Origin: Burkholderiales bacterium RIFCSPLOWO2_12_FULL_61_40
GTDB lineage: Bacteria > Pseudomonadota > Gammaproteobacteria > Burkholderiales > Burkholderiaceae_C
NCBI GenBank assembly: GCA_001770935.1
Contig: MESI01000022.1
Location: forward strand, 106 to 64,105
Length of the DNA stretch: 64,000 bases
Direction of reading: 5' to 3'
The first letter of the stretch is position 1, and every line of letters starts with the position of its first letter. The notes beneath the pieces were generated by a model, which saw only the letters and a list, made by a program, of their open reading frames with translations, had not been told where the DNA came from and ran no database searches. Position numbers and translations under genes: made by a program. Below, one piece after another: positions 1-64,000 of this stretch.

Positions 1-118
1 CGGATCGGGGTTGGGGCTCACATTGGCGCAAACCTTTGTGCAGCAACACCACGGCTTGATCGAGGTCGACAGCGTGCCAGGCCGTACGGATTTCAAGATT
101 TTGATTCCGTTACCTTAA
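1..118 (+). CDS. ntrB: C-terminal end of nitrogen-regulation sensor histidine kinase NtrB/GlnL (5' part outside window)
   Basis: Frame 2 reads GSGLGLTLAQTFVQQHHGLIEVDSVPGRTDFKILIPLP-stop, the ATP-lid/C-terminal end of an HATPase_c domain. It lies 79 nt upstream of ntrC, the canonical ntrBC order. Shorter than the ORF-track cutoff. Confidence 0.7.
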   Translation, partial: GSGLGLTLAQTFVQQHHGLIEVDSVPGRTDFKILIPLP

Positions 119-197
119 ACAGTGGGGAACAGCGCTGGCTCGCCTTGTGGAGCGGTGGCCTGTTCCACCAGGGATTTAACGCAGGGATAAACAGAAC

Positions 198-1760
198 ATG
201 AAGCCCATTTGGATCGTAGATGATGACCAGTCCATCCGCTTCGTACTGGAAAAGGCGCTGCTGCGCGAACACCTGCCCACGCGCAGTTTCTCCAATCCGC
301 GCGATGTGCTGTCCGCGCTGAACACGGCGGCCGATGACGAGGGCCCGCAGGTGCTGGTCAGCGACATCCGCATGCCCGGCGGCTCGGGGCTGGAGTTGCT
401 GGAAAAGGTCAAGGCCAAGCACCCGGGCCTGCCGGTCATCATCATGACCGCGTTCTCGGACCTGGACAGTGCGGTCAGCGCCTTCCAGGGCGGCGCCTTC
501 GAGTACTTGCCCAAACCTTTTGATCTGCCCAAGGCGGTGGAGCTGATCCGCCGCGCGGTGGAAGAAAGCCAACGCGAAGAGGTAAATGAAGAGCGCATGG
601 CCGAGGCCCCCGAAATGCTGGGCCAGGCCCCCGCTATGCAGGATGTGTTTCGTGCCATTGGGCGTTTGAGCCAGAGCAATGTGACGGTGATGATCACCGG
701 TGAATCCGGCTCCGGCAAAGAGCTGGTGGCCCGCGCCTTGCACAAGCATTCACAACGCGCCAATGGCCCGTTCGTGGCCATCAACACGGCGGCCATCCCC
801 AAGGACCTGCTGGAATCCGAGCTGTTTGGCCATGAGCGCGGCGCTTTCACCGGCGCGCAGACCATGCGCCGGGGACGTTTTGAGCAGGCTGACGGGGGCA
901 CGCTGTTTCTGGACGAAATCGGCGACATGCCGTTTGAGTTGCAAACCCGCTTGCTGCGCGTCCTGAGCGATGGCAATTTCTACCGCGTGGGCGGCCACAG
1001 CGCCGTCAAAACCAATGTGCGGGTGATTGCCGCCACCCACCAGAACCTGGAGCAGCGGGTCAAGGACGGGGCGTTTCGTGAAGACCTGTTCCACCGCTTG
1101 AACGTGATCCGGCTGCGTTTGCCCGCCTTGCGCGAACGCAAGGAAGACGTGGCCATGCTGACCCGGCATTTTCTGCAGCAAAGCGCCCAACAACTCGGCG
1201 TGGAGCCCAAGCGCATCTCGGATGCGGCGCTGGGCTGGCTGGAAGGCTTTGCCTTCCCTGGCAATGTGCGCCAGTTGGAAAATATCTGCCACTGGCTCAC
1301 GGTGATGGCGCCAGCGCAGGTGATCGAACCCAAGGATTTACCGCCCGAAGTAGAGGTTTCCCGCACCAGCCCCCCTGTTGGGCCCCTGGCCGGTGCGCTT
1401 CACAGCCCTGTTGTGCTGGCGGGAGCAGACGAGGGACACAGCCCTGACGATGCCGGTGGGGTGTCCGGCCTGGTGGGTGAGATGGCCGACGCCGCTCCTG
1501 TGGTGTTCGGGCTGCCCAGCCCTGCGCCAGGGGGAAATGCGCCTTTGCAGGAATGGGAAATCGAGTTGGAACACGAAGCGGTGGCGCTGCTGGAATCGGG
1601 GCGCACCGATGTGTGGGACAGCCTGACCCGGCGTTTCGAGTCGCGCCTGATTTTGGCGGCGCTGGCCGCCACCCGGGGCCGCCGCATCGAAGCGGCGCAA
1701 AAACTGGGCATTGGGCGCAACACCATCACGCGCAAGATCCAGGAGCTGGGTTTGGAGTAA
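198..1760 (+). CDS. ntrC: Sigma-54-dependent nitrogen regulation response regulator NtrC
   Basis: 520 aa. N-terminal receiver domain (IWIVDDD...DIRMPG), AAA+ sigma-54 activator core (GESGSGKE, GAFTGA, RVIAAT), C-terminal Fis-type HTH (AAQKLGIGRNTITRKIQELG). Confidence 0.92.
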   Translation: MKPIWIVDDDQSIRFVLEKALLREHLPTRSFSNPRDVLSALNTAADDEGPQVLVSDIRMPGGSGLELLEKVKAKHPGLPVIIMTAFSDLDSAVSAFQGGAFEYLPKPFDLPKAVELIRRAVEESQREEVNEERMAEAPEMLGQAPAMQDVFRAIGRLSQSNVTVMITGESGSGKELVARALHKHSQRANGPFVAINTAAIPKDLLESELFGHERGAFTGAQTMRRGRFEQADGGTLFLDEIGDMPFELQTRLLRVLSDGNFYRVGGHSAVKTNVRVIAATHQNLEQRVKDGAFREDLFHRLNVIRLRLPALRERKEDVAMLTRHFLQQSAQQLGVEPKRISDAALGWLEGFAFPGNVRQLENICHWLTVMAPAQVIEPKDLPPEVEVSRTSPPVGPLAGALHSPVVLAGADEGHSPDDAGGVSGLVGEMADAAPVVFGLPSPAPGGNAPLQEWEIELEHEAVALLESGRTDVWDSLTRRFESRLILAALAATRGRRIEAAQKLGIGRNTITRKIQELGLE

Positions 1761-1806
1761 AAAAGGCCTCCAGCCCCCGTGGAATATGCGTAGGCAGCTC
1801 CTGAAA

Positions 1807-2574
1807 CTATAGCGAAAGCTCAATGACCACCGGGGCGTGGTCGCTGGGGCGTTCGTTGCTGCGCGGGCGCTTGTCGATGACGCAGGAGCGCACCAGGGGC
1901 TGCAGCGCCTTGCTGACCAGGATGTGGTCGATGCGCAGGCCCCGGTTGCGCCGGAACGCAAAATTCCGGTAGTCCCACCACGAGTAGCTCTTGGGCGGCT
2001 GGGGAAACAGCCGGAAACTGTCCACCAGCCCCAGCGCAATCAGGGCGCGCAGGTGGTAGCGCTCTTCTTCGGTGCAGTGGATGGTGTCGCGCAGGCCCTC
2101 GGGGTCCCACACATCCAGATCGTCAAAGGTGATGTTGTAGTCGCCCATGAGCACCAGTTTGGGGTGTGCCACCAGTTCTTGTTTGACCCAGTCGCGCAGG
2201 CCCTTGAGCCATTCCATTTTGTATTCGAACTTGTCGGAGCCCGGCTCCTGGCCGTTGGGAAAGTAGGCGCCAATCACCCGGATGTCGCCTACCGTGGCGC
2301 TGATCACCCGCGCCATCTCGTCGTCAAAGCCGGGGATGTTTTTCACCACCCGCTCTACCGGCGTGCGGGTCAGCAGGGCCACGCCGTTGTAGGTCTTCTG
2401 GCCGAAGCACTGGCACTGGTAACCTGCGGCCGCCAGTACCTCCAGAGGAAACTTGTCGTCCGTCAGTTTGAGCTCTTGCAGCGCCAGCACGTCGACAGGA
2501 TTGGCTTGCAGCCAGTCCAGCACCTGCGGCAGGCGGACGGTGAGGGAGTTGATGTTCCAGGTGGCCAGTTTCAT
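1807..2574 (-). CDS. xthA: Exodeoxyribonuclease III
   Basis: 255 aa. MKLATWNINSL start, MGDYNI, and C-terminal SDHAPV motif typical of the EEP-family exonuclease III. Confidence 0.9.
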   Translation of the reverse strand: MKLATWNINSLTVRLPQVLDWLQANPVDVLALQELKLTDDKFPLEVLAAAGYQCQCFGQKTYNGVALLTRTPVERVVKNIPGFDDEMARVISATVGDIRVIGAYFPNGQEPGSDKFEYKMEWLKGLRDWVKQELVAHPKLVLMGDYNITFDDLDVWDPEGLRDTIHCTEEERYHLRALIALGLVDSFRLFPQPPKSYSWWDYRNFAFRRNRGLRIDHILVSKALQPLVRSCVIDKRPRSNERPSDHAPVVIELSL

Positions 2575-2661
2575 ATTTTCTCTATCTCATTGATTCAACA
2601 GGATTTTGTTCTTTGATTTGCTTGTATGGCTGCACTGCAAGGTTACGTTCGGTGAGCGCGC

Positions 2662-3441
2662 TCATTCAGTTCCCCCGTCGCCAAGGCCGTAGGCCTGTGC
2701 CACTCGGCCAAGCAGGTCCGCCAGGGTTGCGCGTCCGAGACCCAAGGTTTTGGGGTCGAGTGAGGTATCGGCTGCAGCCGCATCCAGAAACCTTCGCATG
2801 TCACCCGCAATTTTTGCATCCAACGCGATACGTGTCGCTGGGGCGAGCAACAGGGAAAGGCGCAGGACATCATTGGCATGTTTGCGGATGTTCTTGGCAT
2901 CCACCTGCTCTCCATGGGCCAATCGCGCGCTCAGGTCCAGCCAGGCGACCGCTTTCAGTGGGATGAGGCGGTCTTCGCCCACCCAGGGCAGACCATTGAC
3001 CGCGCGTCGCCCGGCCATGATGAAGGCGTAGTAGGTGTCGTCAAGCAGGATGGCTGAGAGGCTGGAGACGGCCTCATCGAAAGGGATGGGTGTGAGCCTT
3101 GCGCCCGTGATGGGCCGTAGCGTATCGGGTGCTCGGGAAAATAGTTCGACCATGGCCGGAAAACGGCTATCGGTCGGCTTCTGAAAGCGGTAGAAGCTTG
3201 GCTTTCCGGCGTCACTGGCCTGTCGGATCTCATAGCCGCCCGCTTCGATGAATTTCCAAAAGGTCTCACCGAATGCAGGCCTCAGCGCCTCCACATGCAA
3301 CACGATATCCAAATCCTTGGTGGCACGGAACTCCAATCCGGCCTCTTCCATCGCCAGGCTGGCGGCCGTGCCGCCGATCAGGATGTACTGGTCAGGGTAG
3401 TCTGCGAACCAAGCCCTGAAAACATCGAGTCCTTTCACCAT
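2662..3441 (-). CDS. Nucleotidyltransferase, AbiEii/DUF1814-like putative toxin
   Basis: 259 aa. Pol-beta-type NTase signature IGGTAASLAMEEAGLEFRATKDLDIVL near the N-terminus. Overlaps the upstream wHTH gene by 7 nt. Confidence 0.6.
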   Translation of the reverse strand: MVKGLDVFRAWFADYPDQYILIGGTAASLAMEEAGLEFRATKDLDIVLHVEALRPAFGETFWKFIEAGGYEIRQASDAGKPSFYRFQKPTDSRFPAMVELFSRAPDTLRPITGARLTPIPFDEAVSSLSAILLDDTYYAFIMAGRRAVNGLPWVGEDRLIPLKAVAWLDLSARLAHGEQVDAKNIRKHANDVLRLSLLLAPATRIALDAKIAGDMRRFLDAAAADTSLDPKTLGLGRATLADLLGRVAQAYGLGDGGTE

Positions 3442-4424
3442 GGCAACTGTTCTTTCAACACATCCAGCGCGCTCTGGACGCGTTCATCGGGGTCGTCCCG
3501 CAAGCTTAAACTGAGCGAAAGTGGGTCTACCGTGCCACTGTCTGGCTGCAGTGCTGGGCTGTAGCTCCACAGCTGCCATGCATACGCGCCGGGCATGGCT
3601 TCGGGCAGTTCATCGACGTTTGACTTCAGCGCCTGCCACGCGGCGCGGCTCACCGCATGGACGGGTAGTCGGGGTTCTGCAAGCATGGAGTGGTGTGCGA
3701 GTGCGCTCAGGCCGGCCAGCCGTATGGATCGATCAGCCGGTATCGGAGTGGAGGTCCAGACGGTTCGCTGTACCGGACTGCGCAGCAGCGGCGTGGCCCG
3801 TTCCCAGGTTTCCTGTGGCGAAAATGCCATGGTGAGGTACTGGGACCGGCCCGCCTTGTGAACACTCGCGAGCCCAGCGGCCGACAGCTCGCGCACGGCG
3901 CGCGAGAGCGTCATCGGCGTGTAGCCCAGCGTGGCTGCCACTTCTGCAGGGTGCCATTCGGGCTCCCAGTGCGGACGCAGCAAGGCGGTGATCAGCATCG
4001 CCTGCGCCGAGGGGCTCAATAGTGACTCTGCTGAAGTGGGGCGTTGGCGAAAGTATTCCCGCAGATCCAGCCCCAAATCTGGGAGGTAGAGCTGATTGCC
4101 CGGCACAATGAAGGGCACTTTCTGCTCTATCAGGCGTTTGCGCTCGTAAGAGGCGAGCGCCTTTGTTACGTAAACGGTCGGTTGCTTTGCCACGGACCGC
4201 ACCTTGTCCAATTTCGCCCGGATGTCGCCAAGGGACGCCTTTTCAGGGTTCCGGTCCAGCGCCAGCAGAACCGTGTGTCCGAGGATATCTAGTGCTTGGA
4301 AATCGAAGGCATCCCGCAGAAAGTAGGGCAGACCGTCCTGGTTTGCCCATGCCTGGGATCCCGACTTGGGCAGGCCGAGTGTTTCATACAGGTAGTGCTG
4401 GACATCGGCGGCAAGAGGGGGCAT
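3435..4424 (-). CDS. Winged-HTH protein, putative AbiEi-like antitoxin/regulator with atypical architecture
   Basis: 329 aa. MarR-like HTH in the middle of the protein (AEVAATLGYTPMTLSRAVRELSAAGLASV). First gene of a 2-gene operon with the NTase. The N-terminal ~130 aa domain is not recognised. Confidence 0.5.
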   Translation of the reverse strand: MPPLAADVQHYLYETLGLPKSGSQAWANQDGLPYFLRDAFDFQALDILGHTVLLALDRNPEKASLGDIRAKLDKVRSVAKQPTVYVTKALASYERKRLIEQKVPFIVPGNQLYLPDLGLDLREYFRQRPTSAESLLSPSAQAMLITALLRPHWEPEWHPAEVAATLGYTPMTLSRAVRELSAAGLASVHKAGRSQYLTMAFSPQETWERATPLLRSPVQRTVWTSTPIPADRSIRLAGLSALAHHSMLAEPRLPVHAVSRAAWQALKSNVDELPEAMPGAYAWQLWSYSPALQPDSGTVDPLSLSLSLRDDPDERVQSALDVLKEQLPW

Positions 4425-4449
4425 CGCAGTTGAAATTAATAACTTAATA

Positions 4450-4484
4450 TTTGCACAATAACATCGTTATTGTTACCGTGCAAA
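4450..4484. promoter_or_regulatory. Nested palindrome overlapping a candidate sigma-70 promoter of the AbiE-like operon
   Basis: TTTGCAC-AATAAC-atc-GTTATT-gttacc-GTGCAAA in an AT-rich spacer. On the minus strand TTGCAC (4483-4478), a 17-nt spacer and TATTGT (4460-4455) fit -35/-10 about 30 nt upstream of the ATG at 4424. Confidence 0.45.
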
Positions 4485-4569
4485 TTTTTGGTTAATTTTA
4501 AAAATCACTATGGGTAGATCCTGCGAGCTGAAAACAGCGTTTGGCGTGTGGTTGCTGCGCAGGCAGCTA

Positions 4570-4995
4570 TTAAATATGTAGCACCGCCAGTGCGCCCACA
4601 ACCGAGCCGACGCCGCCAGCACCAAACATGGCGTACTCCAGCCACTTCTTCTTGGTCAGCAAGGCGATGGCGGCCAGGGCGATGCTGACTTGCAGCACGG
4701 TGGTGGACTGCGCCCAGCGGTGGTGCAAGTGCATTTGTTCGTCGCTCTGGTGGTCCCATTCGGTCGCCTCGGCTTCCAGTTTGTCTGCCACCCGCTTGAT
4801 CTCGCCTTTTTCCTTCTCGTAGCGCTCTACCTTGGCCTGGTACTTGGTTTTATCCTCTTCACGCGGGGCCAGGTCGCGCGCCAGTTCGGCCAGGGATTGC
4901 TTGGTGCTTTTGGCCTGGGTGGCGCCGCCCATGTAGCCAAAAATCGCGCCAATCGTGGCAATGATGGCGGTGAACATGGCGATCTGGTTGATCAT
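4570..4995 (-). CDS. DUF4337-like membrane protein
   Basis: Coiled-coil plus C-terminal TM segment (QVSIALAAIALLTKKKW...[17 protein letters not shown]). ATG at 4995 (MINQIAMF...). A His/Gly-rich extension (LEHAQQGGHGGHGEGGG) from CTG 5046 is possible. The ORF-track start at 5205 overlaps folA and is rejected. Confidence 0.55.
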   Translation of the reverse strand: MINQIAMFTAIIATIGAIFGYMGGATQAKSTKQSLAELARDLAPREEDKTKYQAKVERYEKEKGEIKRVADKLEAEATEWDHQSDEQMHLHHRWAQSTTVLQVSIALAAIALLTKKKWLEYAMFGAGGVGSVVGALAVLHI

Positions 4996-5077
4996 GCCGC
5001 CGCCTTCACCATGGCCGCCGTGCCCGCCCTGTTGGGCGTGTTCCAGCGGACATATTGCAAACTCTTTCAAGTGCTTA

Positions 5078-5590
5078 TCAAGGGGACCCAGTGTGGTGGG
5101 TCCATGTGACAAAACAGTAGCGCAGGCCATTGGCGGCGACGTGGGCCTCCCGTGCCGTTTCCTGCCAGTCCGGCCCGAAGATGGGGGCAAAGGCATTCCC
5201 TTCAATCACGGTGTCAATCTCCGTCACCACGGCGGTGCGGGCCAGGGGCAGGGCCTGTGCGTAGATCTGGGCGCCGCCTATCACCCAGGCGTCGGGCTGG
5301 CCGGTGCACTGGTGCAGGGCTTCCTCCACCGATCCGGCGCGCACAGCGCCTTCGGCCTGCCAATCGGTCTGGCGGGTAATCACCACATTGGTGCGCCCAG
5401 GCAGCGGGCGGAATTTGGGTGGCAGCGAATCCCAGGTCTTGCGCCCCATGATGACCGGGCAGCCCAGCGTGGTGCGTTTGAAATGCGCCAGGTCTTCAGG
5501 CAGGTGCCAGGGCAGGGTGCCGTCGCGCCCAATAACGCCGTTGGCGGCGCGGGCAAATATCAGGTGCAGTCGTGGGGTGGTGTTTGGCAT
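5078..5590 (-). CDS. folA: Dihydrofolate reductase
   Basis: From the internal Met (MPNTTPRLHLIFARAANGVIGRDGTLPWHLPEDLAHFKRTTLGCPVIMGRKTWDSLP), the classic DHFR N-terminus. 170 aa. Confidence 0.9.
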   Translation of the reverse strand: MPNTTPRLHLIFARAANGVIGRDGTLPWHLPEDLAHFKRTTLGCPVIMGRKTWDSLPPKFRPLPGRTNVVITRQTDWQAEGAVRAGSVEEALHQCTGQPDAWVIGGAQIYAQALPLARTAVVTEIDTVIEGNAFAPIFGPDWQETAREAHVAANGLRYCFVTWTHHTGSP

Positions 5591-5594
5591 GGGT

Positions 5595-6485
5595 TCAGGA
5601 GGATGCGGTGGGTTTGCGGGTGGGCCACAGCACGCTGGCAATGGCCAGCATGACAAACACCATGGCCAGCCAGTCTTGCCAGTGCGGTGATTCGCCCAGG
5701 ATGAAGGTCGCGCTCAGGGTGCCCACCAGCGGAATAGCCATGATGCTCATGGCACTGGTGGCGGGGGGCAGGTTGCGGGCCATGCCAAACCAGATGATTT
5801 GTGCCACGCCGTAGTTGACCAGCACACCATAGGCCAGGCTGATCCACAAGGTCGTTGAAAAGGTGGCTGGGTCGGGAGTCGGCTCCAGCGTCAGCGCCAG
5901 GGCCCACAGCACGCCACTGCCCAAAAGCAGCATCCAGACCGTGACCACCACGGGTGAGAGCGTGAGGTGGGCGCGGCGAAACAGCACCGTGCCCAGCGCC
6001 CAGCACAGGGCGGCACTCAACATCCAGGCCACGCCCGTGGGGCGCCCGCTCAGGCGCTGCAGCTCGTGCCACAGCAGCAGGCCGATGGCTGTGCCCGCGC
6101 ACAGCACGGCCAGGCGCACGCGCGGCGTAATGCGTTCGCCAAAAAACACGGCCCCGATCAGCACCGTAAAGATGGGCATGGTGAAGCCCAAAATGGCCGC
6201 ACGGCCTGACGCAAGTTCCTGCACACCAAAAATGGAGAGCGTGTGCCAGCCCAGCACATTGGGCAGGCCCAGGCTGGCAATGGCCGCCCACTCGCGTCCG
6301 CTGGGGCGCATGCGCTCGCCGCGCAGGGTGACAAAGGCAAACAGCCAGGCGGCACCCAGTGACATGGTGCTGGCGCGAAAGTACAGCGGCGTCATGCCCT
6401 GCAGTGAGAGTTTCATCATGGGCCAGTTCACGCCCCACATGAGCGTCAGGGCTGCTAAGGCCCAGGCTTGGCGGCGGGAGATCAA
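5595..6485 (-). CDS. EamA/DMT-family transporter
   Basis: About 10 hydrophobic helices and a duplicated EamA pattern. Start is probably TTG 6485, overlapping the thyA TGA (gTTTGAtc). The ATG at 6518 would overlap thyA by 37 nt. Confidence 0.75.
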
Positions 6486-7327
6486 ACCGCCACCGGCGCC
6501 TTGATGGCGGGGTGGCACTCGTAGCCCTGCACCTCAAAGTCTTCAAACTGGTAGTCAAAGATGCTGTCCGGGCGGCGCTTGATGTGCAGTGTGGGGTAGG
6601 CAAACGGTGCGCGGCTGAGTTGCAAGTCCACCTGCTCGCGGTGGTTGCTGTAGAGGTGGCAGTCGCCGCCGGTCCAGATGAAGTCGCCCACGTCCAGGTC
6701 GCACTGCTGCGCCACCATGTGGGTGAGCAGGGCGTAGCTGGCAATGTTGAAGGGCACGCCCAAAAAGATGTCGGCGCTGCGCTGGTAGAGCTGGCAGGAG
6801 AGGCGGCCCTTGCCGCCCGCCTCGGTGGCTGGCGCCACATAGAACTGGAAGAAGGCATGGCAGGGCATCAGCGCCATCTTGTCCAGGTCGGCCACGTTCC
6901 AGGCGCTGACGATGATGCGGCGCGAATCAGGATTGGTCTTCAGGGTCTGGATGACCTGGGCGATCTGGTCGATATGGCCGCCATCCGGCGTGGGCCAACT
7001 GCGCCACTGCACGCCATAGACCGGGCCCAGGTCGCCGTCCGCACGGGCCCATTCGTCCCAAATGCTGACGCCACGTTCCTTGAGCCAGTGGTTGTTGGAA
7101 GAGCCGGTCAGGAACCACAGCAGCTCCTGGATGATGGAGCGCAGGTGGACTTTTTTGGTGGTGACCAGCGGAAAACCTTCGTTCAGGTCAAAACGCATCT
7201 GGTGGCCAAACACGCTGGTGGTGCCGGTGCCGGTGCGGTCCATCTTGGACACGCCCGTGGTGTGCACATGGCGCATGAAGTCTTCGTACTGGCTGCGCAC
7301 AGGGTGGGGGGGCGTGGAGAGGGTCAT
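6482..7327 (-). CDS. thyA: Thymidylate synthase
   Basis: 281 aa. [56 protein letters not shown] motifs. Confidence 0.95.
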
Positions 7328-7405
7328 GGGATGGGCGGTGCTGCGGGTGAGCCGTGAATTCTAGTGGGGAAGGTCGGCCTCTGCCCAATCCAGGTTTTGC
7401 GCGCC

Positions 7406-7959
7406 TTATGCCGAGGTGGCCAAACTCTGCAGGGCCTGCCTGGTGAGTTCATCGGCCGGGAAAAAGGTTTCCAGGGCCAGCTCCTGCAGCGTCACATCCA
7501 CCGGCGTGCCAAAAATGGTGATGGTGCTGATGAAGCTGAGCACACCACCGGGGGTTCTGAGTTGGAACGGCATGGCGATACCGAGGTGTTCGCCCTCTAG
7601 CTGCAGGTCGGCGCCCTCGGGGACGGGATAGGCCCGCAACTCCTCCAGCAAAGCCACCAAGGCCGGGTCGGCGCCGGGTCGTCCAGGGCGCGTTCGCGGT
7701 ACATGGGCGCGTAGCCAGCGGCCACCAGCAGGGCGTTGCGTTCGTGCAGCGGGATGCACAGGCGCTCGGACAGGCGCAGCACCATCTCGCGGCTGGGCAC
7801 CGAGCGCCCGGTTTCCACAAAACTCAGGTGGCGTGTCGAGATCTCGGCGCCCATCGCCAGGTCCAACTGGCTCAGGCGCCGGTGTTGCCGCCAATGCCGC
7901 CGGTGGTCGCCGAAAGCTTGGGGGGGCGGCGTGGCCCTGGGGGTTTTTGTGCTGGGCAT
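7406..7959 (-). pseudogene. Frameshifted (and probably internally shortened) XRE-HTH/MmyB-like transcriptional regulator
   Basis: The HTH part is in one frame (RHWRQHRRLSQLDLAMGAEISTRHLSFVETGRSVPSREMVLRLSERLCIPLHERNALLVAAGYAPMYRERALDDPA). The C-terminal part (DPALVALLEELRAYP...LSFISTITIFGTPVDVTLQELALETFFPAD) is in another. The switch occurs at an 11-nt tandem repeat at 7662-7683. Confidence 0.5.
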
Positions 7960-8185
7960 TGCCTGGATCGCCACCCGCAAGGCGATTCCCGCTGGCGCGG
8001 TCTGGCTGCTGATCGCCGCCAACACGCTGTGGGTGCTGGGCTGCTTGGGCCTGCTGGCCAGTAGCCTGGTGGCGCCCACTGTGTTCGGCGTGTCGTTCCT
8101 GATCACGCAGGCTGTCACGGTCGGTGTGCTGGCCGAGCTGGAGTGGATCGGTGTGCGCAAGCTCCAGCCCGCGCCTGCGTGGTAA
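7894..8185 (+). pseudogene. Small 3-TM membrane protein remnant, frameshifted at a G7 tract
   Basis: The frame of ORF 7736..8185 encodes three hydrophobic helices but has no usable start. ATG 7894 (MPPVVAESLGG) is in another frame and joins it if the G7 run 7920-7926 loses one G. It overlaps the 5' end of the divergent regulator. Confidence 0.3.
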
Positions 8186-8301
8186 GCCACATGCGGCGCT
8201 GTGGCGCTTGCAAACCGGGGAGCGGGTGTATTGAGTACATTTGACGGATACATCAACCGTCCCGGTATCGGGCATTACCTGCGGCAGCGCCGCCTATCCA
8301 T

Positions 8302-8742
8302 ATGAGCCACAGTGGAAAACGTGTCTGGACTCTCGATCCCCACTCGGGAGGCGTCAAAATACCCGAGCGAACCAAGCAAGAGGTGCAGACGCGCTTGCAG
8401 GCTTGTTTTGCAGCACTTGGCCACGGCAAGGCCTACCGGCTGGAGCTGCGGTTTCGCGGCGCCTTGTGTTATATCGATGCGTACCAAGACCCCGATCCCG
8501 GTCCTTCTCCTGGTTTGGTGGCGTACTGGGAGTCCCAAGGTTGGGATGTGAGTGAGGGGAAGGCCGCATACCGGCAAGAACCTACCCACCTGGGCCGCCT
8601 GCGCCACTTCGCCCCGGACCGTTGGAGCTACGCTTTTTACACCTATAGCAACGAACGATATGAGCCCACCACGCTGGGCGACGATTGGTTTGGAACGCCT
8701 GAACAGGCCTTGGAGATAGGTTGCGTTTATCTGAAAAACTGA
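8302..8742 (+). CDS. Hypothetical protein (possibly DUF3024-like)
   Basis: 146-aa ORF with ATG start. The pattern ...LELRFRGALCYIDAY...THLGRLRHFAPDRWSYAFYTYSNERYEP resembles DUF3024 from memory only. Confidence 0.4.
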   Translation: MSHSGKRVWTLDPHSGGVKIPERTKQEVQTRLQACFAALGHGKAYRLELRFRGALCYIDAYQDPDPGPSPGLVAYWESQGWDVSEGKAAYRQEPTHLGRLRHFAPDRWSYAFYTYSNERYEPTTLGDDWFGTPEQALEIGCVYLKN

Positions 8743-8759
8743 GGGCCGCACAAGGAGCG

Positions 8760-9836
8760 TCACCCACCGCCCATGCGTGTGGCCATGGCAGACGCCACCT
8801 GGCGAAGCGACGCGCTGACCCTTGGATGCCCAGACAAGGATGCCCAAAAATCCTGCGCCGCAGCGCGCGCCTGGGCACTGACCAGCAAGCCATCCGGGGT
8901 AAACGGTTCATAGTCCAACAGTCCCAGCATGGGGTCGGGTTTCCAGCGTATGGGCAGCATGTCGTACACAGGTGCCAGTTGAAATTTTCCCTTGGACATC
9001 TCCGCCAGGGTCGCCCCTTGCACCCGCACACTGGCATTGCCGGAATGCATATCGGTGTTGCCGATCAAGCGCCCAAACTGAAGCCGCTGTGCGCTGGACT
9101 CGGCATCTGCTGCGGTCAAGCGCCCTTGGCGGGACAAAGCCTCACAGGTGGAGGACCAGTGGACATACGGCCCGGGCACAAATGCGTGGTGCACCGCGCC
9201 AAGCGCCACCGCATGTGTGCGCCCACTGCGCCCCATCCGGTCAAAACGCCAGCGCATCAGGTAGGTCCGGCTGGCTGTCTGCACCACTTGGGTGGGGGCC
9301 ACTGCGTGCCCGTGCCGCGCCAGCACCTCGCTGCACAAGGCCTCGGCGTAGAGCAGATCGCTCCAGCGGTCGCCAAAGGGTGTGCCCAGCGGCGGTGAAA
9401 ATTTCACCAAAACGTGTTCGTCCGACTCGGTGATGGCCAGAAATTTGGCTTGTTCGCCACCAGCCGAGGAGCCTGCTGGCAGGGTTTGCGCCACGTCCAA
9501 AGACACGGCATCAAGCGCCGCCGCCGGGGCGTGGTGTGGAATCAGCGGGGGGCTGGTTGACCTCTTCAGGCTCTCATCCCCCAGCAAAAGGCTGCCCGGT
9601 GCGTCATGGGTGTGCAGCGCAGCCAGCAGCACCGCATGCGTGTCCCATTTCTCGGGCGCAGACGGCAGCCCGTAGGACGCCAGCCCCTGGGCCAGCAAGC
9701 GCCCCAGGAAGCCTTGCGCCCGCAAGGGCGCCAGGTACCACGGCAGCTCCGCTTGCACCGAGGGTTCAAACAGGGTGTTCACCCCTTCGGCCTCGATGTG
9801 GATCTGGGATTTGGCCAAAAAACTCAGCAAACCCAT
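8760..9836 (-). CDS. HipA-family Ser/Thr kinase toxin, YjjJ-like, lacking the N-terminal HTH
   Basis: 358 aa. HipA_C motifs GGEQAKF and GNTDMHSGN. LPWYLAPLRAQGFLGR is typical of the YjjJ subgroup. An in-frame TAG lies 14 codons upstream of the ATG. Confidence 0.75.
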   Translation of the reverse strand: MGLLSFLAKSQIHIEAEGVNTLFEPSVQAELPWYLAPLRAQGFLGRLLAQGLASYGLPSAPEKWDTHAVLLAALHTHDAPGSLLLGDESLKRSTSPPLIPHHAPAAALDAVSLDVAQTLPAGSSAGGEQAKFLAITESDEHVLVKFSPPLGTPFGDRWSDLLYAEALCSEVLARHGHAVAPTQVVQTASRTYLMRWRFDRMGRSGRTHAVALGAVHHAFVPGPYVHWSSTCEALSRQGRLTAADAESSAQRLQFGRLIGNTDMHSGNASVRVQGATLAEMSKGKFQLAPVYDMLPIRWKPDPMLGLLDYEPFTPDGLLVSAQARAAAQDFWASLSGHPRVSASLRQVASAMATRMGGG

Positions 9837-10092
9837 GCGCCGCGCCTGTCCATCTTCGCCAATCAGCCAGATAGGCTGCTACGCGGCCGGTTGAACCCAG
9901 GGTTGACCCGTCTGGCAGACATCTTTGCGTTTTCGCAAAGCGCTGGAATCTGGCGGTTCACTTTTGCGCCTCAGGCGCGCATGATCGCCAGACGGTTGCG
10001 CTGGAGGCATGCGATGGGCCATGACCATGAACCCGGTTGGACAGTGCCCGCCATGGCGACCCATGCCCTTCCGGGGGCAACAGGAGTTGTTC

Positions 10093-10614
10093 ATGAGCAC
10101 CAACGCGCCAGCCTCAAAACCCGCTATTTTTTCCCTCAAAGACTTTCTCTCCAGCTTTATGTTGCTGGAGTTGCTCAAGGGCCTTGCGCTGACGGGGCGT
10201 GCGGCCTTTCGCCGCAAGGTGACACTGTTGTACCCGGAGGAAAAAACGCCGCTCTCGCCCCGATTTCGCGGCCTGCATGCCCTGCGGCGTTACGACAACG
10301 GGGAAGAGCGCTGCATTGCCTGCCAGTTGTGCGAGGCGATATGCCCGGCCCTGGCCATCACGATTGAGTCCGAGATGCGCGCCGATGGCTCCCGCCGTAC
10401 CAAGCGCTACGACATTGACTTCACCAAGTGCATCTTCTGCGGATTTTGCGAGGAAAGCTGTCCCGTGGATGCCATCGTGGAAACTGATATTCTGGAATTC
10501 CACGGTGAAAAACGCGGCGACCTCTACTTCACCAAGGACATGCTGCTGGCGATTGGCGACCGCTTTGAGACAGAGATTGCCGCCAACCGGGTACTGGACG
10601 CCAAGTACCGCTGA
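10093..10614 (+). CDS. nuoI: NADH-quinone oxidoreductase subunit I (2x[4Fe-4S] ferredoxin subunit), stand-alone copy
   Basis: From internal ATG 10093 (RBS caggag at 10081-10086). [28 protein letters not shown] and [18 protein letters not shown] cluster motifs, C-terminal ...DAKYR. No other nuo genes in the window. Confidence 0.88.
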
Positions 10615-10681
10615 CGCTTCACACCTGAAGCATGGGCCATTGGAAAAATGGTGCAACAAGGCGGGGCGCCTCCTATACTTG

Positions 10682-10695
10682 CACAATATATTGTG
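10682..10695. promoter_or_regulatory. Perfect 14-bp palindrome (candidate VapB operator)
   Basis: CACAATATATTGTG lies between a TATACT -10-like hexamer (10674-10679) and the vapB RBS aggag (10697-10701). Confidence 0.35.
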
Positions 10696-10708
10696 TAGGA
10701 GTTCACAC

Positions 10709-10930
10709 ATGGCGACCAATTTGGCTTTGGATGACAGTTTGATTGAAGAAGCGCGCCAACTCGGTGGGCAGCGCACCAAAAAAGATGTGGTGACCCAGGC
10801 GCTGGTGGAATACATCCAGCGTCGCAAGCAGCTCAAGCTGCTGGACATGTTCGGTGCGGTGGATTTTGAGGACGGCTTCGATGCCAAAGCGCAGCGGGGT
10901 GTGGGGCGTTCACCCTTGGCTGAGCAATGA
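10709..10930 (+). CDS. vapB: Type II antitoxin, VapB family
   Basis: 73 aa (MATNLALDDSLIEEARQLGGQRTKKDVVTQALVEYIQRRKQ...). 4-nt ATGA overlap with the PIN toxin gene. Confidence 0.75.
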   Translation: MATNLALDDSLIEEARQLGGQRTKKDVVTQALVEYIQRRKQLKLLDMFGAVDFEDGFDAKAQRGVGRSPLAEQ

Positions 10931-11343
10931 AAGTCCTGGTGGATACCTCAGTTTGGTCATTGGCGTTGCGGCGGCCGAGAAACAGTCCCATCGCCCCGGA
11001 ACAACAAGCAACGGTCCATGCCCTGACGGACTTGGTGCGTGATGGACGGGCTGTTCTGATAGGGGCGATCCGGCAAGAATTACTCTGCGGCATCAAAACA
11101 CAGGGCCAGTTTGAAGCCTTGCGAGACAGCCTGATCGCCTTCGAGGATGTGGAGCTATCAAGGCCGGTCTATGAGTCCGCCGCCCAAGCCTTCAATACCT
11201 GCCGGACCAACGGAGTCCAGGGCTCCAATACGGATTTTTTGATTTGCGCAGCGTCCATTCACCACCAGTTGCCTATTTTTAGCTTGGACGGCGATTTTGC
11301 GATGTACCAGCGGTGGTTGCCGATTCGGATTTATGCGCCGTAG
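10927..11343 (+). CDS. vapC: Type II toxin, PIN-domain ribonuclease VapC
   Basis: 138 aa. MKVLVDTSVW..., ...NTDFLICAASIHHQLPIFSLDGDF acidic PIN residues. Confidence 0.85.
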   Translation: MKVLVDTSVWSLALRRPRNSPIAPEQQATVHALTDLVRDGRAVLIGAIRQELLCGIKTQGQFEALRDSLIAFEDVELSRPVYESAAQAFNTCRTNGVQGSNTDFLICAASIHHQLPIFSLDGDFAMYQRWLPIRIYAP

Positions 11344-11366
11344 GGGCTGAAGCGGCCGCAGCGCAG

Positions 11367-12785
11367 TCAAACCCGAATCATCCGCCCCGGATTCATCAGA
11401 TTCTGCGGGTCCAGCGCCGTCTTGATGGCCCGCATCATCTGCAGCGCGACCGGGGATTTGTGGTGCTCCAGCTTGTCGCGCTTGAGGCTGCCGATGCCGT
11501 GTTCGGCGGAGATAGAGCCGCCAAACTGGTCCACCGAAGCGTAGACCAGGGCGTTCAGGGCAGCTTCCTGTTCCTTCAGAAACGTTTGTGCATCCGCGCC
11601 CAGGGGCGCTTGCACGTTGTAGTGCAGGTTGCCGTCGCCCAGGTGGCCGTAGTTGACCATGCGGGCGCCGGGGAAGGATTGCTGGATCAGCGCATCGGTC
11701 ACCCGCACAAACTCGGGGATGCGCGAGACGGCGACCGAGATGTCGTGTTTGATGTTCAGGCCCTCTTGCGCCTGCGCCAGTGGGATGCTTTCGCGGATGT
11801 GCCACAGCGCCTTGGCCTGCGCCATGCTTTCGGCCACCACGGCGTCTTGCACGCAGCCCTGTTCCATGGCGGCTTCCAGCAGCCGTTCGAACTGGGTGCG
11901 GGCGTGGGCTTCGGACTCGTGGTCGGAGTTCTCCAGCACCACGCAGTAGGGCGCATCTTGGAACGGCACGCGTTGTTGCGGGAAATGTTTGGTCACCAGG
12001 CTGAGCGCAAATTTCTCCATCACCTCAAACCCCGTCAGGCCCGCATTCAAAAAGCGGTGCGCCAGGCCCAGCAGTTCCACCGCCGCTTCCAGCGAAGGCA
12101 CGGCGGCAAAGGCCGTGAGTTGGGCGGCTGGCAAGGGGTAGAGGCGCATGGTGGCGGCGGTGATCACGCCCAGCGTGCCCTCGGAGCCTATGAAAAGGTG
12201 GCGCAGGTCGTAGCCGGTGTTGTCCTTGCGCAAGCCACTCAGGCCATTCCACACCTCACCCTGTGCGGTGACCACTTCCAGGCCCAGGCAGAGTTCGCGG
12301 GTGTTGCCGTAGCGCACCACCTGGGTGCCGCCGGCGTTGGTGCCCAGGTTGCCGCCGATGGTGCAACTGCCCTCGGACGCGAGGCTCAGGGGAAATAAAA
12401 ATCCGGCCTTTTCGCAGGCGTCCTGCAGGCTTTGGAGCACACAGCCGGCTTCCACGGTGACGGTCAGGTTGGCGGCGTCGAGCACGCGCACCTGCTGCAT
12501 GCGCTGCAGGCTCAAGACGATCTGGGTGCCGCTGGCGTCGGGGGTGGAGCCCACCACCATGCCGGTGTTGCCGCCCTGGGGCACGATGGACACGCCCGCT
12601 TGGCCGCAGAGTTTGACGACCTGGGCTACTTCGTTGGTGCTGGCGGGGCGCACCACGGCCAGGGCCTTGCCGCGCTCGCGCTTGCGCCAGTCCTGCTCCC
12701 AGGCGCTCAGGTCGCCTTCGGTCAAGACGTGGGTGGCGCCCACGGCGGCGCGCAGGGATTCCAGCAAAGTGTCAAACGGGTTCAT
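11367..12785 (-). CDS. FAD-linked oxidase (GlcD / D-2-hydroxyacid dehydrogenase-like)
   Basis: 472 aa from internal Met 12785 (MNPFDTLLESLRAAVG...). FAD_binding_4 (VVRPASTNEVAQVVKLC...IVPQGGNTG) and a C-terminal oxidase domain (AEHGIGSLK). Confidence 0.85.
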   Translation of the reverse strand: MNPFDTLLESLRAAVGATHVLTEGDLSAWEQDWRKRERGKALAVVRPASTNEVAQVVKLCGQAGVSIVPQGGNTGMVVGSTPDASGTQIVLSLQRMQQVRVLDAANLTVTVEAGCVLQSLQDACEKAGFLFPLSLASEGSCTIGGNLGTNAGGTQVVRYGNTRELCLGLEVVTAQGEVWNGLSGLRKDNTGYDLRHLFIGSEGTLGVITAATMRLYPLPAAQLTAFAAVPSLEAAVELLGLAHRFLNAGLTGFEVMEKFALSLVTKHFPQQRVPFQDAPYCVVLENSDHESEAHARTQFERLLEAAMEQGCVQDAVVAESMAQAKALWHIRESIPLAQAQEGLNIKHDISVAVSRIPEFVRVTDALIQQSFPGARMVNYGHLGDGNLHYNVQAPLGADAQTFLKEQEAALNALVYASVDQFGGSISAEHGIGSLKRDKLEHHKSPVALQMMRAIKTALDPQNLMNPGRMIRV

Positions 12786-13213
12786 GGTGTGTTGGGTTCC
12801 TTTGGAGACAGGGCCGCAGCTTTGGCACGGCCCAAACGCAGGCGCACATGCAGGGCGCAGGCGGTGAACAGCGCCAGGCACAGCAGCACTTCCAGCAGGG
12901 CCAGGTAGTTGCTCGGGGGGCGGTCGCTGTAGGCGCGCACCGCGCCTTCGGTGAAATACAGCCACACCATCAGGCTGACCCAGCGGTAGGTGTACATGCG
13001 GTTTTTGAGCAAACCGGCCAGCGGAATGCACAGGGGCAGGGCTTTGAGGGCCAGCCAGGAGCCTCCGGGGCGCAGGGGCGCCCACAGCAGCTCCCAGCCC
13101 AGGCCCAGAAGGATCAGGCTCAGCAGGCTGCCCACGGCAAGCCAGCGGGTGAATTGAACGGTGTCGAAAAGGGCGGCGGCGCTAGACTGCGCAGTCTGGA
13201 ATGGGGTGCTCAT
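12782..13213 (-). CDS. DUF2069-like membrane protein
   Basis: 143 aa with four hydrophobic segments (LKALPLCIPLAGLLKNRMYTYRWVSLMVWLYFTEGAVRA). 4-nt overlap with the downstream oxidase gene. Confidence 0.6.
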   Translation of the reverse strand: MSTPFQTAQSSAAALFDTVQFTRWLAVGSLLSLILLGLGWELLWAPLRPGGSWLALKALPLCIPLAGLLKNRMYTYRWVSLMVWLYFTEGAVRAYSDRPPSNYLALLEVLLCLALFTACALHVRLRLGRAKAAALSPKEPNTP

Positions 13214-13233
13214 GTCGGTGGCATCATAGCGGC

Positions 13234-14451
13234 ATGCAATTGATACAACGTTTCAGGTTCTGGCTGGAAGAGGTGGCCCGTGTGCCGTGGCTGCACGCGG
13301 CGCAGACGCTGCGGGAGCGCTTCCGCGAAGACCGCCTGGGTTTGACCGCCAGCAGCCTCACTTTCACCACCACTATCGCGCTGGTGCCCTTCATCACGGT
13401 GGCGCTGGCCGTGTTCACGGCGTTCCCCATGTTCGCCAAGTTCCAGGTCGTATTACAAAAGTGGCTGATCGAGAGCCTGGTGCCCGACAACATCGCGCGC
13501 CAGGTGCTGGGCTACCTCAACCAGTTTGCCGGGCAGGCCAGCAAGCTGGGCGCGGTGGGGGTGGCGGTGCTGTTGGGCACGGCGCTGGCCTTGATTTTTA
13601 CCATCGACCGCACGCTCAACAGCATCTGGCGGGTGCGCACCCCCCGGCCCTTTGGCCAGCGGATGCTGATTTACTGGTCCGCCATCACTTTGGGGCCTTT
13701 GTTGTTGGGCCTGAGTCTGAGCATGACCTCGTACGCGGTGTCGGCATCCAAGGGGCTGGTGGGCTCCCTGCCCGGCGGTGTGGGGCTGGTGCTGGACACC
13801 TTGCAGTTCCTGCTGGTGGCCGCTGGCATGGCGGCGATGTTCCGTTTTGTGCCCAACACCCATGTGCGCTGGGGCCATGCCTGGATGGGGGGCTTGTTTG
13901 TGTCCGCAGGCATGGAGTTGGCCAAGAAGGTTTTGGCGCTGTACTTGAGCAAGGTGCCTACCTATTCGGTGGTGTACGGCGCTTTTGCCACGGTGCCGAT
14001 TTTGCTGGTGTGGATTTATGTGGCCTGGACCATCGTGCTGCTGGGGGCCACGCTGACGGCGTATGTACCGGCCTTGCTGGCGGGGGTTCCCCGGCGCCGC
14101 TCGGGGCCGGGCTGGCAATTTCAGTTGGCGCTGGAGGTGCTGCAGCAGTTGGACCGCGTGCGCTTGCAGGCTGCGCGGGGGCTGACGCCATCGCAACTGT
14201 GCATCGCCTTGCAGGTGGATGCCTTGCGGCTGGAGCCGGTACTGGAGGCCCTGCTTGCGCTGGACTGGGTTGGCCAACTCACACAACCCAGTGAGGAAGG
14301 GCGGGAGGCCCGGTTCATCCTGCTGGCGGACCCCCAGCACACCGTGCTGGCGCCACTGATCAGCAGCCTCTTGCTGCCGCACACACAGGCCACTGAAAAT
14401 TTATGGAAAAGAGACCGTTGGCCCTTGATAACCCTGCGTGAAGTGCTATAA
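13234..14451 (+). CDS. yihY: YihY/BrkB-family inner membrane protein
   Basis: Start at MQLIQRFRFW.... LTASSLTFTTTIALVPFITV and six TM segments typical of YihY (formerly called RNase BN). Confidence 0.8.
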   Translation: MQLIQRFRFWLEEVARVPWLHAAQTLRERFREDRLGLTASSLTFTTTIALVPFITVALAVFTAFPMFAKFQVVLQKWLIESLVPDNIARQVLGYLNQFAGQASKLGAVGVAVLLGTALALIFTIDRTLNSIWRVRTPRPFGQRMLIYWSAITLGPLLLGLSLSMTSYAVSASKGLVGSLPGGVGLVLDTLQFLLVAAGMAAMFRFVPNTHVRWGHAWMGGLFVSAGMELAKKVLALYLSKVPTYSVVYGAFATVPILLVWIYVAWTIVLLGATLTAYVPALLAGVPRRRSGPGWQFQLALEVLQQLDRVRLQAARGLTPSQLCIALQVDALRLEPVLEALLALDWVGQLTQPSEEGREARFILLADPQHTVLAPLISSLLLPHTQATENLWKRDRWPLITLREVL

Positions 14452-14468
14452 AAAAAGGAGCATTTTTT

Positions 14469-15260
14469 TCAGCCGCCGGGGGTATGGCGTTGGGTGGAGT
14501 CCACAAAGGCCGCCACGTAGTGGCTGATTTGGTCGTGCTGGTTCACCACCGCCGTGACCCGCAGCCACGCCGGATAACGGGCGCCGCTTTTTCGCCGGTC
14601 CCACACTTCGCCCTGCCAGAAGCGGTCGATGGGCAGGCGTTGGTGCAGGCTGTGGTATGCCGCCTCGTTTTGGCGTTCGGGCCGAAAGATGGCCGACTTT
14701 TTCCCCATCGCTTCGTGGGGGGCATAGCCGGTAATTTGTGAAAACGCGTCGTTGACCTTGAGGATGCGCTGATGGACATCGGTGACCACCAGGCCTTCCA
14801 GCGTCTGGAATGCGGTGGCGGCGATACGCAAGGCGCTTTCAGTGCGGTGGCGTTCAGACACATCACGGATCAAGGCAATGAACTCGATGCCTTCCTGTGT
14901 GCGCACCATGGAGAGCGCCATTTCCATGGGAAAGTGGTGCCCGGTACGGTGCAGCCCTTCGATTTCAACGCGGGCAGGGGGTTCTCGGCCAGATTCCAAC
15001 TGGATGAATTGGGCCAGCCGGTGCAGGTGCCCCTGGTGCCGATCCACGGGCAGGGCCAGTTCATGCAAGGTGAGCCCCATGACCTCATGCCGAAACCATC
15101 CAAAACAACGCTCGGCCTGGGTGTTCCAGCCCACGATGCAGCCATTGGCATCCATTTGCACCATGGCATCAAAAGCATGGTCGAAAATCGTTTTCCAGCG
15201 CGCGGCGTTGTGCAGCGCCCCCTCCAAAGCGTGCGACGGCATGGGTGCGCCAGATCTCAT
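14469..15260 (-). CDS. Tandem PAS-domain protein without output domain
   Basis: 263 aa with two PAS folds (...FDHAFDAMVQMDANGCIVGWNTQAERCFGW...; ...AFQTLEGLVVTDVHQRILKVNDAFSQITGY...). It ends right after PAS2 (AFVDSTQRHTPGG-stop). The start codon is formed at the MITE junction. Confidence 0.65.
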   Translation of the reverse strand: MRSGAPMPSHALEGALHNAARWKTIFDHAFDAMVQMDANGCIVGWNTQAERCFGWFRHEVMGLTLHELALPVDRHQGHLHRLAQFIQLESGREPPARVEIEGLHRTGHHFPMEMALSMVRTQEGIEFIALIRDVSERHRTESALRIAATAFQTLEGLVVTDVHQRILKVNDAFSQITGYAPHEAMGKKSAIFRPERQNEAAYHSLHQRLPIDRFWQGEVWDRRKSGARYPAWLRVTAVVNQHDQISHYVAAFVDSTQRHTPGG

Positions 15261-15363
15261 TTCGTTTTCAGATCAATGGGAGATGAGGCGCGCCGACGCA
15301 GGCAGTGCTTTAGCACGACAAGGAGGGGCAACGACATATCGCATTGAGATGGAAATGGAATCA
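15257..15363 (-). mobile_element. MITE-like 101-bp element, copy A (core 15260-15360) with TCA/TCA flanks
   Basis: 4 mismatches to copy B by hand alignment. ~19-nt imperfect terminal inverted repeats. Identical flanking trinucleotides at 15257-15259 and 15361-15363; the latter is the hemerythrin TGA stop on the minus strand. Confidence 0.8.
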
Positions 15364-15813
15364 ATGGGCAGAAAAAGCGGAGTGCTGGTTCAGCAGGCGC
15401 TGCCCCAATTCGCGGTCCGTGGTGGTGAAGTGCTCCGGCAGCCAGTCGTGCAGGTAGTGCACCAGCGCTTCGACGATAGCGGTGTCATTTTGACGGTTTC
15501 GGTCTTTTTGCAGCCATTCGATGTGGGCGGTGAATTCCCGGTGCTGTGCCAGGTGCTGCTGTTCAAAGTCGTCTTCGGCGACCAGCATGTGCATCAGCGT
15601 TTCCTCCTCGCTGAAATGAAACCGGACAAAGGTATTGAGCTGCGGCAACACTTCGTTGAGGGCTTCCGTGTCGTAGCCCGTGGCGTGCAGGGTGGCGAGT
15701 TCATTGACCAGGGCAAACAGCTCCCGGTGTTGCAAATCGATGGAGCGAACCCCGGTGTCCAGCTCCTTGTTCCATTGGATAGTCACGGTGAATTTTCTCG
15801 TGGTGCGTCGCAA
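15361..15813 (-). CDS. Bacteriohemerythrin-like protein
   Basis: 150 aa. IQWNKELDTGVRSIDLQHRELF, FHFSEEETLM and HREFTAHI...HYLHDWLPEH carry the His/Glu iron ligand pattern. Confidence 0.8.
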   Translation of the reverse strand: MRRTTRKFTVTIQWNKELDTGVRSIDLQHRELFALVNELATLHATGYDTEALNEVLPQLNTFVRFHFSEEETLMHMLVAEDDFEQQHLAQHREFTAHIEWLQKDRNRQNDTAIVEALVHYLHDWLPEHFTTTDRELGQRLLNQHSAFSAH

Positions 15814-15921
15814 AGTGGCGTGCCTGTGACGGTAAAGAGAAAGGCCGGGCTAGGGAATACTCTGCGCTGGGTATTTTTTGCTACCGTAAAACCGGTAGCG
15901 CCGCAGGAGCGTGACGCCGGT

Positions 15922-16581
15922 TTAGGCGCTATGGCGGTCCTGGTTCAGCACGTAGCGGGTGAGGTCAGCGACGTTGTGCAGGTCGAGTTTGCGCATGATG
16001 TTGCGCCGGTGCACCTCCACCGTAGACGGTGCAATGCACAGCCGGTCTGCAATTTGGTTCGAGGTGTGCCCCTGTGCCACCAGCCCCGCCACCTGTTGCT
16101 CACGCGTGCTCAGGCTGACGGCGGGGGCGGCTGCGGCGGTTTGCCCCGATGCGGCACCCGCGACCACGCCCGCCACATCCGGGCACAGGTAGGTGCGCCC
16201 CCGTGCCACGGCCCGAATGGCGCGGCGCAGTTCGTCACTGGCTTCGGCCTTGGTGACATAGCCACTGGCGCCAGCGGCCAGCATATCCAGCACATAGCGC
16301 TGGTCGGCAAAGGCCGACAGGGCCACCACCCTGGTTTGTGGGCAAGCCACGCGCAGCTTGCGTGTGGTTTCAATGCCGTTGAGGCCCGGCATGTTGATGT
16401 CCATGCAGACCAGGTCGGGTGCCAAAGCGCCAGCCAGCGTGAGGACCTCCAAACCGTCCCCGGTCTGGCCTGCCACCTCCATGTCCTCCTCCGCGCGCAG
16501 CAGGTTGCACAGGGCCTCCCGAAACATCTGGTGGTCATCGGCGATAAGAATCCGAATTTTCATGGGTGCTGCATCCTGCAA
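15922..16581 (-). CDS. NarL/LuxR-family response regulator
   Basis: 219 aa. Receiver (ILIADDHQMFREAL...DINMPGLNG) plus LuxR HTH (LSTREQQVAGLVAQGHTSNQIADRLCIAPSTVEVHRRNIMRKL). Confidence 0.9.
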   Translation of the reverse strand: MQDAAPMKIRILIADDHQMFREALCNLLRAEEDMEVAGQTGDGLEVLTLAGALAPDLVCMDINMPGLNGIETTRKLRVACPQTRVVALSAFADQRYVLDMLAAGASGYVTKAEASDELRRAIRAVARGRTYLCPDVAGVVAGAASGQTAAAAPAVSLSTREQQVAGLVAQGHTSNQIADRLCIAPSTVEVHRRNIMRKLDLHNVADLTRYVLNQDRHSA

Positions 16582-16587
16582 AAAATC

Positions 16588-19116
16588 CTAAACTTCCACG
16601 TAAATGCGTGTACCGTGGCCCACCGCGGACTCCAGCCGGAAGCTGCCTCCGGCAAATTCGACCGTTTCACGCATATTGAGCAGCCCCAGGCCGACCCGGT
16701 GCGTGCTGTGGTTCATTTTCTCCTGGTCAAAGCCGCAGCCGTCGTCGGAAATGGTCAGCATGCGCGGCTGCGAGTCCAGTTGCAAGCGTATCTCTGCGCT
16801 GTGCGCCTTGGCGTGTTTGGCGCAGTTGGTCAGGGCCTCTTGCACCACGCGAAACAGCAATAGTTCCAAATCGGCTTGCAAACGGATTTCACCGTGGGGG
16901 CAGCTCACATGCACCTGGATGGCGGTGCGCTTGGCAAACTGCTGGGCGTAGCTTTGCACCACGCCAAACAATCCGCCGCGCTCGATGGCGGGCGGGTGCA
17001 GGCCCGCGCAAATTTCCCGAATGCTCATGGTGGTGTCTTCAATCAGGGCGCGGGTGTCGTCAATGCGGTCGGCAAAGTCCTGGGTATTGGGGTGCTGCTG
17101 CCGGGTGTGGGCGATGATGTCCAGGTTAATGCGCAGGGCCGCCAGATTGGGGCTGGTGCGGTCATGCAATTCCTGCGAAAAGCGCAGGCGGGTGTCCTCT
17201 TGTGTGCGCACCAGTCGGCGCGACAGTTCTTCGATGCGAACCGACAGGCTCAAGCGGTTTTTCTCCCGCTTTTTGTCCTCGGTGATGTCTTCCTTGAGTG
17301 CGACATAGTGGGTCACCTGTCCGGCAGGATTGAGTACCGGTGCAATCACGGCCCGCTCCACAAAGAGGTCGCCATTTTTGGTGCGGTTGTGCAACTCTCC
17401 ACGCCAGACGCGTTGCGCTTCAAGGGCATGCCACAAGCCGTGGTACACCTCGGGTGGGGTCAGGCCAGATTTGAGAAAGCGGGGATTTTGACCCAGCACT
17501 TCGTGTGCGGCGTATCCCGTTTTGTCCGAGAAATAGGGGTTGGTGTATTCAATAGTGCCTTGCAGGTCGGTAATCATGATGGACAGCGGAGCCTGCTCAG
17601 CCACACGGGACAATTTGCGCAGCAGCTCCCCCGCCAATTTGCGTTCGGTGGTGTCGGAGCGGGAAATCACCACCCCTTGCCGGTCCGGCCCTAGGGGCGT
17701 CACACTCATGTAAAACCAGTGCAGTTGTTGGCGCGCCTGCACCGGGTATTCTGCGGTGTACGCGGGTTCGGCGCCGTCCAGCACCGCCTGGATGCCCCTG
17801 TGCAGCACCTGCGGGTTGATGCCCTCATTGATCTCCTGGCAATCCTGAATCAGTGCCAGGCAGTCCGCGCCGATGGTGATGCCTTCTTCACCGGGGGCGC
17901 AGGCCTTTGCGGCAAATTGTTGCCAGGGCTGGTTGACTGCCACCACCCGACCGTTCGGGTCCAGCACGGCAATCTGCGCCGCAACCGAGTCCAGGGTGTT
18001 TTGGTTCAAGGCGACGCTGGCAATCAGGGCATCGTTGCGCTGCTTCAAGGTCATGAGCAAGCGGTTGAAGCCGTCGATCAAGGTATCGATTTCATACTGC
18101 TGTGTCAGCGGCAAGGGGCGTAGGGACTGTTCTGAACGGGTTTGGTTTGCCAGCGTTTTAACGGTGCCGACCAGGGGAGCCAATTGGCGTTTCAGAATCC
18201 ACCACGTCAGCAGCCCCGCCAGGAGCGTTAAAAATACCGTGGCGATCCGTATGCGGTGCTGTTGCTCGCGCACGGGGGCGAAGGCCTCCTCGGTGGGCAG
18301 CATGACCGACATGCTCCAGTTGGCCAAGGGAATGTGTTTGTTGGAGACCAGTACCTCCACACCATGGGGGTCCATGCTGATGTCCGACCCCTCTTGGTCG
18401 CGCATGACCTGCGCCACGGCAGGGTAACTGCTGGCGGGTTGTAGGCTGCCCGCCGTACTGGGCATGTCGGACGCGGTGACCACCTGACGCTGTTGCCGCG
18501 AAAACAGAAGGTATCCCCCGGTTTGGCCATACCGGTTTTGGGCGATATTGGTTAAAAAATTGCTGCTGCTCAGCACAATCACCCCGACCAGGGCGCCCAC
18601 CGGCTGGCCTTGTGGGTTGCGCAGGGGCACCGCCACGCGGATGCTTGGGGGTGCGCTGTCAGACAAGGCGATAAGGCGCGGCTCGGCCGCTGCCAAAAAC
18701 GCCGACAGGTGTGCCGCATCTGCGGCCTTGCTGACCAGCGTTTGATGGGTGGGGGTGACCGAAGCCACAGGGACACCGTCCAGGCGCGTGGCGAAGGTGC
18801 CCCCGTTGAACAGGTTTTGAAACACCGGGAGCTGGGCCATCAAATGTTGCAGTGCCAGAGGTTTGTCCAGAAGGGCGGGCGCAATGGTGGCGGAAATCTG
18901 CTGCAATGCGTCCAGCCGGATGCCTAGTTCCCGATCAATGTTCGCGGCAATGAACGAAGCCGTGGAAAACTGTTGTTCGCCCAGCTGGTGCTGCATGTCC
19001 AGGCGCAGCATGCGCCCGGCATACAGGGAGAGAGACCACATGCTGGCCATAAATATGGCCAGCGTCAGCAGCGGTACGCGGGTGGACAGCGAATGCCACG
19101 GGAATTTCAGTGCCAT
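16588..19116 (-). CDS. Hybrid-architecture sensor histidine kinase (periplasmic Cache-like domain, HAMP, 2 PAS, HisKA_3, HATPase)
   Basis: 842 aa. Two TM segments flank a ~270-aa periplasmic domain. PAS repeats, H-box ELHDRTSPNLAAL, and C-terminal HATPase (DDGCGFD...GLGLLNMRE). Confidence 0.85.
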   Translation of the reverse strand: MALKFPWHSLSTRVPLLTLAIFMASMWSLSLYAGRMLRLDMQHQLGEQQFSTASFIAANIDRELGIRLDALQQISATIAPALLDKPLALQHLMAQLPVFQNLFNGGTFATRLDGVPVASVTPTHQTLVSKAADAAHLSAFLAAAEPRLIALSDSAPPSIRVAVPLRNPQGQPVGALVGVIVLSSSNFLTNIAQNRYGQTGGYLLFSRQQRQVVTASDMPSTAGSLQPASSYPAVAQVMRDQEGSDISMDPHGVEVLVSNKHIPLANWSMSVMLPTEEAFAPVREQQHRIRIATVFLTLLAGLLTWWILKRQLAPLVGTVKTLANQTRSEQSLRPLPLTQQYEIDTLIDGFNRLLMTLKQRNDALIASVALNQNTLDSVAAQIAVLDPNGRVVAVNQPWQQFAAKACAPGEEGITIGADCLALIQDCQEINEGINPQVLHRGIQAVLDGAEPAYTAEYPVQARQQLHWFYMSVTPLGPDRQGVVISRSDTTERKLAGELLRKLSRVAEQAPLSIMITDLQGTIEYTNPYFSDKTGYAAHEVLGQNPRFLKSGLTPPEVYHGLWHALEAQRVWRGELHNRTKNGDLFVERAVIAPVLNPAGQVTHYVALKEDITEDKKREKNRLSLSVRIEELSRRLVRTQEDTRLRFSQELHDRTSPNLAALRINLDIIAHTRQQHPNTQDFADRIDDTRALIEDTTMSIREICAGLHPPAIERGGLFGVVQSYAQQFAKRTAIQVHVSCPHGEIRLQADLELLLFRVVQEALTNCAKHAKAHSAEIRLQLDSQPRMLTISDDGCGFDQEKMNHSTHRVGLGLLNMRETVEFAGGSFRLESAVGHGTRIYVEV

Positions 19117-19191
19117 GAGGGGAATGCTTCCTGTACCAAGGTTGCTCCTGAAAATATAGCTGCCTACGCCCGATGGATGCCGACTGGGAGG

Positions 19192-19995
19192 TTATTTCAA
19201 GAAGTTCACCAACGCTTGCAGCATGGGCTCGGGGGTTTCGTTCATCTGGTTATGGCCGCCGGGCAAATACGCCACTTGGGCGTTGCGGGCCTTGGCGATC
19301 AGCCCCTGGGCCGCTTTGGGGTGGGTCATCTGGTCCACCGCACCCAGCACAAACAGCACCGGGCAGGTGACCTGCGCCATGGCCTCTTCGCCGTGGGTGT
19401 AGCGGTCACAGGCCTGGAAACCGGCGTGAAACACATTCACCTTGGGGTTGCTGGCCAGCACGCGCCGCCCCAGGGCCATGGACGCCCCATACACCCAGGT
19501 GCCCGGCCCCAGCGCGGAAGGGGGCGGTGCCAGCGTGGAGCGCGAAAAAATATTGATCATCTCCAGCGCGCGCAGAGGCTCATGCTGGGAGGCTTCCAGC
19601 AGCGCAGGGGAGACCGGCATCGGAAAGGCCGTGCCCACCAGCACCAGCTGGCTTACCCGATCCGGCACCCGGCCCGCCGTCTCCAGCGCAATCAGGGAGC
19701 CAAAGCTGTGGCCCACCAGAACGGCTTTTTCCAGCCCGGCGGCCTGCATCAAGGCGATTACAAAATCGGCCGCTTCTTCCACCGTGGCGGGCGGGGCCCC
19801 GGCGCTGCGGCAGTGGCCCGGCAGGTCCACCGCCAGCACGTTCCAGCCATGATTGGCCAGGTAGCGGGTTTGCAAAACCCATACGCTGTGGTCGTTCAGC
19901 ACCCCATGGACGAAAACGATGGTGGGCTTGGCGGCGTCAAAGGCCTTGCCGCCGGTGTAGCAATAGGTGTTGTGTCCGTTGACGGTGAAGTTCAT
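19192..19995 (-). CDS. Alpha/beta-fold hydrolase
   Basis: From internal Met (MNFTVNGHNTYCY...). HGVLNDHSVW, nucleophile elbow GHSFGS, and C-terminal GGHNQM. Confidence 0.8.
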   Translation of the reverse strand: MNFTVNGHNTYCYTGGKAFDAAKPTIVFVHGVLNDHSVWVLQTRYLANHGWNVLAVDLPGHCRSAGAPPATVEEAADFVIALMQAAGLEKAVLVGHSFGSLIALETAGRVPDRVSQLVLVGTAFPMPVSPALLEASQHEPLRALEMINIFSRSTLAPPPSALGPGTWVYGASMALGRRVLASNPKVNVFHAGFQACDRYTHGEEAMAQVTCPVLFVLGAVDQMTHPKAAQGLIAKARNAQVAYLPGGHNQMNETPEPMLQALVNFLK

Positions 19996-20041
19996 ATTTT
20001 TTCCAGTTGAGGACAGAGCTGAAGGTCTGTCCCGCAAAGTT

Positions 20042-21334
20042 TCAGATTTTCTCTGCTGCTTTTAATGCCCGTTTGAGGTCGTCGATCAAATCGTCCGGGT
20101 CTTCCAGGCCGATGGACAGGCGAATCGTGCCTTGGGTAATGCCGCCGGCCGCCAGCGCCTCGTCGGCCATGCGGAAGTGGGTGGTGCTGGCCGGGTGAAT
20201 CACCAGGCTGCGGCAGTCACCCACATTGGCCAGGTGGCTGAAGATTTTGAGGGTTTCGACGAATTTTTTGCCTTGTTCGCGGCTGCCTTTGAGGTCGAAA
20301 CTGAACACCGAACCCGCCCCGCGCGGCAGCAGCTTTTGCGCCAAGGCGTGGCTGGGGTGGCTTTCCAACAGCGGATGGCACACCCGCGACACAAAATCGT
20401 GGCTGGCCAGAAACTCCACCACCTTGGCGGTATTGGCCATGTGGCGCTCCATGCGCAGCGACAGGGTTTCTATGCCTTGCAAAATCAGCCAGGCCGAATG
20501 CGGGCTCATGCAAGCGCCAAAGTCGCGCAGGCCTTCGCGGCGGGCGCGCAGCAAAAACGCACCTACGGTCGATTCCTCGCTGAACACCATGTGGTGAAAG
20601 CCGTCGTAGGGCTCGGTCAGCTCGGGGAATTTACCGGACCGGTCCCAGTCAAAGCGGCCGCCGTCCACCACAATGCCGCCAATCACCGTGCCGTGGCCGC
20701 TCAAAAACTTGGTGGCCGAGTGGTAGACCAGATCGGCCCCGTGGTCGAACGGCTTGATGAGCCAGGGCGAAGTGAGGGTGGAGTCCACCAGCAGCGGCAC
20801 ACCGGCTTCGTGGGCTATTGCAGAGACGGTTGCAATGTCCAATACATCCAGCCCGGGGTTGCCCACGGTTTCACCGAAAAACAGTTTGGTGTTGGGGCGC
20901 ACCGCCGCACGCCAGCCGTCGATGTCGCCGGGTTTTACAAAGGTGGTCTCGATGCCAAAACGGCGCAGCGTGTAGTGCAGCAGGTTTTGCGATCCCCCAT
21001 ACAGGGCCGTGCTGGCGACGATGTGTGCGCCCGCACCCATCAGCGTGGCAATGCTCAGGTGCAAGGCGGCCTGGCCGCTGGCAGTGCTGATAGCGCCAAT
21101 GCCGCCTTCCAGTGCCGACACCCGCTGCTCCAGCACCGCATTGGTCGGGTTGCTGATGCGCGAGTACACATGGCCCGCACGTTCCAGGTTAAACAGCGAC
21201 GCCGCGTGGTCGCTGGACTCGAACACAAAGGAGGTGGTGAGGTGGATGGGCACTGCGCGCGCGCCCGTGGCGTCGGGGGCAGCGCCCGCGTGCAAGGCGA
21301 GCGTGTCGAAACTGGGGTCGGCGTAGCCGGGCAT
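20042..21334 (-). CDS. metY: O-acetylhomoserine aminocarboxypropyltransferase/sulfhydrylase
   Basis: 430 aa. Cys/Met-metabolism PLP enzyme (HSATKFLSGHG Lys site, FDTLALHAG N-terminus). Confidence 0.9.
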   Translation of the reverse strand: MPGYADPSFDTLALHAGAAPDATGARAVPIHLTTSFVFESSDHAASLFNLERAGHVYSRISNPTNAVLEQRVSALEGGIGAISTASGQAALHLSIATLMGAGAHIVASTALYGGSQNLLHYTLRRFGIETTFVKPGDIDGWRAAVRPNTKLFFGETVGNPGLDVLDIATVSAIAHEAGVPLLVDSTLTSPWLIKPFDHGADLVYHSATKFLSGHGTVIGGIVVDGGRFDWDRSGKFPELTEPYDGFHHMVFSEESTVGAFLLRARREGLRDFGACMSPHSAWLILQGIETLSLRMERHMANTAKVVEFLASHDFVSRVCHPLLESHPSHALAQKLLPRGAGSVFSFDLKGSREQGKKFVETLKIFSHLANVGDCRSLVIHPASTTHFRMADEALAAGGITQGTIRLSIGLEDPDDLIDDLKRALKAAEKI

Positions 21335-21436
21335 AGGATTCTCCGGAGGGTGAAAAGTGCTGAAGTCAGCAAAGTTTGTGGGATTGTGGGCTATATTTCA
21401 CTGACATTTCCAAACTAGGCGTCATGAGGAATCACC

Positions 21437-21895
21437 ATGAAAGTTAGCGATATCTTGCGCGTAAAGGGCGGCACGCTTTTTACCATCACACCGGAAGACT
21501 CTTTGGCAGACGCAGCGAAGTCCATGGCCGAGAAGGACATTGGCTCCCTGGTGGTGATGTCCCACGGCCGGGTGGTGGGGATGCTCACCTTTCGGGAAGT
21601 CATCCAGGCGGTGGTCAAAAACGGCGGTACTTTTGGCAGCACCACGGTGTACCGAGCCATGGACTCGGGTCCGCTGATCTGCACCATGGAAACCGAAATG
21701 GACGAAGTGCGCCGCATGATGCTGGAGCGCCACGCCCGCTACATGCCCGTCATCAACAACAGCCTGTTGATGGGCGTGATCAGTTTTTATGACGTGGCCA
21801 AGACGGTGGTCGACAGCCAGAACTTTGAGAACAAGATGCTCAAAGCCTACATTCGCGACTGGCCGGATGGCGAAGAGCCTAAGCCAGCTGCCTGA
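21437..21895 (+). CDS. CBS-pair domain protein
   Basis: 152 aa. Two CBS repeats (MKVSDILRVKGG...IGSLVVM; ...MPVINNSLLMGVISFYDV). Confidence 0.8.
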   Translation: MKVSDILRVKGGTLFTITPEDSLADAAKSMAEKDIGSLVVMSHGRVVGMLTFREVIQAVVKNGGTFGSTTVYRAMDSGPLICTMETEMDEVRRMMLERHARYMPVINNSLLMGVISFYDVAKTVVDSQNFENKMLKAYIRDWPDGEEPKPAA

Positions 21896-21926
21896 AGCGG
21901 CGTTCGCTCTGGGATAATCCCCGCCC

Positions 21927-23021
21927 ATGAGCGGCAATACCTTCGGACACCTTTTCGCAGTCACCAACTTTGGTGAATCCCACGGCCCAGCCATTGGCTG
22001 CGTGATTGACGGCTGCCCCCCGGGGCTGGACTTGTGCGAGGCCGACATCCAGGGGGACCTGGACCGTCGTCGGCCCGGCACCTCCAAGTTTGTCACCCAG
22101 CGCAACGAACCCGACGCCGTCAAGATTCTCAGCGGCGTGTACCAGGGCAAGACCACCGGCACCCCCATCGCCCTGCTGATCGAAAACACCGACCAGCGCT
22201 CCAAGGACTATGGGCAAATCCTGGAAACCTTCCGTCCCGGCCACGCCGACTACACCTATTTCCAGAAATACGGCATCCGCGACCCCCGTGGCGGTGGACG
22301 CTCCAGCGCCCGGCTGACCGCCCCCATGGTGGCCGCCGGTGCGGTGGCCAAAAAATGGCTCAAGGAAAAATACGGCACCGAGTTTCGCGGCTGCATGACG
22401 CAGATCGGCGAGATGCCGATTGCCTTCGAGTCGTGGGACCATGTGCCCCACAACCCCTTTTTCGCTCCTATTGCCGATGTCACGGCCCTGGAAGACTACA
22501 TGGAGGCCCTGCGCAAGGCGCACGACTCCTGCGGCGCCCGCATTCGCGTCAGCGCCTCCAACGTGCCCGTGGGTTTGGGCGAACCCCTGTTTGACAAGAT
22601 GGACGCCGACATCGCCTACGCCATGATGGGCATCAACGCCGTCAAAGGCGTGGAGATCGGTGCCGGTTTTGCCAGCGTGGCGCAGCGCGGCACCGTGCAC
22701 GGCGATTCGCTGACTCCGCAGGGTTTTGCCAGCAACAACGCCGGTGGCGTGCTGGGCGGCATTTCTACCGGGCAAGACCTGGAGGTGAGCATTGCCATCA
22801 AGCCCACCAGCTCCATCCTCTCGCCGCGCGACTCCATCGACATGGCCGGTAATCCCAGCCAGGTGGTAACCAAGGGCCGCCACGACCCCTGCGTGGGCAT
22901 TCGGGCCACCCCCATTGCCGAGGCCATGCTGGCCCTGGTGGTGATGGACCATGCCCTGCGCCAACGTGCACAGTGCGGCGATGTGCGTACTGCCTTGGCC
23001 CCGATTGCGGCCCATATTTAA
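21927..23021 (+). CDS. aroC: Chorismate synthase
   Basis: 364 aa. [47 protein letters not shown] motifs. Confidence 0.95.
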
Positions 23022-23112
23022 TGCCAAAAGTGCCTGCAGCCCTTTAAATATGTGCGCAAGCAGCTATTAAAACCATAGCGACTGCGAGGTCGCTTGTACC
23101 CGGAATCCGACC

Positions 23113-23568
23113 ATGAAAACCGCCCTGATCCTCAACGGCCCCAACCTCAACCTGCTGGGCACCCGCGAACCCCATGTCTACGGCGCCCAAACGCTGGACG
23201 ATGTGCAGGCCCTGTGCGAGCGCGCCTGCATGGCCAACGGCTTTGCCATGGATTTCCGACAAACCAACCACGAAGGCACCTTGGTGGACTGGTTGCACGA
23301 GGCCGGCCGCCTGCACACCGCGGGCACCTTGGCGGGTGTGATCCTGAACGCCGGCGCCTACACCCACACCAGCGTGGCCCTGCATGACGCCATCAAGGGC
23401 ACGGGCATCACCCTGATTGAGCTGCACATCAGCAATGTGCACGCCCGCGAAGCCTTCCGCCACCACTCCTACATCTCACCGGCCGCCAAGGCGGTGATGG
23501 CGGGGTTTGGGGTGAACGGCTATGCGCTGGCGGTGGCGGGGTTAGCGGGGATGTTGGATACCAAATAG
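23113..23568 (+). CDS. aroQ: Type II 3-dehydroquinate dehydratase
   Basis: 151 aa. [53 protein letters not shown]. Confidence 0.95.
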
Positions 23569-23588
23569 GCCTCTGGCACTTCGGGACT

Positions 23589-23676
23589 GGGGACGCAGTG
23601 GCATTCAGCTCCGTTCGTGTCCTCCGCCCTGCGGGCTCCTCCTTAACCTCACTGCGCTGAACGCCACTGCGTCCCC
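23589..23676. repeat. Long inverted repeat (21-bp arms, 1 mismatch, 46-nt spacer)
   Basis: GGGGACGCAGTGGCATTCAGC (23589-23609) versus GCTGAACGCCACTGCGTCCCC (23656-23676). The spacer contains a GCCC-tgc-GGGC mini-hairpin. Confidence 0.7.
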
Positions 23677-23745
23677 CGTCTGCAAGTGTGGTTGGTATGC
23701 ACAGGTATTCATGCATGGCATGCCAATACCGTTGGCTGCCGAAGA

Positions 23746-23833
23746 CCCTGGGGTAGATGGTGCAGCGAAGTAAAGGCGGAGGTCCGGGCGCAGCCCGGGC
23801 CGGGGGACATGAGCGGAGCCATCTACCCCAGGG
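23746..23833. repeat. Long inverted repeat (15-bp perfect arms, 58-nt spacer)
   Basis: CCCTGGGGTAGATGG (23746-23760) versus CCATCTACCCCAGGG (23819-23833). The spacer contains a CCGGGC-gca-GCCCGG hairpin. Confidence 0.7.
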
Positions 23834-23850
23834 GCATCGGCCCCGCACAA

Positions 23851-23935
23851 ATTTGGCCTTCATGTCGGCGCTGGTTTCGCGCATGGTTTTGATGACCTTG
23901 TCCAGGCTCACGAAGTGAGAGCCGTCGCCGCGCAG
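23851..23935 (-). pseudogene. 85-bp remnant/duplicate of the sdaA 3' region
   Basis: Aligns by eye to 24980-25064 with 5 transitions. Encodes ...[25 protein letters not shown], versus ...[25 protein letters not shown] in the intact gene. Similarity ends abruptly at 23850. Confidence 0.75.
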
Positions 23936-23960
23936 ACTGAAATTTGATTTGTCAACAGTC

Positions 23961-24067
23961 TTATTCCGTTTTCAGATCAATGGGAGATTAGGCGCCCCGA
24001 CGCAGGCAGTGCTTTAGCACGACAAGGAGGGGCAACGACATATCGCATTGATATGGAAATGGAATTA
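23961..24067 (-). mobile_element. MITE-like 101-bp element, copy B (core 23964-24064) with TTA/TTA flanks
   Basis: TTCCGTTTTCAGATCAATG...CATTGATATGGAAATGGAA termini. Flanking TTA at 23961-23963 and 24065-24067; the latter is the higA TAA stop on the minus strand. Confidence 0.8.
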
Positions 24068-24385
24068 GGCAGCTACCGAGTGCGCTTGAAGGCTGACATG
24101 CAGCCGCTCGCGCACGGCTCGAAAAATGGCAGCGAGGTTGTCCATGCTGGGATTGCCAGTGGGCGACAACATACGGTGCAAACTCTTGCTGGGCTTGGCG
24201 GTCAACAGTGCAAGTTGCTCAAAACCGATGGTGGCATTGACAAGATCACGCAGGATCAGGCGGGCAGTCTCTGGCTCGCCGTTGAGAAACAGTGTGGCGG
24301 CCTCATCCAAGAGCGCCTGCGCAAATGATGCGTCACTCTGCACGCGCTGAATGACGGTTTCTTTGAAATTTCTGGTCAGTGCCAT
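24065..24385 (-). CDS. higA: HigA-family antitoxin (addiction-module antidote, XRE-like HTH)
   Basis: 106 aa. MALTRNFKETVIQRVQSDASFAQALLDEA...SKSLHRMLSPTGNPSMDNLAAIFRAV. Lies downstream of the toxin, as in higBA. Confidence 0.8.
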   Translation of the reverse strand: MALTRNFKETVIQRVQSDASFAQALLDEAATLFLNGEPETARLILRDLVNATIGFEQLALLTAKPSKSLHRMLSPTGNPSMDNLAAIFRAVRERLHVSLQAHSVAA

Positions 24386-24390
24386 GGCTT

Positions 24391-24747
24391 TTACCCCTTG
24401 TGTTTGCTAGTCGATTTGGCGCTCATCGCCCTTTTGCGGGTCTTGTACTCAGCCAACAATTCCTTGGCTTTATCGATGTCCCGTTGCTGGCCCCGCTTGG
24501 TACCGCCGCCAAACAGAACAATGAGGGTGTCGCCATCTTTTGCGAGGTAGATACGGTAACCGGGTCCCCAGTCGATAACGTATTCACCCAAGCCGTCGAA
24601 CCACTTGATGCTTGATGTATTCCCCAACTCCATTCGCAGTTTGGCCACGGTTACCTTCGCGGCGGCCTGCGAGGACAGACCGTCAAACCAATGCTTGTAT
24701 GGGTTTGATGCATCCTCACGGAGGTATTCTTCAACTTTGATCACCAT
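24391..24747 (-). CDS. higB: HigB/RelE-family toxin (addiction-module killer protein)
   Basis: 118 aa. ...SNPYKHWFDGLSSQAAAKVTVAKLRMELGNTSSIKWFDGLGEYVIDWGPGYRIYLAKDGDTLIVLFGGGTKRGQQRDIDKA. Confidence 0.8.
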   Translation of the reverse strand: MVIKVEEYLREDASNPYKHWFDGLSSQAAAKVTVAKLRMELGNTSSIKWFDGLGEYVIDWGPGYRIYLAKDGDTLIVLFGGGTKRGQQRDIDKAKELLAEYKTRKRAMSAKSTSKHKG

Positions 24748-24754
24748 AGTTTAT

Positions 24755-24772
24755 GGTAACACATAAGTTACC
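24755..24772. promoter_or_regulatory. Inverted repeat GGTAAC-N6-GTTACC upstream of higB (candidate operator)
   Basis: Lies 8 nt upstream of the higB ATG, in a low-GC spacer. Confidence 0.3.
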
Positions 24773-24929
24773 TATGGATCCGAGAGCTATTGAAGTTCGA
24801 GGCACCCCATAGGGCTATAGGCGTTGAAGCTGGGCCGCCAGAAAGCGCACATTTGTGAATGTCGCTGCACAGGAGCCGTTCAAACTGCGCTCTAGATCCG
24901 TGTGTTCACGACTTGAATTGCATGGAGTT

Positions 24930-26321
<1,392 letters not shown>

Positions 26322-26323
26322 GG

Positions 26324-26710
26324 TTAGCTCTCTAATTGTTGTTTTGCCCATGAGAGGACCGGCGACAGCAGGCCATCGAGATCCTCACGCGTCATGGAGG
26401 ATGCGATTTCATCGTCGTAACGATATTCCACCGCAAACGGATTGAGTGTGCGAAATTCATCGACGGAAACGGGCAGTGCCACGCCATCCTCCAGCAAGGC
26501 ATGGGCCAGCGCTGCCAGATCGTGCGTACGCCGCACTTCCATACTGCGCCGGACACAAACGGCTTTCAGCGCCTTTTCTATCGCCTGTTGGGCATGAAAT
26601 CCGAGTGCGGCGACCGAGGCTTTGGGCAAAGGCCGCAGCAAGTCAAAGGTGTCTTGGTCCCGAAGTGCCAAGCGCAGCAAGCGGTGGGCTTCCTCAAGCG
26701 CGGGTGTCAT
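26324..26710 (-). CDS. HEPN-domain protein (toxin of a HEPN-MNT module)
   Basis: 128 aa. ...[13 protein letters not shown]...RRTHDLAAL (R-x4-H HEPN motif). The stop lies 2 nt from the sdaA ATG. Confidence 0.8.
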
Positions 26711-27017
26711 GAAGGATCCTTCCTTCCTTGGCCGCCCAGTAAGGCACCGTTCCGGGCACCTGACTGCGACGTGCGAACTCCTCGCTGGACATCACCAAAA
26801 CATCCACGCCCACGCCCATGGCGCCAATCGCCCTGTGCAGCTTCAGGTACTCAGCCGCTTTGTCGGTCACGCTGTGTTCGATAACGAGCAAGTCCAGGTC
26901 GGACCCCTCGTCCGCATCGCCCCGGGCATACGAGCCAAACAGCACCACGCTGGCGGGACTGCTTGCAGCCTCTGCAGCGCGGTGTGCGGCCTCAAGAATG
27001 GCATGCTGTTCAAGCAT
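26694..27017 (-). CDS. Minimal nucleotidyltransferase (MNT antitoxin of a HEPN-MNT module)
   Basis: 107 aa. VVLFGSYARGDADEGSDLDLLVI NTase signature. 17-nt overlap with the HEPN gene. Confidence 0.8.
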   Translation of the reverse strand: MLEQHAILEAAHRAAEAASSPASVVLFGSYARGDADEGSDLDLLVIEHSVTDKAAEYLKLHRAIGAMGVGVDVLVMSSEEFARRSQVPGTVPYWAAKEGRILHDTRA

Positions 27018-27044
27018 AAAACCCCCTTGTTGGAAATGCTGGAT

Positions 27045-27075
27045 GAATCGCCACCGATTCTATCGGTGGCGATTC
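27045..27075. promoter_or_regulatory. 14-bp perfect inverted repeat with 3-nt loop between gcvP and the MNT gene
   Basis: GAATCGCCACCGAT-tct-ATCGGTGGCGATTC. No U-tract follows on the minus strand, so an operator or RNA-processing hairpin is more likely than an intrinsic terminator. Confidence 0.5.
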
Positions 27076-27111
27076 ACGCGGTGTGGGTAGGCCGGGCGTA
27101 TGGCAAACCTA

Positions 27112-29991
27112 CTAGCCGTTGACGTAGTCCGCCACCGGTATGCAGCTGCAATTCAGGTTGCGGTCGCCATACACGTTGTCCACCCGGCCAATGGTGGGCC
27201 AGTACTTCACCGCCTTGAGCGAGGCCACCGGGAAGGCCGCCGTTTCGCGCGAGTACGGGCGGTCCCACTCGGCGCCCAGCAGGCTGGCGGAGGTGTGGGG
27301 GGCGTGTTTGAGCGGGTTGTTGTCCTGTGGCCAAACACCGCTTTCCACCTTGGCAATTTCGCCCCGGATGGCGATCATGGCGTTGATGAAACGGTCCAGC
27401 TCGGCCAGGGTTTCGCTCTCGGTGGGCTCCACCATCAGCGTGTTGGGCACCGGGAAGCTCAGCGTGGGCGCGTGAAAGCCGTAGTCCATCAGGCGCTTGG
27501 CCACGTCTTCGGCCATCACGCCGCAGCTCTCCTTCAGGGGGCGCAGGTCCAGGATGCACTCGTGGGCCACATGGCCGTTGGCGCTGGCGTACAGCGTGGG
27601 GTAGTGGTCTTTGAGCCGCGAGCTGATGTAGTTGGCCGCCAGAATGGCCGCTTCGGTGGCGTGCTGCAGGCCGTCCGCGCCCATCATGCGGCAGTACATC
27701 CAGCTGATCGGCAAAACGGCTGCATTGCCCAAAGGCGCCGCGCTGACCGCCCCCGTGCCGGGCACGCCGCCGGTGGCGTGGCCTGGCAGGAAGGGCACCA
27801 GGTCTTGCACCACGCAGACCGGGCCGACGCCGGGGCCGCCACCGCCGTGGGGGATGCAGAAGGTCTTGTGCAGGTTCAGGTGGCTGACATCGCCGCCAAA
27901 CTCACCAGGGGCGGCGGTGCCGACCAGCGCGTTCATGTTGGCGCCGTCCACGTAGACCCGGCCACCGTGGCTGTGCACCAGGGCGCACAGGTCTTTGACC
28001 TGCACTTCAAACACCCCGTGGGTGCTGGGGTAGGTCATCATCACGCAGGCCAGGTTGGCGCTGTGCTGCTCGCACTTGGCCTTCATGTCGGCCATGTCCA
28101 CATTGCCGCTGGCGTCGCAGGCGGTTACCACCACTGTGAGGCCCACCATATTGGCGCTGGCGGGGTTGGTTCCGTGTGCGCTGGAGGGGATCAGGCAGAT
28201 GTTGCGGTGGCCCTGGCCCTTGGACTCGTGAAAGGCCTTGATGGCCAGCAGACCCGCGTATTCACCCTGGCTACCCGCGTTGGGCTGCAGGCTGATGCCG
28301 GCGTAGCCGGTGGCTGCACACAACCAGGCGCGCAACTGGGCATCCAGCTCGGCGTAGCCGGTGCGCTGGTCAGCGGGGCAGAAGGGGTGGATGTTGGCGA
28401 ACTCGGGCCAGGTGATGGGAATCATCTCGCTGGTGGCGTTGAGTTTCATGGTGCAAGAGCCCAGGGGGATCATGCTGCGGTCCAGCGCCAGGTCCTTGTC
28501 GGACAACATGCGGATGTAGCGCAGCATGCCGGTCTCGGAGTGGTGGGTGTTGAACACCGGGTGGGTCAGGAATGCGCTGCTGCGGCGCAGTGCGGCGGGG
28601 ATCAGCAGCTCGGTGCTGGCTTCCAGCGCTTCCACGGTGGGTAGTGCCTGGCCATCCTTGGCGAAGAAGGACCAGACCAAGGCGAGGTCTTCGCGCGTGG
28701 TGGTTTCATCCAGGGCCACGCTGGTCAGTTCTTGGGAGACTATTCGCAGGTTAGCCCCCGCAGACACTGCGCGGGCAGCTATCGAATTGGTAGCATCTCC
28801 GGTGTGGACGGTGAGGGTGTCAAACGCCGTGCTGTTGCCCAGGGTGTAGCCCAATTGCTGCAAGCCTTTGGCCAGGAGGGCGGTGAAGGTGGCTACCCGT
28901 TGTGCTATGCGGGTCAGGCCTTGCGGGCCGTGGTACACGGCAAACATGCTGGCCACCACGGCGGGCAAAACCTGTGCGGTGCAGATGTTGGATGTGGCTT
29001 TTTCGCGGCGGATGTGCTGCTCGCGCGTTTGCAGCGCCAGGCGGTAGGCCGGGTTGCCATGGGTGTCGATGCTGACGCCCACCAGGCGGCCGGGCATGGA
29101 GCGTTTGAACTCGTCGCGGCAGGCCATGTAGGCGGCGTGCGGGCCGCCGTTGCACAGGGGCATGCCCAAGCGCTGGGTGGTGCCGATGGCAATGTCCGCA
29201 CCCATCTCGCCCGGGGGCACCAAAAGGGTGAGCGCCAGCAGGTCGGCCGCCATGATGACGGCGCCGCCTTTGGCTTTGTACGACGCAATCCACTGCCGGT
29301 CGTCGCGGACCACGCCACTGGCGCCGGGGTATTGCAGCAAAACGGCAAAGCTGTCGTTTTCCAGCGCTTCGGGGCCGGAGCAGGTGCGCACTTCAATGCC
29401 CAGCGGACGGGCGCGGGTCTGGAGCACTTCCAGCGTTTGCGGCAGTACCTGGTCGTCCACAAAGAACACATTGCTTCTGTTTTTGACCGAGCGCTTGGCC
29501 AGTGTCATGGCTTCGGCGGCGGCGGTGGCTTCGTCCAGCATGGAGGCATTGGCCATGGGCATGCCGGTCAGGTCGCACACCATGGTCTGGAAGTTCACCA
29601 GCGCTTCCATGCGGCCCTGGGAGATTTCGGCCTGGTAGGGCGTGTAAGCGGTGTACCAGGCGGGGTTTTCCAGAATGTTGCGCAATATCACGCCGGGCGT
29701 GTGGGTGCCGTAGTAGCCTTGGCCGATAAAGCTCTTGAGTACTTTGTTTTTGGACGCCATGACCTTGATTTCAGCCAGCGCAGCGGCTTCGGTGATGGCC
29801 GCAGGAATGGCCATCTTGCTCTTGCGGGCGATGCTGCTCGGGACGATGCCGGCAATCAGTTCGGCGCGGGAGGTGGAGCCCACGGCTTTGAGCATGCGCT
29901 GCTCGTCGGCGGCATCAATGCCGATGTGGCGGGCGATGAACTCGGAGGCGTTTTCGAGGTCTTGGAGGGTGGGGGCGTGGGGTGTTGGCAT
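27112..29991 (-). CDS. gcvP: Glycine dehydrogenase (decarboxylating), P protein
   Basis: 959 aa single-chain GcvP (...[15 protein letters not shown]..., ...[18 protein letters not shown]...). Confidence 0.95.
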
Positions 29992-30037
29992 ATGAACTTT
30001 TTAGGTTTTGGGCGCTTGCGCGCCGCGCCAGGGTCTC

Positions 30038-30122
30038 GAATGGGGGTCAGATCCCCATTCAGGACAATGAACTTTCCGTAGCGCAAGGGTGATGAACGAA
30101 ATGGGGCTCTGACCCCCCATTC
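30038..30122. repeat. Pair of inverted REP-like hairpins in the gcvH-gcvP spacer
   Basis: GAATGGGGgtcagatCCCCATTC (30038-30060) and, in opposite orientation, GAAATGGGGctctgaCCCCCCATTC (30098-30122). Confidence 0.5.
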
Positions 30123-30157
30123 AGCGCACACCCAACGGCAAGCGCCGTTTCGGGGGC

Positions 30158-30529
30158 TTACGCGTTGACGGAGAACGCGGTGTAGCTGGTCTCGTCCATC
30201 AGCGCGTCCAGCTCGGACGCGTTGGACAGCTTGACCTTGAAGAACCAGCCCGCGCCCAGCGGGTCGGTGTTGGCCAAAGCGGGGTCGGCACGCAGGGCTT
30301 CGTTCACTTCGGTGATTTCGCCGGTCACGGGCATGTACACATCGGCAGCGGCCTTGACCGACTCCACTACGCCAGCCACGTCTTTGGCGGCAAAGGTCTT
30401 GCCGACTTCGGGCAGGTCCACAAACACCACATCGCCCAGCGCGTCTTGCGCATGGTGGGTGATGCCCACGGTGGCGGTGTCGCCTTCAACGTTGAGCCAT
30501 TCGTGGTCAGGGGTGTACTTGATAGCCAT
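30158..30529 (-). CDS. gcvH: Glycine cleavage system H protein
   Basis: 123 aa. Lipoyl-lysine motif ESVKAAADVY. Confidence 0.95.
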   Translation of the reverse strand: MAIKYTPDHEWLNVEGDTATVGITHHAQDALGDVVFVDLPEVGKTFAAKDVAGVVESVKAAADVYMPVTGEITEVNEALRADPALANTDPLGAGWFFKVKLSNASELDALMDETSYTAFSVNA

Positions 30530-30585
30530 GGGGAACTCCTAAAAAAACGGGGAAAAGAATTGAAATAGAACCAAAAGACGAACCA

Positions 30586-30613
30586 ACCGCCCGCGACTGT
30601 AGCCGCGGGCGGT
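30586..30613 (-). terminator. GC-rich hairpin after gcvT (possible attenuator or partial terminator)
   Basis: ACCGCCCGCG-actgtagc-CGCGGGCGGT. On the minus strand it is followed by a moderately U-rich stretch (tggttcgtcttttgg). Confidence 0.4.
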
Positions 30614-30619
30614 GCAAAT

Positions 30620-31786
30620 TTAACCGCGGTAGTAACGGGTTGGCACAAAGGGCATGCCGCTCACCTCCATGGGCACCGGCTTGCCACGCACGATGGCGAC
30701 GACTTGGGTTCCTAAGGCGCTGAACGCTGCGTCCACATAGCCCATGGCCACGGGTTTGTCGATGGTGGGGCCGAGCAGGCCGCTGGTGACTTCGCCAATT
30801 TTGTTGCCCTGACCGTCTTGCAGTTCGGTGTGGTCGCGCACGGGGATGCGCTCCAGCGCAATCAAACCCACGCGTTTTTTAGTGCCTTTTGGTGCTGCAG
30901 CCCCCGTGGAATCTGCGAGAGCAGCTAGTATTTTTGTAGCGCCTGGGAAGCCGCCTGCGCGTGCGCCACCGGCGCGGCGCACCTTTTGCATGGCCCACAG
31001 CAGGTTGGCTTCGACCGGGTTGGTCGTGGTGTCGATGTCGTTGCCGTATAGGCACAGACCGGCTTCCAGGCGCAGCGAGTTGCGTGCGCCCAGGCCGATG
31101 GGCTTGACTTCGGCTTGTGCCAGCAGCGCGCGGGCGAGGGCTTCGGCGTGGTCCTTGTGCACGGAAATCTCAAACCCGTCTTCACCGGTGTAGCCGCTGC
31201 GGGTCAGGAACACCTCGATCTTTTGTGCGCCGGTGTCCACCGTGAAGTTGCCGCCGGTCATGAACACCAGCTTTTCCACGCCGGGCGCCAGCCGCGACAG
31301 GGCGGTGACGGCCTGCGGGCCTTGCAGCGCCAGCAGCGCCATCTCGGGCATGGGGATGACTTGGCAGCGGCTGCCGATTTGGGCTTGGATGTGGGCGATG
31401 TCACCCACTTTGCAGGCGCCATTCACAATCACAAAAATCTCGTTGTTACCCTTGTTGAAAAACATCAGGTCGTCAATGATGCCGCCTTCGTCGTTGAGCA
31501 GCAGGCCGTAGCGTTGTTTGCCCACGGGCAGGTCGATCACATCCACCGGAATCAGGCTCTCAAAGGCGGCTGCGGCATCGGGTCCGACCAGGCGCAACTG
31601 GCCCATGTGCGACACATCAAACAGGCCAGCGGCCTTGCGGGTGTGGTGGTGCTCTGCCATCAGGCCTGCAGGGTATTGCACCGGCATGGAGTAGCCGGCA
31701 AAAGGCACCATGCGGGCACCCAGCTCAAGGTGCAACGCGTTCAGAGGGGTCAGCAAAAGGGAAGAATCGGGAGCGGATGCGGACAT
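30620..31786 (-). CDS. gcvT: Glycine cleavage system aminomethyltransferase T protein
   Basis: 388 aa from internal Met 31786 (MSASAPDSSLLLTPLNALHLELGARMVPFAGYSMPVQY...). Confidence 0.9.
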   Translation of the reverse strand: MSASAPDSSLLLTPLNALHLELGARMVPFAGYSMPVQYPAGLMAEHHHTRKAAGLFDVSHMGQLRLVGPDAAAAFESLIPVDVIDLPVGKQRYGLLLNDEGGIIDDLMFFNKGNNEIFVIVNGACKVGDIAHIQAQIGSRCQVIPMPEMALLALQGPQAVTALSRLAPGVEKLVFMTGGNFTVDTGAQKIEVFLTRSGYTGEDGFEISVHKDHAEALARALLAQAEVKPIGLGARNSLRLEAGLCLYGNDIDTTTNPVEANLLWAMQKVRRAGGARAGGFPGATKILAALADSTGAAAPKGTKKRVGLIALERIPVRDHTELQDGQGNKIGEVTSGLLGPTIDKPVAMGYVDAAFSALGTQVVAIVRGKPVPMEVSGMPFVPTRYYRG

Positions 31787-31855
31787 GGCAATTTCCTGGA
31801 GGGGCAAGTCAAAATCCATGGCCTGAACACTGCTGCTCACGCCATGGGCTGCCCC

Positions 31856-32090
31856 CGCTGTCCGCTTTACCTGAGAGATTCACCGGGCCTGCTGGCACCC
31901 GGTAGGGCGGGCAGGCTGCGGTTTGCTCCTTCGGTGGGCTGCATCGTGTGCCGCCTCTCTCCAGTGGGGATCGCTGCAGGGCTTGGGCAAGCCGTACAAC
32001 GTTTGTCAGTCCTTTTGCCTGAGCGTTCAAACCGCTGCAATCAGCCGTTCTGCGCCTTCGGCGGTTTTCCTGAGGAAAACTCTCTCCTGA
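31856..32090 (-). promoter_or_regulatory. Tandem glycine riboswitch (two aptamers) in the gcvT leader
   Basis: The minus strand reads CAGGAGAGAG...CCGCCGAAGGCGCAG...CUCAGGCAAAAGGAC (aptamer 1). It then reads CUGGAGAGAGG...CCCACCGAAGGAGCAAACC...CUCUCAGGUAAAGCGGACAG (aptamer 2). It ends ~70 nt upstream of the gcvT ATG. Confidence 0.85.
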
Positions 32091-32176
32091 CGGGGTGGGA
32101 TTCTAAACCAGGCCGCAGGGCACAGGTTATTTGCACAAAGGGGGCCAGTGGGCCCCCTTTGTGCATGCTTGCGTGC

Positions 32177-33868
32177 TTACATGCCCGCGTAGTTCGGTCC
32201 GCCGCCGCCTTCCGGCGTCACCCATACGATGTTTTGCGTCGGGTCCTTGATGTCGCAGGTCTTGCAGTGCACGCAGTTTTGTGCATTGATCTGCAAGCGG
32301 TCGGTGTTGTCTTCGTTTTTCACGAATTCGTACACACCGGCCGGGCAGTAACGTGCCTCAGGCCCCGCGTATTTGGCCAAGTTGATCCGCACCGGCACCG
32401 ATGCGTCCTTGAGCGTCAGGTGGGCCGGTTGCTGCTCTTCGTGGTTAGTGTTGCTGATGAAGACGCTGCTCAAGCGGTCAAAGGTCAGCTTGCCATCGGG
32501 CTTGGGGTAGACGATGGGCTGGCACTCGGCCGCCGGCTTCAGGTACGCATGGTCAGGCTTCTCGCGGTGCAGCGTCCACGGAATATGCCCGCGCAGCACA
32601 AACTGCTCAAAGCCGTTCATCAAGGTGCCCACCGTCAGGCCGTGCTTGAACCAGTTCTTGAAGTTGCGGTCCTTGTTCAGTTCGGTGTGCAGCCAGCTTG
32701 CCTCAAAGGCTTCTGGGTACGCTGTCAGCTCGTCGTGCTGGCGTCCGGCGGTCACCGCTTCATACGCGGCTTCTCCTGCCAGCATGCCGGTCTTGATGGC
32801 CGCATGGCTGCCCTTGATGCGGCTCACATTCAGGTAGCCTGCATTGCAGCCCACCAGTGCGCCGCCGGGGAACACGGTCTTGGGCAGGGAGTTGATGCCG
32901 CTGGCGTTGATGGCGCGGGCCCCATAGGACAGGCGCTTGGCCGTGACTTCGCCCTTGGCGTTTTCGAAGTAGTAGCGCACGTTCGGATGGGTCTTCCAGC
33001 GCTGGAATTCCTCAAACGGACTCAGGTAGGGGTTCTCAAAGCCCAAACCGGTCACAAAGCCCACAGCCACCTTGTTGCCTTCCATGTGGTACAGGAAGGC
33101 GCCGCCATAGGTCTTGGCATCCATGGGCCAGCCGGCGCTGTGCATCACAAAACCGGGCTGATGGCGCGCGGGGTCGATCTCCCACAGTTCCTTGATACCG
33201 AGGCCCCAGCTTTGCGGGTCTTTGCCATCATCGAGCTTGAATTTGGCAATGAGCTGCTTGCCCAGGTGGCCGCGCGCGCCTTCGGCAAACACGGTGTATT
33301 TGCCCAGCAGCTCCATGCCGAGCTGGAAGTTCTCTGTGGGCTCACCGTCCTTGCCCACGCCCATGTTGCCAGTAGCGACACCCTTGACCGAACCGTCGTC
33401 GTTGTAGAGCACTTCGGCACCGGTGAAGCCGGGGAAAATTTCCACGCCCAGGCTTTCGGCCTGCTCGGCCATCCATTTGGTGACGGCCCCCAGGCTGATG
33501 ATGTAGTTGCCGTGGTTATGGGCAAACGGGGGCAGGAACATGTTGGGCACGCGAAAGCCCGATGTTTCGCTCAAGAAGGTGTAGGCGTCATCGGTGACGG
33601 GCTGGTTCAGCGGTGCGCCGCGTTCTTTCCAGTCGGGGATGAGTTCGGTCAGGGCCTTGGGGTCCATGATGGCGCCCGACAGGATGTGCGCGCCGGGCTC
33701 GGAGCCCTTTTCCAGCACCACCACGGACACGTCCTTGCCTTTTTCTGCGGCCAGTTGTTTGATGCGAATGGCAGTTGCCAAGCCGCCAGGGCCGCCTCCT
33801 ACGACCACTACGTCGTATTCCATTGCTTCACGGGGACCGAATTGGGCCAGTATTTCTTGGTTTGTCAT
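32177..33868 (-). CDS. Electron-transfer flavoprotein:ubiquinone oxidoreductase
   Basis: 563 aa. FAD fold (YDVVVVGGGPGGLA) and C-terminal 4Fe-4S ferredoxin-like CVHCKTCDIKDP. Confidence 0.9.
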   Translation of the reverse strand: MTNQEILAQFGPREAMEYDVVVVGGGPGGLATAIRIKQLAAEKGKDVSVVVLEKGSEPGAHILSGAIMDPKALTELIPDWKERGAPLNQPVTDDAYTFLSETSGFRVPNMFLPPFAHNHGNYIISLGAVTKWMAEQAESLGVEIFPGFTGAEVLYNDDGSVKGVATGNMGVGKDGEPTENFQLGMELLGKYTVFAEGARGHLGKQLIAKFKLDDGKDPQSWGLGIKELWEIDPARHQPGFVMHSAGWPMDAKTYGGAFLYHMEGNKVAVGFVTGLGFENPYLSPFEEFQRWKTHPNVRYYFENAKGEVTAKRLSYGARAINASGINSLPKTVFPGGALVGCNAGYLNVSRIKGSHAAIKTGMLAGEAAYEAVTAGRQHDELTAYPEAFEASWLHTELNKDRNFKNWFKHGLTVGTLMNGFEQFVLRGHIPWTLHREKPDHAYLKPAAECQPIVYPKPDGKLTFDRLSSVFISNTNHEEQQPAHLTLKDASVPVRINLAKYAGPEARYCPAGVYEFVKNEDNTDRLQINAQNCVHCKTCDIKDPTQNIVWVTPEGGGGPNYAGM

Positions 33869-34005
33869 GGAGTGTCTCGCTTAATAATGGGGGCTTGGCG
33901 GATGTGCGCAGCATTATCGAATGGTGGGCATATTCGGGACTGATTTTATTCGCGGAATTTGTGAAATAGCACGGTCGTTCTTTTTAATTCGTGGAGGCTC
34001 TCTAA

Positions 34006-34788
34006 ATGGCTTACAGCATGGATCTTTCGGGCCGAGTGGCTTTCATTACCGGCGCTTCCGGCGGTTTGGGTGCGCAATTTGCGCGCACCTTGGCGACGGC
34101 CGGGGCAGCGGTGGTCCTCACTGGGCGGCGCGTGGACAAGCTCAAAGAACTGCGCGCCATCATTGACGGTGAGGGCGGGGATGCCCATGTTTTTGAAATG
34201 GATGTGACGGACCACGATTCCATCAAATCCGCCGTCGCCCATGCCGAGACGGAAGTGGGTTCGATTGACATTCTGGTCAACAACTCGGGCGTCAGCGCCA
34301 CGCAGCGTATTCAGGATGTTTCACCTGAAGACTACGACTTCGTATTTGACACCAATGTCAAAGGGGCTTTTTTTGTCGCCCAGGAGGTTGGCAAACGCAT
34401 GCTGGCGCGCGCCAAAGGCGCGGCTCCCGGCAACTACACCGGTGGACGGATCATCAACGTGGCATCCATGGCGGGTTTGCGGGTGCTGCCCCAAATTGGC
34501 GTGTATTGCATGAGCAAGGCGGCCGTCATCCAGATGACCAAGGCCATGGCGATGGAATGGGGCAAATTCGATATCAATGTGAACGCCATCTGCCCCGGCT
34601 ACATTGATACCGAAATCAACCACCACCACTGGCAGACCGAGGCTGGCCAAAAACTGGTGCAGATGCTGCCCCGCAAGCGGGTAGGCCAGCCCAAGGACCT
34701 GGATGCCTTGCTGGTGATGCTCTGCTCCGACCAAAGCCACTTTATCAATGGGGCTGTCATCTCCGCGGACGATGGTTTTGGCGCTTAG
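34006..34788 (+). CDS. SDR-family oxidoreductase
   Basis: 260 aa. ITGASGGLG cofactor motif and YCMSKAA catalytic motif. Confidence 0.85.
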   Translation: MAYSMDLSGRVAFITGASGGLGAQFARTLATAGAAVVLTGRRVDKLKELRAIIDGEGGDAHVFEMDVTDHDSIKSAVAHAETEVGSIDILVNNSGVSATQRIQDVSPEDYDFVFDTNVKGAFFVAQEVGKRMLARAKGAAPGNYTGGRIINVASMAGLRVLPQIGVYCMSKAAVIQMTKAMAMEWGKFDINVNAICPGYIDTEINHHHWQTEAGQKLVQMLPRKRVGQPKDLDALLVMLCSDQSHFINGAVISADDGFGA

Positions 34789-34803
34789 AGCATTGGTGCG
34801 CCC

Positions 34804-35709
34804 TTGTTGACGGGTATTTTTGCGGGCCTCGCCGCGGGGGCTTTGTGGGGACTTGTGTTTGTCGCGCCCAGTCTGGCACCCGGCTTGTCGGCGGTGGATC
34901 TGATGGCGGGGCGCTTTGTAAGTTACGGGCTGGGGTCACTTCTGGTGATGGCTTTGTCACGGGGGCCTCGCTCTGTGCCCACCCTGAAGCAGGCAGGTAT
35001 GGCCCTGGGTATGAGCGTGCTGGGCTTTTCCGGCTACTACCTCTTGCTGGTGCTGGCCATTCGCGACGCAGGCGTGGAAGTTCCCACCCTGATCATTGGC
35101 ACCATTCCGATTTGGATCATGTTGCTGGGCAAACCCGAGGGCTTGCTGTGGCGGGCCTTATTGCCGGGTCTGTGCCTCACTACCTCCGGCGTGGTGTTGA
35201 TGATGGTGGCCGGTGTGTCTCAGCCAGGGGCCGACGGGCAGGGGGCGCAGGACTGGACCTATTGGCGTGGTGTCGGGTATGCCATATTGTCCATGGTGAG
35301 TTGGACGGCGTTTTCCCTGCTCAATTCCGTGTGGTTGAAAAAGCACCGTGAAGTCAAGGCCACCGATTGGGCCAACTGGCTGGGCGTGGCCTCCGGTCTG
35401 GCGGCACTGGTGTTGTGGAACGCGTTGGGGTCGGATTCCAAAGTGCTTCTGGCCCAGGCGGATATTGCGCAGGCAGCTATTGTTTGTGTAGCAACTGGTT
35501 TGGGGTCCGCATGGCTTGCCACGGTGTTGTGGAATATTGCAAGCCGACGCTTGAGTGCCAGCTTGTGCGGCCAACTCATCGTAAGCGAAACTCTGTTTTC
35601 CCTCCTGTATGCCTTTGTGTGGGCGGGGGAGTGGCCCGCGGGAATCCAATGGGCAGCCAGCGTGATGTTTGTGCTGGGTATTCTGGTATCCATCCGGGCC
35701 CACCGCTAG
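34804..35709 (+). CDS. EamA/DMT-family transporter
   Basis: 301 aa, ~10 TM segments, TTG start as given in the ORF track. Confidence 0.7.
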   Translation: MLTGIFAGLAAGALWGLVFVAPSLAPGLSAVDLMAGRFVSYGLGSLLVMALSRGPRSVPTLKQAGMALGMSVLGFSGYYLLLVLAIRDAGVEVPTLIIGTIPIWIMLLGKPEGLLWRALLPGLCLTTSGVVLMMVAGVSQPGADGQGAQDWTYWRGVGYAILSMVSWTAFSLLNSVWLKKHREVKATDWANWLGVASGLAALVLWNALGSDSKVLLAQADIAQAAIVCVATGLGSAWLATVLWNIASRRLSASLCGQLIVSETLFSLLYAFVWAGEWPAGIQWAASVMFVLGILVSIRAHR

Positions 35710-35726
35710 GGTGGGCCGCATCCGGG

Positions 35727-36485
35727 TCAGCGTGGCGCCAGGCGAATAGCGCCGTCCAGGCGAATCACTTCACCGTTGAGCATGTCGTTTTCAAAAATGT
35801 GCTGGGCCAGTTTGGCGTAGTCCTGGGGCGTGCCCAAGCGGGAAGGGAAGGGCACGCTGGCGGCCAGTGAGTCTTGCACCTCCTTGGGCATGCCAAACAT
35901 CATGGGCGTGCCAAAAATGCCGGGGGCAATTGTCATATTGCGGATGCCGTTGCGTGCCAGGTCGCGTGCAATGGGCAGTGTCATGCCCACGATGCCACCC
36001 TTGGAGGCGCTGTAGGCGGCTTGACCCATCTGCCCGTCGTAGGCCGCCACGGAAGCGGTGGAGATCATCACACCGCGTTCGCCCGTGGCCTCAGGCTCAT
36101 TTTTGCTCATGGCGTCTGCTGCCAATCGGATCATGTTGAAACTGCCCACCAGGTTGACGGTGATGCACTTGGTAAATGCGCCCAAGGTGTGCGCGCCATT
36201 TTTTCCGACGGTTTTTTCCGCTGGTGCAATACCGGCGCAGTTCACAAGCCCCATCAATTTGCCCATGGACACGGCCTTGGCGACAACGGCTTGGCCATCG
36301 GTTTCGTTGCTGACATCGCATTTGACAAAGGCGCCACCAATCTCCTTGGCAATCGCCTCGCCTTTTTCGGCCTGCATATCGGCGATGACGACGGTGCCGC
36401 CTTGGGCAGCCAGCATGCGGGCAGTGCCTTCGCCCAACCCCGATGCGCCACCGGTGACGATAAATACTTTGCCTGTGATTTTCAT
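35727..36485 (-). CDS. 3-hydroxyacyl-CoA dehydrogenase-type SDR (HSD17B10-like)
   Basis: 252 aa. [24 protein letters not shown]-terminal [13 protein letters not shown]. Confidence 0.85.
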
Positions 36486-36513
36486 GGTGCGTTCCTTTTG
36501 GTGGTGTTAAATC

Positions 36514-36539
36514 AATTGACGTTTACGTAAACGTCAATT
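36514..36539. promoter_or_regulatory. 26-bp perfect palindrome upstream of the hydroxyacyl-CoA dehydrogenase gene (candidate operator)
   Basis: AATTGACGTTTAC|GTAAACGTCAATT lies 28 nt upstream of the ATG at 36485, just 5' of the RBS. Confidence 0.5.
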
Positions 36540-36644
36540 ATGGCTTATGCCATTGCGGCTTTTGTAAGGCTGCTTCGCGAAAATTGAGCGATGTGCCAGG
36601 AAGTGGCAAGTTTGCTGCTATACTTTGCCCTCTCGGAGACTCTT

Positions 36645-36721
36645 AGGCGCGTAGCTCAGCTGGTTAGAGCACCACCTTGACATGGTGGGGGTCGTTGGTT
36701 CGAGTCCAATCGCGCCTACCA
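36645..36721 (+). tRNA. tRNA-Val (anticodon GAC)
   Basis: 77-nt cloverleaf by hand. Acceptor AGGCGCG/CGCGCCT, anticodon arm CCACC-ttGACat-GGTGG, T arm GTTGG-ttcgagt-CCAAT, encoded CCA. Confidence 0.9.
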
Positions 36722-36790
36722 ATAGAATCAAAATTTTCGTCACATCAGGGTGGCATTTTGATTTGCGGTATAAAACAAGTACGAAAAATT

Positions 36791-36817
36791 GACCTGCTTC
36801 GAGCAGGTCTTTTTTTT
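36791..36817 (+). terminator. Rho-independent terminator downstream of tRNA-Val
   Basis: GACCTGC-ttcga-GCAGGTC followed by T8. Confidence 0.7.
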
Positions 36818-37081
36818 GTCTGGGGTTTGGTCGGAGCATGCAAGCACAACACCATGGTGCTTGCAAATGCCTTAACCGAGCATCAAGGAGGCAACAGGGT
36901 GGCCTGCGCCCCTGCTTCTGGTGGTGTCCAGGGTGGTGTTGCCAAGACGCCAAAGACTGTGCGCATTACTTTTATCAACTCCGCTAGGGTAAACCTAGCT
37001 TGGTTGTGGGGAGCTAGTCCTTAGAATGTATTGCGGTGCAGCATGTATCGTTTCTCATGGGATGTTGAAGTCCACGCCACA

Positions 37082-37531
37082 ATGCAAAAACAGCCTTTCA
37101 AAGAAAGCAGGACTCCGCAGAGAGTCATCAAAAAGTACCCTAATCGCCGCTTGTACGACACGGATACCTCCAGCTATATCACGCTGGCTGAAGTCAAGCG
37201 CTTGGTGATGGAGAGTGAACCCTTTGTGGTGCGCGATGTGAAAACCGGAGAAGATCTGACGCGCAGCATCTTGCTGCAAATCATTTTGGAAGAAGAAGCC
37301 AATGGCTCCCCCATGTTCACTACGCCGGTACTTGCCAACATCATTCGCTTCTATGGCCATGCCATGCAAGGGATGATGGGCGGATACCTTGAAAACAATA
37401 TCCAGGCACTCATGGATATGCAGGCGCCCATGCTGAAAGGCGTGGTGAGTGGCAATCCGTTCCAGCAGATGCAGGAGCAGATGCAGAAACAAACAGAACA
37501 ATTTCTTGGCACTTTCGGCCTGAAGCGCTAG
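37082..37531 (+). CDS. phaR: Polyhydroxyalkanoate synthesis repressor PhaR
   Basis: From internal Met (MQKQPFKESRTPQRVIKKYPNRRLYDTDTSSYITL...), the hallmark PhaR N-terminus. Confidence 0.85.
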   Translation: MQKQPFKESRTPQRVIKKYPNRRLYDTDTSSYITLAEVKRLVMESEPFVVRDVKTGEDLTRSILLQIILEEEANGSPMFTTPVLANIIRFYGHAMQGMMGGYLENNIQALMDMQAPMLKGVVSGNPFQQMQEQMQKQTEQFLGTFGLKR

Positions 37532-37574
37532 TCCCGATTCAGCTTATCGATAGCAGCGCAGCGACAATCCCCAC

Positions 37575-38978
37575 ATGACCGAAGTACTTTCTCCTAAAAC
37601 CACCGTCAATCCTGCGCCTAAAGTAGGATTTATCAGTCTGGGTTGCCCTAAGGCCCTTACTGATTCCGAATTGATTTTGACCCAACTCAGTGCAGAGGGA
37701 TACCAAACCTCCAAAACCTTTCAAGGTGCTGATTTGGTGATTGTGAATACCTGCGGCTTCATTGATGACGCGGTCAAAGAGAGCTTGGACACCATTGGTG
37801 AGGCACTGGCCGAAAATGGGCGTGTGATTGTGACCGGTTGCCTGGGTGCCAAATCGTCCGATGATGGTGGAAACCTGGTGCGCAAAATGCACCCCAGTGT
37901 GCTGGCCGTGACGGGGCCGCAGGCCACACAGCAGGTGATGGATGCGGTGCATCTCAACTTGCCCAAGCCGCATGATCCATTCATTGATCTGGTGCCTAAC
38001 TCGTTTGGTGTTGCGGGGATCAAGCTCACGCCCCGGCATTTTGCGTACCTGAAGATCAGCGAAGGCTGCAATCACCGTTGCACGTTTTGCATCATTCCCT
38101 CCATGCGTGGGGATTTGGTGTCGCGTCCCATTGGGGATGTATTGACAGAAGCCCGTGCCTTGTTTGAGGGTGGGGTGAAGGAGTTGCTGGTGATCAGCCA
38201 GGATACCTCCGCCTATGGGGTGGATGTGAAATACCGCACCGGCTTTTGGGATGGCAAACCCGTCAAGACACGCATGCTGGAACTGGTGCAGGCGTTAGGG
38301 GATGTTGCTGAGTCCTATGGCGCCTGGGTGCGTTTGCATTACGTTTATCCCTACCCCACAGTGGACGGCATCTTGCCGCTGATGGCCACGGGAAAAATTC
38401 TGCCGTATTTGGATGTGCCGCTGCAGCACAGCCACCCGGAGGTCTTGCGCCGCATGAAGCGTCCGGCCAGTGGTGAAAAAAATCTGGAACGCATTTTGCA
38501 ATGGCGTGAGGCATGCCCCGAACTGGTTGTGCGCAGCACTTTCATTGCAGGCTTTCCGGGTGAAACCGAAGAGGAGTTTGCGCATCTGCTGGATTTTGTG
38601 CGCGAGGCACAAATTGATCGGGCGGGCTGTTTTGCCTATAGTCCAGTTCAGGGTGCGCAGGCCAACGAGTTGCCTGGCATGTTGCCACTGGAGGTGCGAG
38701 AGGAGCGCCGTGCACGTTTCATGGCGGTGGCTGAAGAGGTTTCGGTGGCTAAGCTCCAGCGGCGCGTGGGTTCTACCATGCAGATTTTGGTGGATTCGGC
38801 GCCTGGCATGGGAAAGAAAGGTGGGATTGGGCGCAGTTACGCAGATGCCCCCGAAATTGACGGTGTGGTGCGCTTGTTGCCACCTGAAAAAATCAGCAAA
38901 ACCTTGAAAGTGGGCGAATTTACCAAGGCCCGTATCGTGAGCGCGCAAGGGCACGATTTGGTGGCATTGCCGTTTTAA
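37575..38978 (+). CDS. rimO: Ribosomal protein S12 methylthiotransferase RimO
   Basis: 467 aa. MTTase N-domain ([15 protein letters not shown]), radical-SAM CNHRCTFC, C-terminal TRAM domain. Confidence 0.95.
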
Positions 38979-38991
38979 ACCAAGTGCTTGC

Positions 38992-39098
38992 TAATTCCAT
39001 TTCCATATCAACGCGATATGTCGTTGCCCCTCCTTGTCGTGCTGGTGCACTGCCTGCGTCGGTGCGCCTCATCTCGCATTGATCTGAAAACGGAATAA
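38992..39098 (+). mobile_element. MITE-like 101-bp element, copy C (core 38995-39095) with TAA/TAA flanks
   Basis: Reverse-complement of copies A/B (7 mismatches to B by hand). Flanking TAA at 38992-38994 and 39096-39098. Begins 14 nt after the rimO stop. Confidence 0.8.
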
Positions 39099-39124
39099 AA
39101 CCTTTATGGAGAAAATTAGCAAGC

Positions 39125-39155
39125 AAAAAAAAACCGCTTCAATTGAAGCGGTTTT
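39125..39155 (-). terminator. Rho-independent terminator (serves tRNA-Leu on the minus strand; weakly bidirectional)
   Basis: AAACCGCTTC-aatt-GAAGCGGTTT preceded by A9 on the plus strand, which is a U-run on the minus strand. Confidence 0.65.
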
Positions 39156-39176
39156 CATTAACTACATTAACATAGT

Positions 39177-39261
<85 letters not shown>

Positions 39262-39310
39262 ATCTCAGGAAAGAGAGAAGTATATCAAAAATTTAAGTCA
39301 AACCAGCGGC

Positions 39311-41566
39311 TTGCTGGACGAAGTTGAAGGAATTGTTCAAGGACACCGCGATGGACACGGATTTGTGTCGCGTGATGACGGTGGTCCAGACATTTATTTG
39401 CCTCCTAACGAGATGCGCGCCGTGCTGCACAAGGACCGGGTCAAGGCCCGCATCGTGCGCAGTGACCGCAAAGGCCGACCCGAGGGGCGCGTTGTCGAGA
39501 TCATTGAGCGATCACAGCAGCCCATCATTGGCCGTTTGTTGCAGGAAAGTGGTGTTTGGCTGGTTGCGCCTGAGGACAAACGGTACGGGCAAGACGTGTT
39601 GATTCCCAAAGGGGCCACCAGCGTTGCCAAGGCGGGCCAGGTGGTCGTGGTAGAACTGGTTGAGCCGCCGGTTTTGTTTGGACAACCGGTGGGACGCATC
39701 AAGGAGGTGCTGGGGGAGGTAGATGACCCCGGGATGGAGATTGAAATCGCCGTTCGCAAATACAGCGTTCCCCATGAGTTTTCCCAAAGCTGTGTGGCGC
39801 TGGCACGCACCCTGCCGGATGCCGTGCGTCCGCAGGACCGCCAGAGCCGCATTGACCTGACGGACATCCCTCTGGTGACGATTGATGGCGAGGATGCGCG
39901 TGACTTTGATGACGCGGTGTATTGCGAGCCTGCCAGCAAGGGCCGAGGCAAGTCAGCGGTCAGGGGGTGGCGTTTACTGGTTGCGATTGCCGATGTAAGC
40001 CACTATGTGGAAACCGGCTCTGCGATTGACATCGACGCCTATGACCGCGCGACCAGCGTGTACTTTCCGCGCCGTGTGATTCCCATGTTGCCGGAAAAAC
40101 TTTCCAACGGATTGTGTTCCCTGAACCCCGAGGTGGAAAGACTGTGCATGGTGTGTGACATGTTCGTCACCGAAGACGGCGAGGTGGATGCATATCAGTT
40201 CTACCCCGCTCTGATGTGGAGTCATGCGCGGTTTACCTACACCGAAGTGGCCGCCATTTTGAGCAATACACGCGGCCCTGAAGCCCTTAAGCGCAAGGAG
40301 CTGGTGCAAGATCTGCTGAATTTGCATGGCGTCTACCAGGCGCTTTCCAAATCCAGGCTTAAACGGGGTGCGGTGGATTTTGAGACCACCGAGACGCAAA
40401 TTGTTTGTGATGAAAACGGGCGTATTGAAAAGATCGTGCCGCGCACCCGCAACGTGGCGCACCGAGTCATCGAAGAGGCGATGCTGGCCGCCAATGTGTG
40501 CAGCGCCGACTACATTGCCCAAAGCAAGCATGCGGGATTGTTCCGCGTGCACGAAGGCCCCACGCCGGAAAAGAAAGAAATTTTGCGGGCTTACCTCAAG
40601 GCCATGGGGGTTGGCTTGACGATCAGTGATGACCCGTCGCCGGGAGAGTTCCAGACCATTGCCAATGCGACCAAAGACAGGCCCGATGCGCAGCAGATTC
40701 ACTCCATGCTGCTGCGCTCCATGCAGCAGGCGATTTATACGCCTGAAAATAGTGGCCATTTTGGCTTGGCATACGGAGCCTATACACATTTCACCAGCCC
40801 CATACGTCGCTATCCAGACTTGTTGGTACACCGGGTAATCAAGGCCATTTTGGCTAAGACAAAGTACCAGTTACCGGTTTTGCCAACACCGGGCGAGGCC
40901 CATGCCAAACTGGCTCGCCGACTTGAAAAAGGACTGGCTGCCAAAGTGGGGCAACCCGGTGTCAAACCGAAAAAGACCAATGCTGAAGTCTTGGCCTGGC
41001 TGGCCGCCGGTTTGCATTGCAGCGCCAATGAACGCCGGGCTGATGAAGCCAGCCGGGATGTGGAGGCATGGCTGAAGTGCAAATACATGCGTGAGCATTT
41101 GGGTGAGGAATATGGCGGAGTGGTCAGCTCCGCGACCAGCTTTGGCCTGTTCGTCACACTGGATGCGATGTATGTGGAAGGCCTGGTGCACATCACCGAA
41201 TTGGGCGGGGAGTACTTTCGTTTCGATGAAGCACGCCAAGAGTTGCGGGGCGAGCGAACCGGTATCCGTTATGCCATCGGTACACGTGTGCGGGTTCAGG
41301 TCAGTCGGGTGGACCTGGATGGCCGGCGTATCGATTTCCGCCTGGTGCAAGAAGGCGAAGGGTTGGTGGGACGCGCCATGGGCGACAAGGGTTTGCCGCG
41401 GGACGAAAAGACGCGTGGAGAGTCGGGTAACCGTACAGACCTGGAAGGCAGCAGAAGGTCAAAGTTTGCTGCGACAGAAAAACGCAAGGGCGTGGAAGGC
41501 AGAGCGACCAAACGTGCTGCCAAGCCCGCCGCGACACAGAAAAAAGCCGCTAGAAAGCGCCGCTAA
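39311..41566 (+). CDS. rnr: Ribonuclease R
   Basis: Cold-shock-like N-domain (GIVQGHRDGHGFV), RNB core (DGEDARDFDDAVYCE), S1 domain and Lys/Arg-rich tail. The ORF-track start 39176 overlaps tRNA-Leu. The first plausible in-frame start is TTG 39311, so the start is uncertain. Confidence 0.85.
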   Translation: MLDEVEGIVQGHRDGHGFVSRDDGGPDIYLPPNEMRAVLHKDRVKARIVRSDRKGRPEGRVVEIIERSQQPIIGRLLQESGVWLVAPEDKRYGQDVLIPKGATSVAKAGQVVVVELVEPPVLFGQPVGRIKEVLGEVDDPGMEIEIAVRKYSVPHEFSQSCVALARTLPDAVRPQDRQSRIDLTDIPLVTIDGEDARDFDDAVYCEPASKGRGKSAVRGWRLLVAIADVSHYVETGSAIDIDAYDRATSVYFPRRVIPMLPEKLSNGLCSLNPEVERLCMVCDMFVTEDGEVDAYQFYPALMWSHARFTYTEVAAILSNTRGPEALKRKELVQDLLNLHGVYQALSKSRLKRGAVDFETTETQIVCDENGRIEKIVPRTRNVAHRVIEEAMLAANVCSADYIAQSKHAGLFRVHEGPTPEKKEILRAYLKAMGVGLTISDDPSPGEFQTIANATKDRPDAQQIHSMLLRSMQQAIYTPENSGHFGLAYGAYTHFTSPIRRYPDLLVHRVIKAILAKTKYQLPVLPTPGEAHAKLARRLEKGLAAKVGQPGVKPKKTNAEVLAWLAAGLHCSANERRADEASRDVEAWLKCKYMREHLGEEYGGVVSSATSFGLFVTLDAMYVEGLVHITELGGEYFRFDEARQELRGERTGIRYAIGTRVRVQVSRVDLDGRRIDFRLVQEGEGLVGRAMGDKGLPRDEKTRGESGNRTDLEGSRRSKFAATEKRKGVEGRATKRAAKPAATQKKAARKRR

Positions 41567-41610
41567 TCGTTAGCTCCAACTTTGAGCGCATGCCCGACCG
41601 TGGCAAGCAC

Positions 41611-42453
41611 TCAAAGTTTGGCAAAAATTTTGGCTTCTTCAAACAGCGGGTTCAAATCACCCATGGACGCCACGACCTCGTCCAGTGTTCCGTCAAGCCG
41701 CTTTTGAATCGCTGCTGGAAATTCGTCGATACAGGAATTTCCACCGAAGCCAAAATTCAATTTTTTGCTGATCTGGTTGGCCCCAAATACGCAGGCAATC
41801 ATGTCCGTGTCTTTTAAATCCGCAAGGTGTTGGTGACGAATGGTCTCTACCAGGTGGGGGGCAAACCGCCATTTTTCGACCAGCATGCCACCAACAAACG
41901 CATGGTCCGTGCCGATTTCCTTTTGCAAAGCAGCGTGCAAGGAACTGCTGTTGTCCTGGCTGGCCTGCAATGCCTTTTTGAATTCTTGGGGCATGAATTG
42001 TGCAAATACCACTTTGCCAAAATCGTGCAGCAGACCCGCAATAAAACAGTCCATGGGGTCGGCATCGTCCACACGGCTGGCCAATTGTTTGGCGATGGCT
42101 GCCGTCGCCAGAGAATGCAGCAAATACTGCTGCACATCAAATCCCGCAGCATTGTCTTTGGGAAGCATCCCGATGGCGGCGATGCTCAGCGCGAGGTTCT
42201 TGATGGTGTTGAATCCCAGGTAAACCACGGAATGCCCAATAGAGGTGATTTGCTTGGGCAGGCTGTAGTACGCAGAATTCACCACTTTCAGAATTTTGAC
42301 GGTGACCACGGGATCCTTGTCAATTACTTCGACCAGGTCCTTGGGGGTGCTGTTGACATCCCGGGTCAGTTCCAAAATTCTTTGCACGCTCTTGGGGAAA
42401 GCGGGCATGCCATCCACGGCGGTGGCGAGTTTTTGCGATAGTTCTGGAGTCAT
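41611..42453 (-). CDS. HDOD-domain signalling protein
   Basis: 280 aa. ...MPAFPKSVQRILELTRD..., AGLLHDFGKVV. Confidence 0.8.
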   Translation of the reverse strand: MTPELSQKLATAVDGMPAFPKSVQRILELTRDVNSTPKDLVEVIDKDPVVTVKILKVVNSAYYSLPKQITSIGHSVVYLGFNTIKNLALSIAAIGMLPKDNAAGFDVQQYLLHSLATAAIAKQLASRVDDADPMDCFIAGLLHDFGKVVFAQFMPQEFKKALQASQDNSSSLHAALQKEIGTDHAFVGGMLVEKWRFAPHLVETIRHQHLADLKDTDMIACVFGANQISKKLNFGFGGNSCIDEFPAAIQKRLDGTLDEVVASMGDLNPLFEEAKIFAKL

Positions 42454-42513
42454 AGCGTTGGGGTCGAGGGGGGCCAGATTGTGTCAGCACATCGTGCGTG
42501 GGAACAGCGATTG

Positions 42514-43902
42514 TCAGGTCAAACGGCTGTTTGCCACACGTCGCAGGAGAACGATGAGTCCCATGGCTGCCACCGTCAGGCCAACCACCAGCGCAATCCA
42601 GAATCCTTGCGCTGCCATGGGCAGACTCGGCCGCCACAGCAGCCACACCGGTGCCAAACCCAGGGCATAGCCCAAGGGCAATGAGAATACCCAAAACGCG
42701 GTGAGATGAACGACCATGGGCGAGCGGGTCACTTTGTAGCCCCGAATGGCACAACTGGTGACCACCTGGGTGGCGTCTGAGAGTTGAAATATAGCGGCCC
42801 AAAATAGCAGTTGTGCCGCTACCGTCGCTACCGCTATATCGCTGGTGTAGGTGGATGCAATCTGCCGATTGAACAAAGCGATACCGGTGGCGGACACTAC
42901 CGCAAATCCCAGTGCAGTACCCACCCCCACCCAGGCACGAAAACGTGCAGTAACCGGATCACCGGCCCCCAGACTCTGGCCCACCCGCGTCAGCAGGGCT
43001 ACACCCAAGCTCAATGGCACCATAAAGACCAGGGAGGTGAAATTGAGTGCAATCTGGTGGGCTGCCACCTCGGTGCTGCCGAATTCGGCCACCAGGAGGG
43101 CTATCAAACCAAATGCGCTGGTTTCCGCAAAGTAGGTGACCCCGATGGGTAAGCCCAGCTTCAGCAGGCGGTTGAGCTTGGGCCAATGGGGCGCCTCGTA
43201 TTGGCTAAAGGGCCAGGTGCTGCGAAAGGCCGGGCTGCGCCGCATCCACCATAAAAGACCGACCAGGTTGAACCATACACACAGCAACGTAGACCAGGCG
43301 CAACCCAGTCCGCCCAATTTGGGTGCTCCCCAATGGCCAAACACCAGCAGCCAATTGATCAGCACGTTGAGTAACAAGGCACCAATGGCAATGCCCATCA
43401 GGGGTTTGGTCTGGTTCAGGCTGGCACTGTAGTTGTACAACACCCGGTAACAGGCAAAAGCCGGCAGGGCAAAGCTGGTGATGTGCACAAAGTTTTGGGC
43501 CAGATTGCGCACCTGTGGAGCAAGATCCAGGTGGTTAAAAATTTCCGTGGCCAGATTGGCAATGCAAAAGGCAACGAGTCCGACCCCCAGCGCCTTCCAC
43601 AGGGCCTGGCGCACCACATGGGGTACGCGCTTGAATTCTTTGGCACCCACATATTGGGCGACCAGGGGGCTGACCGACATCATGATGCCCATCAGTGTGA
43701 TGATGACCATGTTCCAGATCGACACGCCGAGCGATACGCCTGCCAAGTCATCTGCCGATGCATGGCCGGCCATGGCCACGTCCACCACCGCCATTCCTAC
43801 ATTGGCCAGTTGCCCAATCAGGATGGGCCAAGCCAGTTGCCATAAGGCGTGGACTTCAACGCGCACTTGGGTGCGCAGGCATGCTGGAGATGTGACGGTC
43901 AT
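42514..43902 (-). CDS. MATE-family efflux transporter
   Basis: 462 aa, 12 TM segments, NorM-like N-terminus (LWQLAWPILIGQLANVGMAVVDVAMAGH). Confidence 0.85.
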   Translation of the reverse strand: MTVTSPACLRTQVRVEVHALWQLAWPILIGQLANVGMAVVDVAMAGHASADDLAGVSLGVSIWNMVIITLMGIMMSVSPLVAQYVGAKEFKRVPHVVRQALWKALGVGLVAFCIANLATEIFNHLDLAPQVRNLAQNFVHITSFALPAFACYRVLYNYSASLNQTKPLMGIAIGALLLNVLINWLLVFGHWGAPKLGGLGCAWSTLLCVWFNLVGLLWWMRRSPAFRSTWPFSQYEAPHWPKLNRLLKLGLPIGVTYFAETSAFGLIALLVAEFGSTEVAAHQIALNFTSLVFMVPLSLGVALLTRVGQSLGAGDPVTARFRAWVGVGTALGFAVVSATGIALFNRQIASTYTSDIAVATVAAQLLFWAAIFQLSDATQVVTSCAIRGYKVTRSPMVVHLTAFWVFSLPLGYALGLAPVWLLWRPSLPMAAQGFWIALVVGLTVAAMGLIVLLRRVANSRLT

Positions 43903-44057
43903 TGTTAAATGATTTTACGGTTGCGCTGACAGCGCTATAGTGCCAATCTCTATTTCAAGGAAAACGCATGGGCCCACAGGTGCGCCAGTCCAGTTTGGTT
44001 GTCTGCAATCGAATGCGCATGCTCGCGCGTGCGCGCAACAAGCACTAGAGGTCGGGC

Positions 44058-45938
44058 ATGGACGACTTTCTGAAACAGACCGTTTTACCTGCATCCGTAC
44101 CGACGGACGAGGGTGCAAGGCTGTTTCGGGCCGTCGTACTGACAACGAGCGTGGTTGTCACCTTGTTTTCTCTGGCTGATATTTGGGTCGGCGGAGATCC
44201 CCGCAATTCCATCATGAACGCCATCATTTTGGTCGCCGCCTTGATTGCCCTCTTTGTGATGCGGTCGGGGCGGCTGGGCTGGGCGTTTGTGGTTTTTGGC
44301 TGGGGTGCCTGGGGCTCTGTGGCCGTGGATGCCGTGCTGACGGGAACCGTGAACAACACGGCGCTGTACACCTACCCGGTGGTGATTTTGCTCAGTGGAT
44401 GGCTGCTTGGATTGCGGCACAGCTATGCCATGTGTGTGGCATCGGTTGTCGCCATTTTTGGCGTGGCGTGGATGGAGACGCTGGGTATCAGCTTCGTTAC
44501 GATGCAGCGTGGGCCATGGGGGCGGGCGGCCGATCTCTCGGTGATATTGTCAGTCAGCATGGTGGTGCTGCACCGCATCTTGGTACACCAGCAAGCTCAG
44601 GCGGCCAGGATGCGCGAGCTTAACGTGCAGTTGAGCGATACCGTTGCCAACCTCACGTCACGAGAACACCAGTTGAACCAGGCGGAGTCGCGTTTTTCCA
44701 AGGTCGGAGATATTGTCCCGGCTCCCCTGTCACTGACGGATGCCGTGACCGGTCAAATCATCTATGTCAACAAAGCGTGGGAAAGCGTGCTGGGCTGGAC
44801 ACAACAGGACGTGATCGGGAAGTCACCGTTGGAGCTTGGGGTCTGGTTCGAGATGTCGGCACGCGAAGCGTTCGGGGCCGAATTCAGAAGCAACGGCTGT
44901 GTGCGCAATCTGGAGATGAATGTCCAGGCCCATGACGGCTCCATCCTGCCCGTGTCGGTATCTGCCGATTCTGTCGAGCAGGATGGGCGCCATGTGACCA
45001 TGAGTTTGCTGTTCGATTTGAGAGACCGAAAGCTGATTGAAGCGAGCGTCATCAAAATGAACGCCGAGTTGGAGGCGCGTGTGGAGCAGCGCACACAGGA
45101 GCTTCAGACCGCGAATGGTGAACTGTCCCACGCCTTGTCCACGCTGCAGTGTGCCCAAAAGGATCTGGTGCAGTCTGAAAAAATGGCTGCCTTGGGCGGT
45201 TTGGTGGCCGGCGTATCCCACGAACTCAATACACCGATCGGCAACGCCATGACGGTGGCCAGCTCCATGGTCGACCGTGCGCTGGAGTTTCAGGGTTTGG
45301 TCACCCGCAATGAACTCAAACGGTCCGCCTTGGAGCGGTTCATGGCGGACAGCTTAGAGGGTTCCGAGCTGGTGCAGCGCTCCTTGCAGCGGGCCTCTGA
45401 TCTGGTGCACAGCTTCAAGCAGGTGGCGGTGGACCAAGCATCCGAGCGCCAGCGGGTATTCAGGTTGGCCGAGGTGGTTCGTGAGATAGTGATCACACTT
45501 TCACCCAATTTGCGAAAAATGCCATGGAAGCTGGAGATTGATATCCCCGATGATCTGGTGATGGACAGTTTTCCAGGCGCCTTGGGGCAGGTGACGATCA
45601 ACCTCGTGATGAATGCTGCGATCCATGCATTTGGTGAGCGTGCAGAAGGTCGCATTGTGGTCCGTGGGCGCCAGATCGACCAGGACACGGTTGAACTGGT
45701 GTTTGCCGACAATGGCATTGGTATGTCTTCCGAGACGGCAAGCCGAATATTCGATCCCTTCTTTACCACCAGGCTGGGGCAGGGCGGATCGGGGCTGGGT
45801 CTGGCGATCGTGCACCAAATGGTGACCCAGGTGCTGCAGGGCAAAGTCAGCGTGGAGTCCCGCTTGGGTGAAGGCAGCCGGTTTGTGCTGCAACTGTGCC
45901 GAACCATTGCACACCCTGGCGATCTGGTGGGGTCATAA
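44058..45938 (+). CDS. Membrane sensor histidine kinase (multi-TM N-domain, PAS, HisKA, HATPase), orphan
   Basis: 626 aa. H-box AGVSHELNTPIGN; N/G boxes NLVMNAAIHAF, DNGIGM, GGSGLGLAIV. Confidence 0.8.
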   Translation: MDDFLKQTVLPASVPTDEGARLFRAVVLTTSVVVTLFSLADIWVGGDPRNSIMNAIILVAALIALFVMRSGRLGWAFVVFGWGAWGSVAVDAVLTGTVNNTALYTYPVVILLSGWLLGLRHSYAMCVASVVAIFGVAWMETLGISFVTMQRGPWGRAADLSVILSVSMVVLHRILVHQQAQAARMRELNVQLSDTVANLTSREHQLNQAESRFSKVGDIVPAPLSLTDAVTGQIIYVNKAWESVLGWTQQDVIGKSPLELGVWFEMSAREAFGAEFRSNGCVRNLEMNVQAHDGSILPVSVSADSVEQDGRHVTMSLLFDLRDRKLIEASVIKMNAELEARVEQRTQELQTANGELSHALSTLQCAQKDLVQSEKMAALGGLVAGVSHELNTPIGNAMTVASSMVDRALEFQGLVTRNELKRSALERFMADSLEGSELVQRSLQRASDLVHSFKQVAVDQASERQRVFRLAEVVREIVITLSPNLRKMPWKLEIDIPDDLVMDSFPGALGQVTINLVMNAAIHAFGERAEGRIVVRGRQIDQDTVELVFADNGIGMSSETASRIFDPFFTTRLGQGGSGLGLAIVHQMVTQVLQGKVSVESRLGEGSRFVLQLCRTIAHPGDLVGS

Positions 45939-45964
45939 AGTAGCCGGGCTATTGCCGTTCAGGC

Positions 45965-45994
45965 AAAAAAAAGGGGTGCTCTTGCGAGCACCCC
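45965..45994 (-). terminator. Rho-independent terminator of the porin gene
   Basis: GGGGTGCTC-ttgc-GAGCACCCC preceded by A8 on the plus strand, which is a U-run on the minus strand. Confidence 0.65.
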
Positions 45995-46034
45995 GAAAGT
46001 TCGACCTTGGATGAAAAAAATCGGCGCGAGGCGC

Positions 46035-46994
46035 TTAGAAGGTGTAGTTCAGGCGCACGCGGAAGGCGGTTTCGTCCACGCTGGTGTTGGCCACGCTGTT
46101 TTGTGCCCTGGAACTGGAGAAGGCGGGCGTGACCGATGCGCCATCGATGCCAAACAAAGGCATTTTGTAGGACACGTAGGTGGTGTTGACACGAATGTCA
46201 CCACCGGTCAGGTCGTTGATGCCTGAGGCATATCCCAGACCCAATCCACCCACCACAGCGGCGCTCAGAGCGTAGGATTTAGTGGTTTCGTTGGCGGCCG
46301 CGTCTTGTTTGCCCTGGGCGACGTTGCCGGTGAGCTTGAAGCTGCCGAAGTCATAGCTGGCGGTCAGGCCAAAACCGCTGACTTTGTTGCCGGAGTTGTA
46401 TTCGCCAGACTCCATGCCCAGCTTCACTGCCAAGGGGCCGGAAGCGTAGGAAACCACCGGACGCCATCCGCGTGCGCCAGACGTGACCAAGGTGGTGGTG
46501 TTGGTCTGGACGGCGCCCAGTTCGAAGGCAAAGCCGCTGCCCAGCTGCAAGGTGCCGGCGGCATGGAATACGTCAGCACCCTTGCGGCCACGCAGTGAGT
46601 TTGCGCCATAGACTGTGCCAGCATGGTTGACCAGCGTGTCACCGGCCAAGGGGAACAGGTCGGCGGCTTCAAAGCGGCCCAGTTTCACGTCACCGCCAGC
46701 GGAACCCAGTTGGATCCACATGTCGTCGGTGGCCACGGTGCCATCTTTCTTGGACAAGAAGGAGGCACGGCCGGCGACAAACATGTCTGCGCCAGCCTTG
46801 TTGGAAATATTCAGCTCCACGCGGCCCGATTGGGTCAGTCCGCGATCGGCGGCGGCAACCGCCGTGCCTTCGCGGCTGGTGTTGTCCAACTCGATGTTGG
46901 CGTCCACTGCGGGAGCCGCGAATGCGGTGCCTGCGATCATGAGGGCAGCGGCTACGGTGGTAGCGCGAGCGACGAATTTAACAGTGTGGTTCAT
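46035..46994 (-). CDS. Outer-membrane beta-barrel porin-like protein
   Basis: 319 aa. Signal peptide ...MIAGTAFA/AP, alternating amphipathic strands rich in G/S/T/A, C-terminal ...RVRLNYTF. Confidence 0.7.
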   Translation of the reverse strand: MNHTVKFVARATTVAAALMIAGTAFAAPAVDANIELDNTSREGTAVAAADRGLTQSGRVELNISNKAGADMFVAGRASFLSKKDGTVATDDMWIQLGSAGGDVKLGRFEAADLFPLAGDTLVNHAGTVYGANSLRGRKGADVFHAAGTLQLGSGFAFELGAVQTNTTTLVTSGARGWRPVVSYASGPLAVKLGMESGEYNSGNKVSGFGLTASYDFGSFKLTGNVAQGKQDAAANETTKSYALSAAVVGGLGLGYASGINDLTGGDIRVNTTYVSYKMPLFGIDGASVTPAFSSSRAQNSVANTSVDETAFRVRLNYTF

Positions 46995-47203
46995 AAAAAT
47001 AATTCAGTTAGTGGTGCGTGAAATGCGGGGGCCGGATGCTCTACCGCAGCTGTTGTGTGCTCTTGCAAGAACGTCTCTATTGTTAAGACGGCGCCGTTAA
47101 TTTGGTCGGCATGTAGGGAAAGCACTAGGCTGGGTTACGTTCCGTATACAACCCTGTGGAGTGAAGCTGCTTGCCTTTGGAGAAGGCTGGTATTTTGTTG
47201 TTG

Positions 47204-47229
47204 AATTTACAAAACCGGTTTTGTAAATT
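47204..47229. promoter_or_regulatory. 26-bp perfect palindrome in the 433-bp porin/FMN-reductase divergent spacer
   Basis: AATTTACAAAACC|GGTTTTGTAAATT, followed by a GTAAAT-N6-GTAAAT direct repeat. Confidence 0.5.
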
Positions 47230-47427
47230 TCACGTAAATGGCTTCAAAAGGAGTTGGAGTTACACCACAAAACAAGTGCCATACAACGATGGCGGGCTGG
47301 CAAAAGGCGTAATTTGGGGAAAAGTGCAGTCGTTTTGATCGACTTTATGGCCGTTGAGGATTCTCAAACTACCCGACATGTTCAACAGTAGATTGGAGTT
47401 TTTCAAGCGCACGCACGAAAGGTCAAC

Positions 47428-48009
47428 ATGGCAACGCTCATTGGAATGGCAGGAAGTCTGCGCGTCGGGTCATTCAACGCCGCACTGCTGCGTGCGGCCG
47501 CCACGTTGATGCCACAGGGCAGCCGCCTCGATACGGCGGACATCCGGGGTATCCCTCTGTACGACGGTGATGTTGAAACCACGCAAGGCATCCCGCCAGC
47601 CGTGGCAGCGTTGAAAGACAGAATTGCCGCCGCAGACGGTTTGATACTGGCCACGCCAGAGTACAACAATGCGCTGCCAGGCGTGTTCAAAAATGCGATC
47701 GACTGGCTGTCGCGGCCGCCCGGTGATATTTCCCGGGTATTTGGCAACCGACCGGTGGCTGTTATCGGCGCATCACCCAGCAACTTTGGCACCATCCTGG
47801 CGCAAAATAGCTGGCTACCTGTATTGCGCGTACTGGGCACGCAACCCTGGTTCACCGGGCGCCTCATGGTGCCTCGCGCTGGCAGCATGTTCAACGAACA
47901 GGGTGAACTGCTTGACGAGAAAGTCAGAACCCAATTGCAGCAGTTCATGCATGGTTTTGTTGATTTTGTGCAATTGCAATGCACAGCAGGCAATACGAGA
48001 CAGCGCTAG
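47428..48009 (+). CDS. NADPH-dependent FMN reductase family protein
   Basis: 193 aa. GSLRVGSFNAALLRAA and ILATPEYNNALPGVFKNAIDWLSR. Confidence 0.8.
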   Translation: MATLIGMAGSLRVGSFNAALLRAAATLMPQGSRLDTADIRGIPLYDGDVETTQGIPPAVAALKDRIAAADGLILATPEYNNALPGVFKNAIDWLSRPPGDISRVFGNRPVAVIGASPSNFGTILAQNSWLPVLRVLGTQPWFTGRLMVPRAGSMFNEQGELLDEKVRTQLQQFMHGFVDFVQLQCTAGNTRQR

Positions 48010-48048
48010 CGCGCACCCGCTCTGCGCGTCCCCCCTTGCACACGCGCC

Positions 48049-48255
48049 TTATTTTTTGACCTGACTTCCTACCACTCCGCCAACCACCGCGCCACCCACC
48101 GTAGCGCCCGTTTGCCCACCACTGAGAACCGACCCCGCGACTGCACCCGCGCCAGCGCCGATGGCCGCGTTGCGTTCTTGGGTGGTCATGCCAGCGCACC
48201 CACCCAAGACAACCAAACTTAGCAGGGCCATTGCTGATTTTGTCCAAGCGTTCAT
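48049..48255 (-). CDS. Glycine-zipper (OsmB-like) lipoprotein
   Basis: 68 aa. Lipobox LGGC, then a Gly/Ala-zipper (AAIGAGAGAVAGSVLSGG...GGAVVGGVVG). Confidence 0.65.
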   Translation of the reverse strand: MNAWTKSAMALLSLVVLGGCAGMTTQERNAAIGAGAGAVAGSVLSGGQTGATVGGAVVGGVVGSQVKK

Positions 48256-48495
48256 GATCTACCTCCTTCAGGTTGCACACCAAGCGCATCCTTAGACGAA
48301 TTGTTGCCGTTGAAAGTTCCCGTCTAACCGACATTTGTCAATGCAGCGGTCAAAACGGTATGGCACATGCTGGATTCGTGTCAAGTCCATTTCCGGCTAT
48401 CCGCAGTACGATACCGGACTTTCCTGTATTTTTTGAAAATTGACTGACATTGAAGGCCCCGGCGTCACGCCTGCACAACGGGGCGGAGCACGACC

Positions 48496-49824
48496 TTGAA
48501 AACACCAGAACTTCTCGCCCCAGCGGGCTCCCTGACCATGCTGGAAACGGCCTTTGCCTTTGGTGCAACGGCAGTGTACGCAGGCCAGCCGCGTTATTCG
48601 CTGCGGGTACGCAACAACGACTTTGGCAACCTGGAGGTGCTCAAGCAGGGCATTGACCAGGCGCATGCGCTGGGACACCGGTTCTTTCTGGTGTCCAACA
48701 TCTTCCCGCACGACAACAAGATCAAGAGTTATGTGCAGAACATGACGCCAGTGATCGACTTGAAGCCCGACGCCATGATCATGTCCGACCCCGGCCTGAT
48801 CATGATGGTGCGCGAAACCTGGCCCGAGATGGAAATCCACCTCTCGGTGCAGGCCAACACCGTGAATTCCGCCGCCGTGAAATTCTGGAAAAGCGTGGGC
48901 GTGCGCCGCGTGATTCTGTCGCGCGAACTCTCTCTGGACCAGGTGGCGCAGATCCGCCAGGAGTGCCCGGACACCGAGCTGGAGGTGTTTGTGCACGGCG
49001 CGCTGTGCATCGCCTACTCGGGGCGCTGCCTGCTGTCGGGTTACTTCAACCACCGCGATGCCAACCAGGGCAGTTGCACCAATTCCTGCCGCTGGGACTA
49101 CAAGACCCAGCCCGGCGTGGTCGATGCCTCGGGGGACATCCTGGCGCCCCAGGCCGCCGCCGAGCGCGAGCGCGCCGAGGTCTATGTGATCGAAGAAAGC
49201 CAGCGCCCCGGCAGCTACATGCCCATCGAAGAAGACGAGCACGGCACCTACGTGATGAACTCCAAGGACCTGCGCGCCATCGAGCATGTGCAGCGCCTGG
49301 TGGAAATTGGCGTGGACTCGCTCAAGATCGAAGGCCGCACCAAGAGCCCCTACTACGTGGCGCGCACGGCGCAGGTCTACCGCCAGGCCATTGACGACGC
49401 GGTGGCCGGGCGCGCGCTCGACCCGGCCCTGCTGGGGCAGTTGGAGGGGCTGGCCAACCGGGGCTACACCTCGGGATTCTTCCAGCGCCACACACCGGAG
49501 GCCACGCAAAACTACCTGCGCGGCTATTCCGAGTCCGGCCGCAGCCTCTATGTGGGCGATGTGCGCGCGTTTGACGCGGCACGTGGCTTGGCCGAGGTCA
49601 ATGTCCGCAACAAATTTGCCGTGGGCGACTGGCTGGAGATCATCCACCCCAAGGGCAACCACGATGTGCAACTCACCCGCATGGAAAACGCCGAGGCGCA
49701 GGCCATGGACGTGGCACCGGGCAGCGGCCACACCGTGTGGCTGCCGCTGCCCGAAAGCGCAGTGGGCGCCTTCGTGGCGCGTTATGTAGCCGACCAGGGG
49801 ACGCAAGCCGATGCTGGAAATTAG
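48496..49824 (+). CDS. yegQ: Peptidase U32 family protein (YegQ/TrhP-like)
   Basis: 442 aa, TTG start. PELLAPAGSL..., EIHLSVQANTVN, ALCIAYSGRCLLS. Confidence 0.85.
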   Translation: MKTPELLAPAGSLTMLETAFAFGATAVYAGQPRYSLRVRNNDFGNLEVLKQGIDQAHALGHRFFLVSNIFPHDNKIKSYVQNMTPVIDLKPDAMIMSDPGLIMMVRETWPEMEIHLSVQANTVNSAAVKFWKSVGVRRVILSRELSLDQVAQIRQECPDTELEVFVHGALCIAYSGRCLLSGYFNHRDANQGSCTNSCRWDYKTQPGVVDASGDILAPQAAAERERAEVYVIEESQRPGSYMPIEEDEHGTYVMNSKDLRAIEHVQRLVEIGVDSLKIEGRTKSPYYVARTAQVYRQAIDDAVAGRALDPALLGQLEGLANRGYTSGFFQRHTPEATQNYLRGYSESGRSLYVGDVRAFDAARGLAEVNVRNKFAVGDWLEIIHPKGNHDVQLTRMENAEAQAMDVAPGSGHTVWLPLPESAVGAFVARYVADQGTQADAGN

Positions 49825-50206
49825 AGAAGACGAAGTCGAGATCACGGCCATCCGCGCGCAGGGGGCCGGGGGGCAAAACGTCAACAAAGTCTCCAGCGCC
49901 ATTCACCTGCGTTTTGACATCGGCGCATCGTCCTTGCCCGAGAAGGTCAAAGAGCGTCTGCTGGCGCTGCCCGACAGCCGCATCACCAAGGCCGGTGTGC
50001 TGGTGCTCAAGGCGCAGCAACACCGCACGCAAGAGATGAACCGGGTGGACGCCTTGTTGCGCCTGCATGAAATTGTCAACAGCGTAGCGGTGCTTCCCAA
50101 AACACGGCGAGCCACCAAACCGAGCTATGCCTCCAAACAAAAGTTGCGTGTGGCCAAAAGCCAGCGTTCCGAAACCAAGGCTTTGCGCGCGCGCGTTGAC
50201 GCGTAG
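49811..50206 (+). CDS. arfB: Alternative ribosome-rescue factor ArfB (peptidyl-tRNA hydrolase, YaeJ)
   Basis: 131 aa. GGQ motif (RAQGAGGQNVNKVSSA) and basic C-terminal tail. 14-nt overlap with yegQ. Confidence 0.9.
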   Translation: MLEIREDEVEITAIRAQGAGGQNVNKVSSAIHLRFDIGASSLPEKVKERLLALPDSRITKAGVLVLKAQQHRTQEMNRVDALLRLHEIVNSVAVLPKTRRATKPSYASKQKLRVAKSQRSETKALRARVDA

Positions 50207-50262
50207 ATTGTCGGGTTCGGCCCTCTGGTCGTATCGGCGCCGAAAGCGTAAGATTTGCGCCA

Positions 50263-52092
50263 ATGTCAGATTCCCACACCTTCACCGTCGCGCCAGATGA
50301 CAACGCCAGGTACCGGCGTTTGTTGCATGGGGTGCTGCTGACGGTGCTGCTGCTCAGTGTGCTGTCGTTCATGGGATTGGTGGCCAGCGACACCTATTCC
50401 ATGTCACGCGCAGTCTTTTTCCCCCTATTCCTGGGGGTGATTGGGCTGAGCTATGTCCAGTTGAAGCATTCTGTTCAGCGCGGGGTCAGCGTGCTGATCG
50501 TCGGTTTGTGGGGCGCCACCTCGGCGATCACCATTCTGTTTGCGGGCGTGCACAGCGCCAATATGCTGATTTACCCCTTCTTGATCGTGTTGACTGGCTG
50601 GCTGCTGGGAACCCGATGGTTGGTGGGAATTGCTGGCTCCACCATTGCAATAGTGATGGTCTTGGGGGTATTGGAGTTTCAGGGCTTCTACCATCCCTCC
50701 CCGCGGGCAGGGGTGGTGTTTGTCACGCTCACCTTGGTCAGTACGCTGGTGGCCATCAGTTTTCTCACGGCGGTGGCCTACCGCAGTCTGTCCCAAAAGC
50801 GGGACCAGGCCTACACCCTGGCGCAACAAATGGCGCAGCAAAACATGACGCTGGCACAGCGCGAGCGCGATTTGCAAATGATCATGAGCCATGTGTCCGC
50901 CGGACTGGCTTCGTTTGATTCCAGCTCACGCCTGCGTTTTGGCAACCAGCGCTACGCCGCCCTGTTTGGTGCACACGCCGAACAACTGGTGGGACGGCAC
51001 ATCACGGAATACACGCCCCAGGCGACCCTGGATCTCATCATGCCGTATTGGAACCAATGCCTGGCCGGTGCGCGGGCCGAATACCGCCGTATCAACCACG
51101 ACCCCTTGACGGGGGAGGCGCGTATCTTCGACGTTGCGCTGGAGCCGGAATACCACGAGGCACGGGTGACAGGGCTGTTTGCACTCCTGATTGACGTGAC
51201 CGAAAAGGTCGCCGCTGAAGCGCACATCAAAGAACTCAACGCCACATTGGAGAAACGGGTGGAACTGCGTACGCAGGAACTCCATGCCGCCATGGACACC
51301 TTGCAACGTTCCCAAGATGAATTGGCCCGCAGCGAAACGCGGGCCGCGCTCAACACCATGATTGCCAGTGTGACCCACGAACTCAGCACGCCCTTGGGCA
51401 ACAGCCTGATGGTGGCCAGCACCCTGGTGTGTGAAAGTGAGGATTTCCAGAAGGCGGTCGACAGCAACCAACTCAAACGCTCGGACCTCAACGCCTTTGC
51501 GGATGCCGTGCGCTCCGGCAATGATTTGCTGCTGCGCAACCTGCAACGGGCCACAGACCTGCTGAATAAATTCAGACAGGTGGCCAATGACCAAGCGAGT
51601 GAGCAGCGCCGTGCCTTTGATCTGGCGATAGTGGTCAAGGAAATCGTCGATACCCTGGCGCCCAGCCTGAAGCGGCATCCGCACCGTATTGTTCTGGACA
51701 TTCCGGAAGGCATCACCATGGACAGCCTGCCTGGGCCACTGGGGCAGGTCATCATCAACCTGACCAACAACGCCTATATGCATGCCTTTGAGGGGCGCAG
51801 CGATGGCGTGTTCACCGTCCGTGCAAGCACGCAGGGTGAATCGGGTGAATCCGTGCTGCTGTGCTGTGAGGACAATGGTGCAGGCATCTCGGACGACAAT
51901 CTCCAACACCTGTTTGAGCCCTTTTTCAGCACCAAGAAGGGGCGGGGTGGCACGGGACTGGGCATGGGTATCGTGGAAAACCTGGTTCGCAAAACCCTGG
52001 GGGGCTCGCTCAAAATGCACTCCGAGTTGGGGGTAGGCACCCGGATTGAAGTGCACTTGCCACGGGTTGCCCCCTTGGTGCCGCGCAATTAA
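50263..52092 (+). CDS. Membrane sensor histidine kinase, paralog of 44058..45938, orphan
   Basis: 609 aa with the same architecture. H-box ASVTHELSTPLGN; NLTNNAYMHAF, DNGAGI, GGTGLGMGIV. Confidence 0.8.
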   Translation: MSDSHTFTVAPDDNARYRRLLHGVLLTVLLLSVLSFMGLVASDTYSMSRAVFFPLFLGVIGLSYVQLKHSVQRGVSVLIVGLWGATSAITILFAGVHSANMLIYPFLIVLTGWLLGTRWLVGIAGSTIAIVMVLGVLEFQGFYHPSPRAGVVFVTLTLVSTLVAISFLTAVAYRSLSQKRDQAYTLAQQMAQQNMTLAQRERDLQMIMSHVSAGLASFDSSSRLRFGNQRYAALFGAHAEQLVGRHITEYTPQATLDLIMPYWNQCLAGARAEYRRINHDPLTGEARIFDVALEPEYHEARVTGLFALLIDVTEKVAAEAHIKELNATLEKRVELRTQELHAAMDTLQRSQDELARSETRAALNTMIASVTHELSTPLGNSLMVASTLVCESEDFQKAVDSNQLKRSDLNAFADAVRSGNDLLLRNLQRATDLLNKFRQVANDQASEQRRAFDLAIVVKEIVDTLAPSLKRHPHRIVLDIPEGITMDSLPGPLGQVIINLTNNAYMHAFEGRSDGVFTVRASTQGESGESVLLCCEDNGAGISDDNLQHLFEPFFSTKKGRGGTGLGMGIVENLVRKTLGGSLKMHSELGVGTRIEVHLPRVAPLVPRN

Positions 52093-52112
52093 TTCGGGTC
52101 GACATATCGGCG

Positions 52113-54089
52113 TTAGCGCCCCCGTAAAAACAGCGCATCCAGTTCGCTGAGCTTGAGCTGGCGCCAGGTGGGGCGCCCGTGGTTGCACTGGTCGGAGCGT
52201 TCGGTTTCCTCCATTTGGCGCAGCAGGGCGTTCATTTCCTCGATGGTCAGACGCCGGTTGGCGCGCACCGCACCGTGGCAGGCCATGGTGCCCAGCAGTT
52301 CGTTATGGGCGCGCTGGACCACGGTGCTGGCCTCATGCTGGCCCAGTTCGGCCAGCACGCTGCGGGCCAACTCCACCGGGTCACCCTGGGCCAGGGTCGT
52401 GGGCACGGCGCGCACCGCCAGCGTTTTCGGAGAAAACGGTGAAATTTCCAGCCCCAGCGTGGCGAGCGTCTCGGCGTGGGCCTCGGCGGTGGCCACCTCG
52501 GCGGGCGTGGCCGCAAAGGTGGCGGGAATCAGGAGCGGCTGACTGGCCAAGCCGGGCAGCACGGCACCCGGGCCGCCGCCGTCGGCGTTGGCCTGCACCG
52601 CCATTTGCTTCTTGAGCCGCTCGTAGACGATGCGCTCGTGTGCGGCATGCATGTCCACAATCACCAGGCCCTGGGTGTTTTCCGCCAGGATGTAGACGCC
52701 TTGCAACTGCGCCAGAGCCCGTCCCAGCGGCCAGTCGCCCTGGTGGGGTAGCGGGGCGGTGTCAACAATGGGGGGCAGCATGCTGGGGGGGGATATCCCC
52801 GCAAGGGGCGCGGAAGGTGCCGGTGTTTTTTGCCACAGCGCACCCAGATCGCTCACCCGGTGGCCGTAGGCATCTTCATTTGCTCTGAAATTAATAGCTG
52901 GTTGCGCACTGTACATGGGGGCTGCAGGCATATTTGATGCATAAATGGAGGCGGAGACGCCCCGCGCTGCATCCTGTAAAGCGCTCTCCGCCAGGCCCGG
53001 TAGCAACTGCGCGGCGGCGGCTGTGGCGGCGGACCGGGGTGCCGCCAGGGCGTCTTCCACCCCGTGGCGCACGGCCTGGTGCACCTCGCGGCTGTCGCGA
53101 AAGCGCACTTCGATCTTGGTGGGGTGCACATTGACATCCACCCGCGCCGGGTCGATCTCGATGTACAGCGCATACACCGGCTGGCGGTGGCCGTGCAGCA
53201 CGTCTTCGTAGGCACTGCGCCCGGCGTGGGTGAGCACCTTGTCGCGCACAAAGCGGCCGTTCACATAACAAAACTGCTGGTCGGCACGCGAGCGTGCGGC
53301 GTCGGGAATACCGGCGCGGCCCCAGACGCGCACGGTGGGGGCGTTTTCCAGGTGGCTTTGGCTTTTGCTGCGGTAGTCCACCCACACCGAGCGCTCGACA
53401 AAGTCGCCGCCCAAGACATCGGCCAGACGCTGGTCCAGGGCGGCCATGGGGTCGCTGGGGTGGTCGCAGCGGCGCCATTGCTCCACCAGTTTGCCGTCGG
53501 ACCAGATGGCAAAACCCACATCTGGCCGGGCCAGGGCGTGGCGGCGCACGGCTTCCACGCAGTGGGCCAGTTCGGTGGCGTCGGTTTTGAGGAATTTGCG
53601 CCGGGCCGGGGTGCTGTAAAACAGCTCCTTCACTTCCACTGTGGTGCCGGCACTGCGCGCCACGGGGCGCAGTTCGCCCGTGCGTCCGTCCAATAAAAAT
53701 GCATCAGAATGGCCGCTGGCCCGCGACAGTATTGCGCAGTCAGCTATGGAGTTGATAGCGGCCAGGGCTTCGCCCCGAAACCCCATGGTGGCGACCGATT
53801 CCAGGTCAGAGAGGTTGCCGATCTTGCTGGTGGCGTGGCGCTTGAAGGCAATGGGCAGTTCCTCGCGCAAGATGCCCATGCCATCGTCTTCCACCGATAT
53901 CAACCGCACACCACCGGCCAGCAAACGCACCGTGATTTGCGTGGCCCCGGCGTCCAGGGCGTTGTCCACCAGTTCACGCACCACGGAGGCGGGGCGCTCC
54001 ACCACCTCGCCAGCCGCAATCTGGCTGATCAGCTCGTCGGGTAGTTCACGGATGGGGCGGCGGGGGGAGGGGGAAAGAAGGGCGTTCAC
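52113..54089 (-). CDS. mutL: DNA mismatch repair protein MutL
   Basis: 658 aa. IAAGEVVERPASVVRELVDNALDAGAT, GFRGEALA, C-terminal dimerisation domain with CNHGRPTW. Confidence 0.95.
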   Translation of the reverse strand: MNALLSPSPRRPIRELPDELISQIAAGEVVERPASVVRELVDNALDAGATQITVRLLAGGVRLISVEDDGMGILREELPIAFKRHATSKIGNLSDLESVATMGFRGEALAAINSIADCAILSRASGHSDAFLLDGRTGELRPVARSAGTTVEVKELFYSTPARRKFLKTDATELAHCVEAVRRHALARPDVGFAIWSDGKLVEQWRRCDHPSDPMAALDQRLADVLGGDFVERSVWVDYRSKSQSHLENAPTVRVWGRAGIPDAARSRADQQFCYVNGRFVRDKVLTHAGRSAYEDVLHGHRQPVYALYIEIDPARVDVNVHPTKIEVRFRDSREVHQAVRHGVEDALAAPRSAATAAAAQLLPGLAESALQDAARGVSASIYASNMPAAPMYSAQPAINFRANEDAYGHRVSDLGALWQKTPAPSAPLAGISPPSMLPPIVDTAPLPHQGDWPLGRALAQLQGVYILAENTQGLVIVDMHAAHERIVYERLKKQMAVQANADGGGPGAVLPGLASQPLLIPATFAATPAEVATAEAHAETLATLGLEISPFSPKTLAVRAVPTTLAQGDPVELARSVLAELGQHEASTVVQRAHNELLGTMACHGAVRANRRLTIEEMNALLRQMEETERSDQCNHGRPTWRQLKLSELDALFLRGR

Positions 54090-54249
54090 CGGGGTATTTT
54101 AGGGATTTGTGGGTGGAATCGAAAGCCTCCCAGCAATGGCTACATTTTTCCGAACTGCTGCTTTGTTGCCCTGAAATTCATGCAGTGTGTGCAGCTGATT
54201 TTGGATGGCTGGATTCGGAGTGCCCGCCTGTTTGAGGCCGGGCATCACT

Positions 54250-54549
54250 CTACTCTGGTGTCAAGCGGCTTCGCGTTTTCACAGGATTCTGTCGGCTGTC
54301 CAATACTGCCATGACAGTAGCGGTGTCGTCAGCAAGGCGGTAATAAATGCTGAAGGGAAAGCGTTTACTGGTCGTCCAGTACAAATCGCCAAACCGCTTG
54401 GGGTGAATTCCCGCAAACAGTTCCAGGGAGTCGATGTCAGAGTACAGGCTGTCCAGAAAATACCAGCCCAAATTTGCTTGCTGAACTTCGTAAAACTCAA
54501 ATCCGTCGAGCAAGTCTTGTTCAGCGCTTGCGCTGATGAAGACTTTCAT
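54250..54549 (-). CDS. RelE/ParE-family toxin
   Basis: 99 aa from the internal Met (MKVFISASAEQDLLDGFEFYE...RFPFSIYYRLADDTATVMAVLDSRQNP). Confidence 0.75.
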   Translation of the reverse strand: MKVFISASAEQDLLDGFEFYEVQQANLGWYFLDSLYSDIDSLELFAGIHPKRFGDLYWTTSKRFPFSIYYRLADDTATVMAVLDSRQNPVKTRSRLTPE

Positions 54550-54785
54550 TGGGGTTGGCGTGCAAGGACCTGTGCCTTTGCTCGGATGCGGGCCTTGGCT
54601 TCGTCCCATGGCACAGCGGTTTCCTTACCAGTATCCAAGGCGGTGATGCGTGCGTGCAGTACATCGGCGTGCCAATCAGGCGTGGGGTACTTGGCGTCTG
54701 GCTCTCGGCATAAGGAATCCCAAAGTGCTTCCATCGCCAGCAGACGGTCCGCCAGGGGTAAGGCAACAAGTTCAGCAGCCAACAT
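54546..54785 (-). CDS. Putative addiction-module antitoxin component
   Basis: 79 aa (LPLADRLLAMEALWDSL...WHADVLHARITALDTGKETAVPWDEAKARIR). 4-nt overlap with the toxin gene. Confidence 0.65.
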   Translation of the reverse strand: MLAAELVALPLADRLLAMEALWDSLCREPDAKYPTPDWHADVLHARITALDTGKETAVPWDEAKARIRAKAQVLARQPQ

Positions 54786-54866
54786 GGGAATTCCAGTTCG
54801 TAAAAGTAATCTGAGGTGATATTAGCAAAATCCCCCAAAAGCAGGTGGCGACGATAATCCCTCCCC

Positions 54867-55511
54867 ATGGAAATCATCAGCTACCTCATTGACTTTATCC
54901 TCCACGTTGACAAACACCTGGAGACCTTTGTCCAAACCTACGGCCTGTGGGTCTACGCTCTGCTGTTTTTGGTCATCTTTGTGGAGACCGGCGTGGTGGT
55001 CATGCCCTTCTTGCCCGGCGATTCGCTTTTGTTTGTGGTCGGTGCCATGTGCGGCGTAGGGTTGATGAGCTACCCGCTGTCGGTGGGCCTGCTGCTGGCG
55101 GCGGCGGTGCTGGGCAACCAAAGCAACTACGCCATCGGGCGCTTTTTCGGCCCCAAGGTCTTCCAGTGGGAAGACTCGCGCTTTTTCAATAAAAAGGCCT
55201 TCGACCAGGCCCATGCGTTCTACGAGAAGTACGGCGGCATCACCATTGTGGCGGCACGTTTCATGCCGTTTTTGCGCACTTTTGCCCCCTTTGTGGCCGG
55301 TGTGGCGCAGATGACGCGGGCCAAGTTCACCTTTTTTGATGTCACGGGCGGCATGCTGTGGGTGGTGGGCATCGTCACCATCGGGTATTTCTTTGGCAAT
55401 TTCCCGTTTGTGAAAGCGCACCTGGACAAAATCATCTGGGCCATGATTTTGATTCCGGGGCTGGTGATTCTGTTCGGTGCCTGGAGGGCACGGCGCAAGG
55501 CATCCGTGTGA
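54867..55511 (+). CDS. DedA-family membrane protein
   Basis: 214 aa. FVETGVVVMPFLPGDSLLF and GRFFGPK motifs. Confidence 0.85.
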   Translation: MEIISYLIDFILHVDKHLETFVQTYGLWVYALLFLVIFVETGVVVMPFLPGDSLLFVVGAMCGVGLMSYPLSVGLLLAAAVLGNQSNYAIGRFFGPKVFQWEDSRFFNKKAFDQAHAFYEKYGGITIVAARFMPFLRTFAPFVAGVAQMTRAKFTFFDVTGGMLWVVGIVTIGYFFGNFPFVKAHLDKIIWAMILIPGLVILFGAWRARRKASV

Positions 55512-55547
55512 GTGCATCGGTATTCTTTTCATTTTTTCAAGGAGTGA

Positions 55548-56357
55548 ATGATGGCAATGGACGTGGTGGATTACGAAATTTTTGGCTCGGAAATGCAGTA
55601 CATCGAGGTCGAGCTGGACCCAGGCGAGGCCGCTGTGGGCGAAGCCGGCGTGATGATGTACATGCAGGACGGCATCCAGATGGACACCGTTTTTGGTGAT
55701 GGTTCCTCCCAGCAAGGCGGCTTTTTCGGCAAGCTGATGGGCGCCGGCAAGCGCCTGATCACCGGCGAAGGCCTGTTCACCACCGTCTTCCACAACGAAG
55801 CCAATGGCAAACGGCGGGTGGCGTTTGCCGCACCGTACCCCGGCAAGATTGTTCCCATGGACCTGGCCCAGCTTGGCGGCACGCTGATCTGCCAGAAAGA
55901 CTCCTTTTTGTGTGCAGCCAAAGGCGTGGCCCTGGGCATTGCCTTCCAGAAAAAGCTGGGTGTGGGCCTGTTTGGCGGCGAGGGCTTCATCATGCAAAAG
56001 CTCGACGGCGATGGCATGGCCTTTGTGCATGCTGGCGGCACGCTGATGGAGCGCACCTTGGCGCCGGGGGAAACCCTGCGGGTGGACACCGGCTGTGTGG
56101 TGGCCTTCCAGCCCTCGGTGGACTTTGACATCCAGTTTGTGGGCAAGATCAAATCGGCCATTTTTGGCGGTGAAGGCCTGTTTTTTGCCACCCTGCGCGG
56201 CCCCGGCAAAATTTGGCTGCAGTCTTTGCCGCTGTCGCGCCTGGCCAACCGCATCATCCTGTCCGCCCCGGCGGCCGGTGGCCGCTCGGCCGACCAGGGC
56301 TCCTTGCTGGGTGCGGGGGTGCTGGGGGGCTTGCTGGGTGGCGATAGCGACGACTGA
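55548..56357 (+). CDS. TIGR00266/AIM24-family protein
   Basis: 269 aa. [21 protein letters not shown]..., with a Gly-rich C-terminus. Confidence 0.75.
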
Positions 56358-57457
56358 TGGCGTCCTTCACCGGCCGTGTGTTCGGCCCCGGTCTGGCGGG
56401 CACGGGCGAGGTGGCCCAGGCGCAGTGGCAGCACGGCCAGTTGCGCTTGCAGACCCCCAGCCTGAGCCTGGACATGGGGGTCAACCCCCACATCACCGGC
56501 GGCGGCTTCAATGCCGAACAACTGCGGGTGAGCTGGCAAGCGCCCGAGGGCGAATTTGTGTTTTTTGTGGACGCAGGCGCGGCCCAGGCCGCGTTTGTGG
56601 CAGACCTGCCGCCGCAGTGGCGGGCGCAGCTTGCTGGCGCGCAGCGCAGCCAAAGCCGTGTCCGGGCGCGTTGGCGCTGGGGTATCGCAGCGCTGGTGTT
56701 GTGCCTGTCCGTGCCCCTGGCCGCTTTGGTTGCATTGGTCGTTCGCAGCGATGCGGTGGCGGCCTGGGTGGTGCAATGGGTGCCGCCCGCCTATGAGGCC
56801 AAGCTGGGCGACCTGGTGCTGGTGCAAACCCAGGCACAGATGCGGCTGATCGACAGCGGCCCGGCGGTGGAGGCCCTTCGGCAGATGGGGGAAAAGCTGG
56901 TGCCCCACTCGCCCTACCGTTACCGGTGGTTGCTGGCGGACCACCCCGATGTCAACGCCTTTGCCGCACCGGGCGGTGTGGTCGTGGTGTTCTCGGGTCT
57001 GCTGATGGCCGCCGACACCCCCGAAGAGGTGGCCGCCGTCCTGGCGCATGAGGTGGCCCACGCCGAATTGCGCCATGGCCTGCAAGGCGTGGTCAAAAGC
57101 CTGGGCCTGCAAGCCGGTGCCGTGCTGTTGGGTGACGCCACCGGCGTGGCGGTTCCGGGCCTGCTGTCCCATTTGCTGGAGCGCCAGTTTTCGCGGGAGG
57201 CCGAAACGGCGGCGGATGCCGAGGGGCTGCGCCGTTTAGTGGCGGCCCGCATTGACCCGGCCAACATGGTGGTGTTCATGAAAAAACTGGCCGCCAAGGA
57301 AAAGGGCGTGGAGCTGCCCCAGTGGTTGTCCACCCACCCGGCGCCTGAAGACCGGGCGGCGCGGTTGCAGGCGCAGGTTTCGACCCTGCCAGGCCCGTGG
57401 CAGCCGCTGGCCATCGACTGGGCGGCGGTGCAGCGTAGCCTGCCGCGCCAGCCCTGA
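56357..57457 (+). CDS. M48-family zinc metallopeptidase with N-terminal domain and TM segment
   Basis: 366 aa. HEVAHAELRH (HExxH) and downstream ...EAETAADAEG.... The start overlaps the previous stop (TGATG). Confidence 0.8.
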   Translation: MASFTGRVFGPGLAGTGEVAQAQWQHGQLRLQTPSLSLDMGVNPHITGGGFNAEQLRVSWQAPEGEFVFFVDAGAAQAAFVADLPPQWRAQLAGAQRSQSRVRARWRWGIAALVLCLSVPLAALVALVVRSDAVAAWVVQWVPPAYEAKLGDLVLVQTQAQMRLIDSGPAVEALRQMGEKLVPHSPYRYRWLLADHPDVNAFAAPGGVVVVFSGLLMAADTPEEVAAVLAHEVAHAELRHGLQGVVKSLGLQAGAVLLGDATGVAVPGLLSHLLERQFSREAETAADAEGLRRLVAARIDPANMVVFMKKLAAKEKGVELPQWLSTHPAPEDRAARLQAQVSTLPGPWQPLAIDWAAVQRSLPRQP

Positions 57458-57469
57458 GCAACGCTGGTT

Positions 57470-58699
57470 TTAAGCCCCCACTTTCAGAAACAAATCCTGG
57501 TCGGGGGCGAAATTGGCGTGCAGGGGTAAGAGCGCGCCGCCCAGCGCGCGCGCGTCGGGCCCCACGCTGCCCGCCATCACGCGGGTGGGCCACAGCCCTT
57601 CCCAGTTGTAGCGGGTCAGGGCTTCGTTGGTGCGCTCTATCAGGCGCTGCAGCAGCGCGCGGCAAAACGAGCCGTCCATCACCACGGCCTCAATGTCCAA
57701 AAACGCCGTGCCACTCACCACGCAGTGCGCCAGCGCGTTGGCAGCACGGGTCAGCCAGGCTTGGGTTTCCGCTTCAAACGGTGCGGCCAGCGCGCGTTCG
57801 TCGTAGGCGGCGCTGGGGTCCAGGGCTCGGGCCTTGAAGCGTTGCTCCAGTTCCCACAAGGAGGCCTGGCCGACCAACTGCTCTGGCGGCAGCGTGCCCG
57901 CCGCCAGGCAGGAGGGCAAGGACGCCACGGCACCGGCATTGCCATGGATGCCGCCATGCAGATGGGAGTTGATCACCAGCCCGCCGCCTACAAAGGTATC
58001 GACAAACAGGTACAAAAAACTTTTCAGGTCGCGCCCGCGCCCATTGACCAGCTCGGCCACACAGGCTGCCGAGGTGTCTTTGAGAAAGCTGACCGGGGCG
58101 TCCGTCATGGCCTGCACCTGGGCACGCAGGTCAATCTGGTTCCACTCGGTGGACTGCGCATCGGACAGGCCCAGCATGCGGTGCCAGCCGCCCAATTGGA
58201 AAGGCGCGGCCACCCCCACCCCCACCAGGCGCGGGCTCAAGGGGCCCAGCCCATCGCGCATGGCATTCAGGCGTTCGCCGAGGGCGGGCAGCAGGGAGCT
58301 GGCGTCCGGGAAGGCGTATTCCAGGGTTTGGCGCTGGCGCACCTGGCCGGTGAAGTCCACCAGCAGCCAGTCGGCACTGCGCCTGCCAATCTTGATGCCG
58401 ATGGAAAATGCGCCGTCCGGGTTCAGGGCCAGGGGGATGGAGGGTTGGCCGATGCGCCCGCGCACCGGCTCATGCCGGACCAAAAGGCCGTCTTCGTCCA
58501 GCCGGGTGGTGATCAGGCCGATGGTTTGTGCGGTGAGCCCGGTCAGGCGGGCCAGGTCCGCTTTGGGCAGGCTGCCGTTCAGTCGGATGGCCTGCAGCAC
58601 CACCCGTTCGTTGAACGCCCGCATGCCCACATGGTTGGAGCCGCGTGGGCGCAGGAGTTGGGGGAGTTCGGGGGCGGCGCGGGTGCTGTCAGCGTTCAT
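57470..58699 (-). CDS. ROK-family transcriptional regulator
   Basis: 409 aa from internal Met 58699. wHTH (NERVVLQAIRLNGSLPKADLARLTGLTAQTIGLITTRL) plus a ROK sugar-kinase-like domain. Confidence 0.85.
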   Translation of the reverse strand: MNADSTRAAPELPQLLRPRGSNHVGMRAFNERVVLQAIRLNGSLPKADLARLTGLTAQTIGLITTRLDEDGLLVRHEPVRGRIGQPSIPLALNPDGAFSIGIKIGRRSADWLLVDFTGQVRQRQTLEYAFPDASSLLPALGERLNAMRDGLGPLSPRLVGVGVAAPFQLGGWHRMLGLSDAQSTEWNQIDLRAQVQAMTDAPVSFLKDTSAACVAELVNGRGRDLKSFLYLFVDTFVGGGLVINSHLHGGIHGNAGAVASLPSCLAAGTLPPEQLVGQASLWELEQRFKARALDPSAAYDERALAAPFEAETQAWLTRAANALAHCVVSGTAFLDIEAVVMDGSFCRALLQRLIERTNEALTRYNWEGLWPTRVMAGSVGPDARALGGALLPLHANFAPDQDLFLKVGA

Positions 58700-59148
58700 G
58701 GGCGCAGATTTTCGCCGATCACACCTTTGCGCAGAATAAAGTTGCCAAAAGGTTGGCGTTCGCCGGTCAGCACCACGGCGTAGGCGGCGCGGGCGCGGTC
58801 GTAAAACGCATAACGCTCCAGCGCTTGGGCACTTTGGCCGGCTTGCAGTTCGCCCACCACAAGCTCCAGCACCTCGCGTTGCAGTTCCGACAGGTAAGGG
58901 CATTGTGTGCCACCCACCTGCATATAGGCCACCGGGTGGTCCACATCCGCCGCCAGCGGTAGCAAGGAGGTGACGGCCTGCACGGCCTGCACCATGGTGC
59001 TGCCGGGCAGGCGCAGCACCGGCTTGCCGGCGGCAATGCTCATGGCGGTGAAGTTGGCGTCGCCCAGCACCAGGGCGTCGTCGTGGCCCATCTCCATCAA
59101 GAGCTTGAGCAGCTCGGGGGTGAGCAGGGGGTGGATTCCTTTGAGCAT
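58696..59148 (-). CDS. RbsD/FucU-family sugar mutarotase/pyranase
   Basis: 150 aa from the internal Met (MLKGIHPLLTPELLKLLMEMGHDDALVLGDANF...). 4-nt overlap with the ROK gene. Confidence 0.8.
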   Translation of the reverse strand: MLKGIHPLLTPELLKLLMEMGHDDALVLGDANFTAMSIAAGKPVLRLPGSTMVQAVQAVTSLLPLAADVDHPVAYMQVGGTQCPYLSELQREVLELVVGELQAGQSAQALERYAFYDRARAAYAVVLTGERQPFGNFILRKGVIGENLRP

Positions 59149-59168
59149 GGTGTGCGCTATCTCAGGTT

Positions 59169-59978
59169 TTAAGCATGGGCGTCGGCGGGCAATTCGTCCA
59201 CCGTCTTGGCGCCCGTCATCACGGCGACGGTGTCGCTCATGCTGATGGTTTTGGGGTTGACCACGGCGGCGCGTTTGCCCAGGCGCTGGATGTGGATGCG
59301 GTCGGCAATCTCGAATACATGGGGCATGTTGTGGCTGATCAGAATCACCGGCAAGCCCTTGTCGCGCACCCGGCGTATCAGTTCCAGCACCATATTGCCT
59401 TCCTTCACGCCCAGCGCGGCGGTGGGCTCGTCCATGATGACCACATGCCGGGCAAATGCGGCGGCGCGGGCCACGGCCACGCACTGGCGCTGGCCGCCCG
59501 ACAAGGTTTCCACCGCCTGCGTCATGGAGCGGATGCCGACCTTGAGCTCTTGCATGCGGGCCACGGCCTGGGCCAGCATTTCCTTTTTGTCCAGCAGGCG
59601 CAGCCACTGGCCCAGTGGGCCAGGGCGGACCAACTCGCGGCCCAGAAACAGGTTCTCGGCAATGCTCATGGCTGGCGCCACCGCCAGGTCCTGGTACACC
59701 GTTTCGATGCCGGCGCGCCGGGCGTCGATGGGCGATTTGAAGCGCATGCTTTTGCCGTCGAGCAGGAGCTCCCCCTCGTCGGGCACCGTGGCGCCCGACA
59801 AGGCTTTGATAAGGGACGATTTGCCCGCCCCGTTGTCGCCAATGACCGCCAGGATTTCTCCGGCGCGCAGCTCAAAGTCGGTGCCGTCCAGCGCCGTGAC
59901 CTGGCCATAACGCTTGACGATGCCTTTGGCTTGCAGGACCAGCGGGGTGGAATTTTTAACCGAAGTGCGGGTGTTCAT
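59169..59978 (-). CDS. Sugar ABC transporter ATP-binding protein (single NBD, FrcA-like)
   Basis: 269 aa. Walker A GDNGAGKSS, signature LSGGQRQ, Walker B VVIMDEPTAAL. Confidence 0.9.
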   Translation of the reverse strand: MNTRTSVKNSTPLVLQAKGIVKRYGQVTALDGTDFELRAGEILAVIGDNGAGKSSLIKALSGATVPDEGELLLDGKSMRFKSPIDARRAGIETVYQDLAVAPAMSIAENLFLGRELVRPGPLGQWLRLLDKKEMLAQAVARMQELKVGIRSMTQAVETLSGGQRQCVAVARAAAFARHVVIMDEPTAALGVKEGNMVLELIRRVRDKGLPVILISHNMPHVFEIADRIHIQRLGKRAAVVNPKTISMSDTVAVMTGAKTVDELPADAHA

Positions 59979-60937
59979 TAACGTGCTCCCTTGCGCGACA
60001 TCTGGTCGGCAGCCACCGCCAGAATGACCAAAATGCCGGTGATCAATGTTTGGTAAACCGAGGCCACCCCCATCAGGGTCAGGCCATTGCGGAACACACC
60101 CACAATCACCGCGCCCACCAGCGAGCCCAGAATCACGCCGCGCCCGCCAAACAGGCTGGTGCCGCCCAGCACCACGGCGGTGATGGCGTCCAGGTTTTCG
60201 GTCTGGCCCGCGTTGGGGTCGCCCACGCCGGTGCGCGCCACCGACAACAAAGCGGCGATACCGTAGAACAAACCCGCCAGCGCATAGACCGACACCAGCA
60301 CCCGGTCCACGCGGATACCGGTCAGGCGTGCGGCCTCCGGCGCATTGCCCACGGCGTACAGGTGGCGCCCGGGCGCCGTGTCGCGCAAGACAAACCAGGC
60401 CAGCACATACAGGCCAATCATGGTCACGGTGCCCGAACTCACCTCGGTGGAGCCGATGTTGAAGGTGTCCCCCAGTGCGGTGAGCACGCTGGGCAGGTTG
60501 GTGGTGGTTTGGGATGCGGAATAGATCTGGGTAATGGCAAAGGCAATGTTCAAGGTGCCCAAGGTGACGATAAAAGGCGGCAGCTTGATGCGCGTGACCA
60601 GCAGGCCGTTCACCAGGCCAAAACCGGTGGTGACTGCCAGGCCACAGACGATGGCCATGTAGGGGTTGATGCCGTAATCGACCGCAAATTTGGTCATCAC
60701 CACACCGCCCAGTGCCATCACCATGCCGCAGGAAAGGTCGATACCGGCGGTCAAAATGATCAGCGTCTGCCCGATCGCCAGCACGCCGACCACCATGACC
60801 TGCTGCAAAACCAGGGACAGGTTTTCCCCGCTCAGGAAACGGTCCGATTGGGTCGCGAAAAATAGACAGGTGGCTAGCAGTGCCAGCCAGGGGCCCAAGG
60901 CTCCCCAGGGAATAGGGCGTGATGGCGTCGCGGACAT
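59978..60937 (-). CDS. Sugar ABC transporter permease (FrcC/RbsC-like)
   Basis: 319 aa, ~9-10 TM segments, 1-nt overlap with the ATPase gene. Confidence 0.9.
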   Translation of the reverse strand: MSATPSRPIPWGALGPWLALLATCLFFATQSDRFLSGENLSLVLQQVMVVGVLAIGQTLIILTAGIDLSCGMVMALGGVVMTKFAVDYGINPYMAIVCGLAVTTGFGLVNGLLVTRIKLPPFIVTLGTLNIAFAITQIYSASQTTTNLPSVLTALGDTFNIGSTEVSSGTVTMIGLYVLAWFVLRDTAPGRHLYAVGNAPEAARLTGIRVDRVLVSVYALAGLFYGIAALLSVARTGVGDPNAGQTENLDAITAVVLGGTSLFGGRGVILGSLVGAVIVGVFRNGLTLMGVASVYQTLITGILVILAVAADQMSRKGAR

Positions 60938-61001
60938 ATCAGTCTCCGTGCGAAATACAAAAAATGAAGTTCAGGCCCGCCAAGGCCTGAAACGATCGAA
61001 T

Positions 61002-61108
61002 AGATTCCGTTTCTAATTCAATGCGAGATTAGGCGCACCGCCGTAGACAGTGCTTTGGCACGGCAAGGCGGGGCAACGACATATCGCTTTGAAGTAGGAA
61101 CGGAATTA
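61002..61108 (-). mobile_element. MITE-like 101-bp element, copy D (core 61005-61105), most diverged, flanks AGA/TTA
   Basis: About 80% identical to copy B by hand alignment and the same 101-nt length. The proximal flank TTA (61106-61108) is the TAA stop of the binding-protein gene. The distal flank does not match. Confidence 0.7.
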
Positions 61109-62116
61109 CTTGTTGCCCCAGCACAGGTCCATTCCGACCTTGGTGTCTTTGCTGTCCACACCCGCAATCGCCTTGGAGGCAACCAGGGTCACGCCAGTGT
61201 CCACATAACCCGAGGCTTTTTTACCGCCCTTGGCGTATTCCACACCCGCAGCCACGCCCATGGCCGCCATCTTCAGCGGGTACTGTTGCGAGGTGGCGGT
61301 GATCACACCCGCCGCCGTGTCCTTGATGCCCTGGCAGCCACCGTCCACCGACACAATCAGCACGCCTTTTTCCTTGCCGGCCTTCTTGAGTGCGTTGTAG
61401 GCGCCAGCGGCGGCGGGTTCATTGATGGTGTAGACCACATTGATGTCGGGGTTCTTTTGCAGGCAGTTTTCCATGGCGGTCTGGCCCTTGGCCTGGTTGC
61501 CGTCGGTGTCGCCCGCGCACACGGTCTCAGCGGTGCTGGAGAGTTCGTTGGACTTGGCGTCATGGGCTTTCAGGCCAAAACCGGTCATGAAACCGTTGTG
61601 GCGCTGGGCACCCACGGGGTGGCCGGGGAACAGGTCCAGCATGGCGATCTTGGCGGGCTTGCCAGCCATGGCGGCCTTGGCGTACTGGCCAATCAAAATG
61701 CCGGCCTTGTAGTTGTCGGTGGCGAACAGGGCGTCGGCGCCGTCAAACGGGCTGTCCAGGGCGATCACTTGCACGCCTTTGGCCTGGATTTTCTTCACGG
61801 TCGGGATGATGGCGTCGCCCGTGGAGGTGATCAAAATGGTTTTGGCGCCCGCAGCGGCCATGTTCTCCAGCGCGGTGATCTGGCTGGCGGTGTCGCCGTC
61901 TTTCTTGCCGGATGCGGTCATCAGCTTGGCGCCCATCTTCTTGGCTTCGGCCTGGGCGCCTTCTTTCATTTTGACGAAGAAGGGGTTGGTCTCGGTTTTG
62001 GTGATCAGGCCGATGATGGGTTCACCGGCTGCGAACGCGCTGGAGGTGGCGAGGGCCAGAGCAGATAGCATCAGTGTGGTGGTGGCTTGGTTCATGGGAA
62101 TCTCCTGGGTTTTCAA
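61106..62116 (-). CDS. Sugar ABC transporter periplasmic binding protein (FrcB/RbsB-like)
   Basis: 336 aa. Signal peptide ...ATSSAFA/AGE and a type I periplasmic-binding fold. The start may be the second Met (MNQATT...). Confidence 0.85.
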   Translation of the reverse strand: MKTQEIPMNQATTTLMLSALALATSSAFAAGEPIIGLITKTETNPFFVKMKEGAQAEAKKMGAKLMTASGKKDGDTASQITALENMAAAGAKTILITSTGDAIIPTVKKIQAKGVQVIALDSPFDGADALFATDNYKAGILIGQYAKAAMAGKPAKIAMLDLFPGHPVGAQRHNGFMTGFGLKAHDAKSNELSSTAETVCAGDTDGNQAKGQTAMENCLQKNPDINVVYTINEPAAAGAYNALKKAGKEKGVLIVSVDGGCQGIKDTAAGVITATSQQYPLKMAAMGVAAGVEYAKGGKKASGYVDTGVTLVASKAIAGVDSKDTKVGMDLCWGNK

Positions 62117-62255
62117 AGGGTTCGTGGTGGATCAGCAAGGGTGTGGCCCCCGACCAATTTGCGCTTTACCTTGCGGCGCAGCTGAACTATAGTCGCTGGG
62201 TACTTACTAAATCAAGTTAATTTAGTTAAGGAAAACCCTAATACGGAGCAAATAC

Positions 62256-63236
62256 ATGACCCATTTACAAGTGGCAACGGCTGGCGAAGCCCTGATCGAC
62301 CTGATTCACAACGCGGACGGCCGCCTGCAACCCTGCCTGGGGGGCGCGGTGTACAACCTGACCCGCGCCCTGGCCCGCCAAGGGGTGCAGACGCTGTACC
62401 TCAACCCTTTGTCGCGTGACCGCTTTGGCCGCCAATTGGCCGCCGGCCTGCTGGCGGACGGTGTGCATCTGGCGGTGCCCGACGCCGTGCAGCAGGTCAC
62501 CTCGCTGGCAGTGGTGGGGGTCGATGCTGTCGGCCATCCTGACTATTCTTTTTACCGTGAGGGGGTTGCGGACCGCGCTACCACGGCCCAGGCCATGACC
62601 AGCGCCTGTGCCCAATCCGATACTTTGTCCGTGGTCTGCACCGGTGCCCTGGCGCTGTCGCCCGACGATGCCGACACCTATTTGCCCTGGCTGGCCAGCC
62701 AGCGCCAAGCCGGACGCACCGTGGTGGTCGACGCCAATCTGCGCCCCTCGGTCATGCCCGATCTGGCGCTGTACCGGGCCCATGTCCTTGCGGCCCTGCA
62801 GTTTGCCGATGTCATCAAGGCCAGCGACGAAGACCTGGAATGCCTGAGCCTGCCGGGCGCCGATGCCACCGCGCAGGCCCGGCACCTCCTGCAGCACAGC
62901 CGCGCGCATTTCCTGGCCCTGACCCGCGGTGGCGAAGGCGCGACCCTGCTCACCCGCAGCGGCCAAACCTTTCACGCCCGGGAAACGGCGGCGATTGCGG
63001 TGGCCGACACCGTGGGCGCCGGGGACTGTTTTCTGGCCGGACTGGTGGCGGCCCTGCTGGAGCAGGGTCTGGCGGCCGACTGGGGCTCGTCTGAGGTGCC
63101 AGCGGCGCAGGCCCACGCGCTGTTGGGCAACGCCATCGCCAGCGCCAGCATTTGTGTCATGCGCCAGGGCTGCGTGCCGCCGCTGCGTGCAGAAGTGAAA
63201 GACCGCCTGGCACTGGCCACAGTGGAGTTCGCATGA
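62256..63236 (+). CDS. PfkB-family carbohydrate kinase (fructokinase-like)
   Basis: 326 aa. GEALIDLI N-terminus and DTVGAGDCF ATP-site motif. Confidence 0.85.
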   Translation: MTHLQVATAGEALIDLIHNADGRLQPCLGGAVYNLTRALARQGVQTLYLNPLSRDRFGRQLAAGLLADGVHLAVPDAVQQVTSLAVVGVDAVGHPDYSFYREGVADRATTAQAMTSACAQSDTLSVVCTGALALSPDDADTYLPWLASQRQAGRTVVVDANLRPSVMPDLALYRAHVLAALQFADVIKASDEDLECLSLPGADATAQARHLLQHSRAHFLALTRGGEGATLLTRSGQTFHARETAAIAVADTVGAGDCFLAGLVAALLEQGLAADWGSSEVPAAQAHALLGNAIASASICVMRQGCVPPLRAEVKDRLALATVEFA

Positions 63237-63892
63237 CGGGCCTGCCCCCCGAATGCCTGGAGCGTGCGGCCCGGTGGCTGGCGGCCGGTGAACGCAAAGT
63301 CTTGGGCATTGTTGCGCCGCCTGGCGCGGGCAAGTCCAGCTTTGCCCAGGCTTTGGCCACGGCGTTCGCATCCGCCGCGCAGGTGCTGCCCATGGATGGG
63401 TTTCATCTGGCCAACACCGAGCTGGCGCGCTTGGGCCGGGCCGGGCGCAAAGGGGCACCCGACACCTTTGACGCGGCGGGTTATGTGCACCTGCTGCAGC
63501 GTGTCCGGGCGCAGGCCGATGGCGCAACCATTTACGCCCCGGACTACCGCCGCGAGTTGGAGGAAGCCGTCGCCGGAGCTATTGCCATTGAGGCCCACAC
63601 GCCGCTCATCCTCACCGAAGGCAATTACCTGCTGCTGGAGGACGGCGGCTGGGCCGGGGTGCGTGGTGTGCTCGATGAAGTCTGGTACCTGGACGTGGAC
63701 GATACCGTGCGCCGCGAGCGCCTGCTGGCGCGCCACATGCGCTTTGGCCGCAGCCGGGAGCAGGCCCTGGCCTGGATGGCGCACACCGACGAGCCCAATG
63801 CGCTGCGCATCGCAGAAAGCCGACACCTTGCGGATGTGTTTGTGGCGTGGGATGAAGACCAGTCCCTCACGGGGCTGTCGGCTGCCAGTTGA
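63233..63892 (+). CDS. P-loop nucleoside/nucleotide kinase family protein
   Basis: 219 aa from the internal Met (MTGLPPECLERAARWLAAGERKVLGIVAPPGAGKSS...). ATGA overlap with the PfkB kinase stop. Confidence 0.7.
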   Translation: MTGLPPECLERAARWLAAGERKVLGIVAPPGAGKSSFAQALATAFASAAQVLPMDGFHLANTELARLGRAGRKGAPDTFDAAGYVHLLQRVRAQADGATIYAPDYRRELEEAVAGAIAIEAHTPLILTEGNYLLLEDGGWAGVRGVLDEVWYLDVDDTVRRERLLARHMRFGRSREQALAWMAHTDEPNALRIAESRHLADVFVAWDEDQSLTGLSAAS

Positions 63893-64000
63893 TTTCCCGG
63901 GCGGTTTGTTCGCCGATCAGCACCCGGTTCAGGCTGGCCGGTATCTCGGCCTCGGTGTGTGTCAGGGGGGGGCGGCCTGCCATGATCTCGGCATAGGCCT
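63867..64000 (-). CDS. Possible 3' end of an unidentified minus-strand gene (runs out of window)
   Basis: The minus-strand frame stays open from the window edge (AYAEIMAGRPPLTHTEAEIPASLNRVLIGEQTAREINWQPTAP-stop). No family recognised. Overlaps the kinase 3' end by 26 nt. Confidence 0.25.
   Translation of the reverse strand, partial: AYAEIMAGRPPLTHTEAEIPASLNRVLIGEQTAREINWQPTAP

Follow-up and report, generated by a model that had tools for sequence, protein, structure and literature searches.

What are the 101-nt repeats that stand directly behind genes in this genome, do they move, and why do they so often begin at a stop codon and point the same way as the gene that they follow? The window, meaning the whole 64,000-nt stretch of DNA analysed here, contains four such repeats (copies A to D), and no fifth copy was detected in it by nhmmer with a four-copy profile. 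The original prediction described them as a MITE family with 3-bp target duplications, and the four 101-nt copies were all reproduced together with their coordinates, pairwise differences, flanks and gene contexts, as follows.

15260 to 15360, minus strand: copy A, 101 nt, subfamily 1 (CCATCTC...GATCTGAAAAC), placed by alignment and with an nhmmer score of 109.7
15361 to 15363, minus strand: left TGA of copy A, the stop codon of a hemerythrin-domain gene (ORF 15361-15813, minus strand; Pfam PF01814)
15257 to 15259, minus strand: right TGA of copy A, target duplication
23964 to 24064, minus strand: copy B, 101 nt, subfamily 1, the copy on which the original prediction was centred
24065 to 24067, minus strand: left TAA of copy B, the stop codon of a 106-aa HigA/XRE-like gene (24065-24385, minus strand)
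23961 to 23963, minus strand: right TAA of copy B, target duplication
38995 to 39095, plus strand: copy C, 101 nt, subfamily 1, in the region 3' of rimO
38992 to 38994, plus strand: left TAA of copy C, distinct from the rimO stop codon at 38976-38978
39096 to 39098, plus strand: right TAA of copy C, a 3-bp duplication proven by the single TAA at an empty site
61005 to 61105, minus strand: copy D, 101 nt, subfamily 2 (CTACTTC...GAATTAGAAAC), between the sugar-binding-protein and permease genes of an ABC operon
61106 to 61108, minus strand: TAA upstream of copy D, the stop codon of an frcB-like gene (61106-62116, minus strand)

Copies A and B differ at 4 positions, A and C at 8, B and C at 7, and copy D differs from the others at 18-20. 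On the element strand, the flanking triplets are TGA/TGA for copy A, TAA/TAA for copies B and C and TAA/TCT for copy D, where TCT occupies 61002-61004 and a second TAA is absent. All four copies are oriented as their upstream gene, and the stop codons of the ORFs at 15361-15813, 24065-24385 and 61106-62116 (all minus strand) directly abut copies A, B and D. Copy C starts after a TAA that lies 13 nt past the rimO stop codon, in agreement with the proposal that it uses a TAA beyond that stop, and is followed by a bidirectional terminator and a convergent tRNA-Leu. Pfam confirms the hemerythrin domain at copy A, the RimO domains at copy C and the periplasmic sugar-binding protein at copy D; the 106-aa protein at copy B has no Pfam match, and its JGI name, 'DNA-binding phage protein', corresponds to a HigA/XRE-like protein.

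A repeat family of Rhodoferax and Polaromonas

Searching one genome per prokaryotic species with an exact core 18-mer returned 57 loci, nearly all from Rhodoferax and Polaromonas, the few matches in other phyla being chance matches inside genes. The species representative of Polaromonas JS666 contained no match to this 18-mer. The RimO of the window is 98% identical to that of Rhodoferax MAGs, which assigns the window to a Rhodoferax sp. Removal of orthologous duplicates left 47 non-redundant full-length copies, in which positions 19-36 are invariant because the 18-mer used to find the loci forces them to be so. The 47 Rhodoferax and Polaromonas copies are dispersed and of near-constant length (99-103 nt), as is characteristic of MITEs. 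A further 11 distinct copies, several of them from the same sample as the organism of the window, were found in metagenomes via the termini alone. The element was also seen to break metagenome assemblies exactly at gene ends.

The family consists mainly of two subfamilies, set apart by paired changes in both arms, plus smaller variants. Subfamily 1, which includes window copies A-C, reads ...CCATATC.../...GATCTG..., while subfamily 2, which includes window copy D and most Polaromonas copies, reads ...CTACTTC.../...GAATTAG....

Insertion duplicates a T-N-A triplet

The element is mobile and duplicates a 3-bp T-N-A triplet on insertion. The site of copy C is empty in two related Rhodoferax genomes (L069 and L070) whose RimO is 98% identical; the empty site reads ...AAGTGCTTGC TAA AACCTTTATGG... 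and the window reads ...AAGTGCTTGC TAA [101 nt] TAA AACCTTTATGG..., with flanks that are otherwise almost identical. A single TAA at the empty site against TAA-element-TAA in the window proves insertion with a 3-bp duplication. Empty sites and an excess of identical flanks among relatives had been named in the original prediction as its tests, and the second was found as well as the first, identical 3-nt flanks occurring in 26 of the 47 copies where permutation gives a mean of 12.3 (P<1e-5). At their middle positions the two flank triplets carried GG in 12 copies, AA in 10, TT in 2 and CC in 2, versus GA in 7 and GC in 1.

The identity of the target, by comparison, had to be revised. Flanks of TCA/TCA and TTA/TTA arise where the element lies reversed on TGA or TAA, so the target is T-N-A rather than the T-R-A first proposed, and the right flank repeats a left TCA or TTA in 6 of the 8 copies with such a left flank. 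The preferred context, cTNAg, is weak and palindromic, with G at +4 in 22 of 35 copies (25% background at ordinary stop codons; P=2e-6) and C at -4 in 18 of 35 (34% background). TGA is the commonest target of the 101-bp family, and discordant flank triplets comprise TGA/TAA in 7 copies and TGA/TGG in 5.

Within the window, the proposed duplication stands for copies A, B and C, whose flanks match, but not for copy D. That a second TAA is missing from copy D is seen from frcB orthologues without the element, which read ...AAG TAA TCT... and so pass from TAA to TCT as the window does after the element (TAA [element] TCT). No empty site was found for copy B, as the element is present in each of the 7 contigs that encode the identical protein; homologues of this protein at 93% are found in different genomic surroundings, the toxin-antitoxin pair being a mobile unit itself. 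For copy A, no record carries the exact protein, and scanning metagenomes for relatives returned nothing.

Association with stop codons and gene orientation

The stop-codon and orientation biases suggested by the four window copies are real and hold family-wide. A stop codon was called where the left triplet was the in-frame stop of a coding-like ORF, as judged by length plus GC3 periodicity. By this definition the left triplet is the in-frame stop of a same-orientation gene in 35 of the 47 copies, and one further copy (L008) lies reversed at a stop codon, its gene being on the other side, giving a stop-codon coincidence of 36/47 and an orientation ratio there of 35:1 (P=1e-9). Away from stop codons the ratio is 6:4 (6 R to 4 Y; Fisher P=0.006 versus the stop-codon copies). 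The 11 metagenome copies replicate these biases, with 6-8 sense-at-stop, 1 antisense-at-stop and 2-4 elsewhere.

When the elements were removed from the same loci to provide a null, stop codons accounted for 13.7% of non-coding TNA sites and 33% of CTNAG sites, against which the binomial excess at stop codons is P=3e-22 for all non-coding TNA sites and P=1.5e-9 for CTNAG sites only. Conditioning on the intergenic region of each copy left 27 copies at a stop codon versus 12.1 expected (19 versus 7.7 in tandem regions and 8 versus 4.5 in convergent regions), the stop codon being used 2.2 times more than its share of TNA sites within a given region. The bias is therefore partly for short gene-end spacers and partly, at about 2-fold, for the stop codon within the spacer. 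Relative to site availability, sense-at-stop copies are ~20-35 fold over-represented; the frequency of antisense-at-stop copies is close to that of copies elsewhere. The fraction at stop codons is flat with divergence from the subfamily consensus (8/10, 14/20 and 13/16), and approximately half of the stop-codon copies are in short spacers inside likely operons.

As the triplet is duplicated, the upstream protein is unchanged. For example, the 106-aa protein has the same length in homologues that lack the element, and frcB orthologues without it stop at the same TAA. Because the last base of the element is A, the right junction at TGA duplications reads A|TGA. At one locus (L046) the element entered a 4-nt ATGA overlap between stop and start codons: the stop codon is retained in the left copy, and the ATG of the ORF downstream, which has 529 codons and a genuine-looking N-terminus (MTPTTATTLQFDVLIVGSGL), is restored at the right junction. 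Similarly, copy A lies on a TTGA site, and its last A plus TG makes an ATG that opens, in frame, a 263-codon PAS-domain ORF (14469-15260, minus strand). An ATG created at the right end of the element can also mislead start-codon calling. The description of the element as one that lands on stop codons is thus borne out for the coincidence and for the intact genes, but the coincidence may reflect survival rather than aiming.

A long imperfect hairpin without a conserved reading frame

Each copy can fold as one long imperfect hairpin, in which termini of ~19-22-bp imperfect inverted repeats (TTCCATTTC... / ...GAAAyGGAA) surround a conserved 51-bp palindromic core. The hairpin, its GTGC-N4-GCAC tip and the changes of copy D at positions 5, 9, 10 and 13 were all recovered as described in the original prediction, although the paired changes are subfamily differences rather than private to copy D, since this copy belongs to subfamily 2, which is common in Polaromonas. 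Of the cells in the 20-pair outer helix, 83.5% are paired, and 11 of its pairs show two-sided changes. Over the stem, two-sided changes occur in 13 of 30 pairs versus 5.9 in column shuffles, none of 500 shuffles reaching the observed number, and the excess is mostly in the terminal arms. Stem complementarity is maintained, and the excess is consistent with the proposal that it is under selection, but two-sided changes are equally expected if both ends match one transposase or if the palindrome undergoes templated repair.

The two strands differ in folding energy, at -30 kcal/mol (sense) and -43.2 kcal/mol (antisense) for copy B and at means of -36.6 and -45.1 kcal/mol over 42 copies, with the antisense strand more stable in 41 of the 42. 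Non-Watson-Crick stem cells on the sense strand are A·C in 89 cases and G·T in 5, and the antisense strand folds better because every such A·C becomes a G·U there.

No sense reading frame stays open in the majority of copies, the median longest internal ORF being 17 codons. One antisense frame is open in 40 of 46 copies, without a start codon or ribosome-site context and with a length not divisible by 3 once the duplication is counted. The idea that the element encodes a peptide was rejected, as no frame is conserved, and a promoter or terminator inside it was likewise rejected, as no sigma-70-like promoter or intrinsic terminator was found. The comparison with Rfam suggested in the original prediction gave no match at the gathering score (best E=0.4, to a plant microRNA model).

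Relatives with the same core and the question of the transposase

The central 51 nt, GTCGTTGCCCC.CCTTG.CGTGC-loop-GCACTG.CTGCG.CGG.GCGCCTA, is ~83-85% identical in elements of 99-126 bp from five other genera, namely Eleftheria (E. terrae), Undibacterium, Cupriavidus (C. metallidurans CH34), Ralstonia and Paraburkholderia. These core-sharing relatives have GAG... termini (GAGCGGCTAACAAAAC and variants) and flanks of TTA/TTA, TAA/TAA and similar. The sequence GAGCGGCTAACAAAAC is also the exact left end of an 865-bp annotated IS5-family insertion sequence, flanked by TAA/TAA, on a Cupriavidus taiwanensis plasmid, and an IS5-family transposase gene whose end is of the same kind adjoins a Ralstonia GAG-type copy; this fragment was set aside, being truncated. 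The GAG-type relatives lie on stop codons in 1-2 of 9 cases versus 36 of 47 in the window family (Fisher P=0.003), in a small sample from secondary replicons. Their lack of bias indicates that a TNA target plus ordinary purifying selection is insufficient alone to produce it.

Members of the IS1031 group of the IS5 family target 5'-TNA-3' with an exclusive 3-bp repeat (PMC12016507), so the statement in the original prediction, that such a duplication is typical of some IS5-family transposases, was right at the superfamily level. The 101-bp family shows the same exclusive 3-bp repeat at a 5'-TNA-3' target. IS1031-group termini typically begin GAG (ISfinder convention), while those of the window family are TTCC...GGAA. 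To our knowledge, IS5/IS1031 is the sole bacterial group with an exclusive 3-bp TNA duplication. On the basis of this duplication, and of the IS1031-like ends of the core-sharing elements, the MITE is most likely moved by an IS5/IS1031-like transposase. The proposed IS5-family link is supported indirectly, by the target and by the match between the ends of the relatives and the 865-bp insertion sequence; on the other side stand ends that are not GAG, copy D with no second TAA and the failure to find a transposase with TTCC...GGAA ends.

No transposase gene was found between TTCC...GGAA ends in the window, as originally stated, or in 177 related loci (~1.3 Mb), PLSDB and IMG/VR, and the full-length insertion sequence with the same termini for which a search had been proposed did not come to light in these data. 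Searches of PLSDB and IMG/VR with the element termini returned no autonomous partner, and tblastn of IS5-family transposase fragments against the window and all loci returned nothing. The sole match to paired termini 0.3-4 kb apart (L152/L216) was dismissed as due to chance in AT-rich phage-like DNA. A second Comamonadaceae family, of ~134 nt, has TTCCAATTCG ends like those of the 101-bp element, plus TGA/TGA flanks, and a transposase that recognises TTCCAATTCG ends probably exists.

Selection, targeting or function

There is a strong case that the repeat is a non-autonomous DDE-type transposable element (a MITE) that duplicates TNA. A transposase encoded elsewhere would cut and paste the 101-bp non-coding element into T-N-A, preferably cTNAg, duplicating the triplet. 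In about three quarters of copies the left duplicate, TGA or TAA, serves as the stop codon of the upstream gene, nearly always with the element in that gene's orientation, and leaves its protein unchanged; at a 4-nt ATGA overlap the terminal A of the element plus the right duplicate rebuilds the downstream start codon. The excess at stop codons may stem mainly from the survival of the least harmful insertions in a compact, GC-rich genome, where stop codons would act as guaranteed TNA sites at which everything downstream is left intact. The orientation bias, in turn, may reflect selection on the transcript, as the sense stem with its A·C mismatches is predicted to be 9-13 kcal/mol weaker than that of the other strand and could be less of an obstacle to ribosomes arriving at the stop codon, to RNase III or to read-through into the cistrons that follow.

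This account, in which a MITE is filtered by selection, is probably correct, and it fits the A·C asymmetry, the positions in operons, the lack of a preferred orientation elsewhere and the purely palindromic target. However, the stop-codon and orientation biases may instead be due to targeting, since targeting or positive retention better fits the age-flat bias, the sense-at-stop excess, the convergent-gene bias and the unbiased GAG-type relatives. Slow purging of badly placed copies predicts that the stop-codon fraction should rise with age, against the 8/10, 14/20 and 13/16 seen, and the sense-at-stop excess suggests positive retention or targeting more than it does the loss of copies in one orientation.

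Active homing, by which a transposase or host factor would pick gene ends in a direction-aware manner and so fix position and orientation at insertion, would explain an association that is equally strong in the youngest copies, the surplus of sense-at-stop copies, with no deficit of antisense-at-stop copies compared with other sites, the 2.2-fold use of the stop codon within regions, convergent genes included, and GAG-type relatives that have the same target class without the bias. We nonetheless consider it unlikely, as the flanks carry the weak palindromic cTNAg signal alone and nothing direction-specific, a palindromic target cannot tell a DDE transposase the direction of a gene, and copies away from stop codons occur in both orientations; moreover, we know of no precedent for a bacterial DDE transposase that reads the direction of translation or transcription. 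Less likely still is a domesticated function, in which a sense hairpin after the stop codon is useful in the mRNA and copies are kept by positive selection, with effects that might involve translational coupling by looping out, tuning of cistron ratios or a CCUCC anti-Shine-Dalgarno-like stretch. Conservation of the 51-nt core, including unpaired positions, across bacterial families with differing termini points in this direction, as do the short operon spacers occupied by about half of the stop-codon copies, the start codons rebuilt at ATGA overlaps and the compensatory changes that keep the stem. Part of the core conservation in the set is, however, imposed by the search pattern, the sense RNA folds less well than the antisense, the host genes are functionally unrelated, no Rfam family, promoter or terminator signal was found, and polymorphism of the insertion between near-identical genomes implies that it is not needed at a given gene. 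Neither homing nor a role in RNA is exclusive of the MITE finding or of the other, and the broader proposition, that the element or its transposase homes to stop codons in the gene direction or that the 51-nt core is functional in sense-at-stop copies, is somewhat better placed than either alone while remaining doubtful.

The strict strand and orientation dependence at stop codons, the much better folding of one strand, the often discordant left and right triplets (TGA/TAA in 7, TGA/TGG in 5) and the missing second TAA of copy D would also suit an IS200/IS605-type palindromic element (PATE), inserted by an HUH transposase from single-stranded DNA 3' of T-R-A without duplication, with the right-hand TRA being the element's own end. 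A fixed element end cannot, however, explain why a left TCA or TTA is repeated on the right in 6 of 8 copies, and the palindromic target, the single long hairpin with terminal repeats in place of two subterminal hairpins, and the identity between the ends of core-sharing elements and those of a DDE IS5-family element all make this reading very improbable.

Comparison with known repeats

The closest likeness is to IS1031-group and GAG-ended Burkholderiales MITEs, which share with the 101-bp family the 3-bp T-N-A duplication, the form of ~100-bp non-coding palindromes and a homologous 51-nt centre; the GAG-ended MITEs differ in their GAG...CTC ends, in having T-A/T-A targets only in the copies seen and in that few lie on stop codons. 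The Correia/NEMIS elements of Neisseria, ERIC/IRU of enterobacteria and RUP of pneumococcus are likewise long-hairpin MITEs of ~100-150 bp. Correia, ERIC and RUP elements are co-transcribed with their neighbours, with documented effects of orientation, RNase III or RNase E on mRNA (PMC10969869, PMC2229807), and no stop-codon coincidence is reported for them in MITE reviews (including these two). However, Correia, RUP and ERIC duplicate TA (IS630-like), whereas the 101-bp family duplicates 3 bp with a variable middle base.

REP/BIME sequences are also palindromic extragenic repeats just 3' of genes, but they are 20-40 nt long, have a GTAG-type head and RAYT tyrosine transposases, and lack terminal inverted repeats and a duplication. 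Liang and Deutscher reportedly found that REPs at most ~15 nt from a stop codon reduce translation of the upstream gene. The MIRUs of Mycobacterium, reportedly described by Supply and colleagues in 1997, are said to be intercistronic and operon-oriented, with ends that overlap the flanking stop and start codons; they differ from the 101-bp family in being tandem minisatellites with small ORFs and no inverted repeats or target duplication. The Beta-proteobacterial repeat element (BRE), of ~90 bp and mostly intergenic, occurs in Polaromonas, Rhodoferax, Delftia and Bordetella (Hot et al. 2011, PMC3110155). Identity with BRE was rejected, its published sequences being unrelated (TTTTTTGCGCGCGGGCCGCCCAAGGCAAAAAAGCCCCC...) and forming tandem arrays. 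The RIME/Sm-repeats and Bru-RS of alpha-proteobacteria were rejected as well, given Comamonadaceae hosts and no rhizobial plasmid matches, and the Chunjie MITE, with its 9-bp duplication, is not comparable.

No prior description was found in Rfam, the 2024 prokaryotic MITE review or two Delihas reviews; the Polaromonas JS666 genome paper, in which Mattes is said to have reported MITEs in 2008, lay outside this comparison. The family can be described as an IS5/IS1031-style TNA-duplicating MITE whose termini appear to be new, whose core is common to several families, and whose link to stop codons in gene orientation is unusually strict.

Implications

Bacterial genomes are ~88% coding and offer transposons few harmless landing sites. 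Duplication of T-N-A lets this element occupy TGA and TAA stop codons, even in operons or at 4-nt stop/start overlaps, with proteins unchanged. The 35:1 orientation together with mismatches that are of the A·C kind provides a natural experiment on the effect of a hairpin on termination, mRNA processing and translational coupling, and the presence of one core behind two unrelated kinds of termini raises the question of whether MITE families exchange ends or cargo. If either homing or a function of the core proved true, the family would represent a transposon adapted to stop codons, beyond a random TNA inserter filtered by selection.

Stop and start codons at insertion sites

Insertion of the 101-nt element (ends TTCC...GGAA) can preserve the reading frames on both of its sides. 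At L046:1891-1991, a collected locus from Rhodoferax sp. UBA5149, a copy is inserted within a 4-nt ATGA stop/start overlap and both codons have been rebuilt, with the left TGA retained as the stop codon, and the last A of the element joining the TG on its right to form the ATG of a downstream 529-codon ORF. An ATG is likewise created, in frame with the PAS-domain gene, at copy A of the window (15257-15260), where TTGA represents the original site. A 131-nt copy at L029:3820-3950, which owes its extra length to a 30-nt internal insertion, also lies on a stop codon and keeps both of its TGA/TGA flanks. In the che operon of Ralstonia wenshanensis (L224:1470-1600), a relative that shares the central 51 nt but has GAG... 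ends occupies the cheD-cheB interval. Its left terminal repeat (GAGACCGCTGAAAAACG) contains the TGA stop codon of cheD, so this relative seems to supply the end of cheD.

Terminator-like structures were identified beside copies C and D of the window:

60970-60991, (-) strand: terminator-like hairpin just past copy D, in the interval from the binding-protein gene to the permease gene
39125-39160, (+) strand: bidirectional terminator (A-run, hairpin, T-run) between copy C and tRNA-Leu

As these positions lie beyond the copies, both copies are upstream of the terminator of the transcript.

Related and nested repeats

In Polaromonas, termini of the same kind (TTCCAATTCGCATTG...CAATGCGAATTGGAA) and TGA/TGA flanks also occur in a related family whose members are about 134 nt long (L045:2661-2794 and L043:6231-6354) and whose interior is unlike that of the 101-nt element. 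The L043 member follows the stop codon of a gene whose orthologue in L014 bears a 101-nt copy. A second palindromic repeat, roughly 95 nt long (GGAGCTTGGGCGGCAGAGCGTTCTGCGCAGG...CTGCCGCCCAAGCTCC), unrelated to the TTCC element and adjoining CTAG, was found in the Rhodoferax MAG JAUYQD01 (L037:5100-7200); its middle resembles the published motif GCCCGCNCAGCGGGCG of the Beta-proteobacterial repeat element (Hot et al. 2011, PMC3110155). One copy of this 95-nt repeat splits a truncated TTCC element, suggesting nested MITEs at this locus. Another repeated sequence, ATTGAGCTTTTCACAATTCATGACAGCATYCCYGTCATTGCAGGC, adjoins truncated TTCC elements at two places in Polaromonas sp. P2-4 (L024:1863-2140 and L043:6220-6260); it may represent one terminus of an additional mobile element for which the TTCC elements serve as insertion sites.

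Putatively mobile genes of the window, and other features

Upstream of copy B lies a pair of genes encoding 118-aa and 106-aa proteins (24065-24747, (-) strand), neither of which matched Pfam. The proteins are 93-95% identical in other Comamonadaceae, in quite different neighbourhoods (MacB/FtsX genes or a PIN-domain pair), and the pair behaves like a mobile toxin-antitoxin cassette. Several contigs from metagenomes that include the copy B gene (L064, L066, L067 and L068) terminate within the 101-nt element, so gene ends are precisely where this repeat interrupts short-read assemblies.

The window also contains a riboswitch:

31848-32099, (-) strand: tandem glycine riboswitch with two aptamers (54 and 52 bits)

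The frcB-like gene (61106-62116, (-) strand) shares only 86% identity with the corresponding gene of the MAG JAUYQD01, on the contig (JAUYQD010000018) that also encodes a 98%-identical RimO, and the top matches of the window gene (91-94% identity) come from other lineages. These identities suggest that the sugar-transport operon of the window has been replaced via horizontal transfer.
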